Shown one piece after another: positions 1 through 64,000 of a stretch of DNA of 64,000 nucleotides. A model generated the notes under the pieces. It worked only from the letters and a program-made list of their open reading frames with translations. It was not told the DNA's origin and did not search any database. Numbering within the stretch: position 1 is the stretch's first letter; every line of letters starts with the position of its first letter. The position numbers and the translations under genes are program-made. This stretch comes from a virus. Location of the stretch: IMG/VR virus record IMGVR_UViG_3300045125_000170, positions 2,464-66,463 of that record. One strand, 5' to 3'.

Positions 1-180
1 AATCGTAGCCAGAGAAATCAAAGTTGTTGATATCTGGTGTACTCAATGTCCGGAGTGGACATCATTGAGAGACTACGATGTTTCCGTTTTAAGTTTAATC
101 CAAGAATGGAGAACTTGGGGGCGGGATAAAGTTTTCTCTACCCTCTAACTAATTGTGACAGCACTACTCTAAATGTGCTG

Positions 181-650
181 TCACTCCACCAGCATCCGAT
201 TCAACTTCTCAATATCGGACAATGCTAACAACTGCCCAGCATACTTGGGCATTTTATCAAATAACAACTCCAACTGCTTGTTGGACAATCTCCCAGTCTC
301 TGTATATTGAAGCGAGAGACTAGACAGTATTCCAGCATCAAATGCGGTAAATCCGATGCCATTATGCTCGGATGTTTCTTCATTTATGCGCTCTGCTTGT
401 GTTTGTCCGCTATAGACAACTACAAGCGCTCTCAACGCCCACGCGCTGTTGGTTGAGAGTTTTTGTTTTAGGAATGCGATCGCTCGTTTTTTAGATACAG
501 CTAATTTTACATTTTTAGCTGTTAATTTTCTCTATTTCCGACTCGATATCTATCAAGTCAAGAATATAGCGTTTTAGCCCCATTCTCACCAGGGCTAATA
601 GAGTATTTCTCCGTCCAGCTAACTTCTGAAGTTGTGTTCGCTTCATACAT
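181..650 (-). CDS. Conserved phage hypothetical protein (frameshifted 5' part)
   Basis: ORF 181-435 (RALVVVYSGQT...HNGIGFTAFDAGILSSL) extends upstream through indels to an ATG at 650. Confidence 0.45.
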
Positions 651-754
651 ACCCCAAAGTTCCGATATCTCAATATTAATAAACTACTTTCTTAAAGTCA
701 ATAACTTTAGAAATATTTATTTATTTGAGTATGTTAAAGCGGTGAGGCGATCGC
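476..754. repeat. Two HIP1 octamers GCGATCGC (476-483, 747-754)
   Basis: Exact matches read from the sequence; HIP1 is a known cyanobacterial repeat. Confidence 0.6.
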
Positions 755-832
755 ATTTTTAAGTGCTAAAATAAAGATACCCCTAGTCACAGGAACTAGA
801 GGCATCAACTCAATCAACTTTCATAACTAATT

Positions 833-1555
833 ATGGCACAAATTTTTCAATTTGAAGGACACGAAATCAGATTCATTGATGGCAAACCAGTAGCTAATGA
901 CGTTGCTGCTGTGTTGGGATATGCGGATCCAGCTAAAACAATCTCTACTAAAGTTAAAAGCAAAAACAAAGGGGTAGCTAAAATGGCTAACACCCGGAGG
1001 ACTGCAACAAGTAACAGTTCTAGAGGAGGCAGGCATATACCAGCTTATATTTAGCAGTAAGCTACCCAGTGCAGAGAAATTCCAGGACTGGGTATTCGAG
1101 AAAGTACTACCAGAGATAAGAAAAACTGGCAGCTTTAATTCAAAACCAGATTTTAAACAAATCTATGCAGATAGATTGTTAAACAATAAAGTGATTACGC
1201 CAGAGAAGCATTGGGCAGTATTTGGAGAAAGTCATTTATTACTGCTGTATGTTGAGCAGACTTTACGCCATCCAGTAGATAAATTTGACTTATTAGACGG
1301 CTCTGTTGGCATACGATGGGCAAACTATCGTAAAGACAAAGAATGGGCGCTAGAAAGCAGCACAGGCACCATCATCTTCAATGACAAACGCAACACTCAA
1401 ATCATAAGGTGTTACCAATATCCAGAACTCACTATTTTCGTTGGTTCTTAGAAGATGTTTATATTCCACTCTTCTTAGAGCAATACCTTGAAGATAATGC
1501 TAAGCGCAAAAACAAGCTCTTGAATTCAAGTGAACAACAAAATCTACTAAGCTAA
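833..1555 (+). CDS. BRO-N (antirepressor-like) DNA-binding protein, frameshifted
   Basis: Fragments join to FQFEGHEIRF..VANDVAAVLGY..EAGIYQLIFSSKLPSAEKFQDWVFEKVLPEIRKTGSF, the Bro-N signature; ORFs 833-1054 and 1176-1451 are parts of it. Confidence 0.85.
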
Positions 1556-1562
1556 CATCCAT

Positions 1563-1585
1563 AGTCTCTCCTCAGAGACTTTTTA
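1563..1585 (+). terminator. Intrinsic terminator after the BRO gene
   Basis: AGTCTCT-cctc-AGAGACT followed by a T run. Confidence 0.7.
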
Positions 1586-1602
1586 AATAAATCTACCAGC
1601 AC

Positions 1603-1795
1603 TACTTGACAAGCTTCAGCGCGGGATAATTTAACTACTCAAGACGGTTGGTTCTTAAAAATTCTTTTTCTTGATTCCAGCAAAAAGAAATTTCTTTCTT
1701 TGATTTATATTCTTTTTTTCTTCTGTCATCTAGTGGATCAGGGAGATTGATTTTTTGCATCTCGCGAGATTGATTTTTTGAATCTCGCGAAATTA
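1603..1795 (-). repeat. Degenerate inverted copy A of the central segment of the replication initiator gene
   Basis: 1723-1756 matches the reverse complement of 23317-23350 at 33/34 nt; weaker similarity extends to about 23490; internal 23-bp tandem GAGATTGATTTTTTG(C/A)ATCTCGC. Confidence 0.8.
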
Positions 1796-1890
1796 ACACT
1801 TTTATCTCTACACCGCTTACATCTTCTTTCTTTCTTAAAGTTAATGCTTATATATTCTTAGCTTTATAAACTGATTACTATAAGGTGGAT

Positions 1891-2075
1891 ATTTGACAAG
1901 TCTCAGCGCGGGGTAATTTAAATTGATAACAAGAAATCTTTCTGTTTGCTAAACAATCAAGATTTTTAACCAAAGAAGAAATTTCTCATTTGCTGTTTAT
2001 ATATTCTATTTCTTCTTTTGTCATCTATGGATCGGGGAGATTGACTTTTTGCATCTCGCGAACGAAAGAAATTAA
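1891..2075 (-). repeat. Degenerate inverted copy B of the same initiator-gene segment
   Basis: 1970-2067 aligns by eye to the reverse complement of about 23299-23400 (CCAAAGAAGAAATTTCT...TCGCGAACGAAAG). Confidence 0.8.
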
Positions 2076-2102
2076 TTTACTCCACCTGCTAAATGACGTT
2101 GA

Positions 2103-2406
2103 TTTCATCTCACTATCGCCTAGAACATTGATTATTGCGTTGAATCAATGTCATTTTTTAGCTCTGTTTTCATCTCACTCACTAAATGGCGTTCATTTCA
2201 TCTCACTATTGCCTAAAACATTGATTATTGCGTTGGATTCATGCTTATTTTTGGCGTTGGTTTCATCTCACTCGCTGGACAAGCATTAATTCCAGCTCTA
2301 TTCTGATTATTTTGTTGAATCAATGCCCATTTCATCTCACTATTGCCTAAAACATTGATTATTGCGTTGGATTGATGCTGTTTTTTGGCTCTGTTTTCAT
2401 CTCACT
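2103..2406. repeat. Three 77-bp units (2103-2179, 2196-2272, 2330-2406), each bounded by TTTCATCTCACT
   Basis: 12-mer starts at 2103, 2168, 2196, 2261, 2330 and 2395; shared core GCCTA(G/A)AACATTGATTATTGCGTTG. Confidence 0.9.
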
Positions 2407-2436
2407 AAAAAAGCGCCATCTCTGACGCTTGTTTTT
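2407..2436 (-). terminator. Intrinsic terminator for minus-strand early genes
   Basis: Minus strand reads AAGCGTCAGAGATGGCGCTT then a T run. Confidence 0.55.
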
Positions 2437-2825
2437 TATATCCTCCACTCCCTACACCATCTGTGCCATTCTGGAGTACTTATTTTTATTTGATGAGGGA
2501 GGATGTCTCTTATTTGTACCTTTGTCTGGCGTAAGTTCTTTTTGTGCGAACCTTGATGTTGCAAGGCAAGTGCTTGCTTTTTGCCTTGAGGAGGTGGATG
2601 GGAAGTGGTGGTAGAGGGAGTAATCCTCCTCATCATCAAGGATTTGGAACTCTACTTCCCAACAGTCTACCCACTGCTGGGATATTCTATATTTCTGATC
2701 TTCATGCCACTGTTGTGGACGCCCACTGCTGGCATATTTGCCCTCCTGTTCCTTATGTCCTCAATCTTGACACCAGGCATGCCATCTCTGGGGAATCTAC
2801 TGTCAAGTGGTTTAGAGTAGTTTAA

Positions 2826-3298
2826 TTATTTTGCTAAATCAGTATTTCTTAGATTTGTACCAGTTAGATTAGTATCAGTTAAATCAGCTCGAGTTAAGCT
2901 AGCAAACTCCCAGTTGGCTTTACTCAAATCAGCTCCAGTTAAATCAGCACCTGTTAGATTAACATCGCTCTAAATAAGCTCTCACTTAAATTAGCACCTG
3001 TTAATTTTGCACCTGTTAAATTAGTACTTTCTAAATTTGCATCTGACAAGTTTGCTCCTGTTAAGTCAGCTCCTTTCAAATTAGTCATTGTTAAATTTGC
3101 ACCTGACAAGTTTGCTCCTGAGAGGTTAGCGTTTATTAACCTAGCCCAATTTAAGTCTGCACCTGACAGATTGGCACCTGACAGATTAGCTCCATTTAGC
3201 TTAATTCTTGATAAATTAGCATTTGCAAATATAAAATTTGCTAAGTTTTCATTCTCAAAACAAAAACCACTTAGATTAATTCCAGTGTAATCTTTCAT
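2826..3298 (-). CDS. Pentapeptide repeat protein B (frameshifted)
   Basis: A(N/D)LSG repeats; ORF 2954-3298 continues after an indel to a stop at 2826. Confidence 0.85.
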
Positions 3299-3310
3299 TT
3301 GTACTCCTAA

Positions 3311-3345
3311 TAAAAAACCACCCTTCCAGTCCTGAGAAGGGTGCG
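3311..3345 (-). terminator. Terminator between the two pentapeptide genes
   Basis: Minus strand CACCCTTC-tcaggactg-GAAGGGTG followed by GTTTTTT. Confidence 0.65.
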
Positions 3346-3358
3346 ATCTTTTTGTTTG

Positions 3359-4115
3359 TTATCCTCTTCTCAAATATTCCAATACTGCATTCTCAGTGTT
3401 AGCAGTCATCTAAATTAGCACCCTCGCGCATAGGCGCAGGTCAAATTTGCACCGTGACAAATTAGCGTCCCGTCAAATATAGCGCCTTCAGGGTCCAGCG
3501 CACATTCTAAATTAGCACCTACTTAAGTTGGCATCAGTTAAATCGGCAACATGACAAATCAGCTCCTGCTAAATCAGCTCCTTTTAAATCAGCTCCTGCT
3601 AAATTGGCAATACGTCAAATTGCTAACATGTTAAGTTAGCATCAACTAATATTAACTCCTGCCAAGTTGCATTTTCCCAGATGCCTTGCCAATTAGCACC
3701 TGACAGGTTAGCTCCTGCTAAATCAACGTTATATAATCCAGCGCCTGACAAATTGGCATCTGTCAAATCAGCGTCAGTTAGATAGGCATTTGTCAAATCA
3801 GTACCTGACAAGTTTGCATTTGTCGATCTTTTAGGTTTGCACCAAACAAATGAGCGCCTGTCAAGTCAGCGCCTGTCAAATCAGCATTAGTTAAATTAGC
3901 CCCATGTTAAATCAGCGCTATTTAATTTTGCGCCTGTTAAGTCAGCTCCTGATAAATAAGCAGCTGTTAAATCAGCATTCATTAAATCAGCAAACATAAT
4001 TTAACATTTTCCAAATTTGAGCCTGAAGATCAGCGCCTATCAAATCTGTATTTGTAAAATTGCGATCTGTTAAATCGCAATTCTTTAAATCAGCTCCACT
4101 TAAATTTTGAATCAT
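3359..4115 (-). CDS. Pentapeptide repeat protein A (heavily frameshifted)
   Basis: Starts MIQNLSGADLKNCDLTDRNF; ADLTG/ANL repeats seen in alternating frames, including ORF 3623-3811. Confidence 0.75.
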
Positions 4116-4820
4116 TTTAATTAGTCTCCTACTATCTGTTTCTATAATGCAAACTTACTCTCTAATTATTGTCACGTGATTCTGATTTAGAGAGTAGTTT
4201 TAATTATTTTGTTGATCACTTCTCAAAGGTTTTGAATGGCAGATTGCGTTTGTTGCCTGTCAGCGACATACTCGTTGTATGCTCGGGTCGATCTCTCGAT
4301 TTGTTGGTACAAGCCTGTCCAATCTGCTGCACTACCACAACTTGATCGGATTCCTAGCCGAACCGATTTGTGCCGGTTAGGACAGTTTGACCATGCGTCT
4401 GTCATCCATATTCTCAATTACTGTCCCTTACTTCGGGATTCCAAAAGTAGGAAATTATGTAGTCATCCCCTCACCCAGAATCTCTCCTTGTCTGGGCTTC
4501 CTCTTTTTAATCTTGATGAACCATTCGGGTGCAGCAATTATCCGCTGCTTTTTTGCATTCTTGTTCTCTCAGCTCTTGGCATACTTCTCGCTGATCATCC
4601 TTCGATGCTCAATTGGAGCAACAGTCGCCCCATGTCATTTCTTCACGTTGTAGAAAATTCGTATATCCATTTTTGAATATTTATCTAAGAATTTCTTCCT
4701 CACTCCCATATGTGGGCAAGGTCAGCACCTGCCCAGATAGCGGGCTCCATCTGCGTGCTGCCATTCACAACGAATATGATGTCACAATTATAGACATGCT
4801 AGCAGTTGTTTCTCGCGCCA

Positions 4821-5171
4821 TCACCCTCCACTAAAGTCGGGCATTACTACCTCTTTGGTTTTGCCTGTTGGCAGCAACAGGGCTGTCCCCAATACTTCCT
4901 GGGGAGGAAAATACCAAGGAGGAAATAAATTTGCCTCCAAAGTTCCAAAACTGTATGATTGGGCTTTATGCCCTGGACAGGCATATTTGCTCCAGTCTGC
5001 TAGCGAAGCAAAGTTTCTCTTTACCTCGTCCAGTAATGGATCTCCACTGCTGGTTTCATCTTCCCAGCTAATCATTTCAACTAGCCTATCTGAGTCGCTG
5101 TCTATATCTCCATAGACAGCTAACTCTACCTCTTCCCAGGCAATATTGTCTGGATTTTGGGATATCGTCAA
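4821..5171 (-). CDS. Hypothetical acidic protein
   Basis: 116-aa ORF in a run of minus-strand genes below the promoter at 5429-5457. Confidence 0.55.
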   Translation of the reverse strand: MTISQNPDNIAWEEVELAVYGDIDSDSDRLVEMISWEDETSSGDPLLDEVKRNFASLADWSKYACPGHKAQSYSFGTLEANLFPPWYFPPQEVLGTALLLPTGKTKEVVMPDFSGG

Positions 5172-5428
5172 TATTCCCTTTCTTTAACTTCCCGCCTAAA
5201 TGGGATGCTAATTCTTTCTGCACGTCGATGTGCAGTTCGGATACGTTAACTTTGTATGATGATACCTTCATTGTTGTTGCTTCCTCCAATTGTTTCCATC
5301 TTAATAATCTCATCCATCCAGCGACGGATGTTATTGTTGCCACTCTACTCCTGGTGATCAAGTTGATTAATACTTCTGTCGTTCTCATCTTATCCCAGGG
5401 TAAAAGTAGTTCCCTGCCTCCTTTCATT

Positions 5429-5457
5429 AATATAAACTACTTTTATTTCACTGTCAA
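5429..5457 (-). promoter_or_regulatory. Sigma70-type promoter
   Basis: TTGACA-17-TATATT followed by AAAGGAGG. Confidence 0.7.
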
Positions 5458-5481
5458 GTGGTTTCTTACAATTAATCCCTG

Positions 5482-5817
5482 TCATCCCAATATGATGACA
5501 TTGACTCTGGCTTCTTCTCTTTGATTGGATGGAAACTCGCTTAAATCGGGTTCAAGCTGCTCCCTCCACCTTTTAAGCTCCTCTTGATTTGCCATCTCCA
5601 AGTTTGTTCTTAATATCTCTTTGAGAGATATGTCTGGACATAACAACCATTGGATGGTGGTGTCCATCTTTACTATTCCTATATCAGGTTCTGGGGACAA
5701 GATTACTCTTAATGGTATCTTGTAAGCAATCGCATCACCCACAAAATCTCTTGTGGGAAATCTGTATAGCTGATAAAGTGCCTCTAAGATTATATGCCCT
5801 CTCCGGGCATATCTCAT
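5482..5817 (-). CDS. Hypothetical protein
   Basis: 111-aa ORF. Confidence 0.5.
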   Translation of the reverse strand: MRYARRGHIILEALYQLYRFPTRDFVGDAIAYKIPLRVILSPEPDIGIVKMDTTIQWLLCPDISLKEILRTNLEMANQEELKRWREQLEPDLSEFPSNQREEARVNVIILG

Positions 5818-6244
5818 CTTCTAAGCGTTCGATTCGCTGTTCCTCTTCCTGAAATCATCTATCTTATACTCCAATGATGGAACGTAAGTTTTTTCTGTTT
5901 GTTCAAAACTCAATTTTCCATTGATGTAAGTCATTCTTACTGCCCATTGATTAATATTCAATGCTCTAATGAATTGTCTCAAACGGCGTATTGCCATAAG
6001 ACAAAATAGATAAGTCTCTTATAACTTCTTGAGTTTGTTTGTATGTTAACTTCATCATGTTGCCTCCAATATTTTCTCATTTTTATAATATAAATCATTA
6101 TTTAAATATTATCAATACATTTATTAATTATTGGTGTAATCTCTTTAATTAAAATAGCAAAGCTTTTACAGCTTTGCTCTAATAACTATGTTTTCTTAGA
6201 CTCAGTAAATGCAGCTAGAGATATTAAAACGTTAGTTAAAAAGA

Positions 6245-6442
6245 ATGAATCATTTAGTCTCTCCAATCAAGAGGAGCAAAAGCAGAGCAAACGCAGTCAA
6301 GGAAAGGGTTCCAGCTCTCTCCAACCAGCAAGAATTATTTGCCTTAAATACAGAGAGCGATGTTACTCATAGTGTTGTTTCTCAAACTCAAATAGAGGGA
6401 CAAAAGCACAAAGTTAATGTTACAAGCAATTTCCAAAAATAA
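6245..6442 (+). CDS. Hypothetical protein
   Basis: 65-aa ORF followed by the hairpin AAAAAGCTAGT...ACTAGCTTTTTT. Confidence 0.45.
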   Translation: MNHLVSPIKRSKSRANAVKERVPALSNQQELFALNTESDVTHSVVSQTQIEGQKHKVNVTSNFQK

Positions 6443-6533
6443 GAAAAAGCTAGTATTGACTGTTTACTAGCTTTTTTGTTTGTTTCTACTTTATGATACA
6501 ATATTTATTGACAACAATCAAGATTTATAATTT

Positions 6534-6821
6534 ATGTGGCGAGAATTACTAGACAGAGCAAGCATGTCCCGTGACTTGGGACTTCACGCTAGAAGTCAAT
6601 CTCAAGAATCTGAGGAGTTTTATGCCTCAGCTATAGAAGATTACAACTCAGCTTCGGAAGTTGAGCAACATTGGGAGATTTACTACAATCAAGCAGTTGC
6701 TTACTTTGATATGGGCAATATATCTGATGCAACTGATTGTATTGACAAAGCATTTGTATTAAATCCTAAGTACAAGCCTATATGTGTGCTTAGAGATTTC
6801 TTATTGAGTAAAAAGGGGTAA
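6534..6821 (+). CDS. Small TPR protein
   Basis: YYNQAVAYFDMGNISDATDCIDKAFVLNP fits the TPR consensus. Confidence 0.75.
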   Translation: MWRELLDRASMSRDLGLHARSQSQESEEFYASAIEDYNSASEVEQHWEIYYNQAVAYFDMGNISDATDCIDKAFVLNPKYKPICVLRDFLLSKKG

Positions 6822-6824
6822 GAA

Positions 6825-7223
6825 ATGAAGAAAAAAGCCAAAAATTTTCAATGGTACAAGCCATAAAATTACTTTTTTAAAGCTGAGGATGCTCAGCAAC
6901 ATGGTAGGAAATTAGTGCTTATCAATCCTGACACAATTCCACTCAAAGAAATTGAACCAGGTATTGATTTAAATTGCACCACAGAAAATTTACCAGATTC
7001 GGATGAATGGGATACCGATATTCCAATCAGTGGAGCGCTTGTATTTACAGCAGTAGATGAACTTCCACCTGGATACGATATTTACATTGTTTCAAATTTG
7101 TACCGTTCAGCTTATAAAGAGTTGAACGGCGACACAAGCAAACTTGCAACAATCAAAGGTTCAGTATATCTTTCCATTGATGACACTCGTCCAGTTGGCT
7201 GTCTTGGATTGATAAAAGGCTAA
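6825..7223 (+). CDS. Conserved phage hypothetical protein
   Basis: NGTSHKITF ... YIVSNLYRSA ... PVGCLGL; N-terminus frameshifted. Confidence 0.55.
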
Positions 7224-7284
7224 AATACAACAACCTTTGCATTAAAGCAGATTTGTTCTAATGCAAGGTTGTTTTGATAAAAAC

Positions 7285-7326
7285 TTTTAGAAAGTACTTG
7301 ACAGATTAAAGATAGTGGTTTATGCT
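7285..7326 (+). promoter_or_regulatory. Sigma70-type promoter with an extended conserved motif
   Basis: TTTTAGAAAGTACTTGACA..TAGTGGTTTATGCT, 17-nt spacer; near-identical to 53118-53159. Confidence 0.75.
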
Positions 7327-7354
7327 GTGAATGTTAAGTAAAGTGAAAAAAGCA

Positions 7355-7815
7355 ATGAGTATACAAGAAAAAGATTCAAGCTATTTACAATAAAAATTTA
7401 ATATTTCAACTCCAGGGAAGAACCCTGGATGAGTATGCGCGCTATTGCACAGAAGAGGAAGAGTTGGATTCAGATGAGTTAAAAGCTCATCTTGAGTACA
7501 AGACTGATAAGAAGCGAGTACTTGCCAGTTCAGTGTACTGGCTAACCACCAGAGAATGGAGATATATGGAAGAGGTGGAAAAAGCCGCCTTTCCTCCTGA
7601 TTTTCAGGAGTACATGGATGCAGCATCGGAACGGGAAATTCCGGATGCCCCTGGATTATGGCATTAATCCAGAACAAGCTGCTTTGCTTCGCTCATTACT
7701 AGAAGGCAGCGACGAAGCTGCTTATTACGCCAGTGTAATCATTCAGCAATCTAGCTTCTGAGATTGAAGCTAGGGAAAGCGGTATTGACAGAAGCACCCA
7801 CACTGGCTGGGATCA
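7355..7815 (+). CDS. Hypothetical protein (frameshifted)
   Basis: ORF 7464-7667 plus flanking frames downstream of the promoter. Confidence 0.5.
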
Positions 7816-7912
7816 TTGGTAAAGTATTTAAAATTTTCAAAGCCTTGTCTTAACTGACAGGGCTTTTTTATTGAGATAAAAACAATAGAGGAAAAACAGC
7901 CTCTATTGTTCA

Positions 7913-8185
7913 TTACAATTCGCTAATCCAGTGATTGCCAAATATTCTAACACCGCCTGGATAAAAAGACATAATTGCAAGTGCATAAGCTAACTTATTG
8001 AATATTTCAGCTGCTTTCCCGCGTTTGCCTCCAAACATCAAGTCATCTCCATGAGAAGATATCAATTCTTCTATATCTTCCGGTACTTTGGGAACATAGC
8101 CTTGCTTTTTTATCTTTAAAATTTGCAAAGGCACGGCAACTTCTAGCGTTGGAATTAAAGGATGGGATTCCCACATAATTAACAT
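7913..8185 (-). CDS. Phage hypothetical protein
   Basis: 90-aa ORF (LMFGGKRGKAAEIFNKLAYALAIMSFYPGGVRIFG). Confidence 0.6.
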   Translation of the reverse strand: MLIMWESHPLIPTLEVAVPLQILKIKKQGYVPKVPEDIEELISSHGDDLMFGGKRGKAAEIFNKLAYALAIMSFYPGGVRIFGNHWISEL

Positions 8186-8249
8186 TTTGTATTATTGTCA
8201 GCAACAATATTATATGCTAAAATTTAATAAATTACGGAGAACAACATCG

Positions 8250-8504
8250 ATGAATTCAATTGTTATTACAGGAACAATAATTGACAAAAAAGAATCAACA
8301 ACATCTTGGGGAAAACCAGGATGGGAGTTAGTTTTAAAGACTCCAGCTGTAAAGCAAGGAGATGTAGATTATTTATTTAAAACTATTGTTGTTAAGAATG
8401 AAAACAACGATAAATTGGAAGTAGAGGACAAAGTAATTATTGATGGTTCTGTGGAAATTAACACTACAGAAGATGCAGGTGGTACAAACAGAAAAAAGCA
8501 GTAA
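8250..8504 (+). CDS. Divergent SSB-like OB-fold protein
   Basis: MNSIVITGTI...DKVIIDGSVEINT pattern; GGAG RBS. Confidence 0.55.
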   Translation: MNSIVITGTIIDKKESTTSWGKPGWELVLKTPAVKQGDVDYLFKTIVVKNENNDKLEVEDKVIIDGSVEINTTEDAGGTNRKKQ

Positions 8505-8719
8505 TACAAGCTAAAAAAATAGAGCATTTGAGTACTAAAGTTGTGTTGACTGTAGATCAAATGCCCTTTTAAGATAAAGCGGGAACTTCAACTAGATAGT
8601 TCCCGCTTATTCCCATGATAAAGATTGATATTCTTCTATCCAAATACCTTCTTCAGTTTCATCAGTGAAGCTGCCGTGCAACAAAGTATTATCTAGCTTC
8701 AATTGCTCTTCAAGTTCAT

Positions 8720-9124
8720 CTAGATAATACTTGTAATCATCATTGCTCTCGCTCCATTTTTAAGCCATTCTACAAGCATTTCTTTGGCTTTTTCCGAAGT
8801 ATAAGTAACTATATCGAAATAGCCACCATACTCCAAATTCTCTCCTAAGAAATCAGCTGAAACGTGATACAAGTTAAGTTTTTCCATTTTAGTAAGTTGG
8901 TTACGGTATTGAAATTCGCGATTAAGCCAGAATCCAGCAGTACTTCCTAATACTTGTTCTAGTTTAGCTGCAATCTCCTCATTAATTAGTGCTTTACCAT
9001 TAATTAATTGATTTATGTATTCTGTTGTATATCCCATGTGTTCTGATAATTGGGATTGTGTCCAATTGCGTTCTTCAATTAGATCCAGAATTGTATCACC
9101 AGGAGGAGAGAGCCAGTCATTCAT
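8720..9124 (-). CDS. higA: HigA-family XRE HTH antitoxin with C-terminal extension
   Basis: SPPGDTILDLIEERNWTQSQLSEHMG...INQLINGK..INEEIAAKLEQVLGSTAGFWLNREFQYR. Confidence 0.8.
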   Translation of the reverse strand: MNDWLSPPGDTILDLIEERNWTQSQLSEHMGYTTEYINQLINGKALINEEIAAKLEQVLGSTAGFWLNREFQYRNQLTKMEKLNLYHVSADFLGENLEYGGYFDIVTYTSEKAKEMLVEWLKNGARAMMITSII

Positions 9125-9133
9125 AATGCCAAA

Positions 9134-9172
9134 AATACCCTGCTTCATGCATAACACATAAAGCAGGGTATT
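9134..9172. promoter_or_regulatory. Perfect 12-bp inverted repeat upstream of higA (operator or terminator)
   Basis: AATACCCTGCTT (9134-9145) and AAGCAGGGTATT (9161-9172). Confidence 0.6.
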
Positions 9173-9607
9173 AAAATTGTTGATTTAGAAGTATATTTTT
9201 TCCCTGTTGAAGGAGAAACAAATCCAATAGGCATCAACCCATTCTTAATTTGCTCCAAATATCTTGTCTGAACATCAAATATTAGTTCTGAGTTGGAGAT
9301 CCAGCATAAAGGCAAATGGGCATTTCCAGGGGATGCTATCCAAATACTGAATCAAAGGATGCCAGTAATAATACATGCTTATCTTAGCTAAAATAAACAA
9401 ATTTCTTTTCTCTTCTAAGGAGAACTCTAATGCTGTCTGGTAGCTTCAGTACAATCTTACTGTCCTGAAACAGATGCTCTACCAAGTAAGCATCTTGTAT
9501 TTGTCGTGGTACCAACTCCCATCCTGGAAACTTCTCCAAATCTCTGTTCAACACTGCTTTTACCATGTCTTTTGTTCTCCTATATCTATACCTCTAATAT
9601 AAACTAC

Positions 9608-9928
9608 TTATTTCTTCTTGTCAATAGGTTTTTTACTTATTTTTTTCCATTTTTGGTTAACTATCTTTAAATAATCTGGCAAAGCTATGCTCCAATGGAT
9701 GCCATATAAAGCATGTCCAAGCATAGCCGCTTTAGTGCTATAGTCAATATTATTAGGAATATGCGTTCTAATTCCTATTTGCTTGTTGTGAATCTGTATA
9801 TCTTGGTTTTCATCAAGATACAACTCATCAAATACATCTAGCAGATGATTCATTATCTCCAATTGTTTATAAATTTCTTCAGCTGGTTTAAATACGAGAT
9901 CAGCCAAATATTCTGAAACTTCTAACAT
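9608..9928 (-). CDS. Hypothetical protein
   Basis: 106-aa ORF with GAGG RBS. Confidence 0.55.
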   Translation of the reverse strand: MLEVSEYLADLVFKPAEEIYKQLEIMNHLLDVFDELYLDENQDIQIHNKQIGIRTHIPNNIDYSTKAAMLGHALYGIHWSIALPDYLKIVNQKWKKISKKPIDKKK

Positions 9929-10033
9929 AATGTTGCCTCAATAAAATATCTTTATTATTGCATGTTTTGCGTTAATAGTTCCTGTAACTTTTTAATTTAT
10001 TCGTGTTAATTTAATAATAAATACTTTGATTGT

Positions 10034-10620
10034 ATGAGCAACATAACTATTTCAGTAATAGAGTATTGGAGTATTACTCGTCCTATCCCATACGATAAAA
10101 ATGCTAAGCTGCACCCAGAATCTCAAGTGCAACAAATAGCTGATAGTATTGTTGAATTTGACTTTTTGGATCCAATAGCTGTTGACGAAAAGGGCGTAAT
10201 CCTAGAAGGACATGGACGATTGTTAGCAGCTAAAAAGCTAAATATGAATACAGTTCCTGTCATTGTTATTTCTGGATTGTCTAAAGAGCAAAAAATAGCG
10301 TATAGGCTCGCACATAATAAGATCTCACATAATTCCGGATTTAACCCGGAATTAATTCAGCACAATTATCTTTCCTGGATGAAAATAGCTTTGATATCGA
10401 GTTAACTGGCTTCACTTTAGAAGATTTGCACTTTGGTGAAGCTTCACCAGATTGGGAGAAGCCTTTTTCTCCAGAGTTTACGGAATCAGACACAACAATA
10501 TTAAAGTTAAAGATTGCAACAGAGTATAAGCAGCGTTTACTAGATACGCTAGACATAACAAAGCCCAATCCCTCTGCTGAAGAATTGGGCGATGCTTTGA
10601 TTGATTACTTGCACTTGTGA
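10034..10620 (+). CDS. ParB/Srx N-terminal domain protein (frameshifted)
   Basis: PYDKNAKLH..QVQQIADSIVEFDFLDPIAVDE..ILEGHGRLLAAKKL..AYRLAHNK. Confidence 0.85.
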
Positions 10621-11153
10621 GTGAGTGAGAAAATTATTTAGATTCGGTGGTGTGTTCATTAGCAATAGTTGCTAACAAAGATTAAACCCCACTTTTGCTA
10701 TGCTTGCAACAAGATCTTCATCAAGATTGATTTTCAAGCGTATTCTAAGTGGAACTTAGGACTTCGCAAAAGCAGGGCTATCTATATTATAGCAGTAACA
10801 TTACCCAACTCTTCCAACAAAGAATTAGGTAATGTTTGATTTAAGCTGATTTCCACAATCTCCGGACATCTGCATCTGTCCATGTTCTATGCCCCACCGG
10901 AGCTGGCTTTAATTGATTAGCTTTTGTCCAGGAGGACTTGCTAGCTAAGAACTTTCATGGATGGATCTTCAATTGGATCTGCTTCCAATTGAAATGTGCC
11001 ATCTTTTAGCTAGAAAAACCAACAATCTTGTACACAGATTGTTTTTGAGTTTCTATTGTTATTGGATTGCTTGCTCAATCAAAGATTGTTGTTGCTTCTT
11101 TTTTCTCAGCTGCTTGTATGACAACGTATTCATACATTTTGGGAGAATACAAC

Positions 11154-11474
11154 TTAGGCATTTAATGCCTCCTTTTTAGAAGACAATATTTCAATTGACT
11201 CCACTAAGATTACTGGCTTTTCTCTTTTGTTGCCAGTTTTAACGTCATCCCAGCAGTCAATTTTAAGACTGCCTTTAACAGCAATTTTTGTTCCTTTTGG
11301 AACGTAATTGATTAGTATATCGCCTGTTTTTCCCCAGGCTTCAATATCAAACCAATCTGTCAACTCTTTTGTTCTGCGCACTGCTAGGGTTACCGTCACC
11401 TTGGATGCGCCTGACTCAAAATACTTAACTGTTGGCTCCTGTCCTGTGTTTCCTACCAAAATCACTGTGTTCAT
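11154..11474 (-). CDS. ssb: Single-stranded DNA-binding protein
   Basis: MNTVILVGNTGQEP..TDWFDIEAWGKT..KGTKIAVKGSLKIDCW. Confidence 0.9.
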   Translation of the reverse strand: MNTVILVGNTGQEPTVKYFESGASKVTVTLAVRRTKELTDWFDIEAWGKTGDILINYVPKGTKIAVKGSLKIDCWDDVKTGNKREKPVILVESIEILSSKKEALNA

Positions 11475-11510
11475 TTGTTCTACGGCGTATTTGTTATTTG
11501 TTTTATTGTA

Positions 11511-11939
11511 TCACGAATCCTCAAACAAAGCAAGATTACTTTGCTTATCAACGATAATGACTCTAATTAATGTTTTCTTAAACATTATTTGTCTTTGTGG
11601 ATTTAAATCCATAAATTTAAATCCATTCAAAGAAGACAATCGAGTCATTCCTATTAGACAAAATTTATTTTCAACGAAATTTATTAGAGTTTTAGCAAGT
11701 TGAATACTTGCATTTATCTCTAATATTTCGAGATTATCTAACACAAACAATGCTGAGAATGGAACTCCCAAGATAATATTTTCTATTACCTGTGATTGCT
11801 TGTTAATGTCCCAACACCATTCTCTTGGGACATTTATTTTACCCAAATTGATATCAACAATCAATTGCTCTATTGTCCAATTAGTTGTTTGATATTTAAT
11901 CTGTTTTTGTTTGCTCCTAATATCTTCCTCTGCTATCAT
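11511..11939 (-). CDS. Degenerate stand-alone DUF262 (GmrS-like) domain protein
   Basis: DIRSKQKQIKY..W..QSQVIENIILGVP..LSSLNGFKFMDL..RQIMFKKTLIRVI; YQR and DGxQR motifs altered. Confidence 0.65.
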   Translation of the reverse strand: MIAEEDIRSKQKQIKYQTTNWTIEQLIVDINLGKINVPREWCWDINKQSQVIENIILGVPFSALFVLDNLEILEINASIQLAKTLINFVENKFCLIGMTRLSSLNGFKFMDLNPQRQIMFKKTLIRVIIVDKQSNLALFEDS

Positions 11940-12084
11940 GTTTTTACTTTACTAAACTTTTATATATTATATCAATTATTTGTTTTAACGTCAACAGATA
12001 TCTACATTAAATTTTGCTTTACAATCTACCAATTTTATATCAAATAAGTTACAGTTTAAAAGTTATTTATTTACTATAAAAAAT

Positions 12085-15000
12085 ATGCTTGACTCAACAT
12101 CTACCGCTAATCCAGTGTTTTACAGAACTTACTCTCGTCGTACTGAGTTTGGACGCGAGTCTTGGGAGCAAGTGTGTGACAGAACATTAAAAGCATTGGA
12201 AAGATTGGGAAGATTAACGCTAGAAGAGATAGCGTTAATTACCAAGAATATGAAAAATATGAAATCATTGCCAAGCGGTAGATGGCTGTGGGTTGGCGGC
12301 ACAGAATGGTTGGAAAATCCATCTAATTTCTCCGGAGCATACAATTGCACTTCTACCAATTTGACTGGATGGAACTCATTGCTTTGATGATGGATTTGGC
12401 AATGATGGGTTGTGGCACAGGAGCAGTGATTGAGCCAAAATACTATCAGAAATTACCTAAAATTTTAAATAAGATAAATGTCAGCATTTTTGGTAAACCA
12501 GGAGAAGTAGATGCTGAAAACAGACAAGAGCATACTACCTGGATTAATGCTGGAAATGAGCAATTTATTATGTATGTTGGCGATAGCCGTAGTGCGTGGG
12601 TAGATGCTTATAAATTATTGCTAGAAGCATCATCAAATTCTCTTTATGGGGGCAAAATAAATTTAAGTGTGTGCTTGTCTCATGTCCGTCCTAATGGAAC
12701 ACCGCTCAAGTCTTTTGGAGGAGTTGCTAATCCTGTTAAATTACAAGACTTGTTTTTAAGATGCTCTGCAATATTAAATAAAGCAGTTGGAAGATATTTA
12801 ACATCAGTTGAATGCTGTTTATTAATAGACGAAGCTGCTAGCGTTGTTGTTGCTGGTAATATACGTCGCAGCGCTGGAATGCGTCAATTCAGTTCATATG
12901 ATAATGAAGCGGCATCTGCTAAAGCTAATTTATGGCAACAAACACCAGATGGGTGGAAAATGGATCCAGAGAAAGATGCTTTACGGATGGCAAATCATAC
13001 AAGAGTATTTCACCAAAAACCATCATTACAAGATTGCTTAGATTCAGTCTCTAGTCAATTTTGGAGTGGAGAAGGTGCAATACAATGGGCGGGAGAAGCT
13101 GTAGCCAGGGCAAATGCAGATGTTGTTACTCCAGAGAATAAGACAGAATTTTTACGTGCTTACGAAAGAAACACTGCTGCAAAATGGTTTGGTAAATATG
13201 GAATTAATGAAATTGATGCTAAAGAGCGATTACAACGATATGGTTTGAATCCATGTGTTACTGCTGATACTTGGATTCACACAGAGAAAGGAGCAAGACA
13301 AGTTAAAGACTTAGTAGGTAAGCAAACAAGTGTTTACATTAATGGAGAATTATTTAGCACTACACGTGAAGGTTTTTGGCTAACAGGAGTCAAATCAGTG
13401 CTAAAAGTAATCACTCAAGAAGGATATGAATTGCGATTAACTGGCAATCACCAACTACTCAAAGTTACTGCTCAGACTCAGAAAAAGCAATACTCTTGAA
13501 TGGACTGAAGCTAAAAATTTAAATCCAGGAGATTATATTTCAGCTTCACAATCATCGTGAAGCACAGCATTGGGATAGTTTCTGGAACCTTTGACGAAGG
13601 CTGGTTAATTGGCAATTTAATTGGTAATGGCAGCATTTCATCAACACAATGGGGCAAAACAGCACTTTTACGATATTGGAAACTGACTCTCAAAGGAAAT
13701 GGGAAAACATGCTGTTGCTTTTACTTAAAAACTGTTGATTATGCTGGAACTACAGAATCTGGACATTACTATAAACAGCAGAATTATCGAGTAATTCAAT
13801 CAACAGAATTAGCTAAATTAGCTGCTAGCTATGACGTTACTTTAGACAACAAAATGCCAACACGTAAAATTGAAGAAGCAAGTTATGCATTTTACTGTGG
13901 TTTTTACGTGGTTTATTTGATGCTGATGGCAGCGTACAAGGAAGTCAACAAAAAGGAATTAGTATTAGATTGTCACAAAGTAATCTAGAAACTTTAAAAA
14001 TAGTTCAAAGGATGCTGGCGAGATTAGGTATTATCTCAACAATTTATCAAGAGCGTCCTAATGAACTTTGTTATCAGCAATGACAACATTTACGTGTTCC
14101 AGGATATTGTTGATTCCAAAAACCTGACAAAGCAAGTCGTTTAAATAAATTAATTAGTGGATACAAACGAAAATTAAATCGTGAGCGATTTGTAGTTAAA
14201 ATCAAAGAAATTATACCTGATGGAGTAGAAGCAGTTTTGACTGCACTGTTCCAGGAGTTTCTCGATTTGATGCTAATGGAATTGTGGCTCATAATTGTGG
14301 TGAGATAATTGGCAACAATTTCCACTGCGTTAGTGGTGACACACTGCTAATCACAAAAGATGGATTGCACGCAATTAAAGATGTTGTAGGATGCGATGTT
14401 GAGATTTGGAATGGCGAAAATTGGAGTCAAGTACAGCCATTTAAAACTGGTAGTTCTCGTGTTCTTTACCGCGTGCGTTTTAGCAGATGGCACCTATTTA
14501 GATGCTACCGAATATCATCGTTTTTTTGTTAAAGACAGATTTGGGAAAGAGTACAAAGAAGTACAGACAAAAGACTTAATGAATGCGAGTAAGTATTGTA
14601 TTCACACCAAGCCATTTACTATTCAGTATGATGATGGATTGGATATTGATACTAATTATGCTTACAGTTTGAGAGTAGCTGTGGGAGATGGCACCACAGA
14701 CAAAAATAACAATGCCAAAATAAGACTGTATGGGGAAAAAATTGCTTTATCCGTAGCAGGTAATAAATCTCCTATTAGAGAATACGAATACGTTACAAGC
14801 TTTACTGATGTTACAAATTTAAGTTTTTTCTGGGGAATTTCTAAAAAGTCTCAAAACCAAATCAGAAGCATTAAACATCATAGCAAGTTGGAATCGTGAA
14901 GCAATTTTGCACTTTATTGCTGGCTTAGCAGATACAGATGGATCAGAGACTGATGGCAATGGTATTAGAATTTATATCTCTGATTATCAAAGAGCGCATA

Positions 15001-17471
15001 GAATACAATTGCTGCTAATTAAATGTGGCATCCGTTCTTCCGTCAATCTTTGTGCTTATAAAGGAGCAGTTACGAAGTTAGAAGCAAGGATTTGTATTGT
15101 GTACAAGTAACTGATTGTAGTAAAATTCCTTGTCAGCGATTAGATGTAAGTCAGGTAGAGTACCTAAATGTAAAGGCAAATGGCAAGTTATTAGAAGTGT
15201 GGAACAATTGCCAGGATTGCATGATGACTTACTGTTTCAATGAGCCGCAATATCATCAAAAGGTGTATTCGGAAGCACTTTTGACTGGGAATTGCAATCT
15301 TTCTGAGGTGCATTTAAACAAAATCAATCCAGATGATTACAAAGAACAAGATGATGCTTTTAAATCGGCGGCATTATCTGTAGCTGCTTTGTTGCATCAT
15401 AAATTTGCAGAACCAATCTACCAAGAAAGCGAGAGTGGATCCGATTGTTGGTGTTTCCTTTACAGGATTATTTGACTTTTTGTTCATGCTTTTGGAGTTA
15501 AATGGCTTGAATGGTGGCAAAACGGAAGACAAGACACAGAGGAGGGCAAAGTTATTCAAAAGCAAAGAGCAGAAATACTTAACTAGATGGAAGAACGTAG
15601 TTAACAATACTGTACAGAATTATTGTACAAGACATAAATTAAAGACCTCTAATCGTGCTACCACAGTTCAGCCAAGTGGTTGCCTGGATCGGACTGCACT
15701 TCGTATTTTTGATCAAGGTTTGATTTATGCTGATGAGGTATTGACTCCTGGCGACTGGCGAAGTTACAGGATTAAATTTAACTGTCCGTAATGGAATTGC
15801 AGCATCCACAGGCATTGCAAATGAACCATTGCAATTAATCAAAGTTACTTTGAATAATGGGCGTATATTGCGCATGACTCCAAACCATCGTCTTTCTATT
15901 GATGGAAACTGGGTATATGCATCTGACATGACTGTTGGAATGAAAGTTGATTTTAGTATTGGAGAATATAACAATCATCAAGAAACTTCTTTACTTGACA
16001 TTAATCAACTTGAATACACAAGAGAGGCGAGAAGACTAGAGATTGGGCATAATCGTGGGATTACATCAACTATGATTAAAATGCCTAAAACAATGTCTCC
16101 GGATTTAGCTTATTTCATTGGAGCATTATTTGGGAATGGTTGTTTAAGTTCTGGCAATCGTATTCGTATTTCCAGTAGCAGCCATAAATTGCTAAAAAGA
16201 TTACAAAAAATAGGAAAAGAACTTTTCCAAGCAGAAGGAAGGATTCGCGAATATTGTGATAGAGATGCTTATGAATTATGTTTTTCTAGTGTTCAATTAT
16301 TTGATTGGTTGCAATTAAATAACATAGCAAAAATAGAGAAAAGCAAAAATCTTGATAGGATACCACTAGCAATTCGTTGTTCTTCTAAAGAAAGCATATT
16401 ATCTTTCTTTAGTGGTTTAATTGATACTGATGGATGCATTCGCTCAACAGGGACATTATCTATTGACAGTGCTAGTGAACCTTTCATAAGAAATCTTCAA
16501 CAAATTGGAGAAGCAGTTGGCTTATGTTTTTCAATTTTTCACAACACCGAAGGACAAAACAAGCAATCTCAAAAGAGCATGTGGGGATTATCTTTAAGTA
16601 GAACATTGAGCAAATTAGATGCTTTAAATTACTTAAATAACAATAGTCAAAAAGCTCAATATCACTCTATTCCAATTCCTCAAAGAAGTTTTAATTTTAA
16701 CCCATTTGCAATTAAATCTGTAGAGTGGGAAACAAGTTGTGATTACAGCTATGATTTTGCAATAGAAGGAGTAGACGATAATGATTCATGGTATTGGCAG
16801 GAGCTATTAAATCACATAACACAAAATCTTTATTAACAGGCGCTTCCCCTGGTTGGCATCCTCCTAAAGCACAACGTTTTATTCGTCGGATTACTTTCCG
16901 TAAAAATGATCCAGTGGCAATGGCTTGTATTGATTATGGGTACAATGTTGTGCCATCTCAAACTGACAAAGATGAACATGGCAATTTGCTCAATAATCCA
17001 TTTGACGAGCGTTGCACTGAATGGTTGGTGGAAATTCCTGTAGCAGTTTCTTGGGCTGATATACCAGGAGTTGAAAATATAGATGTTTCCAAATTCTCTG
17101 TGTTAGCACAATTTGATTTTTACATGCAAGTGCAAAAATATTACACAACACATAATACCTCTGCTACTTTAGAATTGAGAGAAACTGAAATACAGGAATT
17201 AGGGAAAGCTATTTATGACGCAATCCAAAACGACAATGGCTACATTTCTGCTGCTATTCTTAGTAGGTTTGATGATCATCAGTCCTATCCTAGATTACCT
17301 TTTGAGCCTATCGATAAAGATACTTATTTACAGCTAGTGAAAGATGTTTCCAATAGAAAGGTAAATGATTCATTTTTAGATGCTTTGTACCGCTATGATT
17401 TTGGGGAAATGGTTGATGCTGGCCCATCTCCCTGCGATTCTGACAAGTGCCTTTTGCCAGAAGTAAAATAA
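12085..17471 (+). CDS. nrdJ: Adenosylcobalamin-dependent (class II) ribonucleotide reductase with three inteins; several indels
   Basis: ANPVFYRTYSR, PSGRWLWVGG, GAYNC, RRSAGMRQF, GLNP|CGE, CNLSEVHL, TTVQPSG|TKS, C-terminal CDSDKC. Confidence 0.95.
13254..14295 (+). mobile_element. Intein 1 with LAGLIDADG endonuclease, inserted before the Cys of NPCGE
   Basis: Begins CVTADTWIHT after GLNP; ends IVAHN|C; endonuclease-like blocks between. Confidence 0.9.
14326..15292 (+). mobile_element. Intein 2 with LAGLIDADG endonuclease, inserted before the Cys of CNL
   Basis: Begins CVSGDTLLIT; FIAGLADTDGS; ends LLTGN|CNLSE. Confidence 0.85.
15681..16820 (+). mobile_element. Intein 3 with LAGLIDADG endonuclease, in the QPSG|T motif
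   Basis: Begins CLDRTALRI; TPNHR; AYFIGALFGNG; FFSGLIDTDG; ends KSHN|TKSLL. Confidence 0.9.
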
Positions 17472-17477
17472 ATTAAT

Positions 17478-17515
17478 GGATTATTTTAGTATTTCATTAA
17501 TTACTAAAATAATCC
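17478..17515. terminator. 14-bp perfect inverted repeat after nrdJ
   Basis: GGATTATTTTAGTA ... TACTAAAATAATCC. Confidence 0.55.
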
Positions 17516-17549
17516 AAATAAATTAACAACAAACAATAGGAATAAAGTG

Positions 17550-18085
17550 ATGGAATTACGATTAGCTTTCTTATCGGCTCATGATGGAGATTACAAAACT
17601 GCTATCAAATATTACTCTAAAATACTTAATGCAGAAAAAGTTCTAAAATATTCCGTGAAAGAGCAGATTGTTATGCTGCTTTGAATAAGATAGATAATGC
17701 AATTAATGATTATACTTCAGCTATTAGCATTGAATTAGATAATCCAGTGTATTACTGTGAGAGAGCTGAACTATATATTAAAAAATCTAATTACAAAGCT
17801 GCATTAGAAGACTGTAATGATGCTTTAGAAATTAATCCAAACTGTTCAATTGCTTTTCTTATAAAAGGAATAGCGTTAGGTGAATTAGGTGATATTTATT
17901 CCGGTATAAACAATATTAGTAGTTGTATTAATATTAATAAATGGTGCGCTAGGGCATATTACCACAGAGCAATATTAAAAGAACAGATAAGTAAAAAAGA
18001 TGCTAAACTTGACTACTGGCAAGCAGCACATATTGGCTATTCAGACGCTCTTCAAAGATACAGGAAGCTAGAAAATATTAAGTAA
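17550..18085 (+). CDS. TPR repeat protein (frameshifted)
   Basis: AINDYTSAISIELDNPVYYCERA; AALEDCNDALEINP. Confidence 0.85.
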
Positions 18086-18177
18086 TCTATTGACAAATTA
18101 TTAAATATTAGCTATGCTAGACAAAGTTAGAACACCATAGAATCTAATGATTTTCTCACGACAAAAAGAGGTTTACC

Positions 18178-18691
18178 ATGATGACATTTGATGATTTTGT
18201 TTCTTATCTCAAGAAGAATTCAGACAGATGCAGTTGTTTGGACAAATTTTGGAATATACTGCAAGCAAATTGGGCAGTACGACAAAGCAATCTATTGCCA
18301 CACAAGGGCGATAGAAATCAATCCTAATTTTGCAGAAGCGTATAATAATAGGGCTTGTGCAAAGAAAGCTATAAACGACAACACATGCTTGGAAGATGCA
18401 TGTGCTGCTATCAGAATTAATCCTGATTTTGCGGAAGCATACAACAATTTAGCTAATATAGAATACCAGCTAGGGATGCCTCAACAGGCAATTCAACACT
18501 ACAAGAAAGCCTTGTCATTGGGGCAGCGAGTTGATTTTTATATGAACTTAGCAATTGTCCAGGCAAGCACTGGGGACAAGCTAGATGCAATCGTAAATCT
18601 CTGTAATGCTTTGCGTATTACAGAAGATGAGGAGTTAAAAGCTAGGCTAAGAATTAGCTTAAAAGAACTTGAGGCTGCTGTTAATCTGTAA
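18178..18691 (+). CDS. TPR repeat protein
   Basis: AIEINPNFAEAYNNRA; AIRINPDFAEAYNNLA. Confidence 0.9.
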
Positions 18692-18722
18692 AATAACTCA
18701 ACATTATAAATAGGATAAGATT

Positions 18723-19419
18723 ATGATGTTGAGTCAACAATATAGTATGAACATCATAATCTTAGACACAGAAACAACTGGATTAGAAGAATCTAGTTCA
18801 GTTATAGAAGTAGGAGCTATCTTGTACAGTACAACTACTAAAGCTGTATTAAGTCAAGTTAGCTCTTTAATTAATTGGGAGAATATGAGCAATCCAGCTC
18901 AACCAATCAATAAAATTAGTGTTGAAATGCTCAAAGAAGGAGCAGCACAAGAATCAGCATTGGACATGATTTATAGCATGTCAGTAAATGTGAAATATTT
19001 GTTAGCTCATAATACTGAATTTGATAAAAACAACTTCAACAGTTATTGGAGCTGGTTTTGGAGTAAATAATGTTTGGGTTGACACTCAAGATTTTACTTA
19101 TCCAAATTCTGAGTACTGTAAAAGCACTGGATTAATCAATTTAGCCTGCGCGCACAGTATTCCAATTATTGATTGCCACAGAGCATTGGATGATTGCAAA
19201 ACAATAGCTAAGCTGTTATCAACAATTCCAGACTTAGACAGTGAAATCATTAAAGCTGCACGTCCTAAGTTTTTGTATCGCAGCTTAGAGGAAAAACCAG
19301 GGACATTAAGCAAACAAGCTGGATTTAAGTGGCACAACTTAATTCCACAAGCTTGGGCTAAGAAAATGCCAGCTGAGGATGCTGCTAACTTGCCATTTGA
19401 AACAGTTTTGATAGAATAA
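18723..19419 (+). CDS. DEDDh 3'-5' exonuclease (DnaQ-like), frameshifted
   Basis: ILDTETTGL..IEVGA; LAHNTEFD; HRALDDC. Confidence 0.9.
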
Positions 19420-19424
19420 ATCCA

Positions 19425-19453
19425 TTGACATTAATTGCCAGAATTGTTAAAAT
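19425..19453 (+). promoter_or_regulatory. Sigma70-type promoter
   Basis: TTGACA-17-TAAAAT. Confidence 0.7.
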
Positions 19454-19480
19454 AATCCAAACAAATTCGTTGGCAGCAAT

Positions 19481-20074
19481 ATGGATTTTACAAAACTAGA
19501 ACATGCACTACCAAACGTGGTGTGCATTACTGATAATGCTAAACAGCATTACATTGAATTGTGTGAATATAAAATGTGGGAAAATTACATAGGAGCAGCT
19601 AATTATAAACGAAAAGATTTAGCTGTTGTAATCCCTATGCTTGGTGAATATGAGCATCCATGGATTAATAAATGCAAGCACAAGAGATTTGACTATATTC
19701 AATTTAACAAAGATATAGCAGAAGCTAATTATGTTTGTTATTTAGATTGGTTAAAATTTTGGTGTTCCAGCATAAGTAAGCTAGTTCGCTCTGATGCAAA
19801 TGAAGTTAGGGAAGTTAACAAAGCCATATCCAAGACAGGAGTATCTGTGGTTTTACTCTTTGCTGGGCTGGAAGACATATTTCCTGATGTCGAGACTAAT
19901 GTTGTACACAAAGAAGCTGTACGAGCGCTAGTTTGCACACTTCCGGAAAAGTTAAGGGAGTTACACAATCCCAGTATAGGCATAATTACTTTTGCTAAAA
20001 GAGATTTCCTCAAAAAAGTAATTACTCAAAACTTTGCACAGTTTGAGTCGATGTACAAGAATTACGTTTGTTAA
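19481..20074 (+). CDS. Hypothetical protein resembling a truncated P-loop NTPase C-terminal half
   Basis: VVLLFAGLEDIF (Walker-B-like) and IGIITFAKRDFL..QNFAQF; no Walker A. Confidence 0.5.
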   Translation: MDFTKLEHALPNVVCITDNAKQHYIELCEYKMWENYIGAANYKRKDLAVVIPMLGEYEHPWINKCKHKRFDYIQFNKDIAEANYVCYLDWLKFWCSSISKLVRSDANEVREVNKAISKTGVSVVLLFAGLEDIFPDVETNVVHKEAVRALVCTLPEKLRELHNPSIGIITFAKRDFLKKVITQNFAQFESMYKNYVC

Positions 20075-20090
20075 TACATACAAAAAAGCG

Positions 20091-20728
20091 CTATATGATT
20101 AACATGTAGCGCTTTTCATTAGCTCTAGTCTCTGAGAGTGCGGGAGATTTTTGTAATCCGTAATACTTTACAAAAATCTCAATAGTCTTCCTCACTTTTT
20201 CCTTTGCTTTATCCTCCAGTTCTTTAATCTCTTCAATTTGTAAAAGAGATTGAGTTAACTCTTCAATTAAATCGTCCATAATTACTCTCCAAAATAATAA
20301 TTAAGGACGTTCCTTGCTACCTGTTGTAACTTGTCTTCCAAAATCACTCGAGCCTTTTCCCCATGACTGTGTTCATATTTAAGCATGAACTCGTCAAATT
20401 CCTGGTTAGGAATATGTTGATACAATATGGCATTAATTGCTTTTTCTCGAGAATTAAAATTCTCGTTTTCTTGTCTTTTATACATTCTTCCAACTCCTTA
20501 ATTTGGAGAGCTGAAAAAATGTATAAATGTATTGGAACTTCCATAATTACTCTCCAAAATAATAAGCAAGGACACTTTTCGCTACTTCTTGTAGCTTATC
20601 CTCCAAGATGCACTCGAGCCTCTTTGCCATGCTTTGTTTCAAAGTCTTCTATCAGCTCTTCAAACTCCTCAATTTGAAGAGCTGAGAACATATAAAGTAT
20701 TTATCACTTGATCGTAATCAATCATTAT
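20091..20728 (-). CDS. Three tandem small paralogous genes (about 20547-20728, 20282-20544, 20091-20279)
   Basis: Shared LQI.E.EE and ARV.LEDKLQ.VA..VL.YYFGE; identical junction CCATAATTACTCTCCAAAATAATA occurs twice. Confidence 0.65.
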
Positions 20729-20869
20729 TGTTATCTCCTAATCAATCAGTAAATTAATAGTAACTTATTATTTCTAATCTGTCAAGCAATTTCTTAAATA
20801 AAGTTTTATAACTTATGTCGCATATCTATTGACTTATGTTACAATGATAAAAAGTCTAAAGGAGACACA

Positions 20870-22612
20870 ATGTATTATTTTGCTGAAGTAATCAAAAAGA
20901 AAGACAGATGCGAATTAACAAAAACAAATTACAGCAACATTTCGCGAGATGTTGCGTTAGCTGTTTTAAGCCAGGGACTAGCTGGCAATCTTCCTGACGC
21001 TGTTGTATTTAGAGAAGTTAAAGATAACACTATCTGTTATCGAATAGAAGCTCCACAATCTAGCTGGGATGAGTGGACATGAAATACGCAATTATTGCTA
21101 ATGATAGACTGGTGGAATCCAGCCCAGGAATAGATTATCGTTTAGCTAAAGCAGCATTATCTTTAGCTAAAGCTGGTAGACTCCCAAACAGTCGATTCAA
21201 AAAACAACAAGAACGCTTTATCTTAGAAGCTGTTGACTCTACCTGGATACAAGTTAAGCACTATCTCAGAAACAGGAAAGATCCAAATTTTGAGGGAGTT
21301 TGGATAGAGTAACATTAATGCCCAGCTTAGACTGGGTATTCATTATGGAATACGTTGAAATAATCAAATCTAGTGGCAAAATAGTTAATGGGACAATTGA
21401 TTTAAATGAGCAAATTACTACAGTACTGCTTAACTTAATTGCAGATAATAGTAGTGGTAAATTGCACACAGAGTATGGAATGTTTTTAATTTTTGAGTCA
21501 GCCTATATTAGGCAAGATCTGCTTTACATTGAAAACAACAAGTTACAGATGAGAAATGCTGAAGCAAGTTATTTTGTTTTAGCTGATAAAAAAACATGGA
21601 ATGAAGTAAAGGAGCTACACAAATGTTGACTTGGAGACAAGAAATTGAAAGGCTTTATAAAACAATCCCTTCTACTCCTAATATGGAGTTTTATGATTTT
21701 GATTGGAAAAAATGCAGAATTAGAGATAAATTTTCTGTATTAGATACTTACGAATTTGCTCCTTTTGTAGTAGATTTTTCTTATTTAAGATTTATGCCAG
21801 AAAAGTTGAATAATCCTTCTTTTTTGTTTCCTTTTAAAGGGCAAACAAGATTAGATAAAACAAGGATTGTAGCATGTAGATATGGCGTATTTGGGCAAGC
21901 AATAGAATTTTTGTAAAATGTACAAAGAAATTATTAGGAATGGGAAAAACATTTGGTGTTGGATATTAAACACTCCACTAGTTACTTGGGTTGAATTAGA
22001 AACATAGACTATTCAAGGAGAAGCTCAATTTTATTGGCTAGCTACTAATAACTTTTGGGAAGAATTCGTTGAAGCTAATAATCTGGAAAATACTCCAGTC
22101 ACTATTTACGTTGAGGAGGATTTAATCAATGCTAATGAACTTGATTTTAATTATGAGGTTACTGTTAGCATTGATAACTATCCTCAACATATTATTAGCT
22201 CTTTTAACCATTTTATTAACAATAAATGGGATAGATTAAGCTACTCAACAATATACGAGCTGTATGATCAAAGATGTCTATGCTGTGACTACGAGCCAAC
22301 AACATGAAAATTGAATCACAAGATCCAAGTATGTACTCAATTATAGATTGGATAGAATCTTCTAATCAATGGGAAGCATTTGTACAAACTAATGCTTTTC
22401 CTAAAAAACTCTTAGAACAAGCAAGCAAAGCTAAATTTGTCCTTGTTTCTCCAGTGGGAGATGTGCTAATTCCAGACGAATACCAGGAAGAACAGCAGCA
22501 TATCTGGCATATTGAGTTACATCTAGATACGTGCAATTACAGCACTTTACTAGATATTGAGATTGCTTTTAATGATTTTGTTCAAGAAAACTGGGAGTCT
22601 AGAAACTACTAA
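20870..22612 (+). CDS. Operon of small hypothetical proteins (20870-21082, 21079-21312, 21300-21629, 21623-21916, about 21918-22300, 22304-22612)
   Basis: Tightly coupled ORFs; GGAG RBS at the first; terminator AACCTAGC..GCTAGGTTTTTT near 22637-22663. Confidence 0.6.
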
Positions 22613-22772
22613 CAACAACTTGTGTGACATTAACTAACCTAGCCTGCAAAGCTAGGTTTTTTAGTATGCATGTATTAAGTAAATATTTCTAAAAAAATAA
22701 CAGAGTTGGCTGCGATTCACGCCCTTCCCTGCTATAATGATTTTTATCAAAACTATCTAGAGCTATTATAGC

Positions 22773-23983
22773 ATGAATTATTCTTCATATCCAACTCGGA
22801 CAATTATTTATTCGCCAGAATTATCCAGAGAGTTCGGGGCAGTCACCGCTTCAATACTTTACCAGCAATTAAATTACTGGTTTTCTAAGAAGAAACAGTT
22901 CTTCAAGTATTTAGCTCCTCCAGCTGAACCAGACATTGACAAAACGCCACACTACAAAACTGGCGATAGCTGGACAGAGGAATTAGGCTTTAGCATACAT
23001 GAGTTTAGAAGTGCTTTTGATAAGATGGGTATTCGTTATAATTCTTTAGCTAAATATAAGAAAGCTAAAGATAACAATACTGTCTTTAACAAAGATGGTA
23101 AACAATATTTATTTGCATCATTTATAGATAAGCGTAATAACTTAACTTATTACGTTAAGAACTGGGACTACGATAAAGAGTTCCAGCAAAGAGTGTTTGG
23201 AATTGATGTGGATAAGTTGCCATCTGATGAAGTTATTGAAGATACCAAGCGTAAAAGCGCTGGGAACGCTAAAACAACACTTTCGCGAGGTAAAAACACT
23301 TTCGTTCGCGATGTTGAAAAAATCAATCTCCCAGATCCACTAGATGACAGAGAAGAAAAGAATAAATATAAAGAGCAGAATGAAGAAATTTCTTCTTTGG
23401 ACAAAATTCCAGAAATCAAGAAAGAAACGGAAAATCCCTCCGTTGGGGAAATTAAACAAGCGCCGCCCGCCCCCGCGTCTTGTCAAGGCGCTAAGAGTGG
23501 ATTGAGTAATGTGCTGCATCGTCCGAAGCATACATTTAAAGGAACAGCAATTAGCGTGTCATCGGATGCATGGATGGTTGGGCAAAATCCTAATCGTGAT
23601 TTTGTAAACTGGCTTCTTCAAGAAAAAATAAAGGAAAATCCTAACAGTGATTACAATAAGTTGCCTAATATTGTGGCTGAGATTAAAAATGACTGTTATA
23701 GAGCAGATGGATATTGGGTTGCTTATCAAAACTTTTTGCAGGGCAAAAATTAGCTGAGGAAAGAGCTGAGCGAATTAAAGCAGCTAAGATTCAAGAAGAA
23801 AGAGAAGCAGAAATTTTAAAGGCACAAGCTGAATGGGAGTTAGTTCAAGAAGCTGAAATGTGCGGAATGTCTTTGGACGAGTACAGAGATTATAAGTCCC
23901 AAAAACAGATAGAAGAAACAGAAAATACGTTAAAGCAGTTGCATCAAAGACTTAAAGAGAATGCCAAAAAATCTTTACTTTAA
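22773..23983 (+). CDS. Phage replication initiator (lambda O / replisome-organizer type); probable frameshift joins 23714-23983
   Basis: ASILYQQLNYWF..FFKYL..GDSWTEELGFS..EFRSAFDK; low-complexity centre; lies upstream of dnaB. Confidence 0.7.
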
Positions 23984-24050
23984 GAGAGTTATTGACATTT
24001 ACTAGTTTTTCTTTTAATATGTTTTTGTACCGTGTTTACCAATAGCCATC

Positions 24051-25350
24051 ATGGAAATTGAAAATAGCTTTAATTTAGAAGCAGAAAAAATCTGCTTATC
24101 CCACTTGATGACGTGTGGGGAATTTGAATTATTAGACTTGAAAGAAGATGACTTCTTTCTAGAAACACATCGAATTGTGTTCCAAGTCATTTTTGCTTTG
24201 TATGACATGGGACGTGAATATAAGTTTATTGACGTTATTGATTTTTTAGAAAACCATAAGGCTAATAAGTTAAAAGAGCCAAAAAAATTATTGCTGAGTT
24301 AATGGATACGGCATATTTTGAGACTGAAAGCAGTTTGCAGATTATCAAAGACAGATCTGTAAGACGCAAATTAGCGTCTGCTTCTGCTCAAATAGAGCGT
24401 GCTACAGCTAATCTGACTTTGACTCCAGAGGAAATATTAGGTAATGCACAAGATGCGTTATTTAATATAGAGAAAAATGTAGTAGGGGAACGCTACAAAA
24501 TTTCCTCTGCTCAAGAATTAGCAGTATCGTTTTTTGAGGCGATTACTGCACCTAAACAAAAGCTGCCTAACTTAGGGTGGTACGCATTGGATAACATTTT
24601 GAATGGTATTCGTCCTTGCTTATATTTAGTGGCTGGTGGCACAGGCATGGGCAAAACATCATTTATGATGGCAATGGCTAAGCAGTTGATGACGAATCAC
24701 AATTTACCAGTCATTTATTTTACTCCAGAGATGACTGCTCATCAATTAACTTTACGGATGATTGGCAGTCTTTCTGGTATTAATTATGCTGAAATTGAGA
24801 AGATTGGACTTAAATCAACAAGATTCTCGATGGAGTGTATTAAGTACTGCTATTAATGATTATAGCAACTTTACCTTTTTATATCAACGATAATGCTACA
24901 CCTACTATGGGCATTATTGAGTCTGATATTCGTAAAGTATTAGCAAAGACACCTGATAATAAAGCTGTTATTTTTATTGACTATTTACAACAATTACCAC
25001 CAGTTGGGAGGGATGGTGATTCAGCTTCTGAGTTGGGAAGACGCATGCAAATGCTAGATAATATTGCCAAAAAGTTTCAACTTCCTATGTTTGTTGGTTG
25101 TCAGATTAACAGGGCTAATGCCCAAACTAATGAAAAGCGTCCAGATCTTAATTCTATTCGTGGTAGTGGAGAGATTTGCGAGAAATCAGCTGTAGTCCTG
25201 GGACTGCATCGTCCAGGTTATTATACAAGGGATTATACAGATAATTCTTTTGAGGTAATAGTACTAAAAAACAGGTGGGGACGGATGGATGAAACAGCTT
25301 ATTTCAGATGTGATTTAGGTATATCAAAATTTGAGGATACATCTGTATGA
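24051..25350 (+). CDS. dnaB: Replicative DNA helicase (three frameshifted fragments)
   Basis: EAEK..L..FFLETHRIVF; AGGTGMGKT; FTPEM; IFIDYLQ; QINR; RGSGEICEKS; KNRWG. Confidence 0.95.
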
Positions 25351-25727
25351 TGCAACCAATACTAGTTGCATTTACACCTAGTAATGTTCGCCGGATATTT
25401 TCCGGCAACAAAAAAATAGAGTTAAGGAAATATGCACCTCCCTCTAACTTAATTGTCATCTTTGAGAAACGTCCAATGATGGCAATTGTTGGTAAATGTA
25501 AAGTTTCCAAGATAGTCGAAGGAGATGCTGATTATTGGTGTAAACACAGTGATAAAACATGCATGTCCGCAAAGGAAATAAGAGATTATTTGGAAGATAA
25601 AAAAGGATATGGATGGTATTTATCTGATGTTAAATTAACGCATCAAATACCTTTTAATATGTTGAACTTAAAAGCAATACCTAGTCGTTTTATCTATGTC
25701 CCTTTTAATTGGTTTTACCAGTATTAA
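25347..25727 (+). CDS. ASCH domain protein
   Basis: RRIFSGNKKIELRK (GxKxxExR); ATGA overlap with dnaB. Confidence 0.8.
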   Translation: MMQPILVAFTPSNVRRIFSGNKKIELRKYAPPSNLIVIFEKRPMMAIVGKCKVSKIVEGDADYWCKHSDKTCMSAKEIRDYLEDKKGYGWYLSDVKLTHQIPFNMLNLKAIPSRFIYVPFNWFYQY

Positions 25728-25791
25728 AAAATGCAACGGTTACAACTTGCATTTTTAATATTAGAATATTGTCAAGGCATTTATAGTTATT

Positions 25792-26052
25792 ATGGACACA
25801 GAAAAAGAAGCACGCAAAAAAGCACAGGCAGCTTACTATCAACGTAGGAAAGCTGGATATAAAACTAGTCGTTGCACTATTTGTAACGCTAGATTAAAAA
25901 TAGATTCCAAGCATTCCCCAATATGCTGGAGCTGTTGGTACAAAACTCCGGAAGGGAGATTGTATTTAAAGCAGAAACAGAAAGATTGCAGGGCTAAGAA
26001 GAAACAATTAATAAAGTTATTGACAAATAATCTTAGTTCTGTTATTATTTAG
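25792..26052 (+). CDS. Basic Zn-finger protein
   Basis: CTIC...CWSC. Confidence 0.55.
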   Translation: MDTEKEARKKAQAAYYQRRKAGYKTSRCTICNARLKIDSKHSPICWSCWYKTPEGRLYLKQKQKDCRAKKKQLIKLLTNNLSSVII

Positions 26053-26073
26053 AAAGAGTTACTAGGAGACGAC

Positions 26074-26687
26074 ATGAAGGAATTAATTACAGCTTTAGCT
26101 AAAGCAAAAATGAGATTTCACCCACTGAAAAAGAGTGGGTATAATAAGTTTTCGAATTACCACTACGCTACTTTGGATGATGTTATTACATCCACTGTTG
26201 AGGCATTAAGTGAAAACGGGTTAGTATATATTTTTACCCTTGAAGGGGAAAGACTTATATTAACTCTTTGGCATGAATCCGGGGAGTCATTAATTAGCTC
26301 CACCACTCTTGTGGTAGAGAAGACAAAAAGCAGGGATGGTAAAGAGCAGTCTCATTCCCATGCGTGGGGAGCTGCAATCACATATAGTAAAAGTACCTTC
26401 TGGCTGCAATGCTGGGTGTAGCAGCAGAGGAAGATGATGACAATGACGTTTATGTTGCACCTGCGTCTGTTTCTCCTTCTGTTTCTGCTAAGTTACTTTC
26501 TGAGGAACAAATAGCCAAATTAATGGCTGTAGCTCCATTAGACAGTAATGGAGAAGTTTCGGAGAGACTTAAAATAGCCATTACGGCTAAAAGTGGAGCT
26601 AAAACAAAGATTAAAAACTTATCGGAAATACCGCCAGAAAAGTATGAAGTCATACTTAACTGGCTACCCACAGTTAAGCTAGAGTAA
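26074..26687 (+). CDS. ERF-family ssDNA-annealing protein (frameshifted)
   Basis: ALAKAK..YATLDDVI..ALSENGL..LWHESGE..WGAAITY..LGVAAEEDDD. Confidence 0.85.
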
Positions 26688-26690
26688 TTA

Positions 26691-26721
26691 AAAAGCCAGG
26701 AGTCAATCCTGGCTTTTTAAT
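26691..26721. terminator. Bidirectional terminator between the ERF gene and dnaN
   Basis: AAAAAGCCAGGA-gtcaa-TCCTGGCTTTTT. Confidence 0.8.
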
Positions 26722-27830
26722 TTAGTTTCTTAATTGAATAGGCATTAGTAATCGCAAGTTACTTACACCACTGCCTAGTTGTGAAATAATCAACGGAGTT
26801 AAAGCTTCGTTGATTTTAATTTGCACATGCTCCCCATTTAGAGATTTTAGTGCTTCTAAAGCATATCTAGCTTTTAAGCAAACAACTATTGGTTCTCCAG
26901 AGAATTCGCAATTAATAGTATCAACAGCGCTGCCTACCTCTCTGTTTTCAGTTGTTAATTCAAGTTTTTGCTCATCCGGTATAAAAGACAATTTTACGAT
27001 ATTTTCTTTGGCATCAGACATTGGATTAACTCGCTCTATTGTTTCTATTAATTCTTTCCTGGATATGCAGCAATCCCTTGAAAATTGCTTTGGTATTAAA
27101 CTCCAATAACTTGGATATTGTCCAACTAAAGTTCTAAAAGCAACGACAATATTATCGGAGTGAATTATTGCAATTGTGTCCGAAGTTGTTAGTTGAAAAT
27201 CACTAGAAGACTTGATTATTTTTGTTAATTCCTGTAGCACTTTAGCTGGAATAGTACACTCTTCAATTTTATCTTCACTTTCGTAAGAATATATAGAAAG
27301 TCTATGTCCATCTGTTGCGGCTAAACTGATTCCGTTATCGGCAAGTGACTTAAAGTTGACTCCTGTTAAAACTTGTTTAGTCTCATCTGAGGAAGCTGAA
27401 AATAATACAGCTTTTAATCCTTCTAGTAGTTTTTCAGCAGACAAATTAGTTTGTTTGCTTTCTGCGTCTAATTGAGGGAAATTCTGGATATTCTACTGAA
27501 GAAATACCATTTATTTTGAATTTACCAGTTTTGTGTTTTACAGTTAAAGTTGTGTCATCTAACTTAACTTCTAAATCACAATTAGGTATTTTGTTGACAC
27601 TATCTACCAGTGCTTTAGCTGGTATGCAAAACGAGCCTTGTTGGCTTATTGTTGCTGGTATTGATATTTTTATCCACAAAGACAAGTCACTTGCTGTTAT
27701 AACAAGTGCATCTTCTTTCGCTTCTAGCAAAAAAGTTGTTAGAATATTATGGGCGGGACGAGATGCAGATTGCTCTAAATGCTTGATTTACTGCTTGTGA
27801 TAACGCTGATTGCTTTACGGAAAATTTCAT
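26722..27830 (-). CDS. dnaN: DNA polymerase III beta sliding clamp (frameshifted)
   Basis: ITASDLSL; FCIPAK; EYPEFP; SDETKQVLTGV; ATDGHRL; GQYPSY; LLMPIQLRN. Confidence 0.95.
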
Positions 27831-27863
27831 AACACACTCTCGGTATTGTAGTATTTTTATTAT

Positions 27864-29368
27864 ATGCTAGAAGTCAAGTTAAATCCAAAATTTAAAACAA
27901 AAATTAAACAAAGAACAGTTGATGTTTTAACTCAAGATGGACGCGCTCAATCATTTGAGAATTTTTACCAAGTTCCAGCTAATTATGGTGATTTCTTAGA
28001 AGAATGCTGTCGTATTAGATCTGGTAATAAATTTATTCCTTTCGCTCCTTTTGAGTACCAAAAAGTTGTAAGTGATTTGATAGACAAATATCGCGGTATA
28101 ATGATTTTTAAAACACGACAGTTAGGATTAACTGAGTGTATTTCTGCTAAGTTTTTGCACAAAGCATTATTAAATCCTGCTTATGCTGCCGCTGTGTTGT
28201 CGCTAGGACAAAAAGAATCTTCTAATATTGCAGTTAGAATACAGTCAATGCCAGCTAATATCAAAGAACTTAAATTTTTAACTAAATCTAAGACAGAAAT
28301 TCATTTTCAAAATGCTGGTAAAATATGGTTTCGTCCAGCTACAGATAACGCTACACGCTCATTAGAATCTGTTTCTGATATATTTTACGACGAAGCTGCT
28401 TTTCCTCCTAATTTTGCTGAAATATATGCATCTTCTACCCCATCTCAAGAAGCAGTTGGTGAGAATGCCAGAACTATTATGGCAACTACAATGTCCCAAT
28501 TAGGCAAGCTAAGCACTTTTTGGCAAATGTTTGATTCTGCTAATCCAGTAGATGCAGAAGAGTTAATAGAAAAAATTAAAGCAGGTAAAGAAGAGCCATG
28601 TTATTGGTGGGTAGATAACAACGGTTGGGCAAAAGTAATCATCCACTGGAAGGCTCATCCAATTTACAGTAATGTCCCTGACTTCTTACAAAAAACTAAA
28701 GATAAACATAAGCTGACAGATGATGCTTTAAATAGAGAATATAATCTTGGTATTCCTGATTCAGGTGGTGCATTATTTAGTTCTGAAGATGTATTTAAAT
28801 GTGCTGTTGGTAGTTGGGCTTTACCTGATAAAGATAAGCATTACATGGCTGCGTTAGATCCAAATTTTGGTGGTACAGATTATTGGGAATATTTAATAAT
28901 TGACATTACAGATTATCCATATCAAGTAGTGGCTGAATACAGAGAAAATGATAGACAATCTTTGTTTTGTATAGAAAAAACGTTGCAATTATCTGATGCT
29001 TATAATCCTGTTTTAACTGTAGTAGAACACAACTCGGGAGGTGCCATTATTGCTGCGGAAATAACTAAACAACGTCCTAGCTTAGCAGTTGAAACAGTTG
29101 CTACTACTAATACTTCTAAAGTTGTTAATACAGATAGATTGGCATTAGCTTTGGAAAAAGAGAAGTTATATTTCCAGCTAATTGGGCTGGGATTCATGAA
29201 TTTAAGAGTTTTTCCTTGCAAACTAGAAGTGCAATGCATGGGCATGATGATTGTATTATGTGTCTAAGCATTGCTTTTGCTAGATTAGAACTTGCTTTAA
29301 GAAGACGTGGTGGAGCATTAACAGGAGATTTAGGAACTGTTGCTAGAACAAAATCCAGATTTAGGTAA
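27864..29368 (+). CDS. terL: Terminase large subunit
   Basis: IFKTRQLGLTE, IFYDEAAF, REYN, nuclease-domain ALDPN..D. Confidence 0.9.
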
Positions 29369-29447
29369 AAACTAGTATCATAAATTTATCAATTAATATA
29401 TTAGGAAATATTAAGATTTAGAATAAAGTATAGATTAATTTATTTTT

Positions 29448-30731
29448 ATGCCAAATTACGGAAAAATCTTTAATAAAATATGGCAATTTTTTAAACGTTC
29501 TAGCTCTTCTGATTTAGAGGGATATAGACAATCGGTTATCTATCCAGCTATTCAGTTTAAGGCTAATTACGACTTGCCAGAAACTCCAATTCGCCCAGTA
29601 CATGGTGATTTGAACATTTCTTATGATTTATTAGAAATGTACTATTGGAGTTACGAATATCGTCATGCTATAGATGCTATCGCTTCCGATTGCTTTCAAG
29701 AAGTTGAAGGGCAAGTGTCTAGTTGGTATGTTTGTGAAACGTTATCAGATGGCACTAAGGCTGCTCCTGAAGTATTGGAAGTAGCTAGAGAATTGTCTGC
29801 TGCACGATGTGGTAAAGATTTAATTTTAGGTGGTGATGTTCTAATACGTGCTGCTGTAGAAGCATTAGCATTTGGGGATAGTTTCTTAGAACTTGGTATT
29901 GGTAAAACTGGATTAAGCAAAGATGACTGGGATATTACTGCTAGTCAATATTTACCTACTTTCTCAATATTTGTTGAAAAATCATCAAATAATGAAACGC
30001 TTAAATATATACAACGTACCAAGCTAATGTCGTCTGAAGATGATTTGGAATTTAATCCAATTAAGATATTGCACTTTAAGTATAAATCTCGCGGTTTATA
30101 TGGCAATTCTATTGGATTCCCATCAATTGAAACATGGAGAAAATTCAAAGATTGTTCTGTGGCATTGGAAACAGCAGCTCGTGATGTTGGTATTACTCCA
30201 TGGTTGCACATTTTACCAGAAGACAAAACAGAACAAGACAGAATTGACTACATGCAACGTCATGAAAGTATGGCTGCATCTGGCATTATCACTAATTTGT
30301 ATTTAATGTCAGGTTCTGATGTGCGTAAAGCTGCCAGCACTTCGGGAGACTCTTTAACTCCTTTAATTGATTATTGGTTAAAGCTGAGATATCAATGCAT
30401 CCCACCAAGAGTACCAGCATGGATATTTCCTGGTTTAGCTGAAGCAAATGGAGCAAAAGATATTCATGGACAACCAGCACTAACTTATAGTCGATTAATT
30501 GGAGAAGTGCGTTCATTAATTGGAGAACAAGTAAGATGGGCAATTTGTGTTAAAATGGTATTGCGATATGGCTACGATTTTTATTTAGCTAATCGTGCAT
30601 TTGATGTTAAATGGCCTAAATGGATGCTAACTCCGAACTCTGAGTACACTCAAGTTATGAGTGAGTTTACTCCACAAGATTCTATTTCTTCACAAGATTT
30701 ACAACTAGAAAAGTACTATGTTAGAAACTAA
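29448..30731 (+). CDS. Portal protein
   Basis: 427 aa directly after terL; ILHFKY..LYGNSI; position and size fit. Confidence 0.75.
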   Translation: MPNYGKIFNKIWQFFKRSSSSDLEGYRQSVIYPAIQFKANYDLPETPIRPVHGDLNISYDLLEMYYWSYEYRHAIDAIASDCFQEVEGQVSSWYVCETLSDGTKAAPEVLEVARELSAARCGKDLILGGDVLIRAAVEALAFGDSFLELGIGKTGLSKDDWDITASQYLPTFSIFVEKSSNNETLKYIQRTKLMSSEDDLEFNPIKILHFKYKSRGLYGNSIGFPSIETWRKFKDCSVALETAARDVGITPWLHILPEDKTEQDRIDYMQRHESMAASGIITNLYLMSGSDVRKAASTSGDSLTPLIDYWLKLRYQCIPPRVPAWIFPGLAEANGAKDIHGQPALTYSRLIGEVRSLIGEQVRWAICVKMVLRYGYDFYLANRAFDVKWPKWMLTPNSEYTQVMSEFTPQDSISSQDLQLEKYYVRN

Positions 30732-30888
30732 TTTTGTTCCTGAAAAATCTGATTTAATCTCTTTACAAGAGTTATTTAAAACAGCTTTACTTAATGATGA
30801 CGACGTTAACGAGTACATTAAAGATTGGAATGAAAATAACACTAAATATAGCGGTTTATTAGAAGCTGAACTTACGCCAGAGGAGTAA
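30718..30888 (+). CDS. Small acidic hypothetical protein
   Basis: 56-aa ORF read manually; its end provides the GGAG RBS of the next gene. Confidence 0.5.
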   Translation: MLETNFVPEKSDLISLQELFKTALLNDDDVNEYIKDWNENNTKYSGLLEAELTPEE

Positions 30889-30889
30889 T

Positions 30890-31585
30890 ATGGCAGACTT
30901 TGCTTTTGATACCAAATCTCAAAGATTTCGTTATACTTCTGGCATTTTTGCTGGTAGATTTGTGTCCAGAGCAGATGTTCAAGAAGTAATAGAAAACAAC
31001 ATTACTAGATTAAAAGGAGATATTAAAACTACTACTCAATTGCTATTAGATAAAAAAATTACTGTAGCAACATGGGAACAAACTATGGCTGAGATTATCA
31101 AAAAAGGTAATACTCAATCTTATTTAGCTGGCAAAGGTGGTAAATTTCAATTTAAACCAAGAGATAAAGGAATTGTAGGCAATAGTTTAGTTGATGAATA
31201 TGCTTATTTAAGGCGTTTCTCTCAAGAGATTAATAGTGGTAATTTATCCCCTGCTCAAATACTAGATAGAGCCAATAAATATGGTGATTCTTTCTATAAA
31301 ACTTACGAGAAAGGAAGGCTAGAATCGCATAAACAAGCAGGTTACAAATGGGAAAAATGGACAGTAGGAGCATATAATAATATATGTCCAGATTGTGTTA
31401 ATTACTCTTTATCTGGTTGGCAAATAATTGGATATTTTCCTCCAATTGGAGTAGCTACAGCATGTAAGATGCGGTGCCGGTGTCACAAAGATTTTGCTAA
31501 TACTTTAGCAAAACCTACAATAGATTTATTTAATCAAAAAAATGGATGGATTAATTATGGAAGTTATGGTAGAAAAACCAGTTAA
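30890..31585 (+). CDS. Head morphogenesis (MuF/gp7-like) protein
   Basis: EYAYLRRFSQEI; C-terminal CPDC...CKMRCRCH. Confidence 0.7.
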   Translation: MADFAFDTKSQRFRYTSGIFAGRFVSRADVQEVIENNITRLKGDIKTTTQLLLDKKITVATWEQTMAEIIKKGNTQSYLAGKGGKFQFKPRDKGIVGNSLVDEYAYLRRFSQEINSGNLSPAQILDRANKYGDSFYKTYEKGRLESHKQAGYKWEKWTVGAYNNICPDCVNYSLSGWQIIGYFPPIGVATACKMRCRCHKDFANTLAKPTIDLFNQKNGWINYGSYGRKTS

Positions 31586-32264
31586 ACGTACTTTGTATAT
31601 GGGTACTCCCACTCCTGAAGATTTAGATAAAATTAAATTTTATACTAAACAAGATTGGGAATACGACGAATGGTGTGTTGTTCCTATTCGAGCTTCTGAT
31701 AATTTAGTTAGCAGAAATTACAAAGTATGGCATGACAATGTTTTAAAGCAAATGCCAAAAGAACTAATTGGTAAAAATCTTATTTATAATCACGAATGGA
31801 ATGAAGTAGAAGAATCTATCGGATTTATATTAGATGCTTTTTTGACTTCTGATTTTCCGGAAGAAAATGCAATTAATAGCGGAGATAGATACCAAAAAAC
31901 ATGTCAATTATTGCAAATAATGGCTATAAATGCGTATATTGCGTAGCTGCTATTCATGCATCAAGAGCTGAAGATATTATGAATATCAAAACAATGCGTG
32001 TTAATAAATGTTCCACTGGTGGTGTTTTATCTGAAGTAAATATTATTTGCCCAAATCGTTCTGCTGAATATGGACGAGATGTTAGCTTTCTTTGAAGTAG
32101 ATAGCAAAGGTAAATACATTTGCCCTCATCAGATACCAGGTGGATACGAATATGATGACGAAGACGAATTAGCTGATTATGCAATATGGGACGGCATTTT
32201 TGAAGGAGTAGAGCTTTCTTTGGTTCTTTGTGGAAATCTTCCTAATGCTCAAATTTTGCATTAA
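31557..32264 (+). CDS. Prohead protease (frameshifted)
   Basis: GKNLIYNHEW; KCSTGG; ELSLVLCGN; follows the portal and MuF genes. Confidence 0.65.
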
Positions 32265-32266
32265 TT

Positions 32267-32635
32267 TCATAAATCTTTTTGTAGTTCTTGTTCTGCAAAA
32301 AGATTTAATTCAGTATTTTCTGTATTTAAATTCTGTATTATCTCTATAAATTCTTCTTCTGATATAACTGTATACTCTACTGGAAGATTTAACTCAGGTA
32401 TAGGTAAAAATACATTACTTTCTGTTGGAATTAAAAATATCCAATAATTTTCAAATTCTTGAATATTTGCCCAAGTAGTAGTTTTAGGCGAATTAGGCAA
32501 TAAATTTCCATTATAATCAACAGATATCAAACCTTCTGGAGATTGCCTTTCTTCTGGAAATAAAGAAAGCAATGTCCTGTTTACGTAATCTAACGCTAAT
32601 TGCGCATCTTGTAAAGAGTTAAATTTGTAATACAT
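32267..32635 (-). CDS. Small fibre-associated protein or chaperone
   Basis: 122-aa ORF ending the fibre operon. Confidence 0.5.
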   Translation of the reverse strand: MYYKFNSLQDAQLALDYVNRTLLSLFPEERQSPEGLISVDYNGNLLPNSPKTTTWANIQEFENYWIFLIPTESNVFLPIPELNLPVEYTVISEEEFIEIIQNLNTENTELNLFAEQELQKDL

Positions 32636-32637
32636 TT

Positions 32638-34916
32638 TTAAGTTCCTGATATTGTTAAAGTTGATCCACTAATAGATAAAAATCCAGCTGTCATGTTTTG
32701 ATAAAAACTGCCATGATATTGCAATCTATATAACACTTCCGCATCATCTGTATTACTACTACTTATCATAATACTAATTAATCTGTATGCGCTAGTAGCA
32801 GTAATAATTAAAGAAGTTATAGTACTTGTTGTTGTAACAAAATTATACCCAGTTAGTCCACCTATCCAAATTCTGCTGCCTGATTGTATATTTACGCTAT
32901 TTAAAGTAAAACTAGCGCCTGATTGAAATACTACGCAGCTTAATCCATTAATTGTTTGTAATTGTAAATTTGATATTGATTGATTAGATGTTCCAGTTAT
33001 TGGAGTCCACCCAGTTAAACTTGCTGCTGTTGTGCTACTAGTAGTAGGGGTAGTACCACTGTTAGCTCTATAACTTCTTGCAATATTAGTAGTGTAAGTT
33101 GCGGGAGCTGCTATAACGTCTGGCCAGCCTTTTGCCATCATCCATAATCTGCATTTAATTCCTGTTATTGCATTCCCAGTTGTAAAATTATAGCTAACAC
33201 CATTAAGAGTTTCGTTTACGTTATACAATGCAGTTTCCCATGATTTACCAGTTTGATTATATGCGTCGACTATATCTCGTCTTGCTTGTGCAGTAGTAAT
33301 AGTATTATGCCAAGTGTCTATTTCACTTTGATTAAAACTGTCTTTAATTGTTCTATTAGATCTTCTGTCATTGTTTGTTAAGCCTTTTGTTATTGTGTTT
33401 GAGATACCACTAAATATGTTACTCCAGTCTATTGTTCTATTAGGTTTATTAGAATAACCAGCTGCTAAAGATATATATATGTTGTCTAATGATAAAGATG
33501 TTAAAGAAGTGCAATTGTACCAAGCATAGCTAAAATTCGTCCCATTTTGAGTATTAATTGCAGGGAAAGATGTTAAAGAAGTGCAATTGTACCAAGCAGC
33601 GTAAAAATTCGTCCCATTTTGAGTATTAATTGCTGGGAAAGATGTTAAAGAACTGCAATCTGCACCAAGCTGGCCAAAACTCTGATCCCATTTTGAGTAT
33701 TAATTGCAGGGAAAGATGTTAAAGAAGTGCAATTCTGCCAAGCAGCGTAGAAATTCGTCCCATTTTGAGTATTAATTGCAGGGAAAGATGTTAAAGAACT
33801 GCAATAGTCCCAAGTATCGTCAAAAATTCGTCCCATTTTGAGTATTAATTGCTGGGAAAGATGTTAAAGAAGTGCAATTGTACCAAGCATAGCTAAAACT
33901 CGTCCCATTTTGAGTATTAATTGCAGGGAAAGATGTTAAAGAAGTGCAATCGTACCAAGCAGCGTCAAAACTCGTCCCATTTTGAGTATTAATTGCAGGG
34001 AAAGATGTTAAAGAAGTGCAATTGTACCAAGCATAGCTAAAATTCGTCCCATTTTGAGTATTAATTGCTGGGAAAGATGTTAAAGAAGTGCAATAGTACC
34101 AAGCATCGCTAAAACTCGTCCCATTTTGAGTATTAATTGCAGGGAAAGATGTTAAAGAAGTGCAATTGTACCAAGCATAGCTAAAATTCGTCCCATTTTG
34201 AGTATTAATTGCAGGGAAAGATGTTAAAGAAGTGCAATTAGCACCAAGCATGGCGTGAAAACTCGTCCCATTTTGAGTATTAATTGCAGGGAAAGATGTT
34301 AAAGAAGTGCAATAGTACCAAGCATAGCTAAAATTCGTCCCATTTTGAGTATTAATTGCAGGGAAAGATGTTATTCGCCTAGTAAAAAATTGAGTATTTT
34401 CTGCTCTATTTAAAAAATAGAAATATAAAGATGTAGTGCTGCTATAATTTAAATTTCTAGAATTAGTATTAAAATAAGCAGTAATTAAATCTTTATGAGC
34501 TTGAGTTGTTGTAGCAATAATTCCTGTTATTTTATTAAAATTTTGCACTCCATCGTTAAAATTATAAAAAACATAATAGTACTATTACTACTACTATTAA
34601 AGCTGAATTCTAATGTACCTTGATCTGCATCAGCAACATAAATGAATCCACTCCAATTTGTATCCCAGGTTGCTGTTAGATTGCGTGCTGAACGCATATC
34701 TAAAAATCTGTTAGTAGAATCATAAATAGGCTGAGTACTTGCATTGCTGTTAAGTAAAGGTACGTTATTTAAGCTTCTATCTCCCCATGATGATACGTTG
34801 TTTCCAGAGCTAAAACTTAAAGTGTTTGGTAATCTAGCATCATAAAACCTATAAAGAAAAGGAATTATAGGCGTTATATCTACTTGTTGAGTTGTTTTGA
34901 TTGCTATTCTTGACAT
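32638..34916 (-). CDS. Fibre or receptor-binding protein with a BspA/DUF285-like LRR array (frameshifted)
   Basis: GGAGG RBS at the 34916 start; ORFs 34527-34916, 33820-34548, 33645-33836 and 32638-33228 join. Confidence 0.7.
33490..34375 (-). repeat. Twelve 72-bp coding repeats (TSLTSFPAINTQNGT[N/S]FxxxWxxC)
   Basis: About 50 nt nearly invariant plus a variable cassette; 12 cassettes counted. Confidence 0.95.
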
Positions 34917-34917
34917 T

Positions 34918-36447
34918 TAAAATAATCCTCCACCGACTCCATCATATAAATAAGCAATAGATGCTGGGTATGATTGATAAACGCACTAAATAGCATGGCT
35001 GATAATTGTTGTTGCAGTTGTTGTTGTAACATTATTTGTATATGCATCAGCATCTGTGTTTGTAAAAGCTTCTGCTGTTGCTGAAGAACTGGGAAATTCG
35101 TAATTAAAAACAACTGTACTGGTTCCAGCAGCAACTCCATCGCTTACGTTACCTTTTTCTACTACAATATTACTATTGTTAATTTTATCAACAACAATAG
35201 TTGGGGTACCGCTTATTGGTAATGATACAGAATTTACTCTAACTGTGTCTCCTATATTTATGTTAGTAAAAGCATTTGTAGCGTTCAGATTAAAATAAGT
35301 TACTCCAGTCATATCTGATGGCACATAAGTAGAAGTAATATTAGTTATATCGCAATTACTAACTGAAGTTTGTTTTTTAATTGGTAATATAGTGAAACTC
35401 ATTGTCATAATATTGTTTATCCGTGCTGTTTGTCCATTTATACTGGGATTTGTTTCATTAATAGTTATACTAGTAGCATTACGCAGTGCTACTGCACTTG
35501 CAACAGTGACATTTGTAATAACGTTTGAAACAGAAATAAAAGCTAGCTGAGTACCTCTTGGAATTCTACTTGTTACTCCAGTAACTGTTAATGTGGTTCC
35601 AGATACTGCTGTGCAACTAATTGTAAAATTAGAGCGAGTATAAGATGGGACTACCAATGATTCTTAATTGTCTATTTGAGCTACCTGCTGTCAATCTATT
35701 TTGTTTCGTGTTCCTATTTTGACAGTTTAAATAAAACCACTCCATTAGCTGGAAAATATGTTTGAAAATTACTAAAATCAGCAGGAGAAACATTTGTGAT
35801 TGTAATTGTTACAGTGTCTATCATCTGTTATTTCTAACTCTTGATTTGGGTGTGCGCCTCCAACTGATAATTGCGAATATCCAGTATAATTAGCATTACC
35901 TCCATTAAAAATATATCCAAAGCTCCTTGCAATAGCATTATGAAAGTTGTAAGTCAAGTCCTTGAAATGAGGAACCATAGTAATCTTATACGCTGATTCT
36001 TGTGCTATTGCTAATTCAAAATATTCTGGAACTAAATGATTTTCTCCTGGTGGATAATAATACCACAATCTATGAGTCTGAGATGTTCTGTGATGGATTA
36101 AACAATTCACGCATACCAGAAAAGTTATACCTGTATTAGCCTAATCCAGTATGTTTGTTAAAAAAACTTTTTCGTAATTTTGGCAACGCGCTCAACTTTG
36201 GCGCTCGCAAAGGTAGTCTTCCCACATGTCCTAACTCTTCTAAGTTATGGCTTGTGTGAATTCCTTTTATTGTTGAATCTATTTCACAAGAAGTATCAAT
36301 TACCAATGTTTTTAAATTTTGTAAAGGCAATGGTAATCGCCCAATTGATGGAGCGTAAACTGAACGAACACCTGCTATTTCTGAAGATCTTATTTGTAAT
36401 TCTTGTAAATTAACTAATCCTTGCCTAATATTATTACATATCAACAC
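34918..36447 (-). CDS. Fibre-like protein with an LRR-like N-terminal part and a Thr/Ser-rich beta-strand part (frameshifted)
   Basis: ORFs 36136-36447, 35778-36110 and 34986-35657. Confidence 0.5.
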
Positions 36448-37392
36448 CTGATGTAATACTTGATTCTGTCCCAGTTAATTGATTAATAATTTTTAATCCT
36501 ATTATATTATTAAAATTATTATTAAAAACAATTCTAAGAACAAATGGAATTTCATTATTTATAATTTTATCGTTTGGAATTGTCTGGAAATTATTAATAT
36601 CTCCAGTCATAGAACTTTCAGATTCATCCACATAAACAAATTTATAAGAAATGTTATTTTGTACTTTAAGTTCAACTTTTGTTAAAAGACTTGCTGATGG
36701 TGTTGTTACTGCTTCTGTGTCCCATTGACTCCAGTTTTGGTTTTGATTAGTTAATCCATTGCATAAAACCCAAATCTCTTTAGTCCAATCTGGAGTTGGC
36801 ACACTAAATCCAACTCCTCCTTTTAATCCTACATTTGTGATAGCGCTGTTATTATAACCACATACTCCAACTACATATAAATCTGCATTTGTATATTTAG
36901 CTGTTTTTTCTGCAACAATATTTCCACCAATTTTGTAAACAATATTTATTCCTTTTACTTCAATACTCATTTGTTGAGAAATTGTGTAGCTTTGAGATAA
37001 TTCAGTTAATTCATTTTCGTGTACAATCCATATTTTGTTAGTTGATTCATAAGGATTGTAGACAAATCCATAAATTATAGATCTTGCAATTGTATTTATG
37101 TGAGTGGCATACAATGGAGGAATACCTAGCGTAAATCCACAGATAGCACTTATTGTTCCAGATCCTGTAAAATTAAATTCAAGTCTACCATCATAAGGAT
37201 TTTTAGGAAGTCGTAAATCAAGCATCTTCCATGCAGCAGAAGCCACAAAGGAGAATTATAGCCACTTACAGCTGAATTATTATCAAATAATGTGCTAATT
37301 GCTTGATTTTCTACACTTGAAACAGGTTTTGTGTATCTGTAAACAAACTGTTCATTAATTGCTGAATTTCTTGTTAGACTGTTTATTGACAT
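36434..37392 (-). CDS. Fibre-cassette structural protein (frameshifted)
   Basis: ORFs 37150-37392 and 36434-37246. Confidence 0.55.
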
Positions 37393-38474
37393 TAGTTTTG
37401 CCCTGTAATTAAAGAAAGTGTGCCACTACCTAAATTTATAACATGCTGTGGATTGCTTGCGGTAACAGTTTGAATTGCAGTAACATTAGAAGTTCCTAAA
37501 ATCCAATTAACTTGTTCTGTTGATTCACTTAATAGTTCTCCTACATGTTTTAAATAAAATAAAACTAAATCTTGAGATTCCAATTTGTTATTGAAAGTAT
37601 CGTAAGTAGAACTAAAAAATTCTCGATATTCTTGGAAAACATTAGTTAAATTAATTTGCTTACTACCCCTTCCGATAATCAGCGATGCTACATTGTCTCC
37701 TAATAATGGATAATTTGTTTCATAAATTAATGGGTTTATACCAGATGCTATTAAACTACCTTTTAAGAAAGAAGTGCTAGAATTTGTATCTAAAATTACA
37801 TTTCCAGTGTTAGCATTTGTTAGTAATCCTCCAGAATCGAATAAATATACATTTAAATCTATATCTACTATCATTGCAACTGGTAAATTGAATGTGACTA
37901 CACCTGTAAAAGTGCCGCCATAATAATCTCTTTTTATATAATTTTGACTAATAGTACTAGCCACATAAATAAAGTTACTTCCATCTGATATTGCCAAAAT
38001 ATCTGGACTTAGAATAACTGTAACGTTAAAGTCATAACTGGCATTTGATACGTAGCTTGTCCCTGATTTATTATAAAATTTAACTGTATTTGTAGTTCCA
38101 TTACTAGTAGAAACAAAAAGTCTAAGTTGAGTATAAGCAATAGCCAAAACATTGTATCCAGGATCAAAAGTCAATGCCTGTAATGCGCTACCACTTGTAG
38201 TCGTTGTTGCACTAAATATTTGTACTGTATTTGCTGTTGCAATAAAAAATCTATCATCTCCTGCTAAAATTTGCGCTGTTGATGGAATTCCAGGTAAAGA
38301 ATTACTATAAACAAGCGATGGAGTTAAGAATAAGCTTGGAGTGGTAACAGAATCAGTAATATTATAAACAGTAAAACCATTTGCAGTTGTAACTACTATT
38401 CTGTCTTGTGCTGCTCCAGAAACAGTAGTTGTTATAAATGCTAGATCATATAAATCTATTTCCTCCCATATCAA
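37392..38474 (-). CDS. Beta-rich virion protein (propeller-like)
   Basis: 360-aa T/S/V-rich ORF. Confidence 0.6.
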   Translation of the reverse strand: MIWEEIDLYDLAFITTTVSGAAQDRIVVTTANGFTVYNITDSVTTPSLFLTPSLVYSNSLPGIPSTAQILAGDDRFFIATANTVQIFSATTTTSGSALQALTFDPGYNVLAIAYTQLRLFVSTSNGTTNTVKFYNKSGTSYVSNASYDFNVTVILSPDILAISDGSNFIYVASTISQNYIKRDYYGGTFTGVVTFNLPVAMIVDIDLNVYLFDSGGLLTNANTGNVILDTNSSTSFLKGSLIASGINPLIYETNYPLLGDNVASLIIGRGSKQINLTNVFQEYREFFSSTYDTFNNKLESQDLVLFYLKHVGELLSESTEQVNWILGTSNVTAIQTVTASNPQHVINLGSGTLSLITGQN

Positions 38475-39980
38475 AGAAATTTAAGATGTTTCCTGACGTT
38501 CCGTTTATTATTGCAATAGAGTTATTTGTTAAAACTGCGTATAAAATATTGTATTTTTGAACATATAAAATATTTTTAGCATTAACATTTATTTTAAGTA
38601 TTTCTACTTGCGAACTTATAGAAATAACTGATATAGTACCATTTGAATTAATTACGTATAATAAATTATTGACATCTGTTTGTTGCTGAGCAGATGGCTG
38701 TAATCCAATGTCTTTAGAATTTGATTCAGTTAATTTAAATCGCGTTATTAATATTTCTACTGGTACATTACTTGCTGCTGTTAAATATTTAGGAAAATGT
38801 TTAGTATAATTTTTCTTAGCATTAAATAAATCTTTTGTTAATATTGAAAATATAAATACTGGTTTAAAGGGTATTAATTCTTTAAATTGTCCAGCAACTG
38901 AAAACATTTTTATGACTGATGTCGTAGCGCCTACTCTTGTCACTGATGTCCCATATTTAACAAGTTTACTAATTCCATTAGTAAGTTTACTTGCGTGAGA
39001 AAAAGTTAAAGGAAGTGCAGATCCATTTCTTTCTGGAAACAAATTTAAGTTATCTGAAATGTTTACTTTATGAAACATTACCCATGCGTGATTCCCAGCT
39101 CTTGCATCTGGGATATACGCATAAAATTTTACTGCACTGCCATCATAACTTCCTATTTCAATGGCAAACATTGTAACGTAATCAAATCTAATTGTATGTT
39201 TAGATTCTCCAGTTCCGTCTAGTTTATCAACAAAACTGCTTCTATAATAAGATTCGTCTATTACAACTCCTTGGCTGTTTGTATATCTCCTGACAACTCT
39301 AAAGTTATCTCCAGAGCCATCATTCTCTATTTCAATGTACCAACCTGTTTCAGATGAAAAAATTCCGCATTGAGAAATACAAGAAAAATGTGCATATTCT
39401 CTTTTAATTCCAAATGATACAAATATATTAGCTGCAACATCGCAATCAAATACTTGTTTTGTTGCACAGGAGACGTTAAAGGGTGTAGATGGAACACCAT
39501 TTACGTATTTTGAATTTACTATTAATTCAATTGCTGAATTAGAGTATCTCTCATAAGAAGCAATTCCACTATAAAAATCAGTTACATTATTCTGTACCTG
39601 ATACCCAAACTCCTTCAAAATTTGGATATAAATCGTTTTGTAATTCATTTTTAGAAGTGTTGGGTAAATCATCTTTTTTAATTAAATTACCACTTACACT
39701 ACCATAATTTATTGCCCAATCTGTTGGACGTATGCCGTATGAATGCGTGTCAGCAAAGATTATTTGTCTTTTTATCCTCAATTGGATAGCCAAACATAGT
39801 TTGCTCAATATCTTCTGGCGGCAGTGTTTTTCTGTTAATAGAAAATAACATTTCCGCAGTAGATAAAACAACTCCGTAATGTTTTGGATCTTCAACTGAA
39901 TATGATTTAAGTCCCAAATCATCAGAAGATTCACCAATTTCGTCAGGTAAGTGGATTAAAGATGGAGTTGGATTTTCCAT
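38446..39980 (-). CDS. Virion structural protein, paralog of 39980-41922
   Basis: N-terminal TMFGYPI..FADTHSYGI..W; ORFs join across indels. Confidence 0.6.
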
Positions 39981-41922
39981 TATTGAACTCCATAAATAAG
40001 ACTACAAGATACAATACTGTTTGTATTAGCAACCAAACTTCTAGCTACAATTAAGATAAAATCCCCAGGTGTACCTGGCGATACTGCTTCTGCTCTTCCT
40101 AGTAATTCTCTTTGGGGATCAAGAATTTCTGTTAAATCAAATTCTGCTCCTTCATTAGCTCCACAATAAAAGCTCCAATTGCTTTATTAAAACCAGTTAA
40201 AGAAGGATATCCATTAGATAAAGCAACATTGCTGCTAAAAAGATTTAAGAGCAGCTACTGGTTTTAAATTTTCAGCAGTTGTTGCCCTTGAATACCAATC
40301 TGTTTCAGTTGTAAAACCTGATAAAGTTCCTTCTCCTTTTAATAAATAAACTTCGCAATTTTGAGTTGAAGAAATATATAACTTGATTGGGTAAACTCTT
40401 GATTTTTGTGGACGTTGTTGCTGTCCTGGCAGCTGCTCCAGAATTAAATACCCATGGCTTTACTCCTATTGCTAACATTGGAGTATAAGCAGTATTTTGA
40501 AACTGTAATTCCTGTTGCTGCGTCTGATTCTATTTTTGCAGGACGAGGATCTCCACCATCAATCCAAACAGAAACACCGAATCTGTGTAAAAAAGCTGAT
40601 GAGTCTACTGTTGAGCTTGCTAAATTTGCTTTTCTACCAATTCTATAAGTAATTGGCATATCTGGGTTGGACATACTTGGAGTTGGAAGTGTATCCCCAA
40701 TTCTAATTTCATGTCCACTAACCCATCTAGTTGCTCCATTGTATGGTGTATTTGCATCCGGAATATACGCTAATCCTTTTCCTCCAGCGCCACCGTACCA
40801 ACTTCTTTGTATTAAAAACATACAAAGATTGGAACGCTCGTTAATAAAAATTGTGGCACTACTAATAGCAGAAGTAGCATTACTGGATAAAGTCACGGTA
40901 TAATCATTGCCGTTGGACGTAACGGCAGAAATATATGTTCCTGGTGGAAGACTGGTGTGACGCACTGTCATTCCTGTTGATAAAAATTCACCCGCAGGCA
41001 TAGTAACTGTAAAAGTGGTACCATTGTTAGCAATACTAACGCCAGTAATTTGATAACTATTTGCTATAAAAGAAATTCTTCTTGCAGAATTTCCCCTGAC
41101 TCCATCTGCTGCTGGCGATCCATCTTGATTTTTACCAGTGTATCTATCTCTATTAAAATTAGCAGTTCTAGTAGAATCAAGAGTTGTAAAAGCAATTTCT
41201 TCCCAAACGTTAGATTCTATATAATCAGTATTTAAACCATTACTACCAACTAAATACTGAGGACGATAAAGAGTAGATGCTCCAATTCGTTCTCCTGTTG
41301 CATTAGCGTTTTCATATAAATCCTGTGAACTAACAGGGAATGTCCTTCCATCAGGTAATGCCGAAGTACGTCGGAAAAACATTAAATAATTATGCCAAAT
41401 TGTTACTGCTCCACTAGTGCTTCCCTGGCGCGTCATTACACGCCATCCATATCCATCTCTTTTAGTAAATTCGCCCCATTCAATAACTAAATCTTGTATT
41501 ACCGGCCCAATACTGCATTGAATAGCCTGAGATATAGAAATTTGTTTACCAGGTTGATATTTATAAGCAAATTTACTTTGATGGATACCAATTCCAGTTC
41601 CAGCTCCACCACCAGCTGGTTTTAATTCAACACAACTTCTAGATGCCAAGTAATTGCAAGTACCACCATTAGTCCAAGTACTTAAATCAATTCCATAATT
41701 TGGTAATTCTTGTAATAAAAATTGTCTTTGCTCTGTAATAGGAAATCCAAACATTGACGCTTTTACGTCGCTTGGTATTGCTGCTGCATCTAATACATTA
41801 ATAGCTGGCTGATCTGATGCCAACACTACAGACAAAGATTGCGCAGCTGGTTTCCTACCTGGTTCTATTGGAACGCTTCTTGAAACCGTTACCAAATCAT
41901 CACTCATAATAAATCGCTCCAA
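39980..41922 (-). CDS. Cyanophage-type virion or fibre structural protein
   Basis: SMFGFPI; HQSKFAYKYQPGK; MSNPDMPITY; continues past an indel to a TAATG overlap at 39980. Confidence 0.65.
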
Positions 41923-43057
41923 TGATCTTTAAAATTACACGCGCCTTGCATTATTCTTATAGTTTTGCCACTTGCAAGACGTGCAAGTACATCATAGCTA
42001 TAAGCAGCTTCACTTGTTCTAAATCCACTAGTTTCATAACTATACGGATTTTGTTCTATATATTGAGTATCTGTAATATCGTAATTTAATAAAAATCTTA
42101 ATTGATTAAACGGTAGAGTAGAAAACATTGCTATAGAACCGCTTGGGATAGAAGTTGCTGTTGAAGATACTGTTAAAATAGATGAAGTTGTTCCTCCAGC
42201 GCTAGAAGCTGTAAGTGTTGCACTAGCAATATATTTCCAGCCATCTAAACTTCTTTGAGCAAAATTTAATGTAGTTCCCGATGGAATTCCAGGTAAAAAA
42301 TTAGAGCTATTTCCAACACTACCAGATAATGCTCTAACAGTTATTCCTGATACTGTAGCAGGACTACCACTAGTAGTAGTTGCAGTTACTTCCAGTAAAC
42401 ATCTGTCTACTATTGCTGATGTATTTGACACAGCAGCTGTACCATTTATTGTTATTGAGGTAGTATTAGTAGATACATCGTTTGCTGTTGTTACAACAGT
42501 AGGTGTTGGAGTAGTTGAAAAAACTAATTGAGTTCCCGCTGGAATAGCAGAAGTTACACCATTAACAGTAAGTATATTACTGTTAGTAGCTGTACAGTTA
42601 ACAGTGAAAAATGCTCCTTGTGGACGATAATCAAAAGAAGCTACAGACAAAGATCTGGATAATATTCGTGCTTCACTTACTGCTGTGGTGGCATTAGAAG
42701 AAACAGTTATTTGAGAATCTGTAACAACATTTGCCCTTGCTCCAATGATTCCAGAGCCTTCTACTGTTATTAAATCTCCAACTCTAATAGGAAGTAAAGA
42801 CAATATTTTACTTTATCAGAAGTAGGTGGATATGTTTTTATGGAAATTACTCCGCTACCATTTGTTGTAGATGCAGTGAATTTTTTAACTAAATTATATC
42901 CAGGAGATTTGCGCCTAATTTCAGCAAAAATTAAAGCATTCCGAAAATCAATGTTAGAACTGCCAGTTACCAAAAGATAGAACTCTGTAGTTTCTCCTTT
43001 TTTTAAAGACAAATCTAGCACTTGCGTATTAAATTGGGGAGAAAATGGTTCAGTCAT
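41904..43057 (-). CDS. BppU-like fibre-base protein with Ig-like inserts (frameshifted)
   Basis: LDLSLKKGET..IFAEIRRK; C-terminal YSYDVL..RIMQG. Confidence 0.6.
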
Positions 43058-43256
43058 TACCTAACTTGAATAAAGTGTAAGGATCTAATTGCAAAACTTC
43101 GGCTATTTTAAAAAGCATTTTTGGACTACGTACACCACGTTGTTCAGCTCTAATTACGGACATGCGGCTAGATCCAACGCAATTAGCAAGCCTTTGACAG
43201 CTAAATCCTTTATCAATTCTAGCTTGCTTAATATAACTTCCTTGGCGATTGTTCAT
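43050..43256 (-). CDS. XRE-family HTH regulator heading the fibre operon
   Basis: IKQARIDKGFSCQRLANCVGSSRMSVIRAEQ...LFKIAEVL; overlaps the next start. Confidence 0.8.
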   Translation of the reverse strand: MNNRQGSYIKQARIDKGFSCQRLANCVGSSRMSVIRAEQRGVRSPKMLFKIAEVLQLDPYTLFKLGND

Positions 43257-43421
43257 AAGTTATACCGTATTCGATACAGTTACTTTAATTGTTGCCTTTT
43301 CTATTTTAACAATATTTTAAAATAGAACTAATGTTGTAAAAAATAGTGTTATGTCTCGGAAAATTATAAAAGAATTGTCTGGGCAGGTTATAGATTCTTT
43401 TAACGAACAAAACGTGAAAAA

Positions 43422-45117
43422 ATGAGTCAACCAAAAGGATTTGCAGTTAAAAATAGCTTAAAATCCAAGACAGTGTTGAATCTAAAGAATCTAATAACGC
43501 TGATATTGCAGAACCTACTGTCGAATCTGCTGAAATTTCCTCTACTCCTGAAGTTTCTAGTATTTCTACACCAGTAGTTTCATTAGAAGATGTGCAAAAT
43601 TTAATTAAAGGGCAGATAAGCGGACTACAAGAATCTTTAGACAAAGAAAAACAAGCAAAAATTGAGCTAGAGTTTGCTTTGACTAAAGAACGTAGTGAAA
43701 AAGATGAGCTAAAATCTCAGCTAGAATCTGCTAAAAAAGCAGAAAGAATTTTAACTGATTTAAATATTTTAGCTGGGTATACTGCGTCAAAACCTACTAC
43801 TAGTGTAAATAGAATGATTAATTCTAAATCTGATGCTCCTCAAGGCGCACTAAAAGACTGGTTTGATATTTACGAAAACTCTGGCAAAGTAATCAAAGTA
43901 AGAGCCAATGGTTCTCCAATACAGATCTCAAGACAATCGTGAATTAAATCAGTTTGTCAAAGAAAAACAAATCTCAAGTAATTAAAGATTTGGAATCATG
44001 GCGGTAAAGCTAATGGCATGTTCCGTGGTTCTTCATTAGTTAGCAAAGATTCTGCAACTATTAGTGGCGATATTGTTGGTGGCTTTTTACAAGTACTATC
44101 TTCAATTATGCGTACCAACAACCGCCAAGGATTTGTGTTTTGGCAATTTGCTAACACTGTAATTGATTTTGGCAAGGGATTAGGCGATAACATTAAAATT
44201 CCCAGGGCAGCTTTTTACCAGCTCCCAACACACCAGAAGATAGATTGCTATCAAGTGCTGGTGCATACACTCGTATTGATTCTGGAAATCAAAACTTGTC
44301 TACTGGAGTTGTAACAGCTGAACTCAGAGAATGGGGTTTAGGACGTAATTCTCAGTATCCTCCTGTAACTTTAGTTAGCTTTGTAACAGCTTATTCAATG
44401 ATTGAGTTACTGTCAATTTTAAACAGGAACTTGATGCGAGATTATTACGCTTGGGAAGATTTGCAAATTAGAAGTCTATGGACTGGCACTTCTCGCATTG
44501 TTTATAATGACAAGAATGCTGTTACTACTAATGCTACTAGTGTCACTAGTGGAGATGATGGCACATTAACTCGTAGATTCCTAGCTTCTTTGTATGGCTA
44601 CATGAAGGAGCTGCAAATCCCTCCTTTTGCTGGCAATAAATATGGCTTAGTAGTTAACAGTACTGCATTGACTCAATTAAAGATTAGCTATGATACTTTG
44701 TGGCATGCTGCTACTCCTGGCGAATTGCAAAATTTAACAGAATTTTTGAATCCTGTTTTAATTGCTCCCGGTGAAACTGACAAGCTAAGTGGGTATTGTG
44801 GAGATTTTGAGAATTTCATGATTTTCGAAACTAATGCTTATGGCGTTGGTGCTTCTGGATCTCCTGGCGTTCAAACTGAAGATAGCAAAGTTACTCATAC
44901 TAGCTTTGCTTTTGGATCTGACACTATTGGACGTGGCATTGGAACTGAGATGGAAGTTCGCTTTGATGATGACACCGATTTTGGACGTGCTACTAGAGCA
45001 ATTTGGCGCTCTGAAGAATCGTTTGTAAAAATGGATGTTGACAGTGCTGGAGATAATAGTGCTGTACCACAACAGCTAAGAGTCATCAAAGTTAACACGC
45101 TCAAAAATGCAATTTAA
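43422..45117 (+). CDS. Major capsid protein with N-terminal coiled-coil scaffold or delta domain (frameshifted)
   Basis: Coiled-coil ORF 43592-43942 joins 44018-44314 and 44245-45117; lies before decoration and neck genes. Confidence 0.7.
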
Positions 45118-45126
45118 TTAGCAGTC

Positions 45127-45333
45127 ATGGAAGAAGAAGTTAAGGAGATTAAGGAGGTAAAGGAGCCAAAGAAAAAAGTGGTGGCTCCTGCTCCTTTCCA
45201 ACATCCTGGATTTGACAGGGAATTAAAATGCTTGTTGTGTGGGCAACTTAGAACTAATTTAGTTGGTAATATATTTTGCCCAGAATATTTGGTAGAATGC
45301 CCTAGATTTTTAGAGGACAGAAAAGATGCCTAA
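45127..45333 (+). CDS. Small Cys-containing protein
   Basis: CLLC..FCP..CP. Confidence 0.55.
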   Translation: MEEEVKEIKEVKEPKKKVVAPAPFQHPGFDRELKCLLCGQLRTNLVGNIFCPEYLVECPRFLEDRKDA

Positions 45334-45739
45334 TTTATCCACAATACCTGCTAGAGTTCAGACTGACTCTGTTGGTGGAATTGCTAAAGTTGTATATGAT
45401 TTTGCAGATCTTGGCGGCAAAATAGGAAGTATTCCATTAGAATTAGTACTGCCTTCTGATGTAATCATTCATCGTGGTTTTATTGATGTTATTACTCCTA
45501 TTACAAGTGGAGGTTCTGCTACAGTAGGATTAAGCTTTATTGGCAGTTCTACTCAATCTGTTTATGCTGCTACAGCAATTGCTTCTGTAACCGCAGTGCA
45601 ACCATTGGCAGTCAATACAACTGCTGTTAAATTATCTAGCACTAATGCCACAAAGACATCCGTTCTTAATGTTGTTATTGCAACAGCTGATTTAACTGCG
45701 GGCAAATTTAACGTTTACCTGCAATATTTTGGGGTGTAG
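45326..45739 (+). CDS. Capsid decoration or cement-like protein
   Basis: VVYDFAD..LPSDVII..DVITP..SATVG..GKF.VYLQY. Confidence 0.6.
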   Translation: MPNLSTIPARVQTDSVGGIAKVVYDFADLGGKIGSIPLELVLPSDVIIHRGFIDVITPITSGGSATVGLSFIGSSTQSVYAATAIASVTAVQPLAVNTTAVKLSSTNATKTSVLNVVIATADLTAGKFNVYLQYFGV

Positions 45740-45741
45740 TT

Positions 45742-46454
45742 ATGCCATGGCTTTCTAATCAAGAATGCTTGCAGTATGCTCGGGCATTACTTTGACTGGA
45801 GAGCCATTAACTACTGCAATAGCGCTAGCACAATCGTTAGTAGAAGGAATTAATGGCGCTAATCGTCCATTAGAAATAACTCAATATAAGAAGATATTAA
45901 CAATACCAAACACTGGTAGAGTTATTGTTCCAATTCGTCCAATGCTGTCAACTCCAGCTCCTATTGTTGAATTAAGAGGAAGCGATACTCCTCCAAGATT
46001 TGAGTTTATTCTATTCAAGAATGGGAGCCACTTATATTAGATAAAGATTACAAACTTGATTACGATAATAATGAGATTAGTTTACTAAGCTCTTAGTAGA
46101 GTATTACAACACGAATATTACTATCATACTGGCTTTAGAAGATATAGTCGTAATCCAACTGTACCAAGAGTTAAAAAACAACTTAAAATAACTTATTCTA
46201 GTGGAATTAATTTTACTGCTACATCAGAGGCTGTAGTTAACTTAAAGCGTAGTTTAGCTGCTATTGTTGCTTTAAGAGCTTCTCCTCAATCACAGGGTGT
46301 TAAATCAGTAGATGTGTCCGATGACAATTATAGTGTAGAGTACGCATCTCAATCGGACTATCTTGGTATTAGTGGTAATAAAACTAATGGTAGTCCAATC
46401 AACGAATTATTATCAATATTCCGTAAATATCGTCCAAGCGAGTACACGTCATGA
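45742..46454 (+). CDS. Head-tail adaptor (frameshifted)
   Basis: Position; C-terminal GVKSVDV..YSVEY...LLSIFRKY. Confidence 0.6.
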
Positions 46455-46892
46455 ATATTGAACAAATTGTTAGTGGAGCATTACAGCATCTACCAGATAA
46501 ATATTTTAGTACAGTTAATTTAGAGTTGACTTTCAATGTTGGTAGTGGAGCGTTTGCAATAGATCCGGAAACTGGTAATTATACTCAATCTTTAACACCA
46601 ATAATATTGTTGGCTTCTGCTGCTGAATACAAAGATCCACGAGTACTACAATCTCCTGGAAATTATGGCACAAGCATAATTGAAGTACAGGAGTAGGCTA
46701 GACAATCCAAAGTTAATACCTGCCACTATTGGAGTTCAATCCATTGGCACAGCTAAACTAACTAATAATGATGGCTCTATTTTTTCTGGAGTCTGGAAAT
46801 TTACCGCCATAACTCAAAATAGAATTAACGCATACACTTCTAAGCGAGGTACGTTAATAAGAGGTACTATAACATTACCAACCGCTGTTTAA
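46451..46892 (+). CDS. Head-closure-like protein (frameshifted)
   Basis: ORFs 46451-46696 and 46680-46892. Confidence 0.5.
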
Positions 46893-46966
46893 AATAAATA
46901 TTTTAGATACTACTTGACATTATAAAAGTAATGAGTTATCTTATAGAAAGTTAAGAGGACAAAACA

Positions 46967-47037
46967 ATGAGATGTAGATTATCCAGAACGCCCACGATAG
47001 TGTTATTATAGTAGCTTCCCCTAGGAGGCTATTTTTT
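46967..47037 (+). promoter_or_regulatory. Short leader ORF plus a terminator hairpin that occludes the next gene's SD
   Basis: TTGACA promoter near 46915; 14-codon ORF 46967-47011; TAGCTTCC-ccta-GGAGGCTA-TTTTTT-ATG. Confidence 0.45.
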
Positions 47038-47247
47038 ATGTCCAGTGTTGAACATCCAGCACACTATCAAACTGCTTCTATCGAATGTATTGAAGCAATA
47101 GAAGCTGCTTTAACTCCGGAAGAGTTAAAAGGATTTATCAAAGGAAACATTATTAAGTATACATGGCGAAGCGATTATAAAAATGGAGTTGAAGATTTAA
47201 AAAAAGCCCAATGGTATTTAAATTGGTATCTTAATCTTTTGTCATAG
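47038..47247 (+). CDS. DUF3310 (SaV / T7 gp1.7-like) protein
   Basis: VEHPAHY..IECIEAI..GFIKGNIIKYTWR..KNGVEDLKKAQWYL. Confidence 0.9.
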   Translation: MSSVEHPAHYQTASIECIEAIEAALTPEELKGFIKGNIIKYTWRSDYKNGVEDLKKAQWYLNWYLNLLS

Positions 47248-48179
47248 ATTTTTTAATTAATTTGTTATCTACTATTATATATTGCTGTGTCCATGCATAA
47301 GCTGTTGATTTGCAGATGTTTAGATAAGTTTCACACCAAGCAAATGACTTGCCATTTTGAATTGCGGTAAGAACAGCTATTTTAATAGTGTCATCATGTC
47401 CAGGACGGCCAGTTGGTGCAGCATCTTTTGTAAATTGATAACCGCATTCTTTGCATAAATATTGCTGTTTTGCGGTTCTTTTACCATTTTTAATTATTTG
47501 CTTGCTAAAGCATTTAGGGCAATTAATAGTTCCGTCTGCAATATTTTTTAGTAATTTTAATCCTTCCTCTTCAAGTTGTTTAATCTGATAAAATGACAGA
47601 TTAAGCATGTTTTTAATTTGCGTTATTGTATATTCTTCTAAATAGATTAACTTAATAATTTCAGCATATCTTGAAGGAAGTTTTGATAAAAGAATATCTA
47701 ATTCATGATAATTTGTGTCATAATAATTTATTTCTGGCAGCTCCACAAACGTTGATTCATGAGCTGTTATAGCTTCTTTTGCTTCTTCTAAATTTATACC
47801 CAATTCTTTGGCTGATTCTTGATAAGATATGCCTTTTTTTTAGCGTTTCGTTTAATTTTTTGGTATAATTCTTGAATTTTTCTTGGTATTTTAATAATTT
47901 TATCTTTGTCCCTCAAATACATTAAAATAGCGCCGTTAATAAAAAAATAGCAAAACTGGATAGCTTACTAGATTTTGTGGGATTATATCTTTCAATAGCT
48001 TGAATTAATCCTAGCGCTCCAATTTGCACTAAATCATCCACAGGAACAGAGCAAGATCTACTAAATTTGTAAGCAGCATTGTAAACTAATCCCATGTTAT
48101 TTTCTACAATTTTATTCCTGATTCTTATCTCTTTTGTTTGTAGATAGCGAGTTAACAGCTGTTGGTTTTCATGAAACAT
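47231..48179 (-). CDS. Group-3 (SigF-like) sigma factor fused to an InsA-like Zn ribbon and HTH (one indel)
   Basis: RNKIVENNMGLV; DDLVQIGALGLIQAIERYNP; LRDK..IKIPR; region 4 then CPKC..IKNGK..QQYLCKECGYQF in the same ORF. Confidence 0.85.
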
Positions 48180-48246
48180 AATAACAAATTGGTTGCATGT
48201 TTTTATTTTATCAACTAAAATGGCAATAATAAATAAAAAAAACATT

Positions 48247-48633
48247 ATGCAAATTAATTGGCGCAATATTGATATTAAAACAAGAAAAGCTATTTACAAA
48301 TGGGATGTTGATTACGCAGCTGTTGTCCATGAAGGTGGTACTACATCTACTGGACAAGATTATCCAGCTCGTCCATGGGTAGACAGAACTGTTGAAGGTA
48401 GATTTGATATTGTAAATGCTTTTAAACAAGAATTAAACACAGCTTCTACTTATGACGCAATGTTTGATAATGTAGCAGAACAATTGGGAGATGCTTTTAA
48501 ACAAAGTATAGAAGCTACAATATATCTTTGGGACAACCAAACTAAAAGAAAAAATGGAATGACAGTTGGCTCTCCAAGAGATATTGTAGATATGGGAGAT
48601 TTAAGAGACTCGCAAACAATGGAATTAATATGA
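48247..48633 (+). CDS. Tail-completion (neck) protein
   Basis: YAAVVHEG..RPW; PRDIVDMGDLRDSQ. Confidence 0.7.
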   Translation: MQINWRNIDIKTRKAIYKWDVDYAAVVHEGGTTSTGQDYPARPWVDRTVEGRFDIVNAFKQELNTASTYDAMFDNVAEQLGDAFKQSIEATIYLWDNQTKRKNGMTVGSPRDIVDMGDLRDSQTMELI

Positions 48634-48998
48634 ACGCAGCTGATTTAAATGCAAAATTAAGAGCATTATTAAGCACTGAACTAGGAGTATATAGTAATGG
48701 CACACCATCTATTTGGGTATATGGATCTTCTAGTAATCCACCATCTGCTAGTAATGGATTGGAGTGTTTAATTAGACAAAATCCAATTGGATTTGCTGGT
48801 GGTTCAAGTGCTGGGCAAAGATATAAACCGCAGCAATGGGAGGTTGTGCTAAAAAATTGGAATAAAGATTCAAATTTGATTAAAGCCTTATCAAAAATAG
48901 AGCAAAATTTTTGTGTAACAAGTGTTGTTCATATTCCTTTTACTGGGGAGTTTATAGAACAAGCAAAGATTATGATTAAAGATCCAATCTTTGTGTAG
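48630..48998 (+). CDS. Tail terminator-like protein
   Basis: Position before the tail tubes; 122 aa. Confidence 0.55.
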   Translation: MNAADLNAKLRALLSTELGVYSNGTPSIWVYGSSSNPPSASNGLECLIRQNPIGFAGGSSAGQRYKPQQWEVVLKNWNKDSNLIKALSKIEQNFCVTSVVHIPFTGEFIEQAKIMIKDPIFV

Positions 48999-49042
48999 CG
49001 TAATGGCAATATTCTAATAAGAACTAAACAAGGTAAAACATT

Positions 49043-50036
49043 ATGCCTTTGGCGACTTCATCTTTAATATTACAAAATACCAGTTTAGATTTATTGTTGC
49101 TACCTACAAGTGATGCTTTATTTGGAGCATCAGATAGAGCAGTATCGACAGTAAAAATAAAAGCTGGTACTACACTGCTACTACAGTTCCTGTTGGAACA
49201 ACTTCTTTAAGTTTAGCTTCTAATACCCCAGTTTTTGTTAAGCAAGGAACATCTTTATCTTTTTCCGGAGATGCAACTGGTAAATTTAGACGACAAGTAA
49301 TTGTTAATCAAGACGTTGTTCTTGGTACTACAGCAACAACTGTCAGTGTAAATCCATTACTTCGTCCAATAGTTAGATACTGCTACTGCAATAGCGACTG
49401 AAACAGTAGGTGTTGCTAATTTAAGATATGTTGTAAATCATAGTCCTTTAACTATTTCGTGTAGTGCTTCAAACGGAGCTACAACAGTTACTACTTCTAC
49501 TGGTGATTTCAGTTCTGTGGAAGTTGGAGATATAGTAACAGGGACATCAATTCTTGCAAATACTTACGTAACAGCAAAGCATCTACTACTTCGTTAACAA
49601 TTAGTAATGCAACAACAGCTGCTATTACATCAGCAAATTTAATATTTACTTCTGTTGTTGCTCCAACTCCATTAACTGGCATTCAAACACTTGATTTAAA
49701 TAATCAAGAAACTCAAGTAGATACCACTAGTTTTGGATCTGGCTCTGGTTCTGAGGCAGCGATAGTTAGATTTAATAGAAGCTATTCTGCTAGCGGCATT
49801 GCTTTGATTGGAGACGAAGCATTAGAAAGAATAGTAAAACCAGTTGCTGGGTTTAACAACTCTTTTTAAACAGAGAAGTATATGCTGTTGCAACTACAGC
49901 AGATGGAGAAGCTATTGAAGGTGTTGCAAAAATTATGGCATTGAATTTCCCTGCCAATCAAAATGAAGTTAAAAAATATTCTTTTACCCTCATGTACCAA
50001 GGCAATGCTTCTTGGGTACAGCCATATAATTATTAA
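49043..50036 (+). CDS. Tail tube protein paralog 1 with long beta-sandwich insert (frameshifted)
   Basis: GIQTLDLNNQETQVDTTSFGSG...KKYSFTLMYQG; coding frame read manually. Confidence 0.7.
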
Positions 50037-50053
50037 GATTAAGGAGAATTGTT

Positions 50054-50824
50054 ATGCCTTTAGCAACTGCTTCGCAAATTTTACAGTCTTTTTCTTTAGA
50101 CATGTTACTTTTGCCATTAGATTCAAATTTTGGCGCTCCAAACAGAACTGGATATAGTTCGGTAACGCTCACTGCTACTGCTGCATCTGTGGGAGCTAAT
50201 ACGTTAACTGTTAGCTATGGTAGTGTTACTAACGCTCCAACTCCACTTATTAATGCTGGGACAGCGTTGTCATTTTTTAGTGCTGGTGCAAAATCTAGGC
50301 AACAAGCTGTAGTTGTTGCTGATGTTGGAAGCACAGCAACTACAGGTTTAACAGTATCTCCATTATTGCGTCCAATTTCAACCGGTGCAACTGCTACATT
50401 AGTCTATCAGCAATCAACTTTACTTACAAACGGAGCTACAGAATTACTGCCATTAGCTGGCATTCAGACAATGGATTTAAATAATCAAGAAACTCAAGTA
50501 GATACCACTCATTTTGGATCTGGCTCTGGCTCTGAAGCTGCAATAGTTAGATTCAATAGAAGCTATTCAGTGAGTGGTATTGCTTTGATTGGAGATGAAT
50601 GTTTGGAAACTGTTGTTAAGCCAGCAGCTGGATTTGATAGCGGCAGAATTGGTAGAGAAGTATACGCAATTACAACAATGCCAGATGGCGAAAGAATTGC
50701 TGGAGTTGCAAAAATTATGGCATTAAATTTGCCTGCCAATCAAAATGAAGTTAAAAAATATTCATTCACGCTTATGTATCAAGGCAGCGCCTATGAATGG
50801 ACACCGCCTTATTCAAATTTCTAG
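50054..50824 (+). CDS. Tail tube protein paralog 2
   Basis: GIQTMDLNNQETQVDTTHFGSG...KKYSFTLMYQG. Confidence 0.75.
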   Translation: MPLATASQILQSFSLDMLLLPLDSNFGAPNRTGYSSVTLTATAASVGANTLTVSYGSVTNAPTPLINAGTALSFFSAGAKSRQQAVVVADVGSTATTGLTVSPLLRPISTGATATLVYQQSTLLTNGATELLPLAGIQTMDLNNQETQVDTTHFGSGSGSEAAIVRFNRSYSVSGIALIGDECLETVVKPAAGFDSGRIGREVYAITTMPDGERIAGVAKIMALNLPANQNEVKKYSFTLMYQGSAYEWTPPYSNF

Positions 50825-50856
50825 TATAATGGCTTTGTATTAAGCGAGGGGGACAG

Positions 50857-51585
50857 ATGGCTTCCATTCCGCAGCCGCTACGAAGTTGTTGTTTAGAAAT
50901 GTTGCTGCTTGATGTTGACACTGATGGCAGCACTATTACTGATTTGTTTAAAACAGAAATAGAAGTAGTAGAAACAGCAAATATTTCTGCTACTTCTATT
51001 AAATTACGTGGCTACATTGATGTGTTTTTACCAGCTGGCACTTCTTTGTCTTTTATTAATCCAGATACTGATGATTTAGCAACATACAGGAAGCAAATTG
51101 TATTATTAGAAGACACAACAATAGAAGAATTTAGCACAAATGTCAAAATTTATCCATTGCCTTATCCCATTCAACAAGGAGATATAGCAGAAGCTATAGA
51201 AGGTATATTGCCATTATTTGGATTACAGACGATAGATTTATCATCTCAAGAAACACAAGTAGAAACAACGAATTTTCGTTCAGGAAGAGGAGTTAATAAT
51301 GCTTTTGTAAGAAATGCTAAAACATGTAATGTAAGTGGAATAGCATTAGCTGGAGATAAAGCATTAGAAACTATTGTTAAACCAGTTGGTATATTCTCTA
51401 GTGAATTATTTGGGAGAGATGTTTATGTTGTAATTACAATGCCTAATGGAGAAAGATTTGAAGGTATTGCAAAAATAGGCTCTATGTCTCTTCCATCTAA
51501 TCAAAATGATGTTCAAAAATTTAGTTTTAACTTGTTATTCCAAGGCGATGATTTTCAGTGGTATCCACCATTTACGTTTATTTAA
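50857..51585 (+). CDS. Tail tube protein paralog 3
   Basis: GLQTIDLSSQETQVETTNF...QKFSFNLLFQG. Confidence 0.7.
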   Translation: MASIPQPLRSCCLEMLLLDVDTDGSTITDLFKTEIEVVETANISATSIKLRGYIDVFLPAGTSLSFINPDTDDLATYRKQIVLLEDTTIEEFSTNVKIYPLPYPIQQGDIAEAIEGILPLFGLQTIDLSSQETQVETTNFRSGRGVNNAFVRNAKTCNVSGIALAGDKALETIVKPVGIFSSELFGRDVYVVITMPNGERFEGIAKIGSMSLPSNQNDVQKFSFNLLFQGDDFQWYPPFTFI

Positions 51586-51629
51586 TTTATGATAATTAAT
51601 ATTATATATCTAAACTGGTATAACAATAA

Positions 51630-51872
51630 TTGAAAATATTAACTGACAACACACGAATATTGGTAATTCTGATAAACTGTAAGCACAAAGGTAATAAATT
51701 ACTTTGTGGAGCAGCTGTATTTAGAGGCGGATTGTCAGGTACTATAGTAGTATACGATATCACAGATCCATCTGTTTCGTTTACAATTAAAATACCGGAA
51801 TCAGTCGCTTTAGTTGCTACAACAGAAACGTTTACTGATTATCACGATTCTTTTGAACTATTATTAGTGTAA
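51630..51872 (+). CDS. Hypothetical protein
   Basis: 80-aa ORF. Confidence 0.5.
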   Translation: MKILTDNTRILVILINCKHKGNKLLCGAAVFRGGLSGTIVVYDITDPSVSFTIKIPESVALVATTETFTDYHDSFELLLV

Positions 51873-51874
51873 TT

Positions 51875-53008
51875 ATGTTGCCATTAATTCAGAAAAAACA
51901 TTACCAGAAATTATCCAAGTTGGAAATGATGAGTCTGGTTATTTGTATTTAGCCAAGACTAAATCAGTGACAGTTGGAGAAAGACAAGAATTGTCTGAAC
52001 ATGAGAGACGACGCGGACAAGGCAGCGTAATGGCTTCTAAGTTAATTTCTCAAATTGCTAGAGAAAAAAGTATTAGTTTAACTGAAGCTCGCAACTTACT
52101 AAGTGGTGTTGATAACTTAGATAATAGTCCAATCATAGAAGAATACGCTAAAGAATTTTATGAGCTATCTTCTTTTATTGGAACAGCAGATCTAGACATT
52201 AAAGTTGCTGTAGCGCATATTATTATTAAAAACAGAGTTGCTTATCCAATTAAAATTGCTGTTGATGGTAATATTAACGATAAAAAATTAACAGTAGAGC
52301 CATTAACAGTTAACTTGACTCACAAGCAGGGAATTAGAATAGGCTCCGTATATGTCATTATTGAAGGCAATTACGAAACTGACAATACTTTGGTTAAAAC
52401 ACAGCCACTACCAGCATCTATCAAAGCAGGCGTTACTGGATTTTTATGCTCTAACTATTTTTATGTGCTTGGTAGCACTGACTGGACATTAGATATGACA
52501 AAACAATTGGACGAAGTTTTAATCAATGATATTTATGACTTTTTCCAAAAAGAATCAAATAGATGGGAGTCTGTAGAAACAGTTGTTGACGATGAGCCGG
52601 GGAGGACAAGACTCAGTTAGCATTACCGACGGCATAGACTGGGTAAAATTGTATTGGCGTATTCAATCATATCAAATTGCAGATAAAAGATTCCAAGATT
52701 GGGACACTTATTTAAGACAACCCGATTATATTGTTTTTCAATGCATTACTGAAATGGAATCTTTGCGGATGGCTCAACTTAATATTGAATCCAGAGTTCA
52801 TGCAATTGGATGGGCTGGACTATTCAACGGATTTAAAGGAAAAGAAGATCCATCTATTGATTATACTGAGTTATTGCCTTTCCCTAATCAAGCGCATAAT
52901 CCTAGATGTAAACTGAGCGATGTCACTAAAGCAATTATTAATGATGCGATTAAACGCAAAGAGTTACCAATGATAGCGCTTACAAACTTAGCTCTTTTGT
53001 TGAATTAG
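51875..53008 (+). CDS. Tail assembly chaperone pair (G/T-like; 51875-52620 and 52583-53008)
   Basis: Overlapping ORFs after the tail tubes, with a G run in the overlap. Confidence 0.6.
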
Positions 53009-53117
53009 CTATTGTCCAAAATTTTAGTTTATGCTAAAATGATATGGCACCTTGATAACAAACCCGAAAGCATTATCCTGTGGTAATTGGAGATGCTTTT
53101 TTCTTGTTTAAAATATT

Positions 53118-53159
53118 TTTTAGAAAGTACTTGACAATCTGGGAATAGTGGTTTATATT
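53118..53159 (+). promoter_or_regulatory. Sigma70-type promoter, twin of 7285-7326
   Basis: TTTTAGAAAGTACTTGACA..TAGTGGTTTATATT. Confidence 0.75.
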
Positions 53160-53187
53160 AAAAACATGGAAAACAAAGGAGGCAGCA

Positions 53188-53424
53188 ATGGACAAAATAA
53201 ATAGGTTCTACAAAGAATTAGAATTCACTTTCCAGGAAGTCGCTTGGGACAAATTGTTCCAAGCCGCTGCTATCGGGGAGGAATTGATCGAGTTTGTATC
53301 AGCTCACCCAGAGATGTTCTGGGAGGAGCCAGCTATCCAGCATGCTGGTAAGTTACATTGGCTTTGCGAGGAAAAACGCTACGTTAGCGTAGCGCGGGTG
53401 GATCCCGCCTTGGGATCCAAATGA
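53188..53424 (+). CDS. Hypothetical early-type protein
   Basis: AAGGAGG RBS; converges on hairpins near 53574-53647. Confidence 0.6.
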   Translation: MDKINRFYKELEFTFQEVAWDKLFQAAAIGEELIEFVSAHPEMFWEEPAIQHAGKLHWLCEEKRYVSVARVDPALGSK

Positions 53425-53637
53425 TGGTAGTTCCCAGATGGGAAGCCACCCCATTTTGGGACTGGGGATCACGGAGGCGAGAATGTTTTTGTGGCACGCA
53501 TGCCGCCAATGACAGTTCAGGACATTCAGCGTGAACACGCGGATCACTGGATGTTTGTAGAATAGAATAACAAAAACCCTAGAAATCAAATCCTAGGGTT
53601 TTTCTTAAATAATTGGTAACTCCTAGAAAAATAAATT

Positions 53638-53949
53638 CTAGGAGTTTTTATTTATGAGTATGGAATTTTTATTGGAGGAGTTCATCATATTTACGTAATT
53701 CTCATATGACTGTGCCACCCAAGCACAGTAGATATCAAGGAATTTGTACAGTCCTTCCTCCACTCGTTGTCTTGCCCAAAATTCCTCGGAAGACAACGTT
53801 CCCTCGATGGGGAAGTACTGCTCATTTAATTGTAAATCCAACCAAGGCTTTATTTGCCGTGATTGCTCTCCATCTTGATCAATGAAAATGACACATGTTC
53901 TTTGAGCATCCTCCCAGACGGATAGTCTCTTAGTCTGTGTAAGTGACAT
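53638..53949 (-). CDS. Hypothetical protein
   Basis: 103-aa ORF with AAGGA RBS. Confidence 0.55.
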   Translation of the reverse strand: MSLTQTKRLSVWEDAQRTCVIFIDQDGEQSRQIKPWLDLQLNEQYFPIEGTLSSEEFWARQRVEEGLYKFLDIYCAWVAQSYENYVNMMNSSNKNSILINKNS

Positions 53950-54127
53950 AAAACATGTCCTTACAAAGTTCCTCTACTAACAAAATTTTCCCAAACCTCG
54001 AAATGTTTGAGCATGCTCCGTCAAGAGCAAAGCTCTCGCTCTGACGTTATCTCCGCTATGTATCTCATCTTTTTCTACCAACTCAATAATACAATAATAA
54101 ACTACCTTTTTTAATTTGTCAATAGAT

Positions 54128-54456
54128 TTATAGCTTGTGTAATTTTCTATAATTCCTTTGCAGTAATTTAACAAATACTGGAGTATTCCTATTCTTCCAA
54201 ACTGGATCTGTTTTGTTGATAATCCAATTTTCTGGAGAATGGCATACGTTTTTATGGCAGTATTTGCACACTGGAAAGAAGTTAATACCATATTTATCGC
54301 CAGATTTCCTGTAGCTGCTGTGATGTACTTCCTCACTTTTATTTATGCCACAACAACAGCATTTGCCATTAGTTCTTTTATGCGCAGCTGACAATTTCTT
54401 CTTAGTTATTTTTTTGTATCGTTGGCTATAATCATGCTTGCTTTCTTTTTGGGCAT
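54128..54456 (-). CDS. HNH endonuclease
   Basis: GKCCCC..EEVHH..Y..NFFPVCKYCH. Confidence 0.75.
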
Positions 54457-54601
54457 ATTACTATGAGAAAACAGCCATTTAAATATATTTAACATAATTG
54501 CCTTTATTGTAAGCTATTACGGAGTTACCGCAATAGCTGTAATTTGTATTTATCTGTTAATCCAAAACTTAAATTTTTTAAGCTCTTTCTCTAATTGAAT
54601 T

Positions 54602-54943
54602 TTATAAGCTTTTGCTACGAGAATTTTCCAATCTCTTGTCAAACGTTTCTAAGTATCGAAACGCATTATCAGGACTCCAGTCAAATAATTCCCATAAAAA
54701 TTGCGCTACAGATTCTTCTATATGGCAACTTTCAATCAAATCGTAAATTTGTTTTGCCATATCTTGGTATCTGTTATCAGTTGCAATTTTTAAAGCACTG
54801 CTTGGACAGTATTTAAATACTTCCCAGATACGATTGTCTTGAACTTCTAATTCAATAAGTTTAATCTTAACTTCTTCTGGAGTTAACCGTAATTCTTGTT
54901 CTTGATTGAGTTCGTCGTGAATTTGATTAATTTGTCTTGTCAT
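54602..54943 (-). CDS. Hypothetical protein with an internal repeat
   Basis: 113-aa ORF; WEVFKYCPSSAL vs WELFDWSPDNAF. Confidence 0.55.
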   Translation of the reverse strand: MTRQINQIHDELNQEQELRLTPEEVKIKLIELEVQDNRIWEVFKYCPSSALKIATDNRYQDMAKQIYDLIESCHIEESVAQFLWELFDWSPDNAFRYLETFDKRLENSRSKSL

Positions 54944-55338
54944 TGTATTCTCCGTATTTTGTCTTTTAAGATTTTACGGAATATTTATTTTATTGTCAAG
55001 ATTGATATTTATTTAAGTAAAACAGCAGTCCAGAAAATATTAGATTTAAGCTGCTGTTTGTTTTGTAATTCGTATAAAGCTGTTGTTATTTCAGCTAAAG
55101 TATGATTTGGAAATTCAGCATGAATCTCATCAAGTTTTTTGCTGTTTTACAAATATTAAGTAATTTATCTTTTTCTTGTTCTGATAATAACATTTTGCTA
55201 ATTAAACTAAAAATAAGTTAATGAATTGTGTCATAATCACATAATGTCCGAATCCAGTTTGAAAAATCTTGTATTTTCCTCTGAAAAAAATTAAAAACAA
55301 TCCACTTATTTTTACAATAGATTTTAAAATATTTATTC

Positions 55339-55599
55339 TTATTTTTTTACTTCAAAAGTAACAATTCTTGATGAAGTTTCATTTGATATCAGCACAATTG
55401 CTTTTATTTTATTTGGTTCAAATTTTGCTGTTTCTAATTCATTAGAACGTAAAAAATTTACAAAAACTAAGTAATGTTCTGCTATTAATAACCAAATGTC
55501 ATCTTGACAAGATATAAATAAATCATAACCAGAAGAATGCTTAAATACTGATATTGAACAATATCCAAGTATTTCTTTAATTGCATTATTGTTAGTCAT
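55339..55599 (-). CDS. Hypothetical protein
   Basis: ATGA-coupled to the gpK-like gene. Confidence 0.5.
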   Translation of the reverse strand: MTNNNAIKEILGYCSISVFKHSSGYDLFISCQDDIWLLIAEHYLVFVNFLRSNELETAKFEPNKIKAIVLISNETSSRIVTFEVKK

Positions 55600-56368
55600 A
55601 AATCAAACTCCTTGTGCCTACATTTATAACGTGTAGCATGTGTCCAGTAAGTGCTGCCATAAACAAATAACTCACTAGATCTTTCTCCTCCTAAATTATG
55701 TAATCCAGTGTTATTGTCATCAATTATTATGCTTACATGATGAGGTTGTATGTTGTTTAGACTCATAACAATAACATCATTTTTTCTGTGTGGTTCATCA
55801 AAATCTAATTTACGAAAATTAGCTTTATGGAAGTTTTGCTCTATCAAATCCCAAGACGATGACACTGTTTCTTCCAAAGAAAACCACGCGAGAAATCAGG
55901 TAAAGTTATATCTAGCATTCCTTTGTAGTAAGCTCTAAGCAAGCTAAAGCAATCACATCTATTGTAAACAAAAGGCCATTTTAAATAATAATTGACTTCT
56001 TTCGGAGAACCATTAATAAGTAATGGGAAAGGATTAACTAAGTTTCTTGGATCAAAAAAATCCCAGCATTGTAAAGCTGATTGATACAGAATATATCCTA
56101 TTTTATTCGCTTTGGCATTACAAATATCCGGTGGACTTAAATATTCAGATTGAGTATTTTGCCAATGCGTGTGATAAACATATTGAATATCTTTGTATCC
56201 AACTATCAAATCCAACTCTTCTGGCTCAATTACAAAAGCTTCGTGTTTGTTTTCAGCAGTATTGGTGCATCTATATGGAATATCATCTACAATTACTCCA
56301 CATACTTCCTGCTCCGGAAAATCTTTAGCGTGTTCAATTATATGTTCTTTAATAAGATTAGATATCAT
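55596..56368 (-). CDS. Tail tip gpK-like JAB + NlpC/P60 protein (frameshifted)
   Basis: EVCGVI; VYHTH..LSPPD; RCDCFSLLRAYY; HHVSI. Confidence 0.9.
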
Positions 56369-56742
56369 GGCGTTCTAGGTGGTTGAACACGAGAAATTAT
56401 ATCAACATTAGCTCTTACTTGGCTGGTTGTTATTTTAGTAGAAATTGTATATTCATCCTGCCCTACTTGAGATACAACCCATTCATCACAAACACATTCT
56501 TTAAGATCTTCGCCAGTTGGACTCCATTTAAAAGAAGACAATGAATACTGACGTAAATTTGCTAATACCTCAGTTAATTGACTTTTGGAATAAACAGGAC
56601 TGCGGACATCCCATTGACTAAAAGGGCTAATACCTTGGGGAAGTATCTGGCTGTAATTATCACCTAATTTTGTTTTAGTAGTTGGGATAACTACATTTTG
56701 GGATAACTGCCACAATGGAGATAATTCTAGTATTAGAGTCAT
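56365..56742 (-). CDS. gpM-like distal tail protein (copy 2)
   Basis: KLGDNYSQ..GI..FKWSP..CDEW. Confidence 0.65.
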   Translation of the reverse strand: MTLILELSPLWQLSQNVVIPTTKTKLGDNYSQILPQGISPFSQWDVRSPVYSKSQLTEVLANLRQYSLSSFKWSPTGEDLKECVCDEWVVSQVGQDEYTISTKITTSQVRANVDIISRVQPPRTP

Positions 56743-57332
56743 AGCACAAAATATCCAATTGTGTAGTTAAAAGTAGATGCAGCAGTAGAAACTAAATTTA
56801 AAGCAGTGTTAGCTGTTAATTTAAATTCTCTATTTGCCGAAAGACTAATATCTCTAGCAGAACCTTGAGTAGCTAGAAAAACTCTAATTCTGTCGGTAGC
56901 TCCATCTCTAATTGTAATAGTTTGAGCTGTAGTACCTTCCAGCTCAACTCTTATAAAAGATACATAAATACTTGATCCTGCTGTTGCTGGTATTACAGCT
57001 GTAGTAGCAGCAGTAGTTATAGTTCCAGTTGCAAATACCATTGAAGGTATTGCACTGGTTTCTGTTAACAATCTTTTTATCAAAGATATTAAACTAAAAG
57101 TACCTGTGTCTGTAGTTGCTGCTGCATCTGATGTAGTTCCAATAGATGCGTTTAATCCTTTTATTAAAGAAACTAAACTAACGTTACCACTATTTGAAGC
57201 AGTATCTGATATAGCTCCAATAGCAGTTGACTCAAATTGCATCACATCCGGGTTTGCAGTAGTACCAGCTCCAGATATCGTTGCTCTTTCACGAGATGCG
57301 CCGTTTCCAGCTATGTACGGAACGCTTGGCAT
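56739..57332 (-). CDS. Virion protein with DAAA..SL.SLIK repeats
   Basis: Two internal repeats VSLVSLIKGL and FSLISLIKRL. Confidence 0.55.
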   Translation of the reverse strand: MPSVPYIAGNGASRERATISGAGTTANPDVMQFESTAIGAISDTASNSGNVSLVSLIKGLNASIGTTSDAAATTDTGTFSLISLIKRLLTETSAIPSMVFATGTITTAATTAVIPATAGSSIYVSFIRVELEGTTAQTITIRDGATDRIRVFLATQGSARDISLSANREFKLTANTALNLVSTAASTFNYTIGYFVL

Positions 57333-57334
57333 AA

Positions 57335-59723
57335 TTAAAAATCTATTGCAGCAAATGAGTTTATTGTAACATTAAAATTTAATCTGTACGTTGTGTAATC
57401 CACAATCAAGAAAGATTCTACCCAATCAGATGGATTGTTATCAAAGAAAATTGCTTTAACTCTTGCATAATAAGTCATTTTAGGCATGTTTGAAAATGTC
57501 ACAAAAGTATCTTGTGTATTTTGTGTCATCTCCCATCCTCCAAACAAACCTTTTTTATTTCAACAACATAGCCATTTACCCATGGAGAATTTTGAACAAT
57601 ATTTTCAATTGTTTGTTGAGGAGGCAACCAAGAAACATATACATCAAAAAATTAGCGCCTTCTGCAATTGGAATGCCGTCTGCTGATAATTTACCAATTG
57701 GATTAGTACTAACTTTTACTTCTCTTGGGACGATATTAGTATTAGGAGCTGAGCTAGAAACTCTTTTAGGCAATGAATCAAATTTCCATTGAATTGGTGT
57801 CATATTGTTGACATATTATCTATGAAACTATATTTACTGCTATCATACTCTGATGCTGTGATTTCGTGCATACCTTCGATGGTTTCAGAAACAGGTACAC
57901 GATTAATTACTCTGTATTGTTTTGGAATAACAGAATTGCCAGATAATATCCAGTTAGATTCTGGCAAAGGAGCTAAACTGAATGGTTGAGTTACTGTAAT
58001 TACTGAAGTTGTAATATTGCTAGTAATTTGTACTGTTTTTTGTTCCCACGCACCATTACTCAAAGTAACACTAAGTTGATAGGTTTGCCCTGAAACTAGT
58101 GTTACCGGACTGTCTAAATTAATAGTTGTTGTTGTAGCTGAAATAATTAATCCACCACCGCGCATTTCTAATCGTTGAGAATCAGAAATTGTAATAATAT
58201 CTCCTGGCTTAATAAAAGCTGCATAAGCCCTAGCTTTAAATGTTACAGTCTCTTGTTCTAATCTGTCGGAAATTAACGCTGCAACTCCAGCTCGTCTTGC
58301 TTGTCCTCTTGATGTACAAGCAACAGCTTCCAACTCCATTTCTTTGATACCCCATTTTGTATACCTATCGGATCTTCCACCATTTCTACAGTTTTGCGAT
58401 AAAAATCAGCAGGGTTTAACCAGCTAACTAAAGCTACAGTTTTTTTGGATTTTAATCCAACTCTGCTATATACAAAAAGCCCATCCTCTACATCTGCTTG
58501 TGTAAATTGATATTTAACAACATCTGGTTTATCAGCAACAAAAGATATCGTTCCAGCTTGCCAATAAGCAAAACCTCTAAATATTGTTATCAAAGATTGT
58601 AATACCTGGAAAGCTTCTGTTTTAGACTGCAATGCAATATTACATTGAAATCTTGGTTCATAAATTATTGTATTATTATTTGTATAACCAGTTGGGACTA
58701 GCTCATTACAATACTTACTAATTTCATATAACGCCCATTTATCTATTTGCTTGGTATCAATATATTTCCCAAGCCCATATCTAGTATTTGTGATTAAATC
58801 ATATAAAATCCAAGCTGGATCTGACACAGCTATGGTTGGTGTCTGCAAACACACCATTCCAAGTGGAACTATAAACTATTCGTCTATTACCCCATCAATT
58901 GTGCCATTACTTGGAATTTGCACTAATCTACCGTAAACATTAAATACAACATTAGGAACTGAGGAAAAACCAGAAGTATCAAAAGAGAACGCTGCTAATG
59001 CTGTATTTGGATAATTTAATCTTTTATAAACAATATTTGAATAAGATACCCATGACATGCTACGTTGGTATCCGTTTTTTTCTGTTTCTGTGTTATCTAC
59101 AGTTAATTTAAGAATTTTAATAGCAAGTTGTGTAACTTGAGTTTTAGGAAGTCTAATTCTATAATCAAATTCTGTTGGACTTGAATAACGCCCAGAAATT
59201 GTTTGATCAACTTTTAAATCAAAAGAGCCAAGATTTTGCTGTAAATAAATACCAAATCTTATATCAGTTGCATTAACATTACCATTACTAGGATCTTGCT
59301 GCTGCATTTGAAAAGACAATTTTATTTTAATTTCATCGGGTATATTATTAACATTTAAAGTTCTAGTAACTCCAATATTTGTTGAAGATCCATCCCATTT
59401 TACTTCTGATGAAACAGATTGTTCTTGTGCAATAGAATCTCCAAATCCAAACAAAGTTATAGAAGGTTGTATTTGAGTTCCAAGACGATGTTCAAAATTA
59501 ACACCTTTAAAATTGTCTGTGTTATCAGCATTTTTTACTGGAGTTTCGTCAAGATAAGTTTCAGTTAAGGGATGTCCATCAAATCCTTGTATGGGGCCTT
59601 CTGAGATTGCTCCTAGTATGTATGCTGTTGATGTACTAACTCCAGTTACACGAGTAATTTGCGGAGATTGCCTTCCTCCTTTCCGCCACCAAAACCTTCA
59701 ATTTTTTTATGTTTATGTTTCAT
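57335..59723 (-). CDS. Central tail fibre / host-specificity protein J (frameshifted)
   Basis: AISEGPIQG; YPNTALAA; SDPAWILYDLITNTRYGLG; EPRFQCN; ACTSRGQARRAG. Confidence 0.9.
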
Positions 59724-59739
59724 TATGATTAAGACGAGG

Positions 59740-60726
59740 TTAAGATGAAGTATCTATAGCATAAACGCTCCAAAAAATTTCTATTTTTTGAGAAAAAACA
59801 TAATTTTGTGACAATCCGGATGTTTGTGCTTTAACTCGAATTGTCCATGGGTTAACATTTGTATTAGGGAAAAAGTTAGTACACACAGGATCTCCATCAT
59901 TAGAATAACAATTATAATATATATTATATGTGTCTCCTGATAAAAAACCATTAAAATTTAAAGTATTTGTATTTGGAGGTATTGTAAATCTATTATTATA
60001 AGTATCTCCATCACCAGCTTCTAAAGAAAATGTAGTTGGAGAATTATTTGGATCTCCAATAAATTGAAGATTACCAAAGAAACCAGGATCTTTATCTGCA
60101 AAATACGCGGGATTTCCCTGAATTCTAATAGAAAGCGGATTTCCACTAATGGAACTATCGATTCTACTAGAAATCACATACATACTTGTTTGTATTTTAC
60201 CATAAACAACAGGTACTCTACCTCCTTCTTGTGTGTTATTTTGTAATCCTCCTATTGTTTGACTAGTTGGATCTGCCTCTGGTTTTGCTGGTTTAAATAA
60301 AGAACTAATTCCAGCAAATAGTAAAACAGTTCCTAATAAAATAGTTGTACTTGGAGCTAAAACACCTTTTGTTCCCCAAATAATAAATCCAGCTGGAGCG
60401 AATATTGCTAGAGCAAACATTGCAGCTGCTCCTACCCACATCCACCAATTTTCTCCACTACCAGCAAGTATAGGTACAATTCTAATATTACGTACTTTTC
60501 TAGATATTGGACAACTAAGCTTATCAATTTTATCGTTAGTTATAGATTCATGCCCGATTATTATCTTGTATCTTACCCCACGATTTTCAGCATCTTGTAA
60601 ATAATCTAAAAAATTGCTAAAATTAGCTTTTAATGCTCGTATTAATTCGGCAACTGATTCTATAGCTAAATCAATTTTATTAACAAATAAATCGCCTAAT
60701 TCACCTTCTAAGAAAACAGATATCAT
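59740..60726 (-). CDS. Tail assembly gpI-like protein with C-terminal extension
   Basis: LEGELGDLF..SVAELIRALKANF; IVPILAGSG; EGGRVPVVYG. Confidence 0.9.
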   Translation of the reverse strand: MISVFLEGELGDLFVNKIDLAIESVAELIRALKANFSNFLDYLQDAENRGVRYKIIIGHESITNDKIDKLSCPISRKVRNIRIVPILAGSGENWWMWVGAAAMFALAIFAPAGFIIWGTKGVLAPSTTILLGTVLLFAGISSLFKPAKPEADPTSQTIGGLQNNTQEGGRVPVVYGKIQTSMYVISSRIDSSISGNPLSIRIQGNPAYFADKDPGFFGNLQFIGDPNNSPTTFSLEAGDGDTYNNRFTIPPNTNTLNFNGFLSGDTYNIYYNCYSNDGDPVCTNFFPNTNVNPWTIRVKAQTSGLSQNYVFSQKIEIFWSVYAIDTSS

Positions 60727-61052
60727 GGCTTATCCAATTATTCCGTTAATTCCAAATTGGGATAGTACAAAAGCAGAACAGTCAAATTTGATTGTAACTA
60801 AATATCAACCCAATACGATTGAGGCACGGGCTGCAAGAACTAAAATTAATACCACTAGTGTTACTTTCTGTTGCTGTCAATATAACTAACGCTAGTGAAG
60901 TAGACACATTTTTGCGAGAACGTAATGGCAAAGCATTTATGGTAGAAGATGATGATACATTATATTCTTGTACAGAATGGACTATACAAGCACTGGGAAA
61001 AGGAGTTGATTCGTTTTCTGCAACATTTGAACAAGTTAGGAGATTTTTATGA
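60725..61052 (+). CDS. gpM-like distal tail protein (copy 1; frameshifted)
   Basis: EVDTFLRERNGKAF..YSCTEW..SATFEQV. Confidence 0.75.
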
Positions 61053-61759
61053 TTCCAAATTTATTAAGTTTAAATCCAGACTCTTTATAGAATTATATGA
61101 AATCTATAAATATAGAGTAATAGATAAAGACAAAGAAGATACAGATACTTCAATTGAAACAATTAGAATTGGCAGCACAGCTATTAATGACAGCACACCA
61201 TGGGTTGTTTTTGATGGCAAAACATATTATGCAGTGGGAGTTCAAGGAGAAGGATTTGATTTAATTGGACAAGGAGCTATTCCTACTCCAAAATTAACAG
61301 TATCTAACGTTGGAGGTATATTAACTAAATGGCTTAAACAAAGTAGGGAAACTGGTTACAGACTAGAAGGCACATTTGTTAAAAAGGCATGTTACCCAAA
61401 AACGATTTTTAGATGGGCAGGTAGATGCCAATGCTGGAGTTAAAGAGTTACCAATACAGGTTTATGTTATTGAACAATTAGCAGAGGAAAATTATACTAA
61501 TGCAAAATTTAATCTTGGATCTGCTTTTGATGTTGAAGGAATCACTTTACCAGCTAGAGTAATGGTACGAAGCTGCACCTGGATTTATCGTAGTCCAGAA
61601 TGCAGCTATGCTGGTAGCGCAAAATATACTTTAGATGGGAGCGTAACTCAAGATCCTAACCAAGATTTTTGCGCAAAAACATTGGCAGCATGTGAGCTAC
61701 GATTTGGCGTTGGAAATGTTTTGCCTTTCGGTGGATTTCCTGGATTAAACAGCTATTAA
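61049..61759 (+). CDS. Minor tail protein L (frameshifted)
   Basis: PTPKLTVSNV; RSCTWIYRSPECSY; CAKTLAACELRF..LPFGGFPG. Confidence 0.9.
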
Positions 61760-61941
61760 TTCTTGTTTTTCTGAACAAGATTAGCATAAACTTGCGCTCT
61801 GTTTAAAAAATCTAATTCATTTTGTAATCCTCTCCTGATCAACCGGTTAGCTATAGAACTAACCGGTTCTCCTGTTTGTTCGGAAATAGTTCTTAAAAGA
61901 TTTAAGACACTATCTGGCACTGAAGCTGAAATCTGTTGCAT
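61756..61941 (-). CDS. CopG/ribbon-helix-helix DNA-binding protein
   Basis: QISASVPDSV..LRTISEQTGEPVSSIANRLI. Confidence 0.75.
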   Translation of the reverse strand: MQQISASVPDSVLNLLRTISEQTGEPVSSIANRLIRRGLQNELDFLNRAQVYANLVQKNKN

Positions 61942-62017
61942 AAATTTAAATTACGGTACAATTACATTAACTATACTTTATGTATAATAGAACAGTCATG
62001 TATCTTGAGATAGTACC

Positions 62018-63921
62018 ATGGAACGAATAGTAGTTAAATTTTTTCCACAGATACTCTTGAAGAAAGAGGATTATCCCCTCTTGATTTTAAAACAAAATGG
62101 AAGTTAACAACAGTTGAAATGTCAACTCTCCTGGGAGTATCAGAACAAACGATTAAACAATGGGCAGCAAGGGAAGGAACAAAAGTCATAGAAACATTCC
62201 TTTATGCCATAAACTCCATTGTGAATGTTTGGATAAATTATGGAGTATAACAGTAAAAACAATTTGATTGTATACCACGAATACTTGATTTGTATACTAA
62301 CTTTACTTGTGGTAGTTAATTGAGTTTATTACTATAAAGATGTTCTGGAATTAATTTTTTTGCAGTAATTAATTCCGAAACAATTCCGGAAATAACTCAG
62401 AAACAAGGAGACAACATGAATGAAGTTGTGTTTGCATCAACGCAAATACATAAAAGAGGTTACAAAAGACAACAATATGTACAAGTGTTGTTGCCTAATA
62501 AAACGAGACAAGAATTAGCAGAAGAGTTAAAAATTAGTACAAGAACTCTTCAAAATGTACTTGCATTATGCAGCCACTTACATTGAATGTTTTGATAAGT
62601 ATGTTGATGACGAAGGAGTGTTGAGAGGATTGCCAATTTCTGAAGATTGGGAAATTTGGGTAATAAAAGAAATTCTTTCAATACTAAAACGGTATAAGCA
62701 TACTAGAAATAAAGCAGTTTTTGTAAAAGCAGCATTAAATGATTTAAATCAACAAGTAAAGGATATGCAAAATGAACATGACGATTAAAGATGTAGCAGA
62801 CATTATTAACTGGACTCCAAAAGTATTGGTGTCTAAGTTAAATAATGAGCCAAACATTATCGGATTAAAAGCAAGTGATGCTTTCCCTGAGTTACCAGAA
62901 ACATCTGTTTTATGGGCTGAGATTAAAACATTAATGGAGTTAAAAAGCATCTGAATTTAAAGAAGAAAAAGAACCAATTGCAAATGTTGCTCCAGCTGCT
63001 TTAACTCAAGCAGAAGTTGTAGATGAAACAATGAAGCAAGCTACAACAATTCAGCAAGTACTGCAATTAGAAACTGCTAATACCCAAGCTCAAATATCTG
63101 GGAATATTGGAGCAATAAATGGTGTTCAGTCTGCGTTGGAATATATTCACGGATTCCAAGCTTCTTATATGACGGTATTAAGTAACTTTTCTGAGCAATC
63201 AATGGAGGTAGCAAACAGATTAACAGAGGAAGCAGCTAAAGAATACCAAATATTGCATCGTAATTCTCAGGAGTCTTTGAGCAATGTTTATTCTCTCCAA
63301 GAAAAGATAAAAGCAAAGAGAGAGGAGTTAAATAAAAAATGTCAGAACATTATGGGCAGGCAAATTTAACTAATTTGCAACAAGAAATCCAGCTTTTGTA
63401 TTTAGAACAAATAACACTAGCGATAGAGCTGGGAAAATTGCAAATGCTTAATGTGGTGATCAAACAAAGAAAGGAGTTTATAAAAATTATGCTTCAAGGA
63501 ATTTTAGAAACAGTTAGTATTACCTCTGTTTTAGGCGCAGCTAGTTATGTAGCTGTAGCAACAGCTGTGGCAAATCCAATTGGATTAACAGTGTTAGGTA
63601 CTACTGTTTTTTTAAGTGGAATGTTTTTGCAATTTCAACAAAGTAAAAATTCTCAAATTGTAAGGAAGTAACATGTTTAAACAAAAAGATGACTTAGTCG
63701 TTCGTAAAAGAGTGACAGAAATTATGAAAGACGATAGTTATGAGCAAAAAATTGAAACAGTTTACGAGCCAAAAGATAAAAGTTTAAGTGAAGACATTAA
63801 TTCAATCGTTGCTGGAGTAGCCGCAATTTCCCTTGCAATTACTGTTCCTGTGGTAGGGCTAAAAATAGCAGATGTTGTCTTAACTCAAGCGAACAACAAT
63901 TCTCAATGCCAAGTAAAATGA
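62018..63921 (+). CDS. Cluster of small HTH-like, coiled-coil and membrane proteins (partly frameshifted)
   Basis: LTTVEMSTLLGVSEQTIKQW (about 62018-62230); RQELAEELKISTRTL (about 62416-62788); ORFs 62772-62954, 63031-63369, 63339-63671 and 63673-63921. Confidence 0.55.
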
Positions 63922-64000
63922 GTTTATTTTCAACTTTTCTGTCAAACACTGGTAACAAATTAGAGGATTTAATATATGGAAATAAATCCATATTTCCATA

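Follow-up and report, generated by a model that had tools for sequence, protein, structure and literature searches.

The non-coding locus at 1556-2435 of the window, by which we mean the whole 64,000-nt stretch of viral DNA analysed here, carries two inverted copies of the central segment of a probable replication organizer gene located ~21 kb away. The locus is best read, tentatively and with a probability of roughly 0.4, as a distal non-coding, origin-derived, initiator-binding cis element analogous to the oriR of phage SPP1. An interpretation of the copies as a neutral relic of recombination is nearly equally likely.

Organization of the non-coding locus

The ORF reading of the window yielded no credible ORF in 1556-2435. 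The locus lies between two convergent features, an Ant/Bro-N-type gene on the left (plus strand) and a short minus-strand ORF on the right. The product of the left-hand gene (833-1555) matched Pfam Bro-N (E 8e-11), the PHROG Ant families (E 2e-21) and phrog_6287 BstA (E 5e-6). The features of the locus and its borders are the following:

833-1555, plus strand: Ant/Bro-N-type gene, weakly BstA-like, with two frameshifts in a three-frame reading
1563-1580, plus strand: terminator-like hairpin and T-run closing the upstream Ant/Bro-N-type gene; left border of the locus
1603-1795, minus strand: copy A, non-coding, the reverse complement of gene positions 23281-23490 (blastn, three-way alignment and codon-position test)
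1743-1794: 23-bp tandem repeat within copy A
1796-1890: spacer of 95 nt between the copies, without clear homology to the 93-nt units
1891-2075, minus strand: copy B, likewise non-coding, with one box and a closer match to the gene (84%)
2089-2408, plus strand: three 93-nt units, 80-88% alike, in which the exact 12-mer TTTCATCTCACT occurs six times, in pairs spaced by 65 nt
2411-2430, minus strand: terminator-like hairpin between an A-run and a T-run, which looks bidirectional; right border of the locus
2436-2639, minus strand: short ORF, the C-terminal end of which matches a 130-aa gene of sister-clade phages

The converging terminators of the original prediction were recovered as hairpins at 1563-1580 (+) and 2430-2411 (-), and terminator-like sites were in excess of chance (four found, against 1.1 expected in shuffles). 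The content of the locus had been described as two inverted copies; the copies stand, and the description required correction to include the three 93-nt units with six exact TTTCATCTCACT at 2089-2408. Each of these units presents an AT-rich hairpin followed by a T-run. Of their 12 positions, the six 12-mers have only 9 in common with the TCGCGA boxes found in the copies, a level that by our own estimate is within chance expectation. A single motif class encompassing boxes and 12-mers, with pattern TTNNATCTCNC, was dropped, given that 9/12 matches are expected ~50 times by chance in the window, and it was not relied upon because it had been designed after both motifs were seen.

Relationship between the copies and the probable organizer gene

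Both copies were returned as minus-strand matches by blastn of 1500-2500 against the window, and a three-way alignment agreed with this result, bearing out the predicted inverted duplication of the centre of the initiator gene. Copy B (1961-2068 against 23409-23299) is 84.1% identical to the gene over 113 nt (E 1e-23), and copy A (1682-1792 against 23397-23281) is 77.5% identical over 120 nt (E 3e-18). In the three-way alignment, homology stretches from CTTGACAAG (gene position ~23487) to ~23285, and neither blastn nor the alignment detected homology beyond ~23285 and ~23490. The previously noted stretch with 33 of 34 identical positions holds true for copy A against the gene (CTGTCATCTAGTGGATC-N-GGGAGATTGATTTTTT). 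A self-blast revealed no other dispersed repeat in the whole 67.5-kb record, in which the remaining repeats are either local arrays in tandem or paralogues among the tail and fibre genes. Inversion of the 21-kb interval with the copies acting as recombination substrate was judged unlikely, given their identity of only 77-84% over ~115 nt.

The locus had also been predicted to be non-coding, and the mismatches to the gene are indeed spread over the three codon positions (5/3/3 and 2/4/2), with indels that break the frame. The source segment encompasses, in this order, two TCGCGA boxes 23 nt apart, ~105 nt of purine-rich, AT-rich sequence and a GC-rich block. Two TCGCGA boxes are present in the gene, two in copy A and one in copy B. 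The tandem reported for copy A was confirmed by TRF (period 23, 2.3 copies, 1743-1794); it doubles the TCGCGAGAT..AAAAAATCAATC box and generates a 10-bp inverted repeat, TCGCGAGATT-N9-AATCTCGCGA (DNA fold z -3.7, equalled in 0 of 200 shuffles).

Conservation between copies A and B is uneven. Identity is 88% in both the 5' block and the box block, and 94% in the 34-nt core of the latter, whereas the AT-rich middle is 61% identical and presents many gaps, yet remains AT-rich (GC 0.25-0.28). The stretch adjoining the boxes has a lower GC content (gene 0.32, copies 0.25-0.28) than the genome as a whole (0.35). The alignment indicates that most of the GC-rich block is deleted in both copies, and this shared deletion points to a single capture event as the source of A and B.

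The source gene and its replication context

The features surrounding the source segment are the following:

22773-23983, plus strand: probable replication initiator/organizer gene, split into ORFs 22773-23753 and 23714-23983
23207-23215, minus strand: perfect DnaA-box-like TTATCCACA, ~70 nt from the source segment and one of three in the window
23281-23490, plus strand: source segment, encoding a predicted disordered linker (~aa 170-240, pLDDT below 50)
23454-23488, plus strand: GC-rich 35-nt block AAACAAGCGCCGCCCGCCCCCGCGTCTTGTCAAGG, made of GC-rich codons in a 35% GC genome
24051-25350, plus strand: DnaB-type helicase directly downstream of the organizer, with DnaB and DnaB_C domains, in three ORFs here

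The 326-aa product of ORF 22773-23753 had no match in Pfam or PHROG. Its family comprises 1270 cluster representatives at E up to 0.001, with only the N-terminal 130 residues in common; some members add DnaA_N or DnaB_2 (DnaD-like) domains, and some are encoded on plasmids. The AlphaFold model of the organizer presents an N-terminal domain (8-145) with pLDDT above 90, a disordered region (157-271) and a helical C-terminal domain. The N-terminal domain aligns with plasmid RepA, ORC winged helices and the Geobacillus primosomal DnaB, with Z scores of 5-6.6 that fall in the common-fold range (VIA-align). Structural neighbours in the Atlas carry DnaB_2, DnaA_N, DnaT or Phg_2220_C, and a Foldseek search of the whole model against the PDB returned no match. 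The organizer-then-DnaB order is also kept in the sister clade. Synteny with DnaB, a winged-helix-like N-terminal domain, replication-linked domains in relatives and plasmid homologues hence make it probable that 22773-23983 encodes a replication initiator or organizer, and the original identification of the source gene as an initiator is credible on these grounds.

Conservation of the linker-coding DNA was observed at two evolutionary distances. Among three close alleles, the DNA of 23038-23517 is 95-100% identical, compared to 82-92% in the flanks, and in the sister clade conservation of the linker-coding DNA equals that of the DNA for the structured N-terminal domain. In five IMG/VR contigs of the sister clade the GC-rich block is kept at the DNA level, with the protein only ~38% identical. 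The presence of conserved DNA where protein constraint should be low suggests a nucleotide-level function of the linker DNA, as in lambda O and SPP1 gene 38. A hairpin in the GC-rich block at 23454-23488 was unsupported (z 0.1-1.1).

The record is classed as a provirus in IMG/VR, and frameshifts affect at least three genes: the organizer, the DnaB helicase and the Ant/Bro-N-type neighbour. The organizer is split by a 1-nt deletion near 23738 and is intact in relatives; the alleles L007 and L008 (92-94% identical) and the sister clade read through the frameshift site, and the sister-clade DnaB is a single 434-aa gene. Unless the frameshifts are assembly errors, this cyanophage-like prophage is decaying. 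With organizer, helicase and neighbouring gene frameshifted, the copies cannot work with an intact replication module in this record. A search among a subset of the ORFs identified no integrase or protelomerase. The suggested link to phage-plasmids was not substantiated: ParA adjoins the initiator in the sister clade, no ORF of the window matches that ParA stretch of the sister genome, and the IMG/VR class is provirus.

Distribution among relatives and natural variation

The window is syntenic from 2439 onward with the sister-clade genome G005 (100% complete according to CheckV). At the junction, both G005 and a second sister-clade genome, G004 (90% complete), present a gap of 265 nt that contains two 23-mers spaced by 64 nt, past which G004 continues into pentapeptide-repeat and unknown genes and the G005 contig ends. 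The possibility had been raised that relatives would carry an intact second initiator ORF in this position; neither such an ORF nor any other homology was found at the equivalent place in the sister-clade genomes, and a simple pseudogene was rejected on this basis. Derivation from a second initiator gene is further contradicted by the restriction of homology to the central piece, by the lack of codon-position bias and by the lack of any record with a second initiator match. No second copy of the initiator segment was detected elsewhere in G004 or G005. Given their absence from the sister clade, the copies are specific to the lineage of the window and dispensable for the family.

Distal linker copies were likewise absent from 34 other loci of the organizer family, which showed only promoter-like flanking repeats or tandem paralogues, and the notion of distal copies as a general habit of the family was discarded. 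Neither DNA nor protein searches matched any cultured phage. In IMG/VR, the 93-nt unit, the pair of 12-mers and the box motif were not found in any other record, and a protein scan gave no match. A metagenome scan for the 12-mer pair returned 17 stretches, none of them related by blastn. The MAG with the two closest initiator alleles, L007 and L008, had no contig matching the locus or its flanks, and no exact-protein match was obtained for a left-flank gene.

The original prediction had named misassembly as a possible explanation for the locus. Contigs from four other public runs, belonging to three studies of freshwater metagenomes and comprising DNA and RNA libraries, bridge 939-1700, 1809-1980, 2028-2239 and 2382-2722. 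Since these independent contigs span the junctions of the locus, misassembly was ruled out. Some parts of the locus lacked cover in single runs, from which nothing is concluded.

These data also revealed variation in copy number. A one-unit haplotype, with a joint from 1796 to 2102 and 11 other letters, was found in a DNA run of 2016 and in an RNA-library run of 2025, and a third run contained a joint that "goes back 295". Together, the one-unit haplotype and this joint indicate that copy number is polymorphic in nature. Both haplotypes seen, the one-unit form and the two-unit form of the window, retain at least one copy beside the 12-mer array. Population divergence within the locus is 2-5%, equal to that of the flanks. 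Depth over 1601-1800 is 3-6 times that of the flanks in two metagenomes, a region to which contigs of copy B and of the gene also map. Contigs from two metatranscriptome libraries, which carry no strand information, cover 1434-1750, 2194-2406 and 2382-2722.

Comparison with known replication systems

In SPP1, oriL lies inside gene 38, which encodes the origin-binding organizer, upstream of the genes for the loader and a DnaB-type helicase, and oriR lies at a distance of ~13 kb, in non-coding DNA with transcription signals on both sides (PMC6316719). Both origins contain direct repeats as well as an AT-rich unwinding element (DUE) and are bound by gp38, which at oriR has been proposed to stall the fork and thereby trigger the switch to concatemeric replication (PMC6316719). 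SPP1 served as a positive control: gene 38, searched by the same blastn against its own genome, gave one distal match (35950-36018 against 4878-4948; 71 nt, 83%), located in the non-coding oriR region. The matches reported here are of comparable kind (113 nt at 84% and 120 nt at 77.5%).

The likeness to SPP1 thus encompasses an organizer gene upstream of a DnaB-type helicase and the recurrence of a central segment of that gene in a distal, non-coding, insulated stretch. In contrast to SPP1, the copy is here inverted, present twice in tandem, 21 kb off and next to a distinct array of 12-mers; there are fewer boxes, and their sequence differs from that in SPP1. No homology between the organizer and gp38 was detected using a 60-sequence family profile (hhalign probability 0.2). 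The resemblance to SPP1 is consequently one of functional analogy, not of family membership. SPP1 oriL and oriR constitute a close documented precedent, not named in the original prediction, for the idea of satellite origins or initiator-binding sites.

Other systems offer looser analogies. In lambda, ori is embedded in the linker-coding middle of gene O, with repeats beside an AT-rich, strand-asymmetric stretch. Iterons ITN1-4 of lambda ori and the AT-rich sequence beside them are named in one source, which describes theta replication of infecting rep-lambda phages as blocked in cells that contain oop and part of ori-lambda (iterons ITN3-4) (PMC3349717). The candidate origin described here similarly lies in the linker-coding middle of an initiator gene, with repeats by an AT-rich stretch, but lambda, which is not known to have a second copy at a distance, has four clear iterons of 18-19 bp, compared to only two TCGCGA boxes spaced by 23 nt here. 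In P4 (ori1/crr) and R6K (alpha/beta/gamma), a distant cis region with initiator-binding repeats cooperates with the origin; P4 crr consists of two direct repeats of ~120 bp, and both the P4 crr and the R6K sites are required for replication and contain several identical iterons. The locus shares with them a distant cis region containing repeats of a putative initiator-binding motif. In P1, the extra initiator-binding sites of incA, a nine-iteron array next to repA on a plasmid prophage, lie outside the origin and restrain copy number. A parallel with P1 was drawn in the original prediction; incA-type arrays of many identical iterons are absent from the copies, which have three boxes across A and B. 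Unlike the P1 case, each copy has one or two boxes, no ParA is present in the window and the record is a provirus.

Candidate function and alternative explanations

Under the preferred reading, the origin of the phage would lie within the linker-coding centre of the organizer gene, and ~200 nt of it, encompassing the boxes and the AT-rich stretch, would have been copied, inverted, into a gap between terminators 21 kb off, beside the 12-mer array. The winged-helix N-terminal domain of the organizer would bind TCGCGA-type boxes both at the gene and at the distal site. The latter could be a second origin. It could instead be a bound roadblock at which forks stall, so that replication passes from theta to the concatemeric mode, the role proposed for SPP1 oriR, or it could limit initiation by serving as a sink or a handcuffing partner. 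This reading is favoured by homology far beyond chance in the sole dispersed repeat of the record, by the derivation of the segment from the expected origin region of a probable organizer and by a blastn signature like that of SPP1 oriL/oriR. It is also favoured by the conservation of the 5' and box blocks around a middle that drifts but stays AT-rich, by the doubling of the box in copy A and by the retention of a copy in both haplotypes seen. It is weakened by the absence of copies from the sister clade and from the 34 other family loci, by the presence of only one or two boxes per copy without a clear iteron array, and by the loss in the copies of most of the GC-rich block, which is better conserved than any other part of the gene segment. 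A divergence of 16-23% from the gene with frequent indels, which fits neutral decay, also weighs against it, as do a population divergence equal to that of the flanks, a polymorphic copy number and the frameshifted replication genes of this record.

Several of these observations are what would be anticipated if a ~200-nt piece of an initiator gene, the phage's own or that of a relative, had been pasted inverted into a repeat-rich non-coding junction by illegitimate recombination, then doubled, either through unequal crossing-over or through recombination of diverged haplotypes, and left to decay without function. Such an origin of the copies is a serious possibility. It accounts for the lack of coding constraint and the frame-breaking indels, for the sister clade without copies, for the varying copy number (the one-unit variant and the "goes back 295" joint) and for a population divergence no lower than in the flanks. 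It also fits a provirus decaying in at least three frameshifted genes and a junction that is unstable in relatives, where the G005 contig ends and G004 carries other genes. It accounts less readily for the fact that this is the sole such fragment in 67.5 kb and that its source is the one region in which organizer-type initiators are known to have their origins, with a blastn signature equal to that of a proven functional pair (SPP1). Nor does it readily explain the contrast between 88% identity in the 5' and box blocks and 61% in the AT-rich middle, the amplification of the box in copy A, or the persistence of a copy in both haplotypes seen.

It is unlikely that the origin-derived fragments act in trans, as a weapon or a brake that silences superinfecting relatives or the prophage itself, whether as decoy sites or as antisense templates against the nearly invariant centre of the organizer mRNA, from a terminator-insulated cassette that varies in copy number in nature. 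The antisense version, in which plus-strand transcripts of A and B would pair with the central part of the initiator mRNA and make it less stable or less translated, in the resident gene or in superinfecting relatives, is improbable. The proposed template depends on a TTGACA-N15-TAATTT pair, kept at the 5' end of both copies (88% alike), but its 15-nt spacer is outside the 16-18 nt of the promoter scan, which did not call it and called no plus-strand promoter in 1590-2270; this part of the original prediction accordingly lost ground. Plus-strand RNA would pair with the mRNA over ~110 nt at 77-84%, against a target stretch that is nearly invariant among close relatives, and the hairpins of the 93-nt units, each then followed by a T-run, keep their pairing via G-U only on the plus strand. 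Against this, Rfam searches of 1-6000 returned nothing near threshold, and whole-locus RNA folds were no better than shuffles on either strand (z -1.3 and -1.9). The metatranscriptome-library contigs that cover parts of the locus are strandless and no proof of transcription, one of them running in from the upstream gene across the terminator. Least probable of all is an exclusion decoy, in which the initiator-binding fragments of the prophage would titrate the organizer of related phages that enter the cell, or divert it. As a precedent, rep-lambda phages are silenced by oop-ori-lambda fragments on plasmids (PMC3349717); the locus adjoins an Ant/BstA-like accessory gene, and the raised depth over 1601-1800 in two metagenomes, where copy B and gene contigs also map, is in line with it. 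The copies differ from the resident gene and could thus match other alleles, but no better-matching foreign allele was found (L007 84%, L008 81%), and two or three boxes on a single-copy prophage would make a weak sink.

Implications

Should the copies be a relic, they would represent an ordinary finding, a scar left by recombination where a decaying prophage has an unstable non-coding junction. If the oriR-like element is functional, the results would provide a testable prediction of the origin at two places, the organizer linker and the distal site, for an uncultured lineage of freshwater cyanophages. This prediction would extend to the large family of the organizer (1270 representatives), a family of winged-helix proteins without a Pfam or PHROG model. 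In that case, the SPP1-type pairing of an in-gene and a distal origin would have arisen independently with an unrelated organizer protein, hinting at a general means by which phages may control the switch or the frequency of their replication.

Exact 12-mers and hairpins in the repeat units of the non-coding locus

The 12-mer TTTCATCTCACT presents six exact occurrences across the three 93-nt units of the locus (window 2103-2406), which are just 80-88% alike, and yet the 12-mers within them are exact. None of the population differences listed from contigs of public runs falls inside these 12-mers. At the equivalent junction of the sister clade, two exact 23-mers, CAAAAAGTGCTTTACAGCTAATC, were identified with a spacing of 64 nt (L089 1565-1651). 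On the basis of these sequences, the array looks like a protein-binding array of clade-dependent specificity. Each 93-nt unit also carries an AT-rich, 8-bp hairpin (CATTGATT..AATCAATG), and a T-run comes after it:

2128-2160: hairpin and T-run, first unit
2221-2253: hairpin and T-run, second unit
2355-2387: hairpin and T-run, third unit

The hairpin changes in units 2 and 3 preserve pairing via G-U on the plus strand only, an observation that with three copies is not significant.

The right edge of the locus (window ~2280-2440) corresponds to the left end of G005, a sister genome of 86 kb assigned to the class with inverted terminal repeats; its termini share 130 identical nt followed by ~880 nt at 87% (L084 1-900 and the end of L088). 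Because the related contig G004 extends 1.5 kb further, into pentapeptide-repeat genes (L089 1-1800), these ends may not be physical termini but a place where the assembly broke at an inverted repeat.

The initiator and the replication module

The initiator gene contains an almost pure GC block of 35 nt, located in a genomic context of 35% GC:

23454-23488: GC block, window
10723-10757: GC block, sister contig L003

This block encodes PPAPASCQG using GC-rich codons and is conserved at the DNA level between clades with 38% protein identity; its folding was no better than that of shuffled sequences. The N-domain of the initiator (P0001, residues 1-145), likely an origin-binding winged helix, defines a large family (1270 representatives at 50% clustering) that lacks a Pfam or PHROG model and whose members occur in phages, in multi-copy elements of Lachnospiraceae and on plasmids, four of them from Paracaedimonas among others.

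Three genes that are intact in relatives are broken in the window:

833-1555 (+): Ant/Bro-N gene, two frameshifts
near 23738: initiator gene, one frameshift
within 22773-25350: DnaB, broken into three ORFs

Either the provirus is decaying, or these frameshifts and split ORFs are errors of the assembly.

Comparison with the contig L008, a close relative that is 92% identical in the initiator, revealed a 1.6-kb unalignable stretch replacing the C-terminal end of the initiator and the DnaB region (L008 2753-4325 versus window 23760-25346); the replication module is swapped in mosaic fashion. In the sister clade, a divergently oriented ParA gene lies upstream of the initiator (L003 8569-9474), and this stretch returned no match among the window ORFs. 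The presence of ParA there and its seeming absence from the window suggest that a plasmid-like lifestyle is possible in the sister clade only.

Follow-up and report, generated by a model that had tools for sequence, protein, structure and literature searches.

A truncated, stand-alone DUF262-type gene with degenerate nucleotide-site motifs in a cyanophage-like provirus

The DUF262 domain is the proposed sensor or switch of GmrSD/BrxU, SspE, Menshen, PD-T4-2, and Dazbog. Phages also carry many DUF262 copies that come without an effector, and to our knowledge nobody has tested the role of these copies. The domain is marked by three motifs, QRxxxW (motif I), DGxQR (motif II), which is the nucleotide-phosphate centre, and FxxxN (motif III), and a C-terminal ParBDB domain is universal in NsnA (PMC12065111). 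Our literature search returned no paper on truncated DUF262 inhibitors, nor any stand-alone forms in the Menshen study.

The gene analyzed here lies in a 64,000-nucleotide stretch of DNA (the window) taken from an IMG/VR provirus record, which spans 67.5 kb and is rated 65% complete. By Pfam and phrog matches, the window encodes a terminase, structural genes, an SSB, a ParB-like gene, and an intein-bearing class II ribonucleotide reductase (RNR; nrdJ). We call the element cyanophage-like because its large terminase shares 69% identity with the terminases of two Cylindrospermopsis phages; the flanks of the provirus hold small ORFs only. The target gene and its immediate surroundings are as follows.

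11511..11939, minus strand: stand-alone, truncated, motif-dead DUF262 gene (ParB/Srx fold, NsnA-like N-terminal domain), 142 aa, assigned by homology and model
11154..11474, minus strand: SSB gene, 106 aa, OB fold only (Pfam SSB, E=1.5e-21), 36 nt downstream of the target gene
11966..11994, minus strand: promoter-like site TTGACG-17-(TG)TATAAT, matching the consensus at 11/12 positions, 27 nt upstream of the target ATG
12085..13499, plus strand: start of the divergent, intein-bearing class II RNR gene (nrdJ), whose first ORFs (12085-12387 and 12345-13499) overlap in different frames

The target ORF starts with ATG and runs for 142 codons with zero internal stops, so that the initial annotation was right to call it intact without invoking an indel. 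At the base composition of the window (35% G+C), the probability that a frame stays open over this length by chance is ~3e-5, and this value, the homology, and the fold together rule out a chance ORF. A plus-strand ORF overlapping the gene (11308-11703) was taken as spurious.

Pfam alone does not suffice to assign the protein. The profile comparison with PF03235 (GmrSD_N) proposed at the outset did yield a match, but one of 18.5 bits (E=0.0023), below the gathering cut-off of 33.2 and confined to profile positions 1-50; in the search of the element's own genome the score was 14.2 bits. The DUF262 scaffold that had been recognized from the letters was nevertheless confirmed by phrog_2598 (E=7e-23), by the PADLOC profile for NsnA (E=2.5e-15, model positions 40-172 of 385), and by phmmer, which, run exhaustively against 1.84 billion representatives, found 543 relatives, almost all of them motif-intact, at E<=1e-3 and no full-length DUF262 protein more than ~40% identical to the target. 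AlphaFold2, given 25 relatives, produced a confident model (mean pLDDT 93.4, pTM 0.84) that agrees with this assignment, which we consider sound at the level of DUF262 and the ParB/Srx fold.

The nearest kin of the target are not GmrSD and SspE, the systems to which the initial annotation had pointed, but NsnA/PD-T4-2A-like proteins paired with HEPN genes. In tblastn searches, the target showed 33-36% identity to the first third of 378- to 381-aa proteins of Moraxella Mcat phages and of a P2-like phage (Peduovirus P24B2), the match covering the N-terminal ~135 residues. These long relatives score 84-99 bits with PF03235, and a HEPN_MAE_28990 gene follows each of them. The target and this group have in common a subfamily-specific N-terminal helix-strand and the blocks 'QSxFIES..G.P' and 'LNGF.F.DL'. 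Among GenBank phages, tblastn with the target (E<=0.01) or with a short relative found long forms only. These comparisons identify the target as a homologue of the ParB/Srx-fold DUF262 domain at the N-terminus of ~350- to 390-aa NsnA/PD-T4-2A-like defence proteins.

Structural comparison points to the same fold. The best solved structures for the model (VIA-align) were BrxU (Z 8.8 over 122 residues, rmsd 3.0) and SspE (Z 6.7), whose DUF262 domains (PDB 7p9k and 6jiv) share the ParB/Srx-like fold with the target; those proteins differ in being NTPases with an intact DGQQR motif and fused DUF1524 nucleases, and their profile similarity to the target is marginal (E=0.07). No DUF1524 (His-Me finger) nuclease was found in the target ORF or in its neighbours. 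Lower matches were sulfiredoxin (Z 5.3), PadC, the DndBCDE-DndI structure 9jfl, the N-terminal domain of a pNOB8-like ParB, KorB, and Osa. Sulfiredoxin and PadC (Z 5.0-5.3, PadC at rank 4) resemble the target as single-domain ParB/Srx folds of similar size, with no detectable sequence relationship; both keep nucleotide binding, and PadC is a ParB-like adaptor rather than an enzyme. Foldseek returned nothing significant for the model against the PDB and many DUF262 proteins, with E values down to 1e-8, against viral models (BFVD).

What sets the target apart from the NsnA/PD-T4-2_A group (350-390 aa) is its length of 142 aa, the missing ParBDB domain, and the state of motifs I to III, each of which is lost or cut off.

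11811..11831, minus strand: remnant of motif I (P-x-Y-Q-R-x-x-x-W), reading V-P-R-E-W-C-W in the alignments, with three residues including the Q deleted
11697..11714, minus strand: remnant of motif II (x-D-G-x-Q-R), reading N-A-S-I-Q-L in the alignments
11511..11525, minus strand: C-terminus F-E-D-S-stop (LFEDS, then stop), inside motif III (FxxxN) by alignment, with the N position past the stop

Alignment to full-length relatives bears out the erasure of the first two motifs, which had been read as VPREW and NASIQL from the start. The motif I stretch 'IPDYQREFVW' of full-length relatives corresponds to 'VP---REWCW' in the target, with R and W retained. In long forms the P, R, and W of this motif are 98-100% conserved; in the clade to which the target belongs (see below), the W is kept and the position of the R is occupied by K, T, or a gap and is thus not conserved. 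Motif II of the target reads ASIQL, in which the D, G, and R are gone and the Q is retained. The corresponding D77, G78, and R81 are present in 100% of 61 long forms; each of the three clade lineages has other residues there (ASIQL, SSIDF, and SSIQF) but retains the scaffold positions W43, S49, I52, E53, G58, P60, F88, and L95.

The C-terminus requires one correction. The protein had been thought to stop at the end of the domain; F139 of the target aligns with F169 of the Moraxella Mcat24 phage homologue, whose Pfam domain reaches residue 185, so that the target ends within motif III and ~16 residues short of the Pfam domain end. The C-terminal ParBDB domain of ~200 aa, present in all near full-length relatives and in Menshen NsnA, is absent, the target stopping at residue 142, just before the SSB gene. 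A search for longer forms did not find a closely related fused version of the target. With each nucleotide-site motif either lost or truncated, NTPase activity of the target is very unlikely, and the description of the protein as catalytically dead is supported to that extent.

In a tree of 153 DUF262 N-terminal domains, the target group forms one clade (SH-aLRT 99) with two other lineages, P0005 (148 aa) and P0007 (133 aa), and identity among the lineages is ~40%. Every member of this dead clade is short (133-148 aa) and without motifs I and II. The P0007 cluster holds 23 near-identical members, nearly all of 133 aa; some of them are represented by up to 84 contigs, and the longest contig of the cluster measures 93.6 kb. 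Both sister lineages were found in IMG/VR phage contigs, one of which is 86 kb long, is rated 100% complete, and has terminal repeats. Scans with the target protein gave zero matches in viral contigs or JGI metagenomes and one 2-kb contig in the genome collection. Three more proteins of 142-143 aa are 88-91% identical to the target.

The 2-kb contig L005 carries a 143-aa copy that is 88% identical to the target and has the same gene arrangement. From this one DNA pair (window versus L005, Nei-Gojobori), we counted 14.5 synonymous and 16.5 non-synonymous differences, which corresponds to a dN/dS of 0.25 (Fisher p=1.7e-4); for the SSB gene of the same pair, dN/dS was 0.06. The only indel between the two target copies is a single in-frame codon. 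Neutral decay, which the initial annotation had named as an outcome that would speak against its reading, is at odds with this ratio as well as with the like length of the gene in three diverged lineages and with the high-confidence fold. As judged from these substitutions, the target lineage is under purifying selection.

Other genes of the window are less well preserved. The ParB-like gene (phrog_620; 10034..10620, plus strand) is split by a frameshift into ORFs of 123 aa and 64 aa, while it is unbroken in L005 (at least 184 aa) and in the relatives L007 (192 aa) and L010 (195 aa). As it forms a single ORF in these three contigs, the lone ParB/Srx-domain protein apparent in the window is a broken gene rather than a designed fragment. 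On the minus strand at ~10820-11160, the counterpart of a 101-aa ORF that L005 has between the SSB and ParB-like genes contains in-frame stops and a frameshift and is a pseudogene in the window. The nrdJ homologue is one ORF of 1809 aa in L007 and of at least 1619 aa in L010, which suggests that the overlapping nrdJ ORFs of the window reflect a frameshift. With three genes interrupted here and intact in relatives, the window prophage is, on this reading of its ORFs, decaying, and with its neighbours broken, the present-day function of the window copy is less certain than that of the family.

In such a setting the target itself could be a non-functional relic, the 5' remainder of a phage-borne DUF262-HEPN gene that stays open by chance, and full-length DUF262 genes with HEPN partners do ride on temperate phages. 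We consider this very improbable, given the dN/dS value, the in-frame nature of the sole indel in L005, the pLDDT of the model, and the conservation of the promoter-like site described below. The same stop position also recurs in lineages that are only 40% identical, including the apparently complete 86-kb genome with terminal repeats. The comparative data largely refute the relic reading. Very probably, the target is a real gene under purifying selection whose product is a pseudo-enzyme, a single ParB/Srx-fold domain derived from the N-terminal DUF262 domain of an NsnA/PD-T4-2A-like protein, with the ParBDB domain and the effector partner lost.

The surroundings of the gene are conserved as well. 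Three lineages share the gene order intein-RNR nrdJ(-), X(+), SSB(+), ParB-like(-), where X is the target orthologue, and the SSB occupies the same position in L005, L007, and L010. X and SSB are spaced by 20-36 nt across the lineages, except in L010, where the ORFs as called overlap by 17 nt and the Pfam SSB match starts at residue 10 of the SSB ORF. The promoter-like site upstream of the target gene is identical in L005, and L010 has a similar site (TTGACA-17-TATTTT) at the same place relative to its orthologue, both by consensus match. Transcription of the target gene appears to start from the sigma-70-type promoter-like site and to run on into the SSB gene; the target lies at the border of a module for replication and nucleotide metabolism in a cyanophage-like siphovirus lineage. 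The 145 nt that separate the divergently transcribed target gene and nrdJ (11940-12084) are near-identical to the corresponding region of L005 over ~120 nt, a higher conservation than in the adjoining coding DNA, and the promoters of both genes probably lie there. None of the SSBs of the window, L005, L007, and L010 has an acidic C-terminal tip.

This arrangement raises the possibility, which we hold to be somewhat unlikely, that the target has no immunity role and is an accessory of the replication module, a non-catalytic ParB-fold adaptor that would load, bridge, or regulate the tail-less SSB and/or the ParB-like protein on phage DNA. The gene order is kept in three lineages at ~40% identity, with X close upstream of or overlapping SSB, and the Cylindrospermopsis phages, related by their terminase, lack both X and the neighbouring SSB. 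SSBs without the acidic tip may need another way to recruit partners, and ParB/Srx-fold adaptors such as PadC exist. The phages are related to one another, however, so that they inherited the shared gene order, and it does not count as independent evidence for functional coupling. An SSB-based scan for relatives returned the same contigs plus two distant contigs without the target gene. X also evolves faster than any other gene of the module: compared within the same phage pairs, it shows 40-42% identity, much lower than the 57-73% of SSB, 58-82% of ParB-like, and 65-80% of the RNR N-terminus. An adaptor acting on DNA is further disfavored by the lack of the family's proposed DNA-binding domain (ParBDB) and by isoelectric points that do not suggest a consistent DNA binder, and the other all-short clade of DUF262 domains does not lie beside SSB.

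Charge also bears on a DNA-directed role. The target has a pI of 6.3, with 16 K+R versus 16 D+E, and among its orthologues the pI varies from 5.8 to 9.1; an acidic DNA mimic is therefore ruled out for the target. A shield or reader of modified DNA is improbable for related reasons. Such a protein would keep the sensor surface without the switch or the nuclease and would coat or mark the modified DNA of the phage, thereby blocking modification-dependent restriction. DUF262 domains sense glc-5hmC DNA and phosphorothioate DNA (PMC10952713; PMC12065111), GmrSD and SspE being the readers concerned, and genes for a DNA methyltransferase and a PAPS reductase occur nearby in relatives of the module. 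Yet neither the target nor its orthologues have a consistent basic charge, and no modification genes were identified beside the target gene in the window. In SspE, moreover, the ParBDB or M domain is needed for DNA binding (PMC12065111), and the target lacks it. Since NTP binding or hydrolysis is implausible and there is no consistent charge bias, the target should act as a protein-binding module; a binding-only role, probably one of protein binding, is the simplest reading of the sequence.

Not all stand-alone forms look like the target. The 153-domain tree contains a second all-short group (n=15), in which motif I is lost and DGxQR is mostly kept. Its members in metagenome contigs are complete ORFs of 144-187 aa and are often arranged as tandem pairs; no SSB was found near them in the contigs examined. 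Tandem pairs of complete short DUF262 N-domain genes (144-197 aa) are located in these metagenome contigs.

L023:3980-6724
L024:543-2435
L025:3908-4925
L033:3959-5949

In L023, the two short genes lie on either side of a gene for a 270-aa ATPase with an NsnB match of 235 bits, and a conserved protein of ~306 aa, which matches no family, comes after the pair. Pairs of the L023 type could represent either a Menshen-like system in split or miniature form or a set of decoys. The target itself could be one component of a minimal system, Menshen-like or for exclusion, that the phage carries and turns against competitors, with the tandem pairs and the NsnB-like neighbour of L023 as precedents. We regard this as quite improbable, since neither the window nor its 86- to 94-kb relatives contain a second copy, an NsnB/NsnC-like gene, or a HEPN gene, and since the nucleotide site of the target is dead while the paired short forms mostly keep DGxQR. 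Neither nsnB (an ABC ATPase with DUF3696) nor nsnC lies beside the target gene, whose neighbours are SSB and nrdJ, as they are in L005, L007, and L010. In another contig (L028:2125-7088), a gene for a 187-aa protein consisting only of DUF262 has a phage-type NAD synthetase gene (phrog_36784, 455 bits) on one side and, further along on the other, a DNA methyltransferase gene, a neighbourhood that suggests a counter-defence flavour.

Full-length DUF262+ParBDB genes were found in temperate-phage or prophage genomes at three loci, each followed by a gene of ~230-245 aa.

L022:3977-5730, following gene of 231 aa
L001:3953-5822, following gene HEPN_MAE_28990
L002:140-2015, following gene HEPN_MAE_28990

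A DNA cytosine methyltransferase gene is located near the long-form gene in L022 and L002, and the ORF preceding the long form in L022 looks repressor-like by eye. Scored as NsnA by PADLOC, and with neither NsnB nor NsnC, these three loci are read as a phage-borne two-gene system. A HEPN_MAE_28990 gene follows the long forms of Mcat24 and P24B2; the target has no such HEPN partner downstream, in which it departs from PD-T4-2-like loci. The full-length relatives and their HEPN partners occupy accessory regions of prophage and temperate-phage genomes. The location differs as well: the NsnA/PD-T4-2_A group lies in a defence hotspot, whereas the target adjoins SSB in a replication module.

We tentatively favor, at a probability that falls short of even, an anti-defence role in which the target would bind to components of host DUF262 immunity. 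The protein would occupy the partner or ligand surface of DUF262-type immune sensors of the host, either Menshen-like or of DUF262-HEPN pairs, and this competition would uncouple sensing from the effector. Such a competitor would be a weaker and broader form of the decoy proposed in the initial annotation, a dead mimic that inhibits DUF262 defences in a dominant-negative manner. That the clade is specifically a nucleotide-site-dead, NsnA-derived decoy jamming Menshen-like or DUF262-HEPN immunity through the ligand or partner surface seems to us doubtful, and unlikely on present evidence. In favor of anti-defence binding are the descent from a defence sensor and the combination of complete disarmament with retained subfamily-specific surface blocks. 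ESM Atlas clusters of look-alikes of 127-185 aa are mostly viral, in keeping with the largely viral distribution of short forms, and the full-length cluster closest in structure (TM 0.92) occurs most often in Cyanobacteriota. Full-length relatives with HEPN partners in phage accessory regions, the rapid evolution of X, which has the flavour of a host-interaction gene, and the conserved early-type promoter-like site are likewise consistent with it.

Several observations weigh against anti-defence binding. At no more than ~40% identity to any full-length DUF262 protein, the clade is old; it is no recent copy of a host gene and tracks no particular host protein. In all three lineages the gene sits in a fixed syntenic slot by SSB, unlike typical anti-defence cargo, which is variable, and its neighbours are decaying in the window prophage. 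A simple heterodimer poison is disfavored by the absence of the ParBDB domain. Finally, in a published study AF3 models gave no complex of NsnA with itself, NsnB, or NsnC (PMC12065111), which leaves no modelled self- or partner complex of NsnA that a decoy could mimic.

In concept, such a binder would resemble other antagonists in which a mobile element encodes part of a host protein's interaction module as a non-catalytic copy. H-NST, a shortened version of H-NS, poisons H-NS oligomers, and AcrIF3 mimics the Cas8f helical bundle; neither is homologous to the target, and the likeness is a mechanistic analogy only. The target is best filed, for the present, as a pseudo-enzyme offshoot of an uncharacterised class of stand-alone phage DUF262 proteins.

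The dead clade amounts to a natural loss-of-function experiment, in which the fold and the surface blocks were long kept after the nucleotide site had been destroyed and the remainder of the protein removed. Because fold and surface blocks remained under purifying selection long after that loss, the function of the target does not need NTP turnover, and hypotheses for the whole viral family of stand-alone DUF262 proteins are narrowed to binding or competition. The target is also a small candidate, one that folds well and is easy to express, for use against Menshen- and PD-T4-2-type systems. If its partner were SSB or the ParB-like protein, it would be a new accessory factor of cyanophage replication modules. 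If it were a decoy, it would represent the first class of inhibitor for Menshen-like and DUF262-HEPN systems, an anti-defence protein made from a truncated and disarmed sensor, and would open a way to understand what the large, uncharacterised family of stand-alone DUF262 proteins does in phages.
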